NCBI RefSeq assembly: GCF_032062105.1
Contig: NW_026937907.1
Span: 1 to 64,000, forward strand
Reading direction: 5' to 3'
Length of the DNA: 64,000 nt
Origin: Saccostrea cucullata
Taxonomy: Eukaryota
Both the position numbers and the translations under genes were made by a program. The number at the start of each line of letters is the position of its first letter. The first letter of the stretch is position 1. The notes below the pieces were generated by a model. The model ran no database searches and was not told where the DNA came from. It worked only from the letters and a program-made list of their open reading frames with translations. Below are positions 1 through 64,000 of this stretch, piece after piece.

Positions 1-436
1 GAATGTACATTACTATGATTAGTAACCAAAAAGAAAAAAAATCTTACTGATTTTATTAAAGTTATGCTCTGAAATACATCCATAAAACAGCTTTTGTCTT
101 ACTGTTGGCTTAATGACAAGCCTTTCTTACATTTATTTTTATATTTAATGATAAAATTCCTTCGTCTAAACATTTTTCCGATATATCGATATTACAAAAC
201 CGCATTGCAATACGATATTTTTTGTCATTGTATTGCTATATACCGAAATATTGATAATTTTTGCCCAGCCCTACTAGTACTAATTTTTGTGGATTCAGAA
301 ACTCATGTATATTTGCTTTCTACATGTATCATTTAAAACTATATGTAATATAAAAACTTGTGTGTTTTCAGCTGTCTGTCTGTCCTTTTTTAGAATTATT
401 GTGATGTAATTTAAAACTTGAATTAAATCCATGCAG

Positions 437-961
437 ATTATTACCATTCAGTATTTGCATTTGATACTGATATAGTGTAGGGAAGTGTTTTCCTAGAAAT
501 CTGAGGTAAGCATTATTACCATTCAGTACTTGCATTTGATACTGATATAGTGTAGGGAAGTGTTTTCCTAGAAATCTGAGGTAAGCATTATTACCATTCA
601 GTACTTGCATTTGATACTGATATAGTGTAGGGAAGTGTTTTCCTAGAAATCTAAGGTAAGCATTATTACCATTCAGTACTTGCATTTGATACTGATATAG
701 TGTAGGGAAGTGTTTTCCTAGAAATCTAAGGTAAGCATTATTACCATTCAGTACTTGTTTTTGATACTGATATAGTGTAGGGAAGTGTTTTCCTAGAAAT
801 CTAAGGTAAGCATTATTACCATTCAGTACTTGTATTTGATACTGATATAGTGTAGGGAAGTGTTTTCCTAGAAATCTAAGGTAAGGATTATTACCATTCA
901 GTACTTGTATTTGATACTGATATAGTGTAGGGAAGTGTTTTCCTAGAAATCTGAGATAAGC
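437..961 (-). repeat. 7 x 75-bp tandem array of the LETMD1 exon 3' end plus its splice donor
   Basis: Near-identical units translate as AYLRFLGKHFPTLYQYQ(I/K/M)QVLNGNN; each contains AATG|GTAATA. Confidence 0.95.
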
Positions 962-2207
962 ATCCTTTCCTCTGGCTGCAGTATTCTTTATTCTATCCAC
1001 TAAGGAACTTGATCTTCTGATGCCAAATTGACACAATTCATTGTGATCACTTTGCTGATATGGTGCTAGATAGGTGCTGCATACAAAAGAAAAAAAATGT
1101 GTTGAATATTTTCACTTTTTGATCAAGAAGCATCCTAGAGAAAATACATTATGGAAACTGAAAAAAAAAAAATCAAAATTTAAAGTGCTGAAAAATATGA
1201 TTGGGTAAGGCTGATTTTGATGGGTCGATCGAAGTACGTCATACAAATCATTTTTTATTGTTGGCCTGGTATAATTATCAACTCAAGAAATCAAGTCTAC
1301 TATAACTTTCAAAGAGTTATCATAGAGAAAACAAATAGAAATGGAATATAAAGCTGTAACTGTACACCACCTTGTGAAGAAGTACGTCATACAAATCATT
1401 TTTTATTGTTGGCCTGGTATAATTATCAACTCAAGAAATCAAGTCTACTATAACTTTCAAAGAGTTATCATAGAGAAAACAAATAGAAATGGAATATAAA
1501 GCTGTAACTGTACACCACCTTGTGAATTATGAGGCATGGATCATAATGTTATGTGAATTAATACCAATCAATTTTAGTACTGCAGATCAGACCAATTTTA
1601 GTTACTATTGATTATCAAATCAAAACAGTATTACAGAACCATACAATCTAATATATTTGATCAATAATTTGAACTTAAATTTAAAAGTTAAATCAAATTA
1701 AAGCTATATCAATGAAACAAAATATATAAATTGCATTAGAATGGGAATAACTATCTTGTAATTTGGTATTTGCCACCGTTAATGCTGATTTCATGGTCGC
1801 AAACAACCGTTTTACCAGCTCTGTTTAAGTGTCCCCAGTAAAAATCAGTTTGCAACCATTAAATCAGCATGAGCAGTCTGAAATACGAAATTACAAGATA
1901 GATTTTACCTAATTTATCCTGGAGAAGGAAAGTAATTTTTCAATACAAATCTCTAAGACCAACTTTAATTAATTATACTTAGTAAGGAAGTTTGATATAA
2001 TATCTAAATAAAGTTATTGTGCATAGCTTAACTTGCTTGATCTGTTAATTAAGGCTATAGAGCTTGAGCTCATTATATTGCAAAATCAAACCCCTGTCAG
2101 CCTGTCTGCCCGACACTTTCACTTTCCAAGCAAAACCCACTGAAACCCTACCTTGATGAGTGAAAAGAAAACAGTAGTGGTCTTGACATCAAACGTCGGG
2201 ACAGCAT
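895..2207 (-). CDS. LETMD1: LETM1 domain-containing protein 1, first two coding exons (2207-2152, 1076-895); gene continues beyond the window start
   Basis: Spliced translation MLSRRLMSRPLLFSFHSSSTYLAPYQ...GKDAYLRFLGKHFPTLYQYQIQVLNG. It has an Arg/Ser-rich mitochondrial-type presequence and a segment resembling the LETMD1 motif YHRFLGRHFPRFY as I recall it. GT-AG sites keep frame. Probable 5' UTR exon donor near 2505. Confidence 0.75.
1231..1526. repeat. 2 x 148-bp tandem duplication in a LETMD1 intron
   Basis: gaagtacgtcatacaaatc...caccttgtgaa starts at 1231 and again at 1379. Part of the unit resembles 35330-35400, so it is probably a dispersed-repeat fragment. Confidence 0.9.
1749..1904. 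repeat. Small foldback/MITE-like inverted repeat
   Basis: Arms tatcttgtaattt...atgctgattt and aaatcagcat...aaattacaagata are imperfect reverse complements. Confidence 0.55.
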
Positions 2208-2711
2208 AACTAGAATTTGTAAAATCCTAATAAAAACTACATTTGTAAATACATATTTTCGTATTCTCACTCCTATTCTTCTTTGATAAAACTGTAAATA
2301 TTATGAACTTATGAGATCATGATCATCATGCACATGTCATTTCAAAATATTTCGTTTCCCGAACCCGATTGACATGATGAATTTCTAATATTTTTTTAAC
2401 CAAGCAAGAACTAAGATTTTAGAAGTATATTTGATTCAAACATAAGTACTCCTTAATTTTTTTAAATAATTTTTTTAAAATAGTATTTACAATTAATTTT
2501 CATACCTCTTTCTGTAGATCTTGAGCCGTTTTCTTTCTCACTTTTACATTGCTGTCATTTATTTCCGATGTATACAAAGTGTTGTTTCACTTTCAATAAA
2601 ATTAGTTACAACAACTACAAGTGCTTAAAAGGAAACAAAGCAAGCTTGTCATGTAACGTGCTAGAGTTACTAAGAAATTTCAAACCATATTCTACGGAAT
2701 CAGGACATCAA

Positions 2712-5700
2712 ATGGAGAGGAAAATTAAGACAGTTCTTGTAGATTTGAGTGGAACAATTCATATTGAAAATGAAGAGATTGCGGGATCTTTGGATGCATT
2801 GAAAAGGCAAGATCTGATGAATCATAATGGTAATCAAGTTTTATTCACAAAATTCTTTTTATAATGGGTAAACTCTATCAAACCAGTCCCCAGATGTGAG
2901 ATTCAAAAGATGCTTGTTGCACTAGGATGGTTGGATCCACTCAAGAGATTAGGGTAGTCCTCACATGTTACTATCTAATTGTTGAATGATGCATCTAAGG
3001 TAATCTAAGATTCAGCTGGCTCTACCCCCTGCTTTTTTATATATGTGCAGGAGAGTCGTCATTCCTTTACCTGAGTTCTTGCATCTCACAAGCTAGGTCC
3101 AAATAAAATAAAGTTGTAAAATTCCGATTTCGGATTATGACCTAAATTTTTCAAAAACTTGCTTCAGATGCTGGATATGACCTAAATTTTCCAGATAAGT
3201 GACAATGGTAAAGTTTATTGACTATAACTCTGTTTTGATGTAACTTGCATGAATGCATCTAGGGAAGGGCACTACCAGACTGGCTTGGGATGCTGGAAGT
3301 GACCTACATTTTCTGGATGAGTGAGCAGGTGTAAAAGAGACAATTTGTTCCTCTGCTGGGGATTGAACCCGGGGCCTCTGGCTTGCCAGTCCAGTGCTCT
3401 ACCAATTGAGCTAAAGGGTTAACCCACTAGCCCAAGCTAGTAGGATGCCATTTATCTTATACTACTACATTGTCCCCCTCCAGAGAATGAGATGTCCTCA
3501 TCTCTTTTGGAGTGCCGACACCTGTCGGGCGAAGTTCTAGTGGCAATTACTCTCACCCGCCAGAGAACACCCGGGTCCCAACGTGGGTGCCAAATGTAAC
3601 AGAGACAATTTTGTGCCGCTGCTGGGGATTGAACCTGGGGCCTCTGGCTTGCCACTCCACTGCTCTATCAATTGAGCTAAAGGGTTAACCCACTAGCCCA
3701 AGCTAGTAGGATGACATCTATCTTACACTACTACACAGGTTTAAGTTTTTTTTTAAAGCAGGTCTGTTCCCAAGTGACTTTAAGTCCTACCTTAACCAAA
3801 CTTAATATGTCAGAATGTACGCTAAGTACATGTACAAAAAAAAATGGTGTGAGATTTGCCTTAATTACATGTATAGATAACATTTGTGGAGGTGATCGAG
3901 CTTCATAATCTTTTTATTACAATATGTTTTTAATTTGAACAGGTTGAGGAAGTCGAATTTAAACATCAAATTTGTAACAAACACCACAAAAGAATCACAG
4001 AAACTACTATTACAGAGGTTGAGAAGAATTGGCTTCAGTATTGAATCCTCAGAAATCTTCACCTCCTTAACTGCTGCAGTTAAATTAATAAAGAGAAAAT
4101 CATTACGGCCATTCCTGCTTGTAGATGACAGAGCTTTAGAGGATTTTGAAGGTAAGTAAAGTATAACTGCATTTGTTGAATAATATACTTGAGGGGCTTA
4201 GACAGATTTGAAAATAATATTTTTTCAAAGTATCTGTATTATTGTTATATCATGACTTATATGTTGCTTTAGCTAATACATGTAATTCACATGAAAATAT
4301 AACAAAAAACTTGTTTTATCTGGAAATTATTGAAACTACAATTGATATTGTTTGATTGATATATCCTTGCACTGTTTGAAGCAGTCTAATGAGCATTGAT
4401 CAAAAATATGCCACACTCATCACTGCAAGGACTAATTCATGTAAAAAAAAAATTGAATGCTTACTTAATGGTTTTCTTTATTGATTCGTCATGTGATTGT
4501 CATGTGAATGCACTTTAATTTGCAAATAAAAGTTAATTTGTATGAGTTTATTTCACATTTATTTACTATATAGTTATTACACATAAATTAATATTTTTTA
4601 CAGAGAATGACTTTTAATATATATGTCATTTGCTTTGTAGGAATTGACACCAAGTCTCCAAATGCAGTTGTGGTAGGACTAGCTCCTGAAAAATTTGAGT
4701 ATGGCAAACTCAATCAAGCTTTTCGGTTTGTATGAGATCATACTACTTATTCCCTATAGCATTGATATTAATTTTCAAAATTGATATGCAAGTTTTTATG
4801 GTAGTGTAATAAATGGAGAAATACAAAGCAATAAAGTTTGTAAAATACCTTTATAAAGTTACGTACAGCATCACAAATTGATATACATATTCAGACAGTA
4901 TCATCTTTGTGAAGTAACTATTTTGTCATAAACAGTACAATAGTATTTCATCCAAGTTTATAAGCTACATTTTGTACTATATAGCTGATATAACTTATGT
5001 TCTGAGAGGGCATGTAAGGAGCACTGGATGAGTTCTTTGACACATGAACTTTTTTTAAGGTTATTGATAGATGGAGCTGCACTTATAGCCATTCACAAAG
5101 CCAGATATTATAAGACAGCTGCTGGATTATCCCTGGGACCAGGTATAAGTCATGTAAGAGGGAGAATTCAATCTTAATTCTCATTCACTTTTAAAATAAA
5201 GTGAGGAGAACCTTGGAAATCAAACCTTTTTTTTATTTGGCAAGAAATACATGCACAGGAATGTGAAGGAAAAGCTTCTCATAAGAGCAGCAGCAACAAA
5301 TAATATAAACAAAACATAATTATGATTTTGAACTTTTGAGACAAGGGCCAGGTTTTTCAGAGTTTTTTCTCTATTTTCAATAGGGCCATTTGTAACTGGA
5401 TTAGAATATGCAGCCGATTGTAAAGCAGAAGTTGTTGGAAAACCTGAGAGAACTTTTTTCTTGTCTGCAGTAGAAGAATTTAATTGTCTTCCAGAGGAAT
5501 GTGTTATGATTGGAGATGTACAGTTTCTTATTTATTTAGAAAATCTTGCATCAATATTTTGACATATAAAATAGTGAACTTTTAAGTCATTACATAGAGC
5601 TCATTTTGAGATATGTGTGCCATGTTTGTAGGATGTTAGAGATGATATAAATGGTGCACAGAACTGTGGAATGCTGGGTATCCTTGTACAGACAGGTATA

Positions 5701-5896
5701 ATATATCAGTACTATTCAAGTTAAATAGATTATGGAGATGGATTTACACAATTTTTATTGTGTTAACATTTTATATCATTTTCCCCCAGGTAAATACAGG
5801 CCTGAAGATGAAGAAAAAATAAATCCCAAACCATACCTGACTGTTAAAGACTTTCCTGAAGCTGTTGATAAAATTTTATCTCAAAAATATTCATAA
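2712..5896 (+). CDS. HDHD2: Haloacid dehalogenase-like hydrolase domain-containing protein 2; exons 2712-2806, 3943-4151, 4641-4725, 5060-5142, 5384-5517, 5632-5695, 5790-5896
   Basis: Motifs [53 protein letters not shown] and VQTGKYR join in frame across consistent splice sites. Confidence 0.95.
3330..3735 (-). mobile_element. Non-autonomous miniature LTR retrotransposon (TRIM) with tRNA-derived LTRs, Helenus-like
   Basis: Direct repeats 3330-3469 and 3595-3735 with TGTA...TACA ends. On the minus strand a PBS-like TGGCACCCACGTTGGGAC follows the 5' LTR and a PPT GGAGGGGGACAA precedes the 3' LTR. 4-bp TSD CAGG at 3326-3329 and 3736-3739. Pol III A box TAGCTCAATTGG and B box GGTTCAATCCC lie inside the LTRs. 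Confidence 0.9.
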
Positions 5897-6271
5897 ATTA
5901 GAAGTAAGATAATTTAACAAAGAAAATATTGCAAGACTCACCAGTAGATTTATCATTCTGTGTTATTCCATGCATATGTTGCATTAAATAACATGACTGC
6001 ATTTGAATTGAAAAGATTTGAAGACAATGTTCAACTGAACTCTTACTCATACTACACTGTACATCATACCATTTATGTTGCAAGTTAGTATAAAGTTTTG
6101 TTGTGAACACTGATACATCTCCATTCTCTCTTGAATAAAATTTTTAAAATTTCAGTATGTCTTAATATTCTTTTACATGGCTTGTAGATGTATTGTGTGC
6201 CACATACATTTGCCCAGTCAAGTGCATGATTACACATGTTAAATTTACGTCTTGCTAAATTTCCATTTTTA

Positions 6272-6495
6272 CAGTATAAGCGGAAATTTTAGCAAGACGC
6301 ATATTCAACAATTTGTCCTGAAATATTGCAGTCTTATTTTAGTGAGATATGATTTAGCGATTTGGAAATGCCCACTAAAGAAGCAAATTATAAATAATAC
6401 AGAATCAATTTTTAGCGATGTACAATTTTAGCAATTACAATATCCTTACTAATAATGCCAAAATTAAATCCTTGCTAAAAATTCTGCTTATACGG
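6272..6495. mobile_element. Tc1/mariner-type MITE
   Basis: TA-flanked imperfect TIRs CAGTATAAGCGGAAATTTTAGCAAG / CTTGCTAAAAATTCTGCTTATACGG. Confidence 0.7.
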
Positions 6496-7320
6496 TATTT
6501 ATCCCCAAAACAAACCTTCATGTTATGCAAGAGCTCTTCTACATGCAGTAATTTGTTGATAGCCTGGACATAAAAATAAATTTCATACTTGACCTTGTCC
6601 AACTAACCCTGACAAAGAGTCCAGCCTTCACAGGCAACTGTACACAATAAGCAATTCTTTTTCTCCACAAAATTGTAATAGTTCAACTCATGTAATTTAA
6701 GGATTTCAACATTATTGCTACATTGCAAAACATTTCAATTCATTTCCCATACTTTTTACCAAAACTTTGGATGCTCATTACTGCTACTCATTTATCAGTA
6801 AGACAACTCATTATCACTTCATAACAATTAAATCCTCCAGCACGCAATGTCACCCTTCCTGTATAATACACTTGACTCACCATGTTATATGAACACAACT
6901 CGACTCACAAAGTAATCATTACTTTAATATATAAAATAAATATTGCACTTGTTACAAAATACAAATATAATCTTTACACTCATGTATAAATGACCCTACC
7001 GCATTTTCTCATTTAAGGTGGAATGAACACAGAAGCCAGGGGCCACATTGCTCACCTTAATTCCACTGGTCTATCTGCTCACAAGGAAAAAAAATTTGAA
7101 AGATTTTCCCCCTCTATGTTCCATTATAAATGTTTAATCCCATACTGTGACCCCCCTGGGTCATGATCTGGAAGAACCTGAGTTTTGGAGAGGTCAAAAC
7201 TTAAAATTTGTTCAAGAAAGCTTGTTTATGCTTTAGTGCAGTTTTAATTGGCAAAATTAAAAAGTTCTGTAAATGAGTTGTTTTGGCCATTTTGAACAAT
7301 AAAGGAATCCATTAACTTCA

Positions 7321-10300
7321 CTAAAACCTGGTCAGCTTGATAGGGAAGTTTTCAGTCACCAAATGATTGTCTTGAAACACAATAACTATGTTGATTTCAA
7401 AGTCTGAAAAGAAACATAAAATCAGGTTTAGGTACAACAATTAACTAAGATTAAAATAATATCACATTCAATTCATTTCACCTGCAAATACATACTGCTG
7501 TATTATATACTAACCAACTTTGAAATTATTGGTTGAAAGTGTTGGGCAGGTGAAAAGTCGAGGGAAAATCATCCATATAGGGATTGAGATACCACGGCAG
7601 ACATCTCCATCAGCTATCTGGATATTCTGGATCTCTGTGGCTGTGTATAAAGATTTCTCAGTTCTGTATTTTTTAATGAAGCATATACTGCGTGACAGAG
7701 GAAGGGACTACAATATGGAGTCCAATTTTAACATGGGAATTTTTAAATAAAAAGTCTTTGAAGAATCTCCTTCTTTAATACAACAGGACCCAGATGATTC
7801 AGGTATAAAGCATTGAGGACTGTTCTTATAATGATCATTTATATACATGTATATGATAGACATCAAATATTTGAGTTTTTGTAAGAAAATATACCATCTT
7901 TGGCATAACCCTCAGCACATCCACAAGTTTCTACTCGTACCAGCTGAATTTCTATTGATTTGATTTGTGTGTCACAATGTTCTACTGTTAGCTGCAAATA
8001 AAAAATCAATCTATATTTCAAAACCGATATTCATATAATTTTCTTATTTCTAAAAAGTTAAAATATGGAACATAACCACTGACTAATCAGGTTGACATTA
8101 GAATATGTTGATTTACACTACCTGAACAACTACAGACACAACGTGCATGAATTTTTTCATTATTCAGGATTTTGTCAATGCTGTTATCAACCAACACTAG
8201 TAATTCTTAGCAGAAACATAAACAACCTTTTTGTTAAATATTCCTTGTTACTTTGTAGCCAACAGGACAACAAAATTCAGGACAACAGCATTCAAAATCA
8301 TAGAAGCTATGTAGTCTGCACAGGGGACATTTTCCCCTTAATTTAAGAAAATTAGACATTAATTAAATTTGTTCCTTAATTTTATTATTACTGAAATAGT
8401 TGTATTCAAAATTTGATGATGAACTGTTATGTGTAGCTGAGAGTTTACATGATAAGAAGGTCAACACTTGAATATTAAATGCTTAAGAATTAGTGTCCAG
8501 CCTTGGACATACATTACCTATGAGTGGCTGAGTGGCTGACCTTGAACTTACTTTCCTCTAGTGATGATTTTAGACTTACCTCTTTTCTGGGTGTCTGACT
8601 GATGTCCTTAGATTTAACTCTCCTCTAAGTGGCTTTGTGTTCACCTTAGACTTACTGGTACTTCTCTTCTGGGTGGCTCAGTGGTGACCTAGGACTTATA
8701 TTATCTTAACTAAGTTGCTAAGTTATAACCTTGGACTTACCTTTCCTTTTAGTGGCTTAGTGATGACCTTGAACTTACCTCTCCTCTGAGTGGTTTAGTG
8801 ATGACCTTGGACTTACCTCTCCTCTGAATGGCTTAGTGATGACCTTGAACTTACCCCTCCTTTCAGTGGGTAATTGATGAACTTGGACTTACCTCTCCTC
8901 TTAGAGATAACCTTGAACTTACCCCTCCTTTCAGTGGGTAATTGATGAACTTGGACTTACCTCTCTTCTTAGTGGCTTAGTAAATGACCTTGAACTTACC
9001 TCTCCTCTTAATGGCTTAGTGATGCACATCACAGCTGAGTCTAACTTTCCTTTGACCTTGAACTTTGGCACATTCTGTTTCTAGAGTTCAGAGTAGAAGT
9101 TTGTAAGAAGGGATCTGTTATAATTTTTTCACAAAAATTTAATCTTAAAATTAATACATACATTCATTTCATTTTCTACATTTTCAAATTTAAAATTCAA
9201 CTCCTACAGATTTTACAGTGCTAGTGACTGTAAAGAAAATGTATTGTTATCAGATAAATCCATAAGAGATAATTAACAAAAAAACTAGCACATGCCAGCA
9301 ACCTTACTTCTTTAACATTTGTCAGGGTCTCAGGTGAGATTGTAAACTGTACAGGTTTTGGTGTAGACTTGGCTTTATCCTGCTCTTCCTGTTCATCAAT
9401 ATAAAACTGTATTGGTGCAATATAATGTAAGGAAAAAATTTACTTATTTAACATACAGTTAATACATGGCAATCAAACAAGGTTTAAAGGGTAATGGAAA
9501 TGGGTAGCAATTCTTTTATATGTTTTAGAGTTTGGCGAAATAAAACCAACAAAAAAAACCGCATCGAAATCGATGCAAGTTTAACGGAGTTATTGCCCGT
9601 TGAAAGCGTCTATTTTTACCTGTTATGAAAATCCAATCAAGCAAAAATAGAATCGATCGAAAACGAGGCTATATCGCCGTGACGTCACTACATGGACAGA
9701 TTAGGCGGATTAGTATGGATTACAACGAGATTAGTTCCGACAACAACGACGATATCAGCCTTGATATGTCAGATGGATCTTCAGTTTTTGATGAACCAGA
9801 TGGATTGGGTGTCGAACTTGGTACAAGACCTTACCAGTTTGAGCCAGAAGCCGATTCTGACGAGGAATTGGTAGATGAAAACAACACACAGCCCAGCGAG
9901 GACGAGCGCTTGGGGAGTACTGACTGGTTAGAAAATGGCATTTTTTCCAATTAGATTGCTTAATGTGACATATGTAGTCCAATATTTAGACTTAATAACC
10001 ATATAAAGCAACATAAATTGCGTAATTTACTTAGGGTATGGCTGAACTATGAACATTTTCTGCGGAAAGGTGATTGCCTTCAAGGCATCGTACTTTTACC
10101 TTCTTGTTTGATTACTGGCAAATCTTTTACCAAAAAATCACATTCACTATAGGATCATGATAACCCTCCTATAAAATATGTTGGCTAAATTTTAGCTAAA
10201 TGTTTCGTTATTATTTTTAGGCTTTTTAATATTGGACCTATGTATAATATTGTTTGAATACACTGTGCCTATACTGTGGTTTCCTTAGTTACATTACAAA

Positions 10301-13300
10301 ACCAGTATCAACCATATTTTTATGCCGTTTTGAAAATAGCATGAAGTAACTAGAAATATTCTGCATTTAGTTTCTAACAAATACAATTTTTGGTTTATGA
10401 GTTGGTTGCTTGGGAACGAAATTTCAGTACAGAAAACTGCACTCCACAGTAAATGGGGCTTGGGGAGGGAGATGTACTTGTGTTATGACTTATTCATCAT
10501 CTGAAAACAGTAATATCACAGATTTTTTCTATTAAACTTTTAATTCCTATACTGAATTAAAAATAGCTTTAATTTGTCAACAGGTGCACTTGTGAGCAGT
10601 GTGTTGCGATGCCTAATGCAGAAGAGTGTGTATGCTGCCAGGAGATACCTGAAATCAGATGCGTGACAGAAGAAGACCATCGACACTGCATTACACAGCA
10701 CAATGGGTTCTCCCCAGTATGTCTTCACCCTTCTGTTTTGAGGACGGCGTACCATGCATATAGACAGCAGTATGCAGAACTTCCGGAAACTAATGGGTAA
10801 TAATTCTGATTCAATTCAATGAAACAAATGTTAAAATGAAATCAGAATCAGTTTATTTCGCTCAAACCATACAATATGGTACATGAGGAACATAAACTAT
10901 AAACTTTAAATGAAACATAAATAAGACTAATTGGCTGTTCATTGTTTATTGAACATAGAAACTCACTTTAGAACAAATTGCACAGTGAACTTATCAAATT
11001 GTTTGATAATCCACAATGTCTCAAATTTATACAAACAGAAAATAAAACCAAAAATATTACAAACTCAACAAAATGAAAACATTAACACAACAATAGGAAA
11101 AAAAGGTCAAACTTGAACATTTCTCCCACCTCAATTCATTGCTGCCTTCTGGTGTGGAAGTGGGGACCCAGTACAGGTGGTTAACAATGCTCTTGATCCA
11201 CTCCATCAACCTCTCACAGTCTTTTTCCTTGCCGAGGGCTGTCAGCTTCTTCTTCAGACCTTAAATGTACATAGAAGTTTACAAAATCTGACAATTATGT
11301 ACATAGAAGTTTACAAAATCTGACAATTATGTACATAGAAGTTTACAAAATCTGACACTTGTCCTTCCTTTTTGAGACAATTTTAATACAAACGATAGAG
11401 TTTTATAATAAATTAGCGTCTTCCTTTACTTTATAAAATTTTAGCATTCAACTTTATTGTAAAAACAAGAAAGCAATGTCACAAACCTTTTGCAACATGC
11501 CAAACATCCACATAGTGTGTAGTGTCTGGCATATTCTCCCGAACCCATTTCGCCACCTGGAGATGTCGGTCTGTTATGAGCTGGCAGACTTCAATGTTGT
11601 TCTGTTGTAGGAATTGGACAACTCTTATCAGCCCTTCCTTCTCCATACGACAGCTTCCCCCGACCTCATTGCTCTAATAAGTAAAAAAAGTTACATTAGT
11701 TTACCTTAAAAGGTCAAATACTATTGAACATGATTTTTTTTTTTATAATTTTTTTTTTAAACTTATCACTTAGATAAGAATTATTGCATTTCTGTAAACA
11801 GTTATTTTTAGAATAAGTTGTTTCATGTATCATATGGTAAATACCTGTACAAGTTGGACATCAATGACGATGTTTTTGTCCAAATCCATGGCCGTGTAGC
11901 TGCCAAACTTGGCACAGTGACCTGGAGTGTCGGCCCTCCCATCTCCGCCCAAACGAACTGGCTGACCAGAGTCCTGAATCTGCTGTACATACTGGTTCTG
12001 GTGGTTCTTCCAAACACTAAGAATGGTGGGATGTAAGTAATGCTGTTGGTGATTCATGAAGGTCCTCACTGAGATTGTAGCAATGTCCATAAATTGCAAC
12101 ATCCGAATGGACTTTGTCGGCAAGGACCCAGAAAACAAAATGGCACATGACAGTTCAAAATTCCCAGCTGGGATGGCACCAATAAGGGGCTGGCTTGACC
12201 AAATTCTGCTGAAACGACAGCATCCACACTCTTGACGAACAGAAATGAAGGTTCCCTTTGAGTGAACGATGTCTGCCAAGGATGGGCTGGCACATCTTGG
12301 GCATGTCGCAAAGAGATCCATGAGTTGACTATGGTACACTATAAACTTCATTCCTCTCCTATCCCTGAAAATGCAGAGAGGTCAAAATTATGCTGTCACA
12401 AAAGTACTCTCAATCATGACTACTACATTACATATAAATAAATGAAAATGGGACTTAAATTATAACTTTGTGAAATATAAGTGGATTTGTTCTCATTTTT
12501 TTTTTTTCAGTACATCATGTCATCAAGTTATTGATTATTACTTGAAATAATATCTATAATATAATTACCCTCTGTCGGCTTCCAGCAAATCTTCTGAGTC
12601 AATGCTACTGAATGAGTCGTGAACTGATTCGTCCTCCTCATCTGAACCGTCATCCGTACCAATAGAGGAACGTTGTGTCAGCACACTCTTCATGTAGTAC
12701 AGGTGTCTCTGGTTCTCCAAGTCGTCTTAGGGGAGGAGCTGGCAGAAGTTCACAGGCAATTCCAACATCCCTGGTCTTCACAGGATTACCTGCCTGCACC
12801 ACTGAAAATAATAATTTCAATATGCACATTATTGTTTTAAAACACATTGTAGCCTACATTAAAGCATAAAAAATAAGTTGGGTTTTTTGAAACTACAAAT
12901 TCTTTAAAAAAAAAACAACAGGTGGAACTGAAATGAACTTAGCTGATTCAATTCTCACAATACTGTTTAACTTTAGCTTTACTCGACAAATATTCCTTAA
13001 ATATTAATCTTTATTCATTCAACATCGAGTCCCCTTGCACGAAAACTTGTGATCAACATTTTATCACCCAGTTCAGCTGGATAATGTTGTACTGATATTT
13101 ATAAATTAAAATACCTTTGTCGCTGGTCTTCCATTTGGTTTGGGTGTAGTGGGACTTTCTCATTGGCTTAGTCAAGGAGCGTTGGCACCCTACAGTCCTT
13201 GTCTCTTTTGCAACCATCTCTACGACAATGGTACATCTCTGTAAATATCAGACATAAAATTTTAATATACATAATGACCATCACAGCATGAAGAATATGC

Positions 13301-16300
13301 AGGAAACATTAAATTTTTTCAAAACATTTCTTTTTTTTCCCCATATGATTTTTTTTTCTTTTCTGTCAAATAAATACTTCTGACTGGGAACTATTTGTGG
13401 CTCATAATTAACAAATCTGCCCAAAATCTAGGTATGTAATATAGGACCAATGATAAGTATCCTTTAACCCATTTCCTACTGCAGCCAAGTCTGCAGAGCT
13501 TATCAGTAAGACGAGGGATAACATGCCTGCTGCTGTGATGGCTAAGTTAATTAGCACCATCTGTACTTTCTGCCTGATAACAAGATAATTAATCCCTGTA
13601 GGTATATAAAAGTATACATATTTATAAAGCTCTTAAAATTCTGCATCCAGCAGTATAAATTTCAATATGCAGCAAGAATGCTATCCCATGTTTTATCTGA
13701 TGTAAATAATAATAAATTCTTAAAAGCACTTGAAAATTTTTGTCATCTTTTTATTCAACTGCATTTTATGTGCATAAAGTGAATGTAAGCAGTATGTTTT
13801 TTTTGCATCAGTAGTTACATCAAACATTTCTGAACAATTTACAGTTTATTTCATTAAAAAATCTATAAAAATAAAAAAGTTATTGATATTTCAATACATA
13901 GGGTATTATCTCAGAATTTTCGACATTTGAATCAAGAATGGAATTTCTTTAAAAATTATTTAAAAAATATACAACATGCATTTTGCTACATTTTAAACAA
14001 AGTTTTAAGTAAAATAATGTATTACAAACATTATATCAAAACAAAAATGAAAAAAAAAATTTACTTACTTCAAAATAATATGTAATAAAATATTGCAAAA
14101 AGAAATCCTCAATTTTAATTCTCAACTCAAAAAAAGAAGTCACATTCACTAATGTTTACACTTTCATCATTCGCATGATGTGCTTAGAGCTGCACTCTAA
14201 GTGTACCGGGACATCACATTGTTGGCATCCAAATTTCGTAACACCTTTCCTTTGTCCTTGTGGTCCTGACAGGGAACATTCCCGGCACACTTTGTTTTTG
14301 GGGAACATTTTCACAATGTTATGCTCGGTAGCGCGTCCTCCACAGTCAAGTTTTTGTGGTTCTCTTCTAGATCTCACATCACCTATTAGATCTTCCACTA
14401 GGTCTTCTATATAGTCTTGAAAACTTGGCCATCTCTCACGAGCAATTTCTGGGTGGGTGTCCTTCACTACTATGTAGGAATTGTGAGCCGATGCCATCAT
14501 CAGATAGAAAAACAGCCTCCGCCACCACTTCTTTGATCTGTGACTCAAGAGATAGTACCCTATCATCTGATCACATAAATCCACCCCCTTCATGTGTTTC
14601 TGGTAGTCCGAGAGAAGTTTTGGAACCTGCACCACGGTGTTCTCGGCAGCACGTCGTGTCACTTGTCCTCGATGGCTAGGGTCATGAAAGTTTGACAAGA
14701 CACTTACGGGTTTCGTGTCCAACCAAATGCAGTACGTCAGGTTGTCTTTTTGAGCTACTTTGAACTCATGCTTCCTCAAGTTGACTTTAGATGGGATTAG
14801 ATCCTTTGGAAGTCCCTTACGGTTTGCACGCACAGTCCCACATGCCATGATCCCTCGGAGGTAAAGGTCATTCAGTAGGTCGGTGCCCGTGTAGAAATTA
14901 TCCATATATACATTCAAGTTTGATCCAAAGTAATTTCTGCACAAGTCCATCACCACTCTGTATGACAGTCCCTTTTCCTGATTTCCCTCCTTACCCGTAT
15001 ACACCTGGAACTTGCTCAAATAACCAGTGTCGCTTTCCGCCATTGCCCAAACTTTCAGTCCCCATTTTATAGGCTTAGCAGGTAGGTACTGGCGAAAGGA
15101 TAATCTTCCTTTGAACTTTATCATTGATTCATCAATGGTTACATTTCCATGTGGAATGTAAATTTCACCAAATTTCCTGTCCAAGAATTCCAAGAACCAT
15201 CGAACTTTCCAAAGTTTGTCTGGAATCTGTGGTTGTTCATCATTGTTTTGGATATGTAAATACCTCCATATTTGATGGAATCTATCCCTTGACATGATTC
15301 TGTTGAATGATGTGCAGAATAACCATTTATTCTGTCGCCAATAATCTGTTTTTTCTGGGAGACGCAGTATTCCCATTGCAAAACACAGTCCGAGAAATGC
15401 CCTCATTTCATTTGATTCCACTGGAGTCCATTTTGCTGCATACGGTGGGGGAGGGTTTTTTTCACGTTCCTGGCGAGCATAAATGTTCGTTTCATTTACT
15501 AATTTGTCAATGAGTTCATTTGTCCAAAATAGTTCAAAATATTGACCTGCCGATGCCTCTTCAGGGTGTTCTACAGTGGCCCCACCAACGTTTTTGTACC
15601 GATTCTGCATCCGGGGTTGGAAATTTTCCTTCACCCACTGATGCTGAAAGCCGAGAAATTCTTCATCTTCGTCACTATCCTCGGCGAAAATATTCAAAAT
15701 CCAGTCATCAACGTCTCCCTGGTTAACTTCACGATCAATATTTCCAGCTAAAACATCCATATCCTCTTCATCTACATCGTATTCTGCCTCAATATCGCTA
15801 CCATCGCTCAAATCTTCACCTCGCTCCGCCATTTTGAAATTTCGTTCGTGTCTAAAGCATCAGTTTTCTTTGTTTCAACCAGGTTTTCCCCTCATAAATA
15901 AGTATCTAGTTTCACTTTTATGTGCGCATGATCAAGGTCTATTTCCGCTTTTCCTTAGTCTGTAAAATGTTTTAAACATCCGGGCTTTTCAATGGCATTT
16001 AAAGACCAAGTATGACGCAGGTACGTAAACTACTACTGTAGTGGTAGTTCGCGATGTGAGCGGAATACGACTACAGACGTAGATCGCGGGGAATGGGTTA
16101 ATTCTCCTAAAAGCTTCATAAAATTAAATTCGATTTGCTGTCAGCTTCACAACAATGAAAATATTTTAAGCAAATAAGGTTGTGTACAAATTTTACCTCT
16201 TCATCTAATTCAATGGTTGGTGTGTTAATGGATCTCTGCTGCTCTGGTGTATTGTCAGACCCCGGCTGCTTTGGTATATCGTCAGATCTCTGCTGCTCTG

Positions 16301-19300
16301 GTGCATCACCCGACCCCTGCTGCCATGTATCGTCAGACCTCTGCTGCTCTGTCTGTGTGCCTTCAACCCCCTGGGGATTACATCTGTCACGGCCAGCTTC
16401 AGTTAGGGTGTCGGACTTGGACTCTCTCCTTGCCTGCTCAAACTCTAATACTATCTACAATTCAATTTTAAAACCGATATTCACAAATCCTTTAAAATAA
16501 ATGTTTTGGTCATAAATTTACTTTAAAAAAAAAGGAGTGATAAACTGCTAAAATAATATTGTTCATAGGTGATATTATAATGAAGCAAGCAATGCATCCC
16601 TTTATTTCAATGAAAAGGGTCAGACATGGGGCTGAGGTTTATGAACAGAATCTTTGAGGACCTTACAACAAATTTTAATTTCAAAGCGGCATTTTTGTCA
16701 ATTGAAGTGGTCAATTTGGCGCTTTCTAGGGAAGCAAGCATTCCGTAGTGTGCAATTACCATCGCCTGACACCCGAGACTACCAAATTTAGAGGTCAAGC
16801 TATCAAAAATCTATACTCTGTGTTAGCCCATTAGGCTATTAAATCTAAAAGAAAAGTAAACATATATTTACCTCCACCGAATTGAAGTTCGAATGAACTT
16901 TTTTGTAAAATCATAATCTTTAATTCGTTTAACCTATGCATTGTGTGTTGCTATCGCAAGTCGTCTCAGTTACAATGATATTCAATATAAATAGGGGGAA
17001 GTACCTGACAATTACAAAGCGCAAACGGTTAGCCATTATTTGTTTCATATATTTCAACTTAAGTAGTTTTTTAACCTTTATGTTATACTTATACATGTAC
17101 ATGGATTGTTTTTGGTAGGTAATGGGATAGTGACTGGCAAGTGGCAACCTAAGGCTAGTAACTTTGTTACTTCCACTACCCCGACGGGCTAGTATCTTAT
17201 ATTTGTAATTGCGCACCCCTGAAGTATGTGTTTATCTGGTTAAACAAATACATCAGATGCATAGAATTTTGAATGTACACATAATTTGACTGTGCTATTT
17301 GATATTGTGATGCCTGACAGGACCTTGATTTGGAAATAAAGAGTCTATCATCATGTACAAAATAGCTGCACAAGTATTGAGATGATGAAGATTACCATGA
17401 TTACAGCACTTATATTTATATGTAAATAAAAATATTTTAATAATAGATAAATAAATGATTGAATTAACTTACTCTTTTGGATTCCCTCCTGAGATAAGCC
17501 CTCCTAGGCTTCTTCGGGGTGCTAGTAAGAGGAGTCGTAGGATGGGCTTTCCGTTTCCCAAGTGCCAATGCCGGTGTGGTGCAAGGGTCCACTTTCGTCT
17601 GCAGTGTAGGAATGGCATCCTTATTGAGGTCCTTTCTGGATACTGTCACTCCCATCGACTCCATAATCTTGTACTTGGCAGGGTACGCATCCTCAGTGAA
17701 GTGAACGGAGCACAACGTGGACGTCTTCGAGGGACCCTTCCAATCTCGTCTGTACTGTTGCACAAACTGTATCCATCTTCGCAAAACGGCAGGTCTGTCA
17801 AAGGGAAAGTAGTGTAGGCTAATTCCCTCTATCTTTGTGTTGCTGCAGCCGCCCGCGACACATCGTCTTCCTCTGGAATCTGCTCTGGGGACGGGGGTCT
17901 CCGACATCCTCAGTTCACACGAAAATTTCACAAAAATCCAATGGAAAAAATTCTAAAAACTAATTTTAAACAAACTACACACTACATACTACGATCGCTG
18001 TACAACAAAAGTTCACAAAAGTCACTAGAAATATAAATAAAGCTCTAAAAACGTCCTCGAAAATTCACTCTCTCCTTTGTTTTCAAAATGGTCGGTCCAT
18101 GTAGTGACGTCACACTAGTGCATTGTGGGTGCCAAGGACCAAAACCGCGCGATTCACAAAGTCGCTCAGGTGTGAATTTGGGTTTTCCCCAAATAACTCC
18201 GTTAAACTTGCATCGATTTCGATGCAGTTTTTTTTGTTGGTTTTATTTCGCTGAGTTCTAAAACATATAACAGAATTGCTACCCATTTCCATTACCCTTT
18301 AATGATGCACTTAGTATAAAGATTTCATCTAAACAAAACCTGACATTGAACAACCATATACATATGTACAATTCCAAACTATGGTCAACCTAATTTCTGG
18401 TCACAATTTTCTTCCTTTATGTGATGCATCAATGGACATTTATGAATCAAGGTTTTATTCTCCATGACATATAACTTCAACATAATTTTGACTATTTACA
18501 GCAAATAAATATCAAAATATGTCCATAAATTGTAACAATCTTGTTCCAGTTGTGATACTTCCTCCCCCTAAGATTTATCAAATGTAAAGGTTTTATGGTG
18601 TTAAAAAAGACAGACAGTTTGACAAACTGGACACAGGAGTAGAAATGGAGAGGAACTATGGCAGGCCCATTGAAAGACTAGCGCATAAAAGTACTGAAGT
18701 GGCAACATTAAATTCAAGGCAGTAAAGTCACTCATTTTTAACAGATGAAGTGATAGGATTTTCAATGATTTAACAATGCTGGTAGAAATACCCAGATGAA
18801 TTGACTGTATATTTAATACGTATATGGCCTGTTACAGTATTGTGAGGACTACTTCTATACCAACCTTTATGTTTTACAGTATTGCGAGGACTACTTCTAT
18901 ACCAACCTTTTTGATTTTCTCAGAGTATTCAACAATAAATTCGCAGGTTTTCTGTAAATCTTTGGCAAGAAGTGGTCTTTTCATCTCTGCTTTTAATGAA
19001 TACTGAAATTTTGAAACAACATCAATTATTTTTCATAATATTGTCCCTAAGTTAGTAATAGTGATAATTGATGAACAGAACTTTAGTTTTCTAGCTAATA
19101 ATCATATACATGTAACTGATAGTAAAACTGGTGACGTGGATATATATATGCAATGCTGCAAAATACTGTAGAAACATCTTTGATCGTTGGGACCAATGAT
19201 TCTGGATTTTGTGGGTTACCATTATCCAGGAATTTACATCCCCACTGAACAATTTTTTTCTATATATCTTTCCATTACATCTTCTAAATATACAGTTACC

Positions 19301-30720: not shown

Positions 30721-32582
30721 TGGAAACAGTCGTTGCTTTAAAGTAGACATCAGTGACTGGACCTGAACATGTTCCGAATTTTATTTAAAGGAATGTTTTA
30801 ATGCTAACCACGACACAACGACTTCTCCCTTGAAATTAATGAGATTATGAAAAAAAAACTTTGGTCAACGCGAGTTTAAGGAAAATTTTGACTTTGCGAA
30901 AAAAAAGTAATTACAGAAAAAAATTGTTTTGTAAAAATACTGTGTCAAAAATTGTTACAGATACAGAAATGTTTTAAGAATTTTTTAGTCTTCTGATTCT
31001 AACACATTTTAGGTTTCAGTTGATCAATAAAGTAAATATTGGCAACCTATAACAATTTAACTTTTGATTTGTTTCAAACTGATCCCCGTGAAAGCGAGTC
31101 CTCAGTAGTCAGTAGCCACAGAGACGATCCCTAAAGCTCCACATTAGGTGTAAAATCCAGTGTGATAGAGTTAAGCTATTTATGCAATGAGTTGTAGAGA
31201 AAAATGAAAAGAACATCCGGTTCAAATAATTTTAATGACAAGGAAGTTATGTACAAACAGATCACTGCAGTGGTTCTACATGTGATTGTAGAATGACCAA
31301 GAAAGTCACGACCTCAGCGATATCGTTTTGGAATTTAAAAAAATGAAAATCCTCATGGAAATTATTTTCAGCTGTATTTTTATTTTTTACACTTTATTGT
31401 ACATAAACACGTTCACCATGCGCACACAATTACAATATGCATGCGGCGGGTAGATCATAGTGGCGTAAATAGAAGATTATTAGAAAAAATTAATTTCAAT
31501 TTTTGCTTGGACAGAGGTAAATTGACCTTAAAAGTTATCCAGTTCACCAATACAAGGACAAGTATTCGGTCAGATTGGCATATTTGTACTCGAACTTGTC
31601 AAATGAGCCATCGCCCATCTTATCGGCTGAGGGGTTAAGATTTTATAATAGCTTTCGATACAAACAAAAAGATCAACCCGTTATGATTTGATAAGGGTTA
31701 CGGCATATTGTGCAAAGGTGGACAAAACATTCAAAATTCTACCAAAAAACGAAGACAACTAATTCAAAACACAAATCATATTTCTAATTCTTTAGAAAAA
31801 ATAAAGAAAAAAAATCATTTTATATTAAATATATGATCATAAAAATTGTTTTAGATGCGACCTATATAAGAATTAAAAATACTTAAAATTTAAATAGCGT
31901 ACATAAAAAAATTATGTTAGAAAAAAAATGCAACTCACATAATGAAGTAACTTGATCAGAGCTTGAAGCAGATCGACAACATTTCTTTGTGTGTTATATT
32001 TCATTCAAAGAAGAAGTGCATTTCAAAATGTTTAGAATACTTTCCTTATGAACAAAGGTATCATGATAGAAAAGTCGAAGTCGTGATAGGACATAAAATA
32101 GAAAACACCATACTACAGTCATAGCAAGACAAAACAGATATTAATTTTAGAATCATGTGTGCAGTTTGTTTTTTCGCTATGAGTTATACATAGCACATTT
32201 CCGGAGCGTCTACGTCACGCTGTTGTCCCCAGGACTTAAGTCCGCAGCTCGTGTCCAAGGGCTTCATGACGAAAGGCCTTAGTCGGGAATGCACTGTTAT
32301 GGAAATTGGAACCCAAACAAACACAAACAAACTTCGTGGACAGACAAACAGGATCCTTATTTTAATGGATTTTGGGTGTGCTGCTCTCCTTCAAAAGTCT
32401 TCGAACTTTCACCAGCCAGTCACAAAAAAGTTGTTGGGCTTAACATTCATTTTGAGGAATCTATGTGATGGTTTAACAGGAATAACGGTGCTCAGTTCCA
32501 AAGTGATATTTTTTCTTTACTGTGTTCATACCTATAGTTACTTAATTAGACTGTGATTCAAAGAACTTCATCACCAAAAAAT

Positions 32583-35500
32583 ATGTATTTTTATATTTAT
32601 GTTTCAATACTCCTTGGTAAGTAATTATAAAAATTATTGCGTTTCGTATGCTCAATTAATTTGCTCAATTTCATTTTTTAAGTGCTTCTTAGTTTGAATG
32701 GATAAAAGAATGTTTTTGAATTTGCCGTTTTTTTATAAATAAAATAAAAATGTATTAATATTCTATTTTTCATCAGCCATCTTTCTACCAGACTCTTTAC
32801 AATCACGTAAGTATTTGAAAAAAAAAAAAAACAAGAAAAAAAAACGGGTTACCTAATATCAATTACTGTTTGTATAATTTGCCTAAACTTTAAATACTGT
32901 ATATCTTAATTATTATATGTATATTTTTTTCATTAACTTGGAAGAAAGCAAATTTATTTGTGAGAACCAATCGGACAACCTTTCCTGTTCAAACAATGAC
33001 GTCATCACAATCCGCTCTATAAATTTTGGAAGAACAAGTCCGACTGTTTGCGGAAATGACCCTAATACTTATTGCTACTCCTCTGGAAAGGTAACCGGAA
33101 ATGTTGCTAGGAACTGCAATAACAAAAACTCGTGTCAACTGACGGCATCATCCTCAAGTTTGGGGGAAAATCCTTGTTCTGGGACACTGAAGTACTTGGA
33201 CATCCAATATGACTGTAATCCACCACCTACAACCACCACCACCACTACCACTACCACAACCACCACCACCACCGCCCCTCCAACCACACAACCACAGTCA
33301 ACCTCCCAACAGTCGGCTTCTATATCAAGTCCAAATGCTGGTACCAATAAGTCTTATACCATTTTCATCAGTTGCTTTTTTTTTTAAATGTTCAGAAGAA
33401 ATGAATTGCATTCATTCAAAGTTCCTCTCAGGAAAAATAAATTTAGGAAGTTCGACTGCATTTTGTATCAATTTGTAATGGGATAATGAACTTCATCTAC
33501 AGCTGGGCCACAGGTTTGTCACGAGTTCCTGGTATCAGGCACCAACGGAATACCCGATAATAAGTTGACAGCTACAAGCACGTGGTCCAACTCTTCTAAC
33601 CAAGACGGCAAGCCGTACCGGGCGAGACTCTTCAATTCGGGATTTAATTTCGGGAACGGAACGTATCTTATTGGAGGATGGGTAGCAGGAGTCAACGACA
33701 AGAATCAGTATATTCAGGTATTTATTTTGGGTTTACACTTTGTCGAATAAGCCACATTGTTATCCGCCAATAAGATACTTAAAATCACAACATCATAAAC
33801 TTCAAGCAATTTTTGATGTTCATAGATGAAATCATTTGATTTTCAATTTGATTTTATTTGTATTGTGGTAGATTTCTTTTTTTTTTCTTCGAGAATATTG
33901 TATTTAGTATGTAAGAGAATGTTGGACCATGAGCAAAGTACTACTACTACTTTCCTTAATGACGTCTTGTATAGGTGTTTTGATGGGTTGCTAAGCTTTC
34001 GGAGCCACTAATTTTTCCTTCTCTCCCGGATGTATATATATGTACTTTCGGATGCTTTATTTCCTTTGTTCATACAGGCAGAGTTTAATTCCATTAGCGT
34101 CATCAGAGGTGTGGTGACACAGGGCCGCAATGTCAACACCCAGGACCGTTGCTGCCATCAAAAGGTCACCAAATACAAGGTCATGTACAGTGTGGATGGG
34201 GTCACATATCAAACTGTCAAAGATCACAACGGAAATGACGTAGTAAGAATTATTCCGCTATTTACCCATCATCTGACTTGAACTGGTACTGGAAACAATG
34301 GTTAGAAGTTATGAGATCTTTGATATTGTAGGTGTACATTGGAAATACCAAAGACGAGGAACTGGAGATGACAAACATGTTTGGATGTCCAATTATAGCC
34401 AAATATCTTCGCATTCAGCCTCTAGAATGGTCATCCCACATCGCACTCAGATTTGACGCTATTGGATGTAGAGCTACAACAGGTGTGCAACAATAATTAC
34501 TGCAACCGAATTCTTTAATTTTTTTTTCATTTTTTAAAATATTTTTTTTTCTCATCTCTTAATAAAGATACATTATTATGTAATATCTAGTGGAGTGGTC
34601 AATATATAAATAATGCAAAATAATAAATACACTTTTATTCGTCAATGATTTGAATAATTATACATTGTAGATCCATATGGACAGTGTCCACAAGGCTGGA
34701 AGGAAAGACCGGGATCCAAAACCTGTTACTTGATAACGACCAACCAGGCCCTAGGATGGAGACAGGCTAGACAGCGCTGTAAGCAGCAGCAGGGAGATCT
34801 GGTCAAGATAGATTCCGTCCAAGAAAGGGTATATTCTATAAGAGTGAATGCACTTAATTATAACCTGAGTTTTGACCTCTGACATTTACCATCAGCATAT
34901 GGTGATATTACGTACGGATTATCGATAACTTTCACAAAGCAGCAGACTGAATTTACTCACAATTTTTCGACTTTTTTTGCGGTGGAAGTTTCTCCACAAT
35001 GACTTAAAAGATACAATGAAGCGTATTGAAGTGGTAAAATTTTAATATTTTCCGTTTGAATGAAAAGTTTTCATTGAACTATATGTAGAACGTTGATTTA
35101 AGGAATCACTGTCTTGTTACCCCACGTTTCCAACTATCGTTAATGTCTCTGGCATGCTCTACTAATAAGACAGTGATTCCTTATATTTCCATTTCATCGT
35201 GAAATAAACTTGTAAATTTAGATTTTAAAAATGTAGACAAGAAAATTTAAATTGCACGAGTCAATTTCAATAATCCCCGCCCACAGAAGTCAAACTCAAA
35301 GAGAGCCGCACGAGATTTACATGCATATTAGGAAATCAACTCAACTAACTTTCAAAGAGTTATCACAGAGAAATCAAATAGAAATGGAAATTACCAATTT
35401 GTCATATAATGGCACAACCATTTCTTCAGAAAGGAAAAAAATCGATCAAATGGTTCATTCGAATACCTGTAGAACAGTTATTCCAAAAATATAATATCCA

Positions 35501-37582
35501 ATCAATAAGCACATGTTCGACCGATGCATGCGTTATGGTAACTCCAATAAACATGATAAAATCATTATGTACAAATTTGTTGCAGTACGTGTTTTACAGA
35601 AGCAAGGACTATCAAAATATCACTTAAAATCTCATTTCATTGTGACTCATGTTGCTAGTCGCAAGGAAAGTGGTATCCTAAAGCATTACGACGAATATTT
35701 TTTTCCCGTTTCTAAAGAAATGGGCGTGTTATTATGTACCAACTGACGTTCGATCAGAAACACCCAAACTCTCTATTCAAACGAAAAGTTTAACCACTTC
35801 AATGCGCTTTTCATCAATCAATCCATAACGTGTCCACATTCGTACATACTTATTTACTTAATCCTCTTCGTGCTGGTTAGCACATAAGGCCGTCACTAGA
35901 GAATTCTTGATGACCTGTCTTGTGTCCATCTTTGGATCTGTCCTCATGTCCAGTGACTCCAGTTGTTTTCTTTTATCTCTTTCCCTACAGATCTTTTCCG
36001 TGTCTCTTTTGGTCTTTCTCTCTTTCTCTTACCAGATGGTGTCCATCTCAATGCAACCCTTGGGATGGAATTTGAGTGCATTCTACATATATGTCCTACC
36101 CACCTCCATTTTCTTTTCTTTATAACTTGGGATAGAGGAGTGGTGTTAGTCTTTTTGTACAGCTTTTCATTTGAGATGGTATTAGGTCAGAAGATGCGTA
36201 AGATTCTTCGAAGGCAACGTGTCTGGTAGGCATCTAGCTTGTTTGAAATGGTTTTTTGTAATTAACTTTCCATGCTTCAGCACCATATAAGAAGACCTCA
36301 AGCTTGTTGCTCTTGAGAATCCTGATTTTGGTCTTCTTGCTGATCTTTACACACATTCGTACATATGAAATATTTATTCAGCAACTTAAAAATATTATCC
36401 GGTACATAGTTCTTTATATTCCAATACAGGATTGGCTCATTCAAGAAATAAAACAGAAGTCGTTTTCACAAGTTTGGATTGGTCTAAATAACCTTCCAAG
36501 GCGGGATAACAAAAATTACCATTGGACGGATGGGTCCTCTCTGGATACAAATATTGTGTAAGCATGATACTAAATCAGTACATCTTACTGATTTCAACAC
36601 TCATCCTTCAAAAAATTCACCAACAATACATTTGAGAATCTGGATAATCTTAATTTTACATTCTTTAGACCATGGAAGAGTGGGAATCCGGACAACTACC
36701 TACAGATGGAACACTGTGGCGAGTTCTCTAACGCGGAACTGAACGATATAGACTGTAATTCCAAAATCAATTTCATCTGCGAGAAACCTAAGTGTAAGAT
36801 TTGTCTGCAATTAATTTCTTTCCAACATAGAATATATTTCATGTTGTTTAGGTAAAACTATGAAACCTTCGACACTTTCTATAAGGTTCCGACTGACAAA
36901 ATTATGTGATCAATTTTAGTTTGGAAAAACCCAGCCACAGCCACCACCCAGGCACCACCAAATAGCCAGACCACCACGAACAGTGCTGGTTCCAGTCAAA
37001 GCACGGGGTCCTCTGTCACAATTCTCTCTCCCACAAAGCCAACAACACTAAAACCATCCACTCGTAAGTTATCCATTTTCTTAAAGTTTAACCAAAATAT
37101 GATATGTCTGACTTTGTGACGTTAACAGTAATTATTTTAATTTTCAATTTTTGCAGAAACCAAAGTCATTCCAACGCTACCCGGAGCTAAGGTCGTCAAT
37201 GGAATAATGTTCACAAGTAAGAATTTTCCCCGTAAAACATACCCTCTTTGAGTGTATAAACGTCACTCTGCAATTTCTATATTATTGATAGATATTCGAT
37301 CAATCAGAATTCAACCAAGAACAATCAAGAAATCGGTCAAATAATCAAGAACATGCAGATATAATAAGGAAAAAATAATATTTTTTAGCCGGTTGCGGTT
37401 CTAAGAATGACTGCTACAATCTCGGGATCGGGGATCATCAGTACTGCCAAGATTGCCATAGTTACCTTACATGCGCTCCTAGTGGTGTCTTTGTCAGACC
37501 TTGTCCTGCCAATTTGGAATTCGACAACAACCTCCAGGCATGTGTGGCTAGGTCTTGGACATGCAAGAGAGTGGCAGGATAG
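32583..37582 (+). CDS. Secreted mosaic lectin: signal peptide, SUEL/rhamnose-binding lectin, poly-Thr linker, F5/8 type C, C-type lectin, Ser/Thr/Pro linker, chitin-binding type 2; exons about 32583-32616, 32777-32806, 32945-33340, 33503-33717, 34078-34242, 34332-34482, 34671-34828, 36430-36557, 36669-36792, 36920-37063, 37157-37216, 37389-37582
   Basis: SUEL: CE...NFGR...C...GENPCSGTLKYL..YDC. F5/8C: GWVAG...QYIQ...GVVTQGR...IALRFDAIGC. CTLD: CPQGW...CY...WIGL...WTDGS...FICEK. Chitin-binding: DCHSYLTC...CPANLEFDNNLQAC. Confidence 0.87.
35099..35184. repeat. Short hairpin/MITE-like element
   Basis: TAAGGAATCACTGTCTT ... AAGACAGTGATTCCTTA inverted arms. Confidence 0.65.
35845..36345 (-). mobile_element. 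3' fragment of an RTE-clade LINE in a lectin-gene intron
   Basis: Minus strand encodes CLRRILRIF*PNTISNE...WRWVGH...PRVALRWTPSGKRK...RPK, typical of the RTE C-terminus, followed by a short TAAG-like tail. Confidence 0.8.
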
Positions 37583-40153
37583 ATAAATTAAAAAGAAAAT
37601 CAAATATTTTTTATCTAAGGAATACATTTTTGAGGTTGTGCTTCTGTGTTTTATAATTTATATATAGACAATATTTGTACAATAACATTCCCCTTGCTAA
37701 AAATCCTATAGGGCTGTTTTTCCCTTGTTTTTATATTGTAATTCGAATTCATTGAAAATAAATTGTTTTGAAGGAAATTTTTTCCTTATTTTTGAGTAAA
37801 TTTTGAGTGTTTAACAATTGCAATGTAAAGAGGGAAAGATGATTGTAAACTGTCCAATCTTAAAGTAAATCCGTCATACAACATGTAATATACTAGCCCT
37901 GTTCAATAAATAATGTCCTGAGCTCTATGACATACAATATAGAAATCATATGACATTAAGCTTGACTTTCTTTCATGGTTGAATCTTTAATGAATAATTG
38001 GTTACAGTTTATGCGACCACTTTTCATCACATAGTTTCATTGTGAGAAGCTGGAATCAAGGGCTATTCGAGACACTTCATTAAAAATGAATGGTAAAGAA
38101 TCAGTAAACAAGAGTGAAAGTAAACGCTTCAGTAAAACTGCAATAAAACTCTTTAAGAATCCCAAAGAAGTATATACTGAAATACATGAATGTTAAATTT
38201 ACAGCAAACAATGTCTGTTTTATAGACACATGTGCAGGTGGATTTCAATAAAAAATGATAAAATGAGCATAAAAAATGGGTTCCGTCCTTGGCGACAAAA
38301 ACTCATAACAACCAATGTACAGTTTGCCAAAATTCAACAAATTATCACTGATTATGTTTGACTGACTTCAAGACACATAGCAAAATTGATAGGTAGGCAT
38401 CATTTTGGGGGTAGTTTACATTGTTTTAAAGAGACATTTGACAGTTAAAAAAGCTTACTCAATGGTCACCCTATGTTTTGAAGAATGAGTGAAAACGACA
38501 GCGTGTAAGAAAATCTAAACAATTATTTAAAAAAAATGAAAAACTGAAGTTATCCACGTTTGTCTAAAATTCAAACAGAGAGTGAAACTAGAATCCATTG
38601 CTTTAAACCCATAAAACAAATTTACAATAAGATGTATTTGACAAAAACAGTCAAGGTCTGAGAGGAGCAAAGAATTGCAAAAGCACAACAACAATTCATT
38701 TGCCATCATCTTAAATATTAGTAGTCATGTTGCTCAATTTTTTATTCGGGGAGGCAGTTTAATTTCTGGAGAAGTTTAGAAAGCAAATTTTTGAAAAAAA
38801 ATGGAAGGTTTATGAGAAGATGGAACCAAAATCAGGAATCCACACTACAATAAATTTCTTCATGTCAGCATCTAAACCCATACGCCATGAAGAGTAAAGT
38901 AATTTTTGGGATAAACAGATAGTTAATGTTTTGTCACACCAACAATATTCGCCAGCTCTTTCAACCTTTTCCAAACTTGAAAAAACACCTTTCAGAAAGA
39001 AGAAACAAGTCAAGGAAATCATAGGATTTTTGTGCCCTTCTGAGCACCGAGGACAATATTTATTTAACAGCCCTCGTATAATGTACATATTGGAACTTTT
39101 ATTTCACTCAAGGCCTCGTTTGAGGTATATAAATACAAAAACATAAAATTTGCAAATTCTAAACATATGTTACAAGCTTATAAAGTATGAATACTGGAAG
39201 AAACACATGTACAAGAGTTTTCAGGTGCTGGAAGATAAAAATATTATAATAGTTATATTTATTATTTAAAAACTGACACGAAAATTTCACAGTATTTACA
39301 ATATAAACATATTTATCATGACTATTTATGAGATTAAAACACAAATAGTATTTCTATTTTTGCATAAATCATCAATATCTATACCTTAAAATTAATAAAT
39401 AATGGAACTCATCACTCACTCCTCCCAAGTAACGCAGATCACAAATTCGTTCACCTCTTTCTATGCTTAAAAAAAGACACCCCCTAAAAAACAATTGGGA
39501 GTCTATGACTACCCCAAATACATGTATATTCATAAGTTCAATAGGTTAACAAACAAAAATTCTTCTTAAGTTTAAAAGTTTTATAAACACCGTGGCGAAT
39601 TATAATTATGTATTAGAATTTTCCATTCATTAATAAATATATTCGTATAGTATTTCTCCACATTTTCAGATAAATTGGCATAATCATATGGAGTAAAAAC
39701 ATCTTTACTAAAACAATGAATGAAACATTTGGAATGACAAATATCAGAAATGTCATAGAGTCTTCTAATTTACCTGTTGAAATGCATTTTATAAATCAAC
39801 TATTCCCACTTTCAAAGAAACTGACATGAGCAATCTCCCAAAATCTATACATGTTACAATTTGGAGTGTACTTGCTTAATAATTTACAAAATAACTTGCC
39901 ATGGTTGACTTTATGAGTACATATGTACATGACATTAAAATCTCCTTGTTCTTCTTCAGGAGGTACAGCAAATACAGGTGTCGTTTACTGATTTTTCTAT
40001 TTGAAAAATTAAAATAAATACACAACTATATTGTACTTATTTGAATTTTCAAATAAAAATCAATAAATGACATATGTTCTAGTATGTCATCTGTAAAAAG
40101 AAGTATACACACCTTAAAAATTCTTCAATATCAACATTATCAAAAAGTAAATA

Positions 40154-40476
40154 GAACTAGAGGTACTGTGAGCGATGAGCTCACTAAATGATACCCCCCG
40201 CCTCCCATATGGTTATAACTGGTGAAAAAGTCCATGTTTTCCTGTGGCCGGGAAACCCAAAATATGTGTCGGATCAAAAAGTAAAATAGGAGGTGCACAA
40301 TGGCAATATGTAATAAAGATTCTGTGGAAGTTGCATCAAATTTCATTCAGTGGTATGAGAGGAGTTGCGGATAAGAGATGGGTACCCCAAAGCGTAACAG
40401 ACGGACGGACAGACGTACAGACGGACGGAATTAACGATTACTATATACCCTCCCGCTTTTCAAGCGGGGGGTATAA
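40154..40476 (+). mobile_element. Non-autonomous Helitron/Helentron (HINE-like) element
   Basis: AACTAGAGGTACTGTGAGC start, (ACGG/ACAG)n microsatellite at 40398-40430, and 3' hairpin CCCTCCCGC-TTTTCAA-GCGGGGGG followed by TATAA. Confidence 0.7.
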
Positions 40477-41050
40477 AAAGGTTACAGACACCAGTAATGT
40501 CATTGTATGCATGAGACAAAAATTCTGTGAGGACACTAAACTAAACTGAAAATAATAATAGAAAAAGGTCTTTCCCTGATTTCCTTTATGAAGCATGATT
40601 TATTTACTTTATCAAGCTTTCGCTCGATATGAATGTATTTAGTTTCAAACGGAGTTCATTTTCAAGTTTAACACTTCCATATATTTATATATATATAGTA
40701 GTTGATATAGTCGAGGGTCGAAAGCTTTGCGTTCCCCTTAAATCCGCCACTTGATTATCTCTAAGAACCCGACCGTGTTAAAAGTTTACATAAACTTTGT
40801 ATACAGGTGAAAAGATTACATTTAATTAATATTTGAATATCTGTGCATAAAATGTTTTTATATTCATTATCTTTATAAAACAGCCTGTTTTTGTAAATAT
40901 TAACCATAGTGTTAAACTGATGAAATATCTGTTCTGGATGTCTGAATGTTCTAAATTATATTCTTATCAAAGTTTAAATACCTGATCTACATATATAAAT
41001 CTATGTTCACTTAGGTTATTTGTGAATTTCTGTTAAACATTTCAGACATC

Positions 41051-44000
41051 ATGGATTCTATACGAAATTTTGCGAAAACTCATTCTAAGGAGCTGGGGTT
41101 GACTGCTGTTGTTGGAATATCTCTCTTTATAGTCATTAAGAGGCGGAAGAAGCGAGCCAAGTGAGTATTGATAATAGTCCACATACCCTGAGATGGACAT
41201 ACTCTGATTCTAATTTACAGCGTTACAAAAAATGTAAAATAATTCCTAACTAGTTTGAACAATTGGACCACGAGTAGGAAGGTCATTTGTATTTGTCATT
41301 GTGACAAAATACTATTTCGGGTTTCATATCTTTACCTCAAGTTAACGATATCAGTGTATATTTGTTTAAGGTAAAGCATTTTCAACATTGTACCGTCTAT
41401 TTTTACAGGAGAGTTTACCCACCAAATACGATAGTCCATCACCAAATAGGAAGGGGAGCTTACGCGCCTAGCTTATCACCATTTTGTCTAAAATTAGAAA
41501 CTTATCTGCGGATGGCAAAAGTCCCATTTATGGTACATATACAAAACAAACAAAAAACAATATATCATATTATATGTAGATTAATCAATTACAAATTGAC
41601 AAAAAGGCTTGAGTGAAATGAAGGTAACTTACAGTAATCAGCTTAAAAGTCCTTATAAACATTACAAATCGGGAGCAGAGCAAACGGGGAAATCTAAAAC
41701 ACATCAGAGGTGGGATCAGATGCCATGGAGGAGTAAGCGTCCCTGTATACCAGTCACACTCGTCGTGTGCTCTTTGATATGATCGACAAAACGGGGAAAT
41801 ATACGTAGACAATATGTGGTGTGTAAATAATGGTATAACAATGTATAATGAAAATCGTCAATCAGCATATCATTCGAATTTATGATAGATTGTATTTGCT
41901 GACAAGTTAATTGTTTCGACCATAACACATGCGTATTTATGAATTCAAACGAGACTGTTGATATTTTTGTTCCATCAGTTTATTTATCAATGACTTGTCT
42001 CATTTTAGAAATTATTCGTCAGATCATGCTATTGCGTATTTTAAAAATGAACCTGGGAGACAGAACCCCAATATACAGGTGATAAAGGTTCATGTGTATA
42101 TTGCTAGATTAGTAAGTGGAATTAATGATAGAAAAGTTAAAATCATCACCTTTATCATAAAGTTTTGTTGTTAGGTTGTTTTTTCGTATAATATCCAAAG
42201 TTTAATATATATAAACATATCAATATATTGATTTTACCATAATTGTTAATTGAAAATACATAGTCGATATATAACAGGACACATTTGGTACCCATGAAAT
42301 ATACCTACGAATTGCTGGCAGACCTGATCTTAAAGACTACATAAAGTTTGTTAATCAGAAACTCAAGCATCTCTTAATAACAACGAAGAGTACTTGCGTG
42401 TACAATCAGAATGTTTTCTTAACAAAATAATTTTGCAAATGACTAGTGACAATGTAGGTCAATTAACAAGTTTTATTTTTATAAAAAAACCCAACATTTT
42501 ATCAAAATCCCGATTTATCAAATAAGCGTTCACTAATTAAACAATGCGAGAGTACCAAGACGTGTTGTCTTCTGTAATATTATTAAAAACCTAAATAAAG
42601 GATTTCTTCATAGCATACTTGATTGAAAGTTTAAGCTGAAACAAAATGCAAGAATGGCAAAAGTGCAATAGATTTGTTTATCGCGAAGGTTAAGATCAAC
42701 AAAATTCATATAAAATGAATGAAAAACAGATCAAGGTCAGTAATGGGTTTGGCATTCTTGGTATTTTACAAAAGCCTTGGTACCAATCAATATACATGTA
42801 TGAATAAAATCTAAAATTCCTACCTCTTACCTCTCCAGCATAGAAACCGTATAAAGAAAGTTTAGTACATGTATAGGATAAGTTAGAAAACGGCTGTGAG
42901 CTCTAGGTAGATATGCGCCTGATGGACAAAACGGGGAAAAATACGTAGACAATATGTGGTGTGTAAATAATTTCAGCATATCATTCGAATTTATGATAGA
43001 TTGTATTTGCTGACAAGTTAATTGTTTCGACCATAACACATGCGTATTTATGAATTCAAACGAGACTGTTGATATTTTTGTTCCATCAATTTATTTATCA
43101 ATGACTTGTCTCATTTTAGAAATTATTCGTCAGATCATGCTATTGCGTATTTTAAAAATAAACCTGGGAGACAGAACCCCAATATACAGGTGATAAAGGT
43201 TCATGTGTATATTGCTACATTAGTAAGGGGAATTAATGATAGAAAAGTTAAAATCATCACGTTTATCATAAAGTTTTGTTGTTAGGTTGTTTTTTCTAGT
43301 ATAATATCCAAAGTTGAAACAGTTGTATTACACCCTGTGGCATCTTTTATTACTTCACCGGGATATATATAGATTCGACATATCAATATATTGATTTTAC
43401 CATAATTGTTAATTGAAAATACATAGTCGATATATAACAGGACACATTTGGTACCCATGGAATATACCTACGAATTGCTGGCAGACCTGATCTTAAAGAC
43501 TACATAAAGTTTGTTAATCAGAAACTCAAGCATCTCTTAATAACAACGAAGAGTACTTGCGTGTACAATCAGAATGTTTTCTTAACAAAATAATTTTGCA
43601 AATGACTAGTGACAATGTAGGTCAATTAACAAGTTTTATTTTTATAAAAAAAAACAACAACATTTGATCAAAATCCCGATTTATCAAATAAGCGTTCACT
43701 AATTAAACAATGCGAGAGTACCAAGAACGTGTTGTCTTCTGTAATATTATTAAAAACCTAAATAAAGGATTTCTTCATAGCATACTTGATTGAAAGTTTA
43801 AGCTGAAACAAAATGCAAGAATGGCAAAAGTGCAATAGATTTGTTTATCGCGAAGGTTAAGATCAACAAAATTCATATAAAATGAATGAAAAACAGATCA
43901 AGGTCAGTAATGGGTTTGGCATTCTTGGTATTTTACAAAAGCCTTGGTACCAATCAATATACATGTATGAATAAAATCTAAAATTCCTACCTCTTACCTC

Positions 44001-46903
44001 TCCAGCTATAAGGTTTGGTAGGTAGAAACCGTATAAAGAGATTCCTAAATTTCGCTCTGCAAGCGACGCGCATTAGTACATGTATAGGATAAGTTAGAAA
44101 ACGGCTGTGAGCTCTAGGTAGATATGCGCCCGACTCTTATTCGGTAAAAATGTTAAAACTTTGACTCAGGTTATTAATAACAATTCTAAAATTGCATATG
44201 ATTTTTAGAATGTCCATGACAGTATCAGTAACAGAAGTTCTAAAGGAAAACTGACCTGGATAGAATATAACGGAGAAAAGGTAGCGGACTCGGAGTTCTG
44301 TATCCAGTTTATAAATCAGAAAATTAACATTGACCTGGATAAAGATTTCTCTGAGGAGGACCGAGCAGCAGCATTAGCTATACAGAGAATGGTGGACGAG
44401 CATCTGTTCTGGTGAGTGGAACACACCTTAATCTTCACCTTTTGATAATACATGGGTCAGATTGTACCCCATTATTTTGAATATTAACCTTTAAAGACAA
44501 AGTTAAAAACAAAAGACATGAGCCGTCTTGAAGTAAAACTCACATACTCTCACCTTTTCAATCTAATGAAGAGAACCCTGACATTCATAAATAAACCAAG
44601 AGGTCCACGGGTCTTAACAGTGACCGTGGTGTTTGAATGAATTTTCTAAGGCAACACTGCCCCTATGTGGGACTGGGACTCCAGACAAATGGGATGAGAT
44701 TTCTTAGATTGAAAGATTCAGCGTTCATTATCACACTGTATTAAGCTTGTTTGCAAGATGCTCAAGCTAAAAGAAGGATTTAAAAAAATCTTGAAATACA
44801 TGATCATCTTAATCATAAGGCAAGAACCTTGGGACAAAAAGTTTAAAATCTAATGTCAAATAGGTATTATGTATTTTTCAATACATGTACTAGTTAACGA
44901 CTAAGTGAGTCTTATTTTTCATACATTATTATATTTCATATCACTGGACCAAGGAGATATGTTTATCCAACTTCCAGGAAGTTATGTTTGTTTTTACTGT
45001 TTGTCTAAAAATCGTCAAAGTCAAATGCAGAACTGTGTAGCGTTATGGTTTTATATATATTTGTCTTTGACCATAACGCCACAGATGCGCAAGATTTTCT
45101 GCTCACGTTTTGGAAGAAATTCTCCACTTTCTTGCATTAGTCAATCAACTACCTTTCATTCCCTGTTTCTACACATATTTTGTAACTAATCTGTATATTT
45201 TATCCAACTCCTTACCCTTTTTAGTCGTCTTTACAGGCCAATAAACTTGTAAAAATTTTGTAATCCACCAGACAATTCAAATCAAGCTAGTTTACCGCTT
45301 GTAAAGAATACTAAAAAGGGTAAGGGGGGATAAAAATAAACAGATTGGTTAAAGAATACGTCTAGAATTGGGGAGTGAAAAGTAGTTGATTGACCAATGC
45401 TGGAAAATGGAGAAATTCTCCAAAATAGTGCGCAGAAAATCTTGCGCCTAAAATTGAACATTTTTTTGTATTACGGGATATATTGTCAAAGACTATTATA
45501 TAAACTAATATATAAACCTATAACGCTACAGTTCTGCAACTAAGTCAAATCAAACTAAACAAAAATGATTTTCAGAAGAAATCTGCTTTATTGTCTAATT
45601 ATTTCTTTATTTTCAATTAACGTCACAGATCGACCAAAATATTTCTTCCACATACTAAGTACATATATATTTGTACTTTAATTTAATCCCCAATTCATCG
45701 TTCTGTCATCATTGATGATTTTTTTTTTGACACTGCAGGACAGTTGCATTGCAGCGTTGGGTTTATGACCCTTCCAGTGGAATAGACCCAAGAAAAACAC
45801 TGAATTTTTCCTGGTTCACATGTCACATGATAAATAAATTGATACAAAAGCAAACTTATGCACAGGGAGTGGGCAGACACACAAAGGAAGAAGTTCACCA
45901 TGTAATGGATGAGGATTTAAAGGCCCTGTCAAAGTTTCTAGGTATTATCTGAAAAAAGGAATCATGTTAATATCATTATGTATTTGAATTTAAATCAATG
46001 TTCATTAGTTCTCTCCAAGTGAATATCAAGCTAAGTTTCAAGTTTTGTAGGATCAAATCGTATTTATTGACTGAGAACTCATAAAAATCTATTTCAGGAT
46101 TTTTTTGGATGAAGTTTGAAATATGGACTTAGAAAATCTTTCAATGGAAATAAAATACTTAATGATCAGAAGATAGATTTTTAAAAAATATGAATGTCAA
46201 TGCATATCATTGACATATCAAGTATACAAAATAAAAATCAGGTTTGAGGACCCTTTCTACACAAGTGCAAAAATGTTTTTTGAACATTGAGGATATAATA
46301 TTGAATATGTATATGTATACTTAATATTACAAATACAAAGTATCTTTATTAGAGTATATTATTTTATACATACTACATGTAGTTGTACAAAAACCGAAGG
46401 GTTTTACTTCGGAGATTGTTTTTCCCTTCGACAGGAAAAAAGAATTTTTTATTGGGGGAGAAAGCTTGCCAAGCAGACAGTGCTGTGTTCGGAATGTTGG
46501 CACAGATGTATTACCATGGCTTTGGGGGTTATGGGGAGAAAGCCATCAAGAGTAAAAGATTTATTCCTCTGAAATTTATTTAATACAGTCTATTTTCTAG
46601 TATCAAAGTTTATTATGACTAATTCACGAAATGTTACTCGATCTCACAATAATAAGGATGAGGAAGAAAAAGTTATTAATAATCACAATGATGCTTAATG
46701 AAGATCACTCTCCCTTCTTTAACGTTCTTCAGAATTTTTAAATATATATATTTTAAACATATACAAAATAAAATAAATCCAGACTCTCTTGCTTTACAGA
46801 GTACCCGAATTTGTGTGAATATTGTGATCGAATGAAGGAAGCACTCTGGCCAGACTGGGATGACTGTATAACCCATGGCTGGACAAAGGAAGCCACGAAA
46901 TAA
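41051..46903 (+). CDS. FAXC: Failed axon connections homolog (metaxin/GST-like); exons 41051-41161, 41409-41532, 44209-44411, 45739-45941, 46435-46551, 46800-46903
   Basis: N-terminal TM followed by basic residues, then PSLSPFCLKLETYLRMAKVP, SSKGKLTWIEYNGEKVADSEF, AQGVGRH, DLKALSKFLG.K.FLLG...ADSAVFGMLAQ and YPNLCEYCDRMKEALWPDWD. Confidence 0.9.
41640..43620 (-). mobile_element. Highly decayed Penelope-like remnants in FAXC intron 2, same family type as 28930-29850, duplicated
   Basis: Shared blocks atcagaggtgggatcag...ccatggagga, gatagaaaagttaaaatcatcacgtttatcata (antisense YDKRDDFNFSI) and atcagaaactcaagcatctc. Confidence 0.75.
41786..44130. repeat. Tandem duplication of a ~1.15-1.2-kb unit (about 41786-42919 and 42926-44130)
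   Basis: Both copies run from acaaaacgggga to gctctaggtagatatgcgcc with high identity and reciprocal indels. Confidence 0.92.
45027..45540. mobile_element. Foldback MITE with long inverted arms, possibly Mutator-like
   Basis: GCAGAACTG(TG)TAGCGTTAT ... ATAACGCTACAGTTCTGC termini with inner arms inverted for more than 150 bp. AAGTCAAAT flanks both sides. A miniature relative lies at 55099-55180. Confidence 0.75.
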
Positions 46904-47057
46904 AACAAACTCACAAAATGTAATGCCACAGTGACATCTAGAACCCACAATGTAATGCCACCCACACAATGTTTTGTTTTGAACATATTTTATTGTATAA
47001 TTTATACAAAGGAATTGGTTGCAAGTTCTTACAACTTAAAAAAAACCTTTCTATACC

Positions 47058-47167
47058 ATCTAGAAACCACACAATGTAATGCCGCAGTGACATCTAGAAA
47101 CCACACAATGTAATGCCGCAGTGACATCTAGAAACCACACAATGTAATGCCGCAGTGACATGTAGAA
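47058..47167 (+). repeat. 3 x 34-bp tandem repeat downstream of the FAXC stop
   Basis: tctagaaaccacacaatgtaatgccgcagtgaca x3; related copies at 46912-46960. Confidence 0.9.
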
Positions 47168-48054
47168 CATGAGTGTCGAATTCATCATTATTTTGCTTGT
47201 TAAGCTCCATCAAATATTATAAATCAACTGGCTGAAAGATGATCAATCTTTTTGAGAATTTATTCATATTCTTGTATTAAAATTAGTTAAAGATATAAGA
47301 AAGCTTTTAAATGTTTGAAATTATACTGTTTATTGATACATTTTTTTTAATGACTTCTAGAAAACATAAGAACCCACAAACGGGACATCTATCTGCTTAA
47401 TATCATCTCATAGTTCATATATGTTTGTTTAAATGATGTGGAAGAAGTTGCGATATTTGAATTATAAAGAGACCGAAATTTGAAGAAGTGTCACGGAAGA
47501 GTATAATTATATGTTATGTCACATCACATGACTGATTTTTTTTTTGAAAACTGAACTTATAGATAAGTGATGGTGATTAAAATTAGTATGCAAGTCTGAG
47601 GGAAACATTTGTCGTCGGTTTCAATGTCGTGCATGCCAAATGTGTAACGGAAAATGGCGTACATTACCGTTTATAATTACCATGCTATCAGCTTTTCAGT
47701 GATGTATCTAGAAAAAAATATAGTTTAAAAAATCCCAGAACGGATCATTGCATCTTTTAAATCTAGAGGAAAAATCACAAAGAAGGAAGAATTATGAAGC
47801 TCACAGGTTTTTAACTGGCCATTTACATTTTTTCGCTATACACTGGTAATTTTCAGGGAATACTTTTGGCATGATAATCAGTATATCGAACACAACTTCC
47901 TCCATAACTTAACAATATAACACAGTCGGAGAAGGAAACCTGCTATAGAATGAGCTTATAAATATTATGTAAAATAAGTTAGTTTTACACGTCGATTTCA
48001 TTCTTCAAAAATATCATAAATTCAAATAAAATCTAAATTAAATTTGACTTTCCA

Positions 48055-49566
48055 TTAATGAACTCTAGTTCTGCTTTCCCTCAGAACACCGACACTACGT
48101 GAGTTTTGTTGCCTTCCTCGTGTTTGGCGATGCATACCAACAGGAAGAACCCGATTTTCGCCAGAAAGGAAACGTTGGTTTCCATTTGATTGGGTTTTCA
48201 GAGATTTCTTCTTTGACCAATCAAGGTCCCTCAAGCGATTTTCGCAGATTTTTTCCAAGTCAAAATCTGAAAGAAAGAGTATTTTTCAGTACAAACTTTT
48301 TAAAATTGGAATTAAAAGGTTATATTATGATTGTTTCTTGTCATGTCATTATGGCATTCAATATTCATGGAGTAAAGACAGAAAGAATTCTCATATTGTC
48401 AATGATCTATAATCCCTTTCAATATGCTCAAATAATTTCAAGCTTCCACTTTCCCAGGCCAATGAACACAATCCACATACCATCGACTTTTCAAAGAAGA
48501 TTAATGGGGGTTATAAAAAGTCGGACTTAGCACATGCATCATGATGATTATTCGTTTTGAGATGAAACAAACCCTAATCTTTGTTGGCGTAGGTATTGAA
48601 ACAACCAGATAACAATAAATAATTTTAAAAAAGATAAAAGTCAATATTTATCTAGAAATTGAAACCTTTCTGTAGACTACTGTTTTTCCGTCCAAAAGCT
48701 GGAGGCTTTAACTTCGGATCGATTGTGGGATACGTGACATTTGACCCAAACATACGCTTTATATGTCCTTCAGATGCTCGTCTGTAACTTGGAGTCTCGT
48801 TACGGACGATATCTTTCATCGGCTTTGATTTTCTTGGTTTGCGAGTCTTGAGGTAAAAATCTGCTTGAACATTCAGTGGAAGACCATACAATTCCCGATC
48901 CATTCGCTCATGTTCCAAAAGTTTCCAAGTAACGTACTGACTGCGAACTCGCCATTCCTTTTCTCTTTGAAACTCAGTTCTTTTTCTTTTCAGGTCTTTA
49001 AGAATCTTGTTCTCGTTGTCTATTCTATTCCTTTCTATTTCACGTTGCTGTTTGAGTTTTTCCTGAGTATAGCTCGTCCTGAATGACACATACGTTTGTG
49101 AAAACTCATTTTGACGCCTTTTTCTTATGTTGTCGACGTCATAAACTTTCTTCATTTGATTGTAATATGTCTCCTGTCTTCCCCCAGTTGATAAATCGAC
49201 ATCCTTTCTTCTGGACAAGGCACTCCCAGATCTAGAGGGGGTCACAGATCGATGGTGTCCACTTGCTATACGTCTGGCTTTCTTCACTTCACTTTCCGAC
49301 TCGTACACGGAGTAGAAATCCAGTGGGGTATTCGTCCTCGGTTGATAAGAACACATCGTTATGTCTGAGAGACTTTCGTCTGTAATTGGTAATTCTTGAT
49401 AGCTATTTTTGTCCAATGTTTGTGTCAAAGGGCGTCGCTTTTGCCAGTCTGGGACATTCCGTTTTGCTGTTTTATGCAAATCTCCATCAGATTTGGAGAT
49501 AGACGAGCTCCATTGTGAGTTCCCCTGCTGCCAACGGGAATTCGGCTTAGATATCTTTGTTGTCAT
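48055..49566 (-). CDS. Uncharacterised basic, partly coiled-coil protein (~370 aa); exons 49566-48666 and 48266-48055
   Basis: 304-codon ORF with a phase-1 donor (AAAG|GTTTC) that joins in frame to the acceptor at 48266 (DFDLEKICENR...). Upstream acceptor near 49603. No family recognised. Confidence 0.7.
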
Positions 49567-52500
49567 TTTCAGACAATGAGATACCTATCAGAAACTGGAT
49601 ACCCTGAAATAAAATATGGTAAATTAATCAAAGGAATTGGAGAAACCATTAGGGAAAATAAAGTATCCCTTTTACATTCCAACAGAAGGGGAGAAAATTG
49701 AACCATAATTTCATATTTATTTTGATGAAATTCTTTTCACTTCAAACCTTAATTAATTCGACAATAAATCGTGAAATTATATTTATTGGCATAGAACAAT
49801 AAACGATATTAAAGAGATAAGTAAGGTTAAATTTTGATCTTTTTCTAATTAATAAGTAATGACCGAGTGCTCAATACCACAGAGAGACGAGTAACCGGTT
49901 ACTAAATAAAGGTTGACAACCCTAGTATTAAAGATTTACACTATTCAGTAATAATTTAAGTTTTTCATCATACACCATACAGAAAAAATTGAAGTATTTT
50001 CGCTACAAAGAAGCAAAAAAAAATCTCTTTAAGATTTAGGTGAAAATGAAAATTTTACAAGGTCAATTTTAGTTAAGCGCACCATATAGCTTCGTACCTA
50101 TATTTCTAGCATTGATATAATAGACTGTCAACAGATAAATGGAAAAATGATGAGATGTTATCCCGCACCACTTACTGTTACGTTCAAGTAATCCCCTTCT
50201 ATACTATATTATGCCATGTCTAGATTGTGTCAAAAATTAGTGCTTCTATTTAGGCTTCTGTTGCAGTAGCCATTCTAAGTCCAGTCATTTGATAATCAGA
50301 TTTTGATAATGTCGTCAAATCATGGTCAGTTTGTTGTTTTTGGGTGAGATTAGCCCGTATTAAAAGTCTTTTAATCCCAGTAGTTTGATTTTCTGAATGA
50401 TATCATTAACAATTCTTCAAACAAGTGGCAAAATATTTAAAATCCTTACCTTGGGAGAAGTCATCGACCACTGTCTCTTATAAAGTAAAATAAATAACAA
50501 ATATCTAATAAAACAAAAATTAACGGTGGAACGACTATTGAGGGTCAATGTGAAAGGTCATTATGACGGGGGCCTTGGCATGACTTATTTCAAAAGAATT
50601 TTTTAAAAGTTGAAATCGTGAACTAAAAAATGTTTGTAAGAATGATATGTAGCGAATCCAAATCGACATTGAAAATGGCTATATTTTTAGCAAATATGGA
50701 GTCTTTTTTAATCTCCATCAGAGACTAGTTACATTGGCAATGTTTTTATTTTTAAAAAATAGACTTAAGAAAATGGTCCCAGAAACTGTTTTGTGACAGA
50801 ACCTTATTTTCAAAAGCTTTTCAAATACTAGTATTTCAATGAACTGTATACTAGTAATTGATTTTCCAACTTGTAGTTTTGACAAAACAGATATAACTTC
50901 TACAGTAAGAAAGACGCCTACTAGTATTCATGCAAACTTAAGACAGTTGAATTTTGGAGGCAGAAATATTAGGAAGCCAAAAAGGGCATCCTTTTTTTCT
51001 AGATGGTATTGCTGTTTGGCATGTTATTTTCACAGAAAATACTCCCCTCCTAATTGCGGAATAATTTTACATAATTGTATATGATTTCTGTTGATGGGAC
51101 TCCTCCCCTACACCCAATACTAGTTGACTAAGTTTTTTGATTTTTTTTCAATTTCCAGTTTACTTATGTATTTTTGTTTTTCAGACACTTTCGGACACTT
51201 TTGTTGATGCTATTGTTGTTTGTTGTCGTGGGTCATTGAATTCCCCCTATCCCTTAGATAAAGATAAGAATCGAACAGAAAGTAAATACACTGTCAGTAT
51301 CGCAAAACAACAATATTTTGTCTATAGGAGATTTATATTACAATCGAAGTTTGGTGATTATACCTTGGATTTTAATTCAAATGAATGTATTATTTACCAA
51401 ATGTTACAAGAACACGTGTTATAGCTTTAGACAAACAGAGAACATCCATATATTTTGTACGCATTACAAATAATGCTAAACACAAATGTTCTTAATAAAA
51501 GCAATATGAGATCCATATTTGAGAAAATTATTTTTCTGTTTAAATGTGTTATTATGATTAATTTGTATGCAATTTAAACCCTTATGAAAATTAAAACTAA
51601 AATGAAAATTCAAATTGTTTCCGAAGAGACATTTATATTTCTGTACAATCGAACATACAGCATTATATACAATGTAAGAAACCAATAATGTAAAGGACGA
51701 CAATGATGTCATTTTGCTTCAACTAAAGCTTATAGAAAGTTCTTCCATCTCAAATATGATCAACAGAAGTATATAAATGTTCTATTTTTTTTTATTATTG
51801 AAATAGTTGATAACAAATTTGCGACAAAATTTTCCCATGTCAAACTTGCAGCTCATATTGCTATAAAAGAGAGAATTCAAGTTTTCTTTTTTATTTGTTA
51901 CTAACAAGAAGAAAATCATACTAAACGAGATTTTTTTTTCAATTGATGACATTATGCTCACGTCGGATGTAAGATTATAAGTGTAGCTGTAATGTATACT
52001 TTTTGTAACGTTTTTGACTATTTTAGAAATGTAGCAGTAAGTAATGTACCTCTGAAATAAAAATATAAATGCAATAAAACACTTACCTACTGGAAGTTCA
52101 TAAATACCTCAAAACTGGGTAGATCTATCTTAAAATCTCATCGGAATGATGAATCATTTACACGGTGTCTTCTGTTACGACTACCATGTGAGCCAGCTGA
52201 TACATTATTAATTAACAAATTTCCAGTAGCAATTAAATCAGTTCGTGTAATGAGGTGTAGCTCGTTTACAATCGATGGTTTATGATTTCGTTTTTTTAAA
52301 AGCCATTTTTCAGAGGGAACACCCTAGAAGTACTGGATTTGTTCCCCCATCATTGATTTGAATTAAATACACCATCGATTTGGAGACATTTTTTGTAAAG
52401 CAGAAGTCCATTATAATATTTCTTTATTTCACGAGTATTTCACTTAGTTTTGTGGATACAAAATTTCAAGAACACATAGAAATACTTTAAATCTTTATGA

Positions 52501-55500
52501 GTTTTGATATAAAAGTTTTACGAGTTAAGTTCCTGTGTGGTATTTTTGGTTTTAGAATTAACGAAAAGCAAGATATTCCCTTTTTTCTTAGAAACCAGTC
52601 ATTCAAAAAAAAAACCATGACAATAGATATAAGTAACTTTGTTCCAAAGTTCTTTATTTATATATATATAATTTTGCAAATCTGTTGTCGGGCTTATTTT
52701 TCAGGTATTACGTTTAAAATAATTTACTCGTCATTAAAAATTCTTTCCACTTAAACCATTATGATTGAATGGGTTAAACATATAATACTTAATAATTGTT
52801 TTTTAAGCGTGTGACTGAGGGCTTGGATAAGTAATATACAAAATTTCAAAAAGAAACACATAGTAAAAATCCATTTGTGGCTACTTTATAATTTTTAATA
52901 AGTTCATTGGTAAAGATAAGAAAGCGCTTCAAGTTCACAAATCTTACTAGTAATTAAGATGCTGAACAAAAAATTCCCCAAAGAGTCACAAGGCAAGGGT
53001 CAGTATATAGAAAGATTCTTCTTGATTTCTTGTCGGAAGTACATGTAACTGTAAAGGGTTTTATCATCTGATAACAATTAATGCTATATATCTCGTAAAT
53101 TGTATCTTTTCTGAGGATTTGTGTCATGCAATACATGTATGTCCGAACACACGGTGAATACTAAATGAGTACACAAACCACTGCTTTATTGGGAACTTGA
53201 ACTTAGGGAGAATGGATAAAATGAAGGCAAAATAACAAACTTAATATTTAAAAATGAGGAATAATAAGGTTATTTAAAACCATTAATTAACATGATAAAA
53301 TTTCGTTGAATTACATTCAATGTTCAACATAGACAACATAAGGAGAAAAAAAATTCAACAACTCAGATAAACATCTTTGATTAAATTTTTTTCACTTTTA
53401 TAGCTACATATCTACTAGAAATTTTCAAATATTTTGGAAATTAATAAATTGAGAATATTATACCTCTTTTTTTGCATGTCGATTTCTCAAAATAAACGTG
53501 GTTAAAACAATAAAGAAAAAAATATATATATAATTTTGCTGGTAAAGTCTGTTGTCGGGCTTGGCACCTGTAAATTATCTAGTTTAATACATATTTTTTT
53601 TTAAAACACAATAAAAATCACTTTCTAGAAAGCAAATTCATTAAATAGTTAAGCGATTGGATCAATTTGCTTTTATACCCGAAAAGGGCTCATATCGAAA
53701 TATTACTTGTAAATGACTGTTTACATCGTGTTTTTCACGTACTCGCATTTGCAAAATACATAAAGTACTACAGGACTAATTGGACAGTTAAGTTGATAAA
53801 TTTAACTTTAATCCAACGTTTTTCTATGCCATGGACACAAACAATGTGCTTTAAATGAATTATTTCCATGGGATTTGTCAATAACTAGCAAATTCATTTT
53901 ATAGGTGCTACAACTGGTTTCTGTTAAATTTTGGCACAGGCGACTTTTGATTTGTGTAAATGCGACAACTGGTTTACGTCTCTAAGACTGTTGGTTTATG
54001 TTACTTAACGTGAATAATATGAAATTATTCAAATTTACAAGAAAAGAATAATTGTTTTATAGTTTATAGTAATTTTTGACTATTGATTGAATCAATACAT
54101 AGTGTTCCATCAATTCTTTTTACGGATATTGTGTTTTTGGTTAAATTATTTTGTTACTTTTAAATAGAGTGATATGGTGTGAATGAGTAAGACGATGACA
54201 CCACATAATCCAAAACTGCACCAGGTATTCATATACAAATGTTGTGATCAAGCGAACAAGCTTTTTTAATGGAAATATTTTCCTTGCAGTATGTGTTTAT
54301 TCAAAACACGATGTGAGTATCTTTAGAGTTGAGTTGCATGTAGTCTAAATTTATCCAGTAACATCTCAGGTCCGTTGTATGCAAGTTGAGGTGTACTTTT
54401 TTCTGAAAATAGTCTTTTGATTTTCTTTTAATTCATGTTCATGATTTTTTTTATGCAGATATGCTTGCCCCCCTTTTTTTAGTAATCGTAAAGTAGCTGC
54501 CTTCCTGTAACTCGCTGGTCTGAAAAAAATGAGATAGACGACCAAAATGCCACTCATACAAAAATTTGTTTAAAAAAATTATTACGCACAAAAGCTGTGC
54601 TTGGTGCTAAATTAATTTCTCCAGATTCTTATCTCAACTGCACAAAAGCTAAAAAACATAATCCCAAGACCTCTAGCAACAATTCTTGTAGTTGACTTGT
54701 TCACGAATCGCGTTGCAATTGAAATGATTTTTCTTTAAAAATGGAAGTAAAAATGCGAAATGCGATGGTCTCAATTTCATGTCAAGGAGGGCTATTTACA
54801 ACAGTTGTGGAAATAGTAAGTGGATATTGTATTTAGGAATTTACTTGTATTTGGAACATCCAATTAGAAATAGTTTGAGAATATGACAGTTTGAAACCGA
54901 GAAACAGTGCATTTTTTATGCACAATAAACACACTTTTATTCCAATTGGTGGCACTGCAGCTCGCCCGTTTGTCAATATATATTTTTTTTTTAGAGCTAC
55001 AGTTCTGCAGCTAACCGTAAGGTTGAACTCTGGCAAATCCATGGAATATTTGAGGAAAGGTCTCCCACACACCAAGAAATAGACTGTTCTTCCTAGCTGC
55101 AGAACTGTATGTAGCGTTATGGTTTTATTGGTCTTGAAAATCAAGGATTAAAACATAAAACCATAACACTACAGTTCTGCAGATTTGTTCTTCCGTGCGA
55201 CTCTCATTCTTCTTCCATATGCATTTAAAAGAATCCACGGGTCTGCTTGTTTAATAAATAGATAGGTCTATTTATGTCATTCAAATATGAGAATATTTTG
55301 TTGAAATATTAAGATATTCCTTGCAAGTTGAATTTGCCATATTTCCAAGTCAAAGGTTAAAAAATTATTCAGGAGGTGAATAAAAAGCTATAACACACTT
55401 CCATGTTTCAACGTCTATTTCCTTCAAATACTTAATATATATATCTCTTATTTCGGGGGGGGGGGGTGTTCCAAGGTCTTTTTTTCGCTTCTTCTACATT

Positions 55501-56402
55501 GAAAGTTAGTAACCCTTAAAACATAGGTAGTCAATTGAAGATTACTAACAAGACGAAAGTGGAATTATTAAAATTGAACTATGGGATAGAGCTTTAATGG
55601 ACATATAACATATTTTAGTGAAAAAGATTATTTTTAAAGAATGATATCCAATGTATACTAAACAGAGTGAATTCTGCATTTATTATCCTTTAACTTTAAT
55701 CACATAATCGAACAATTTATGGGAGGGGGGTTATATGCAATACACATTAAATATTTGATAGAAGCTTAATTTATGAAACAACTAGTCAAGGACTGGAGGT
55801 ATATGTTTTTGGGACGTATTCAAGGACGTTGCACTATCTAATGTTCGAAAATAAAGTCTTTAGATGCTTTACTAGGAAAACAATGATACAGCAGTAAAAA
55901 GTCGCGCCTTATGAAACAGAACAGAAGCCAAACGTAGCAATTACAGGTACCGAAAGTCGCACATACAGCAACCATACTCGCACTGTAGATCAGAAAACTT
56001 TATATTGCATCAAAAGTTTTTATCTTGTGAAACATTAAAGGCATGGGAAATCATAAATGACTCATACAATACATATTCATATCACTTTTAACACAAATAA
56101 CGCAGTGTAAATCGTGTTTAACACGTAAAAAGAAAATATGAATAGATCCAGTGAAATACATTGAACATGTGTAATCTGAAGCAGTTACTGGATTTCTCCT
56201 TACATGTATTCAACTAACAAGCAATTCTACTGCATAAAATCATACTGAACATTAATAATTACGTCTTAATCAAATATTATATAATTTCTGATCGTTTAGT
56301 TGATATAAACTGCCTCATTGATGTAAACCAATAGTAGCTGGTGTCCGAAACCAAGATTTTCTCGATTCGCACTTTACCAGCAGTGACCTATAGTAATGTT
56401 AA

Positions 56403-57431
56403 TCAAGTCTCCAAGATAACTGAATTTGCTTTCTTATCCTTACATTTACACGCTTGATTCAGCGCTTTTCGAAACTTAACATCAAAAAATGTATAAATGA
56501 CAGGATTAAGAAAATGATTAACAATTATAAAGCGCGAAAAAATTATCCAAGAATTCAAGGAAGATTTGGAAAAATTTAGGTACGTGTACTGTATGCGGGC
56601 GTACGCCACCCAAACAAGTGCAGTGGTTGGAATAAATGACACAATAAATGCAACTACGATCAAAACATACATCATATTGAAAGAAGTTTGTAATCCAATA
56701 TTTATATTTCTACCTAAAGTGGGATTAGGATTTTGTTCGTTGCTGTTGCTATTACAGAGTGGTTCGCATTCCGTTCCTGTAACCTGGAAAATGCTTCTTA
56801 GCTTCAATGCAATGAGAGCATACAGGACTACGAGGGCGACAAAAATAACAATAACAGATACATACGTAATCCCCAGATATGTAAATATCAGTGGGTGATA
56901 CGTAGACGGAATGTCATGGTCTACGAACTTGCAAAGGGTTCCAGTAATAGATTGTTCTCGAAATTGTAATGTTACAGTGGAGGTTCCCGAGAAAACAAAC
57001 CAAGGCACCATGATAACAGCTGAGACGGACACAATGAAGCAGATCGAAAATCGCTTCCAGAAAAGGGTTTGTGTATCAACTGCGTGACAAACCTTTCTAT
57101 AACGCTGTACTGCTATGACCAAGAGTATAAATGCAGACAATAAACCGTTGAACATAAGTAAATATGTAAGCAATCTGCAGCATGTCTCCGAAGGATAGTC
57201 GAAAAAGAAATAATTATCCAATGCATTGTAGGCGGTCATTGCCATTGATCCCAGCAGATCTATAAAGGCCAAAAATGGGATGAAGTAGCGATCTCCATTC
57301 TCGTCTTTGACTTTGAAACAGTACAAGACAATTACAATAATGTTTCCAAAGATTCCAAAAATCCCAACAGTTGTGATGAAAACTGTACCAGGCAGTAGTA
57401 TTTCAGCATATTCTTCTGATGGATTGGCCAT
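56403..57431 (-). CDS. Intronless class A (rhodopsin-like) orphan GPCR, copy 1
   Basis: Seven hydrophobic segments, GN in TM1, LAFID in TM2, IAVQRY in TM3, NPVIY in TM7; start set at MANPS. Confidence 0.93.
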   Translation of the reverse strand: MANPSEEYAEILLPGTVFITTVGIFGIFGNIIVIVLYCFKVKDENGDRYFIPFLAFIDLLGSMAMTAYNALDNYFFFDYPSETCCRLLTYLLMFNGLLSAFILLVIAVQRYRKVCHAVDTQTLFWKRFSICFIVSVSAVIMVPWFVFSGTSTVTLQFREQSITGTLCKFVDHDIPSTYHPLIFTYLGITYVSVIVIFVALVVLYALIALKLRSIFQVTGTECEPLCNSNSNEQNPNPTLGRNINIGLQTSFNMMYVLIVVAFIVSFIPTTALVWVAYARIQYTYLNFSKSSLNSWIIFSRFIIVNHFLNPVIYTFFDVKFRKALNQACKCKDKKANSVILET

Positions 57432-57776
57432 CCCAAAGCTCAAACGAGAAATCCTCTGTCAAAAAGTTCTTCTCAAAAGGTAATCATTATCAGAATGTGA
57501 GCTTTATTTCTGTTGGAGCTTAAATATTTCCTTATTGAAAGTATGTACTACACAAGGATCATTTCCCCCATATACTTGTCGGTGCCCTGTTTTTTAATAT
57601 ATTTGATAATTTTTTCCATCATAACGTTTCCTGTCAAAAATGCTACACCAACAACATTGTGGTATTTAAATTGATCATTGAGTTCCTTTGATTTAGTATG
57701 CACGAGTGTCTAGTGTTTAAATTATTTTTTTTTTAAATTATATGGATTTTTTGGCCAATTTTCAAAACCATTTATG

Positions 57777-57853
57777 TCGTTAACGAGGTATAAAATGAAT
57801 GCTTTTTTGGATCTCGTAACCAAAAAAAGCATTCATATTATACCTCGTTAACA
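57777..57853. repeat. Palindromic hairpin
   Basis: GTTAACGAGGTATAAAATGAATGCTTTTTTGG ... CCAAAAAAAGCATTCATATTATACCTCGTTAAC. Confidence 0.8.
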
Positions 57854-57854
57854 C

Positions 57855-58120
57855 CATAGGCACTTGGTTTCAGGATGGTGTATTTAGTGTATTATGTGTT
57901 TTTCTAGGTGTGTCTGCATACCCTAATAAAAATAAAAATTCGCTGAAATTAGCACGTTTTAAAAATGTCATATTTACTCTTTTTATATATAGTAAATATG
58001 ACATATTTAAAACGTGCTAATTTCAGCGAATTTTTATTTTTATTTTGATGAGGGTATTCAGACACATCTAGAAAAACAACTAATACTCAAAATGCACCTT
58101 CCTGAAACCAAGTGCCTATG
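57855..58120. mobile_element. 266-bp foldback MITE with CATAGG termini and near-perfect 8-bp TSD (P- or hAT-like)
   Basis: CATAGGCACTTGGTTTCAGGA ... TCCTGAAACCAAGTGCCTATG; almost the whole element is self-complementary; flanks GTTAACAC / GTTAACAA. Confidence 0.85.
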
Positions 58121-58748
58121 GTTAACAAGTCAAATTAAACACGACTACGCGATACCACGATTAAAATGAGCATGCATCTAAAGGGCTGAAATCAACACTT
58201 CACTAAGCCTGGCTGACTAAATGCGTTTTAATTTTGTTTGTGGTAATTTGTTGTTGCTGTGATTTATTAGTTGTTTCATCAGAATTAGCTATGAATTCAA
58301 AATAAAATGTTTATATTTTCATACTCACAGTAATTGAAAAGACCTCAGAAATTGTCATATTTATTGGTATTTTTAAAGACATATTATACATACATGTGTA
58401 CAAAATTATATATTGATGATAAATAAACATGATTATGTATGAAGAGCTGAAATTCGGGAGTGACGAAACTTGTGTTAGAGGTGTTGAAGAAACATCAGTG
58501 TCTATAAAGAGTTGGAAAACAGGAAAGACGAAACTTTGGTTTAAGATGTTAAAAAAGAGTGTCAATGGAGAATGGAAAGCGGAAGTGACTAAGTTGTGGT
58601 TGTGATGTCATATTTAGCTGAAAACAACACAGACTTGAATATGGAAAAGCAATAAATGTATTTTTAGGCTTTAATTTTCTACTACATGTATTCAAAATAA
58701 AAAAAATCTCTTGCAAAGGTAAATGGATTATTAAAAATTGATCTGACC

Positions 58749-59750
58749 TCAGTGAGTATTTCTAGATTTAAAATCACATGATTGACAAATAGCCGCCCTA
58801 AACTTAACATCAAAGTAAGTATATATAAAAGGATTTACAGAATGATTTAAAATTATAAAGCGTCCAAATATCATCCATGTTACAAGGGAACGTTTTGGTA
58901 AATTTAAATAGTTCACGGACGAGTATGCCAAAATTAGCAGCACAGCCGTCGGTAGAAATGACACCATATAAAATACTACAATCATGGCATACATCATATT
59001 GAATTCAGTTTGTATGTCTTTACGTTTAGAACTTTTGGAGTTGGAATCGTCCCCTTCTCTGTTCTCTTTACAGAGCGGTTCACACTCTGTTCCCTTCTTC
59101 TGGAACACTTTCCTCAATCGAATTGCAATAAGGGCATAAAGGACAACAAGCGCAACAAGAATGATCGTAATGAGCGTATAAATAATTCCTAGGTAGGCAA
59201 ATATTAACCCGTTATAATGTTGAGTGATATCATTGTCCACAAACTTGCATAGGGTTCCTGTGACGTTCCGGCCTTGAAATTGTAAAGGTACTGTAGAGGT
59301 CCCCGAAAATACAAACCATGGAACCATGATAATGCCTGAGATTGCTACAGTCAAACATATAGAAATCCGTCTCCATAACAACGTGAAATGGTCGCCGTCT
59401 GGGTGACACACCTTTCTATAACGTTGCACTGCAATCACAAGGAGAAGACATGCCGACAAAAATCCTATGAACATTTGTGAAAAATTGAGCCATTGGCAAA
59501 CTGTCTCCGATGGATAGTTGAAAAAGAAATAATTGTCCATTGCATCGTAAACTGCCATTGAGATAGACCCCCACATGTCTATGAAGGCTAAAAAGGGGAT
59601 AAAATACCGGTCTCCATTCTCGTCCTTAACTGTACAACAGTACGAGACAATAACAATAGCATTACCAATGACGCCTATAATTCCTGCAGTTGTAATAAAC
59701 ACAGTGCAAGGCAGCAGCATTTCTGCGTACTCGTGAGAAAGATTAGCCAT
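58749..59750 (-). CDS. Intronless class A orphan GPCR, copy 2
   Basis: Paralogue of copy 1: MANLS, DENGDRYFIPFLAFID, VIAVQRYRKVCH, NHSVNPFIY. Confidence 0.94.
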   Translation of the reverse strand: MANLSHEYAEMLLPCTVFITTAGIIGVIGNAIVIVSYCCTVKDENGDRYFIPFLAFIDMWGSISMAVYDAMDNYFFFNYPSETVCQWLNFSQMFIGFLSACLLLVIAVQRYRKVCHPDGDHFTLLWRRISICLTVAISGIIMVPWFVFSGTSTVPLQFQGRNVTGTLCKFVDNDITQHYNGLIFAYLGIIYTLITIILVALVVLYALIAIRLRKVFQKKGTECEPLCKENREGDDSNSKSSKRKDIQTEFNMMYAMIVVFYMVSFLPTAVLLILAYSSVNYLNLPKRSLVTWMIFGRFIILNHSVNPFIYTYFDVKFRAAICQSCDFKSRNTH

Positions 59751-61465
59751 TGCTATTAAAACTTCCCGAGGATTGTATCACGACAACTGTAAAGATTTTC
59801 CTTTCTTAATTGAGGAAATTGTATGACAAAGGCATATCCGAGTGCAAATATATATATTTTTAAAAATCCTACCATGCTTAATACTTGTTGCTACTTATAT
59901 CCAGTGGACTTTTGGACCTTCAATATTTGTCATACTAACACTTTTATTACAAGGAAATTTATTTATAATAGTTTCCTTATATTTATTGTTTTTTAACATT
60001 AAATTGAAACTCAGTAACACCCACGGACACTGGAAGTTAATGTACAAATATACTACATAGTATGTGAATAAATATTTGTGTATTTATACATGAACATACA
60101 TATGTACTACATACATGTACATGTATTTATTACATATACCCCCCGCGAAAATTTGCGATTTTACAGTATCTAAAAGTTGTTAAATCTTAAAGTCTGACTA
60201 GTTAGAGATTGAATGAGAAAAAAGGGCATGAAATGATGCGAAAAAACCTTTAAAATTTTTCTAAGTAATTCCTCTTCCAAGGGAGAAAATGTATTTTAAA
60301 AAATTGGGGGGGGGGGGGGGATGAAGGTAGAACCTAGCGCACAATAATCACGTACAGTCCCTTAAATTGGTGAAAACCCAATTCATTGGCGCATAGAAAG
60401 AAATGAGAAGGAAAACTGACATTGGTATTTTAATTACTTGGAAAATCAAATGTACTCAATTCAAGCCAGTTTTAAAGTTTACAAACACCTAGAATCACCT
60501 ATGGTTTTTCATCCAAGTTTATCATTAAGCGGTATTATATACAGACTCTTTCAGTGCTATTTATGACAGGCGCTACACGTTTTTAATTTTTCTTTTCATG
60601 AATAAAAGAATTTCCCATAATATTATTATAGTATGGAGATTTTTTATATATAAAAAGAAAAGTTAAAAACTCAAGCGCCTGTACTATTTATGAAACAATT
60701 AAATAAATAAATTAAACATTATTCTCTAATTCTAATATCACAATATCTTTTTTAAGTCAGACATAATACAATTATCATAACTTAAGTAGAATCAATTCAA
60801 ATGTCGATACGAGAAGAGTATTGTTTCTAATTGCCTTAAAATATTTATTTTGACAAAAATATTAGATGATTCAAGATATAATTATTATAATACTGGGAAA
60901 TTGTTATTTTAAATTATTACGAAGAGTAACAATTAAATACATAATTTGAGGAAAGTTTTGTCTGACCTTATAACAATTCAATTTTGAGTTATATTCTGAA
61001 AAACGATAAGGTACATTTCAAAGATGAGACGTGCAAACATAAAGGGGGGGGGGGGTCTAATCTACTACAGCTTAGACCAAAAAGTAATATCATCAAAGCA
61101 GTATACAGATAAATGCATATATAGGTACACAATTTTAAGATACGTACAGCTCTGCGCACTTTTAACACCCACATGGCTTTTCGCACAAATTAACGTCACA
61201 TTATAACAATGCAAAATTGCTTAACGAGACAACAAAATATATTCTCAAAGTGAATGTTTAAATTAGCTTTCATTTTATTCACTGACAAAAATATATTTCA
61301 TTCACACATTATATTTGAAGGACTTTGATATGCTCTAGGATGATAGAATGTAACAGTTCTCTATAATGGATGGTTTTATGGTTTCTCCCCACCTGCAGCC
61401 GTATCTGTGTTGCAGTCCAGTTTGCCTTGCCTAAACACAGTGCATCTCCAGTAACTTGTACTTTC

Positions 61466-61576
61466 TGTCTTTCACTAGTTAACAATTTTCAATAATTGCC
61501 AATGAGTACATGGCTAAACAAATAGCCATGTACGTACTCATTAGCAATTGAAAATTGTTAACTATAGTGAAAGACA
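61466..61576. repeat. Palindromic hairpin element
   Basis: TGTCTTTCACTAGTTAACAATTTTCAAT...AATGAGTACATGGCTA / TAGCCATGTAC...ATTGAAAATTGTTAACTATAGTGAAAGACA. Confidence 0.75.
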
Positions 61577-62181
61577 CTTCTGTACTCTTTTAAAGCTCAA
61601 GGCAATAGCAATCTTTCGCATCTGTTCGACTGCTTTCCTTGTGAAAAAGTTAACATTTTTTCGGAGTTAATTACTTTCTGAAATTTAGCATCATGAGAAA
61701 TAAATTTCAAAGTTTCAATCCGTAAATGTATTAAATTTTAAAAAATCCTTTCTATATTAAAAAAATTAATATTTACTATTTTAAAAGTGAACAATGCTTC
61801 ATTATCCTGTCTTTTGGCAAGGTTTATCTCTGCAGCATTGAACTTTTCCGGTGCTCTATTTCGACAAAACTAACTAAGTATGGTAAATGAGCAAGAAAAA
61901 ATACTCATCTTTAAAGAGACAATTTGAAAACTTCAACTAAACAGTCATAAAGAAAACTCGATAATTTCAATTTGAACACACCTTTGGTAGAATTAAACAG
62001 ATGTTACATCGTACCACTTATTGATTATGTCCACTTAAAACATCGACTTCGAAAACTGAAGATAATTATTTTCAGGACATATGCCATGTGAGCTTAAAAA
62101 GTGTTCGGAGCTGTATTTTAGAAGAAATTTCAATAAATATACTTATTCAGATAAAGGTAAACAAATCTTAAATTTTAAAAA

Positions 62182-63183
62182 TCAAACATGTGTTTTGTTC
62201 TTACACTGACAAACACTGATGAGTGCTTTCCGAAATTTAAAATCAAAGCAAGTATATATAAATGGATTCACAAAATGGTTTATGACCACAAAACGCCCAA
62301 AAATCAGATATGCATTCAAGGCGGATTTTGGTAAATTCAGATAGTTAACATGGGAGTACGCCACAATCAGCAGCATAGCAGAGGGAACAAAAGACACTAT
62401 ATACACTATAACAATCGTAGCATACATCAAGTTAAACCACGTCCGTACGTCCGTATTTGTGGTATGTTTTGAACTGGAATCAACATTCTCTCCAGTTTCT
62501 TTGCAGAGTGGTTCACATTCTGTCCCTGTCTTCTGGAAAACTTTCCTTAATTTTAGTGCAATGAGGGCATAAAGTACAACAAGCGCAACAAGGATGACCA
62601 TAGTCAACGTGTAAATACATCCAAAATATAAAAACACTATTGAATGGTAGTGAAGGATGACGTTATGGCTTACGAACTTGCAAATGGTTCCTGTGACGTT
62701 TTGGCCTTGAAATTGAACAGAGGTCATAAATGTCCCCGAGAAAATGAGCCAAGGAGACATGATAAAGGCCGAGATGGAAACAGTTAAACAAATAGAACAC
62801 CGCCTCCAGAACAATGTCAACTGACCATGGTCTGCGTGGCATACCTTTCTATACCGCTGTACTGCAATGACCAACAAAAGAGATGCAGAAAGGAAGCCGC
62901 TAAACATCTGTGAAAAATTAAGTGATTTACAACATATTTCCGACGGATAGCTGAAAAAGAAATAATTTGATATCGCATTGAAAATTGTCATCGAAATAGA
63001 TCCCAACATGTCAATGAATGCTAGAAAAGGAATAAAGTATCTGTCTCCATTTTCGTCCTCCACTTTACAACAGTACAAGACGATAACTATAATATTCCCA
63101 AAGACTCCTAAAGTCCCTGTCGTTGTAATGAATATGGTGCCCGGCAGCAATATTTCAGAAAACTCTTGAGATAGATTGGCCAT
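62182..63183 (-). CDS. Intronless class A orphan GPCR, copy 3
   Basis: Paralogue of copies 1 and 2; start set at MANLS; NHFVNPFIY. Confidence 0.94.
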   Translation of the reverse strand: MANLSQEFSEILLPGTIFITTTGTLGVFGNIIVIVLYCCKVEDENGDRYFIPFLAFIDMLGSISMTIFNAISNYFFFSYPSEICCKSLNFSQMFSGFLSASLLLVIAVQRYRKVCHADHGQLTLFWRRCSICLTVSISAFIMSPWLIFSGTFMTSVQFQGQNVTGTICKFVSHNVILHYHSIVFLYFGCIYTLTMVILVALVVLYALIALKLRKVFQKTGTECEPLCKETGENVDSSSKHTTNTDVRTWFNLMYATIVIVYIVSFVPSAMLLIVAYSHVNYLNLPKSALNAYLIFGRFVVINHFVNPFIYTCFDFKFRKALISVCQCKNKTHV

Positions 63184-64000
63184 CACAAAAATCTTAACAG
63201 CAGTCTCTTTTGCATGTACATGTACATTGTACATATCAAATGAACTTATGATTATTTAATTAATGTATAAAATACAGGAAAGGAAACGTATTTACTCCTA
63301 TAATATCCGCTTAATTAATATATTGTGAGGGAACGTTTTCTTAATTCAAAATTCAAATTATGTCATCAATGATTTATTATTATTTCCTCGTTACTTTATG
63401 CAATAAATGTGTTTTTTAATTACATATATGTTATGTAATTATAAATGAATATTGGTAAAATTATACCTGTCACCCCCTTTTATCCCTACTTCTGTTGGTC
63501 TTTTCACTTGAAAAAAAAGATCACATCTTTATTAAAGTCGGTTCACTTTATGCATAAAATGGCCCTGTAGATATACCAATTAATTGAACAACACTTGATT
63601 TTCTATTTGAAGCATTAAAATAAAATAGACACTTGGTGCTTTCATATCCTATTTAAAAAAAATCTTCTAAAAGTTCAGGTCTTGGAGAACTGGCTTTATG
63701 AAATTGCAATGTTCTTGAATTTTTAGGTAAACAGGTATAATTGAGTACTTTCAGTGAAGAAAAATTATATGAGCACACTCTCTGATCTAAAAAATAAAAC
63801 ATGTCCAATAATCCTCAGAAACAGTTCTATCATTTACTATTCGTATATTATAGATCAGAGGTTGCGCTATACATTAAATATCAAAAAATAGCGTAAAAAA
63901 TTGGCCGTTTTAGTAGACTTTTTCAGAATATGAGGAAATTGACGCAATTCGTGACGTCATAATACATTGACTAGCCAGAAAATGACGTCATTTTTGATAG

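Follow-up and report, generated by a model that had tools for sequence, protein, structure and literature searches.

Tandem arrays at 5' splice junctions of LETMD1 and VPS26C in the oyster Saccostrea cucullata: a further case of boundary-spanning minisatellites

Minisatellites at exon-intron boundaries

Tandem repeats that cross the edge of an exon have been described in both humans and amphioxus. In the human genes F7 (the 37-bp VNTR of IVS7), CBS (IVS13), IFI6 (6-16), LMNB2 and PDGFA, the first monomer of a minisatellite spans the exon-intron boundary, and the donor is repeated 4-25 times within the intron (PMC1557585). The F7 pseudo-sites are functional yet silent, the exon-proximal site being the one normally used, and, according to the same study, competition is possible where a site matches the consensus perfectly (PMC1557585). 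In amphioxus, the repeats known as mirages have units that span exon-intron boundaries while leaving splicing undisturbed, and both length polymorphism and somatic instability have been shown for them (PMC3087553, PMC3902484). The kind of structure considered here is already known, and the oyster arrays are a further case of it. An earlier note on this DNA had recognized no named system for such repeats, a view that is overturned by the mirages and by the human boundary minisatellites, both of which precede it (PMC1557585, PMC3087553, PMC3902484).

Arrays in LETMD1 and VPS26C

The window, a 64-kb stretch of the Saccostrea cucullata genome, was analysed with Tandem Repeats Finder (TRF), and four arrays were followed up; exons were searched against databases singly, each as its own query. 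Minisatellites are very common in this species, at 7-8 per 64 kb. The host genes of all arrays lie on the minus strand, and the features are as follows:

437-963, minus strand: 7 x 75-bp array (TRF: 75 bp x 7.0, 98% matches)
1076-895, minus strand: LETMD1 exon 2, 182 nt (91% identity to Saccostrea echinata LETMD1-like isoform X2, residues 23-78)
7895-7991, minus strand: VPS26C exon 7 (Pfam Vps26, E = 4.6e-4; continues LTVEHC..IEIQLVRVE)
8512-9024, minus strand: array of about 13 x 38 bp, with 68/76-bp higher order in part (from TRF, the sequence, a table of pseudo-donors and a 13-mer analysis)
9080-9000, minus strand: VPS26C exon 6, 81 nt, phase 0-0 (human VPS26C residues 173-196, the only PDB match, which ends exactly at the donor)
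11265-11357, minus strand: 3 x 32-bp perfect repeat (TRF: 32 bp x 2.9)
18832-18918, minus strand: 2 x 42-bp repeat (TRF: 42 bp x 2.0)
19002-18907, minus strand: VPS26C exon 4, 96 nt (human VPS26C residues 115-143, PDB, E = 3.3e-7)

Three of these are donor arrays, each of which begins within a conserved exon (LETMD1 exon 2, VPS26C exon 6 and VPS26C exon 4) and then repeats the end of that exon, with its GT donor, into the intron. The three unrelated repeats that the earlier note saw straddling exon-intron donors are thus all present, their units delimited by TRF and their boundaries by homology, and the donors appear authentic from homology, reading frame and GT/AG alone.

LETMD1 exon 2 was identified by a region-restricted word search of proteins followed by ortholog alignment, and a Pfam profile search of the exon returned no match; the remainder of the gene falls outside the contig, past its start. 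The 75-nt unit is composed of the last 67 nt of the exon (AYLRFLGKHFPTLYQYQ.QVLNG) plus GTAATAAT, and the donor ATG|GTAATA occurs seven times at 75-nt steps (GT starts at 894, 819, 744, 669, 594, 519 and 444), all seven being identical.

For VPS26C, profile searches gave Pfam Vps26 matches on four exons. TRF placed the exon 6 array at 8713-9024, calling it as 38 bp x 8.4 and at 76 bp too, and degenerate copies extend it to about 8512, with decay below about 8700, which brings the total to the roughly 13 copies originally reported. Exon 6 is the source of the entire 38-nt unit, which comprises nt 57-81 of the exon followed by GT and AAGTTCAAGGT, and the 13-mer AAGTTCAAGGTCA is confined, within the 64 kb, to nt 16-28 of the exon and to the array, which holds four copies. 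The donor itself, GAG|GTAAGT (GT at 8999-8998), is required by the conserved reading frame and is followed by at least nine strong pseudo-donors, which are complementary in sequence to U1 at 7-9 of 9 positions. A recursive splice site (ratchet point) at this array was considered and rejected, as each GT is preceded by purine-rich sequence (AAGAGGAGAG|GTAAGT) that lacks a pyrimidine tract.

In the exon 4 repeat, the 42-bp unit consists of the last 4-6 nt of the exon plus GTTGGTATAG... A second copy of the donor AAG|GTTGGT follows at +42, behind an in-frame TAA, the frame ending at 18877. As previously described, the fourth array adjoins an acceptor. VPS26C intron 4 harbours a nested transposon gene, and the array stops 5 nt upstream of the AG that precedes a putative exon of that gene. 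The array is counted as abutting rather than straddling because the similarity of its 32-bp unit to the adjacent exon is not significant (1776 of 2000 shuffles reach the score). A Pfam search of the putative transposon-gene exon gave no match, nor did a search of the genome contigs with the protein encoded by a piggyBac ORF.

Comparison with known systems and probable origin

The three donor arrays share with the mirages and F7 IVS7 their head-to-tail units of minisatellite size (75 bp x 7; 38 bp x 8.4, or about 13 with degenerate copies; 42 bp x 2), and homology and reading frame place a real exon-intron boundary within the exon-proximal unit, with the donor repeated in the intron. Like the oyster arrays, mirages are boundary-spanning tandem units, occurring at 5' and 3' boundaries with units of 10-160 bp and several per gene; both animals are marine invertebrates with highly polymorphic genomes, of which such units may be a general feature (PMC3087553, PMC3902484). 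The two cases differ in phylum and in the kind of evidence available, the oyster arrays being known from DNA sequence alone, whereas those of amphioxus come with data on splicing, polymorphism and instability. The oyster arrays are likely to be length-polymorphic markers inside housekeeping genes.

The human F7 repeat is similar in its boundary-spanning first monomer and in unit size (37 bp, compared with 38, 42 and 75 bp; PMC1557585). However, the F7 unit includes only 4 exonic nt, whereas the oyster units include 25 nt (VPS26C exon 6) and 67 nt (LETMD1), and the F7 pseudo-sites are weak (UGG|gugggu), in contrast to the near-perfect consensus of those in VPS26C. The VPS26C pseudo-sites thereby present the one condition, according to the F7 work, under which downstream sites could compete, and by that analogy leakage may be more likely here.

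It is quite probable that each array is a minisatellite grown from a short tandem duplication across a 5' splice junction, with the architecture of the mirage or F7 type. Growth would have proceeded by slippage or unequal exchange, leaving the exon end and its GT donor repeated inside the intron. If F7 is a guide, splicing presumably uses the exon-proximal donor; the downstream copies would be either silent pseudo-sites or the source of minor isoforms, most of them frameshifted or stop-terminated. The arrays would then be tolerated by-products and not devices.

Frequency of arrays at splice junctions

Whether such arrays fall at splice junctions more often than chance allows is a separate matter. 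The chance expectation is about 0.25 junction-straddling arrays per 64-kb window, or 0.3-0.6 for this window. A local estimate from six arrays and about 15 host-gene donors in 21 kb gives 0.30 expected and P(>=3) = 0.002, a post hoc figure for one window among very many. An unbiased random sample of the genome (127.6 kb) contained one donor array and one acceptor array on verified exons, both in one gene, amounting to 2 straddling arrays where 0.59 were expected (P = 0.12). Both lie in a single 10-kb piece, L011. Its acceptor array, with 19 pseudo-acceptors, stands beside a KIND-domain exon, of which the three nearest units carry 45 nt at 84-87% identity, and its donor array is on the next KIND exon. 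In another piece of the sample, L012, an array beside the last OTUB1 exon was counted as abutting and not straddling because its similarity to the exon, and hence its descent from it, was not significant (363 of 2000 shuffles).

No genome-scale count of mirages was found in the literature searched on them, and a proxy count was attempted here. Tandem runs of strong-donor 8-mers were compared with those of eight composition-matched control words, counted anywhere in the genome, on exons or not, the number of runs being that of 2-copy matches less that of 3-copy matches. The donor words AGGTAAGT and AGGTGAGT gave 371 and 240 runs, respectively, against 71-215 for the eight controls, ranking first and second of the ten words (rank p = 1/45). 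Relative to the reversed words, for which exact genome counts served as baselines, the excess reaches 5.6x and 2.0x for periods of 23-53, and 5.4x for those of 54-84. Raw pattern-match totals were discarded as a statistic, being dominated by a few long arrays (25 to 1459 matches among controls), and were replaced by hand-counted families and then by runs. The family totals, suggestive but extrapolated, are about 52-60 for the donor words, 5-24 for controls and about 40 for AAGTAGGT, a control that also comes near the donor words in runs (215, with about 22 families in 54% of contigs). Dispersed, transposon-borne satellite families probably add to the donor-word counts. No excess was seen for an acceptor-like word, TTTTCAGG (10 families), although it is an insensitive probe, real acceptors making up a small share of its occurrences. 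A further candidate control, AGGGTTAA, was dropped, as it is dominated by telomere-like repeats.

On balance, these data incline us to the view that such arrays are over-represented at splice junctions genome-wide, at acceptors as well as donors. The previously proposed bias toward amplification of donor-containing units therefore survives in part: a junction-anchored excess is likely, from the donor-word runs and the random sample, but donor specificity is contradicted by the acceptor array of L011.

The strongest competing account is one of chance and ascertainment, in which three donor coincidences would be expected somewhere among very many windows without any junction bias. It is possible, albeit the less likely reading. 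Minisatellites are abundant and this stretch is gene-dense, with the chance expectation given above; the random sample taken by itself does not depart significantly from chance; the control words spread widely, from 71 to 215 runs and from 5 to about 40 families; and arrays beside recognizable exons catch a reader's eye more easily. Set against this are the local P value for donors, the first and second ranks of the donor words with their 2-5.6x excess over reversed words, and a random 10-kb piece in which two exons of a single gene each bear a junction array.

If the excess is real, it would point to a junction-linked mutational bias and to a DNA-level process tied to exon edges, and the oyster would provide a second, distant lineage for the study of that process. 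To our knowledge, no explanation of such a process has been put forward since mirages were described in 2002. A more speculative and rather doubtful extension is that, in broadcast-spawning invertebrates of extreme heterozygosity, oysters and amphioxus among them, splice junctions are mutational hotspots at which short tandem duplications tend to arise. Where a conserved exon borders a highly diverged intron, repair synthesis might stall and then re-invade out of register; alternatively, transcription- or splicing-coupled breaks might be responsible. Were this so, mirages would constitute a genome-wide class feeding intron growth, new splice sites and new exons.

Coding, splicing and intron gain

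The LETMD1 array lends itself to a different interpretation, namely that a downstream donor is used and that the protein carries up to seven 25-residue repeats. The 75-nt unit equals 25 codons, the array is in frame and stop-free through its seven copies (open frame 371-1111), and the seven donors are identical; on the sequence alone, a translated 25-residue repeat would be compatible with this array. This interpretation is nevertheless improbable. The Saccostrea echinata LETMD1-like protein has one copy of the unit, with VLDLKRDA directly after VLNG, the A/P, I/K/M and V/I differences among the oyster copies bear no sign of purifying selection, and the F7 rule, by analogy, would favour the first site. 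Gene predictors could be misled here, with the in-frame array annotated as a protein repeat of 7 x 25 residues.

It is very unlikely that the repeated donors have been selected for a function, whether as decoys for U1 or as switches controlling junction sliding or regulated unproductive splicing. The appeal of that idea lies in the strength of the VPS26C pseudo-donors, which include eight GTAAGT sites within 260 nt, one of them a perfect AAG|GTAAGT, and in the +39 site of intron 6, which, if used, would add 13 in-frame residues. However, +39 is the only pseudo-donor that is in frame and open, all others of exon 6 reaching stops. The F7 pseudo-sites are silent though functional (PMC1557585), and amphioxus mirages leave splicing unaffected (PMC3087553, PMC3902484). 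The arrays themselves are young and unrelated in sequence, the single unit in the Saccostrea echinata LETMD1 protein is consistent with recent expansion, distal copies decay freely, and acceptor arrays exist that the U1 model leaves unexplained. No support for a decoy or regulatory role emerged from this sequence analysis. The arrays also offer natural tests of how the spliceosome chooses among identical 5' splice sites.

Intron birth under the Rogers model, in which tandem duplication of an exonic AGGT segment creates an intron, would make the arrays remnants of that event. The model has experimental support from ATP2A1 (PMC3265369) and has been proposed for mirages (PMC3087553). The likeness is clear on the donor side: exon-derived sequence lies in the intron beside its parent exon, exon 6 sequence plus GT accounts for all of the 38-nt unit, and the GTAAGT donor arises at a duplication joint, where ...GAGAGGT meets AAGTTCAAGG. 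In the ATP2A1 case, however, a newly gained intron takes both its splice sites from the duplicate, whereas the oyster acceptors are unrelated and the introns probably pre-date the arrays. Specifically, about 520 nt separate the last array copy from the exon 7 acceptor (7992), whose surrounding sequence is unrelated, the end of exon 6 is a conserved block boundary in the protein, and the LETMD1 and exon 4 units include genuine non-exonic intron sequence. Intron birth is accordingly a highly improbable source of these repeats.

Mis-assembly near the contig end, suggested by the position of the LETMD1 array 437 bp from the contig start, is scarcely credible, as copies differ at specific positions, the VPS26C arrays lie deep inside the contig, and every array is found once in the assembly, at a single locus.

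Arrays at the splice junctions of LETMD1 and VPS26C

All of the arrays described in the earlier note were recovered by Tandem Repeats Finder (TRF) in the window, which is the opening 64 kb of contig C20044 (GC ~33%), and each occurs only once in the assembly (1.17 Gb, 23,869 contigs searched). Every host gene of these arrays is carried on the minus strand, and exon homology was searched exon by exon rather than on a joined gene model.

Arrays and neighboring exons in the window
437-963, minus-strand host LETMD1: 75-bp array, 7.0 copies, 98% matches (TRF)
1076-895, minus: LETMD1 exon 2, 91% identity to Saccostrea echinata LETMD1-like isoform X2
7991-7895, minus: VPS26C exon 7, in which the conserved protein sequence carries on from exon 6
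8713-9024, minus-strand host VPS26C: 38-bp array, 8.4 copies, called at 76 bp too (TRF)
9080-9000, minus: VPS26C exon 6, whose sole match among all PDB sequences is human VPS26C residues 173-196
11265-11357: 32-bp array, 2.9 copies (TRF)
18832-18918, minus-strand host VPS26C: 42-bp array, 2.0 copies (TRF)
19002-18907, minus: VPS26C exon 4, PDB match to VPS26C residues 115-143 (E = 3e-7)

The proposal that the LETMD1 array straddles a real donor is borne out at the sequence level by the homology of exon 2 to its ortholog and by the repeated donor. Specifically, the 75-bp unit joins the final 67 nt of exon 2 to GTAATAAT. A weak donor, ATG|GTAATA, occurs seven times at 75-nt spacing, and the reading frame is open across the whole array. 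In the S. echinata ortholog, ...QMQVLNG is followed by VLDLKRDA, and the 25-residue unit is present once. The 91% identity of exon 2 to this oyster sequence marks the genome as that of an oyster or a near relative. The remaining LETMD1 gene lies beyond the contig edge. Exon-proximal copies of the array read QIQ, and distal copies share the QMQ of the Saccostrea ortholog; the exon-nearest copy is therefore not the most ancestral-looking. A separate 148-bp duplication (two copies, 100% identity) is found at 1231-1526 in LETMD1 intron 1, clear of the junctions.

Four VPS26C exons match Pfam Vps26, and the matches of exons 6 and 4 to human VPS26C in the PDB, together with the repeated donors, likewise argue that both arrays lie at real donors. 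The PDB alignment of exon 6 stops precisely at its donor, GAG|GTAAGT at 8999, and pseudo-donors follow at +39, +77, +107, +145, +183, +221, +259, +420, and +448 nt. Of these, +39 alone keeps the frame without a stop, and its use would add 13 residues; all those beyond it encounter stops. The copies from +183 to +259 are closest to the true junction (89-95% identity), and those past +300 are decayed. The 38-nt unit corresponds to exon 6 nt 16-26 plus nt 57-81 plus GT, and since the 13-mer AAGTTCAAGGTCA (exon 6 nt 16-28) occurs within the 64-kb window only in the exon and four times in the array, the unit is wholly exon-derived. It may have arisen by a first duplication of ~67 nt, followed by internal deletion and amplification. 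The 42-bp unit of exon 4 has only 4-6 exonic nt in common, and its second donor, AAG|GTTGGT, sits past an in-frame TAA.

The 32-bp array does end 5 nt from a putative acceptor, that of a transposon gene, but comparison with the adjoining exon found no relationship. VPS26C intron 4 (9484-18302) is enlarged by nested transposon genes, including an intact 558-aa piggyBac transposase ORF at 14156-15832 (Pfam DDE_Tnp_1_7, 2.6e-94) a THAP-like ORF at 17467-17952, and a cysteine motif resembling P2X7-C at 10573-10797 that had no match in a Pfam search. Between the two minus-strand genes lies a plus-strand HAD-family hydrolase gene (2484-5893; Pfam Hydrolase_6, 3.6e-12; Hydrolase_like, 2e-6), with arrays at none of its junctions.

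A known class of minisatellite

The earlier note knew of no named system for such structures, yet their architecture is already in the literature. In human F7, IFI6, CBS, LMNB2, and PDGFA, the first monomer of a minisatellite lies across an exon-intron boundary (Borensztajn et al. 2006, PMC1557585). In amphioxus, comparable structures are named "mirages"; they affect both 5' and 3' boundaries and leave splicing undisturbed (PMC3087553, PMC3902484). Judged by structure, the arrays at the LETMD1 and VPS26C donors belong to this F7/mirage class. In F7, splicing picks the most upstream donor, and identical pseudo-sites are silent, the exception being a perfect match to the consensus (PMC1557585).

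These precedents and the frame analysis suggest that a duplication across a junction would be harmless, since splicing from the exon-proximal site would still yield the normal mRNA, and that copies would later grow and decay like ordinary minisatellites. The near-perfect pseudo-sites of VPS26C make some leakage into NMD-bound isoforms or the +39 isoform plausible. There is no sign that the arrays are under selection as decoys.

A possible junction bias

Six arrays and about 15 host donors fall within 21 kb here, in a window picked post hoc; chance alone would produce 0.30 donor-spanning units (P(>=3) = 0.002). The general chance expectation is ~0.25 junction cases per 64-kb window. A random sample of 127.6 kb, its contigs picked by round numbers before inspection, held ~15 arrays with periods <=200 bp (TRF).

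Arrays at or next to junctions in the random sample
L011:2404-3321 (piece of assembly G000, contig C5000): ~20 acceptor copies (TTTTACAG|GC), including 19 pseudo-acceptors, running into a KIND-domain exon (3283-3497)
L011:8227-8717: donor array at the next KIND exon (8075-8266); unit of the last ~42 nt + TGG|GTAGGT + ~30 nt of intron
L012:5052-5534 (piece of G000, contig C6000), minus: 10 x 48-bp array, 97% matches, ending 13 nt short of the acceptor of OTUB1's final exon (Pfam Peptidase_C65, 1.4e-28)

The two that straddle junctions both lie in the KIND-domain gene. Far copies of its acceptor array are 35-bp units with the acceptor alone, and the three nearest are 109-bp units with 45 nt of KIND exon (84-87% identity); the donor unit has at least four repeats, decaying increasingly along the array. 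Each 48-bp L012 unit holds an acceptor-like TTCATTCTGTTCAG, and the array abuts the exon; its descent from the real OTUB1 junction was not significant when tested. Two straddling arrays against 0.59 expected (P = 0.12) is suggestive only.

As a genome-wide proxy, the whole assembly was searched for 8-mers repeated with 15-45 nt gaps. Since a small number of long arrays accounts for most of the raw match totals, these were discarded, and runs were counted as 2-copy minus 3-copy matches. The donor words AGGTAAGT (371 runs) and AGGTGAGT (240) ranked first and second among ten words (rank p = 1/45; 71-215 for eight composition-matched controls), in counts taken from word matches, to which dispersed satellite families contribute. 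The dinucleotide-preserving control AAGTAGGT also gives a high run count. In the whole assembly the donor words occur exactly 44,897 and 19,769 times, against 53,570 and 19,214 occurrences of the reversed words; with chance pairs subtracted, the tandem excess of donor over reversed words is 5.6x and 2.0x at periods 23-53, and 5.4x at periods 54-84. An excess of arrays at splice junctions is, on balance, somewhat likely to be real in this genome.

Other repeats surfaced in the same search. A dispersed 47-bp satellite with a unit starting AGGTAAGTCAAGATTTTGGTGACAATG (C4451:5217-19381; also contigs C202, C1272, C3535, and C9258), probably transposon-borne, makes up a large part of the raw AGGTAAGT array matches. 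At C21:9154-9584, AGGTAAGT and AGGTGAGT units alternate in a 38-bp array (GAGG|AGGTRAGTAACGTCTGTATAAACCGCCCGACCCA). Finally, the control word AGGGTTAA brought up TTAGGG-derived, telomere-like higher-order repeats on many small contigs (C43, C1430, C4226, C4615, and others).
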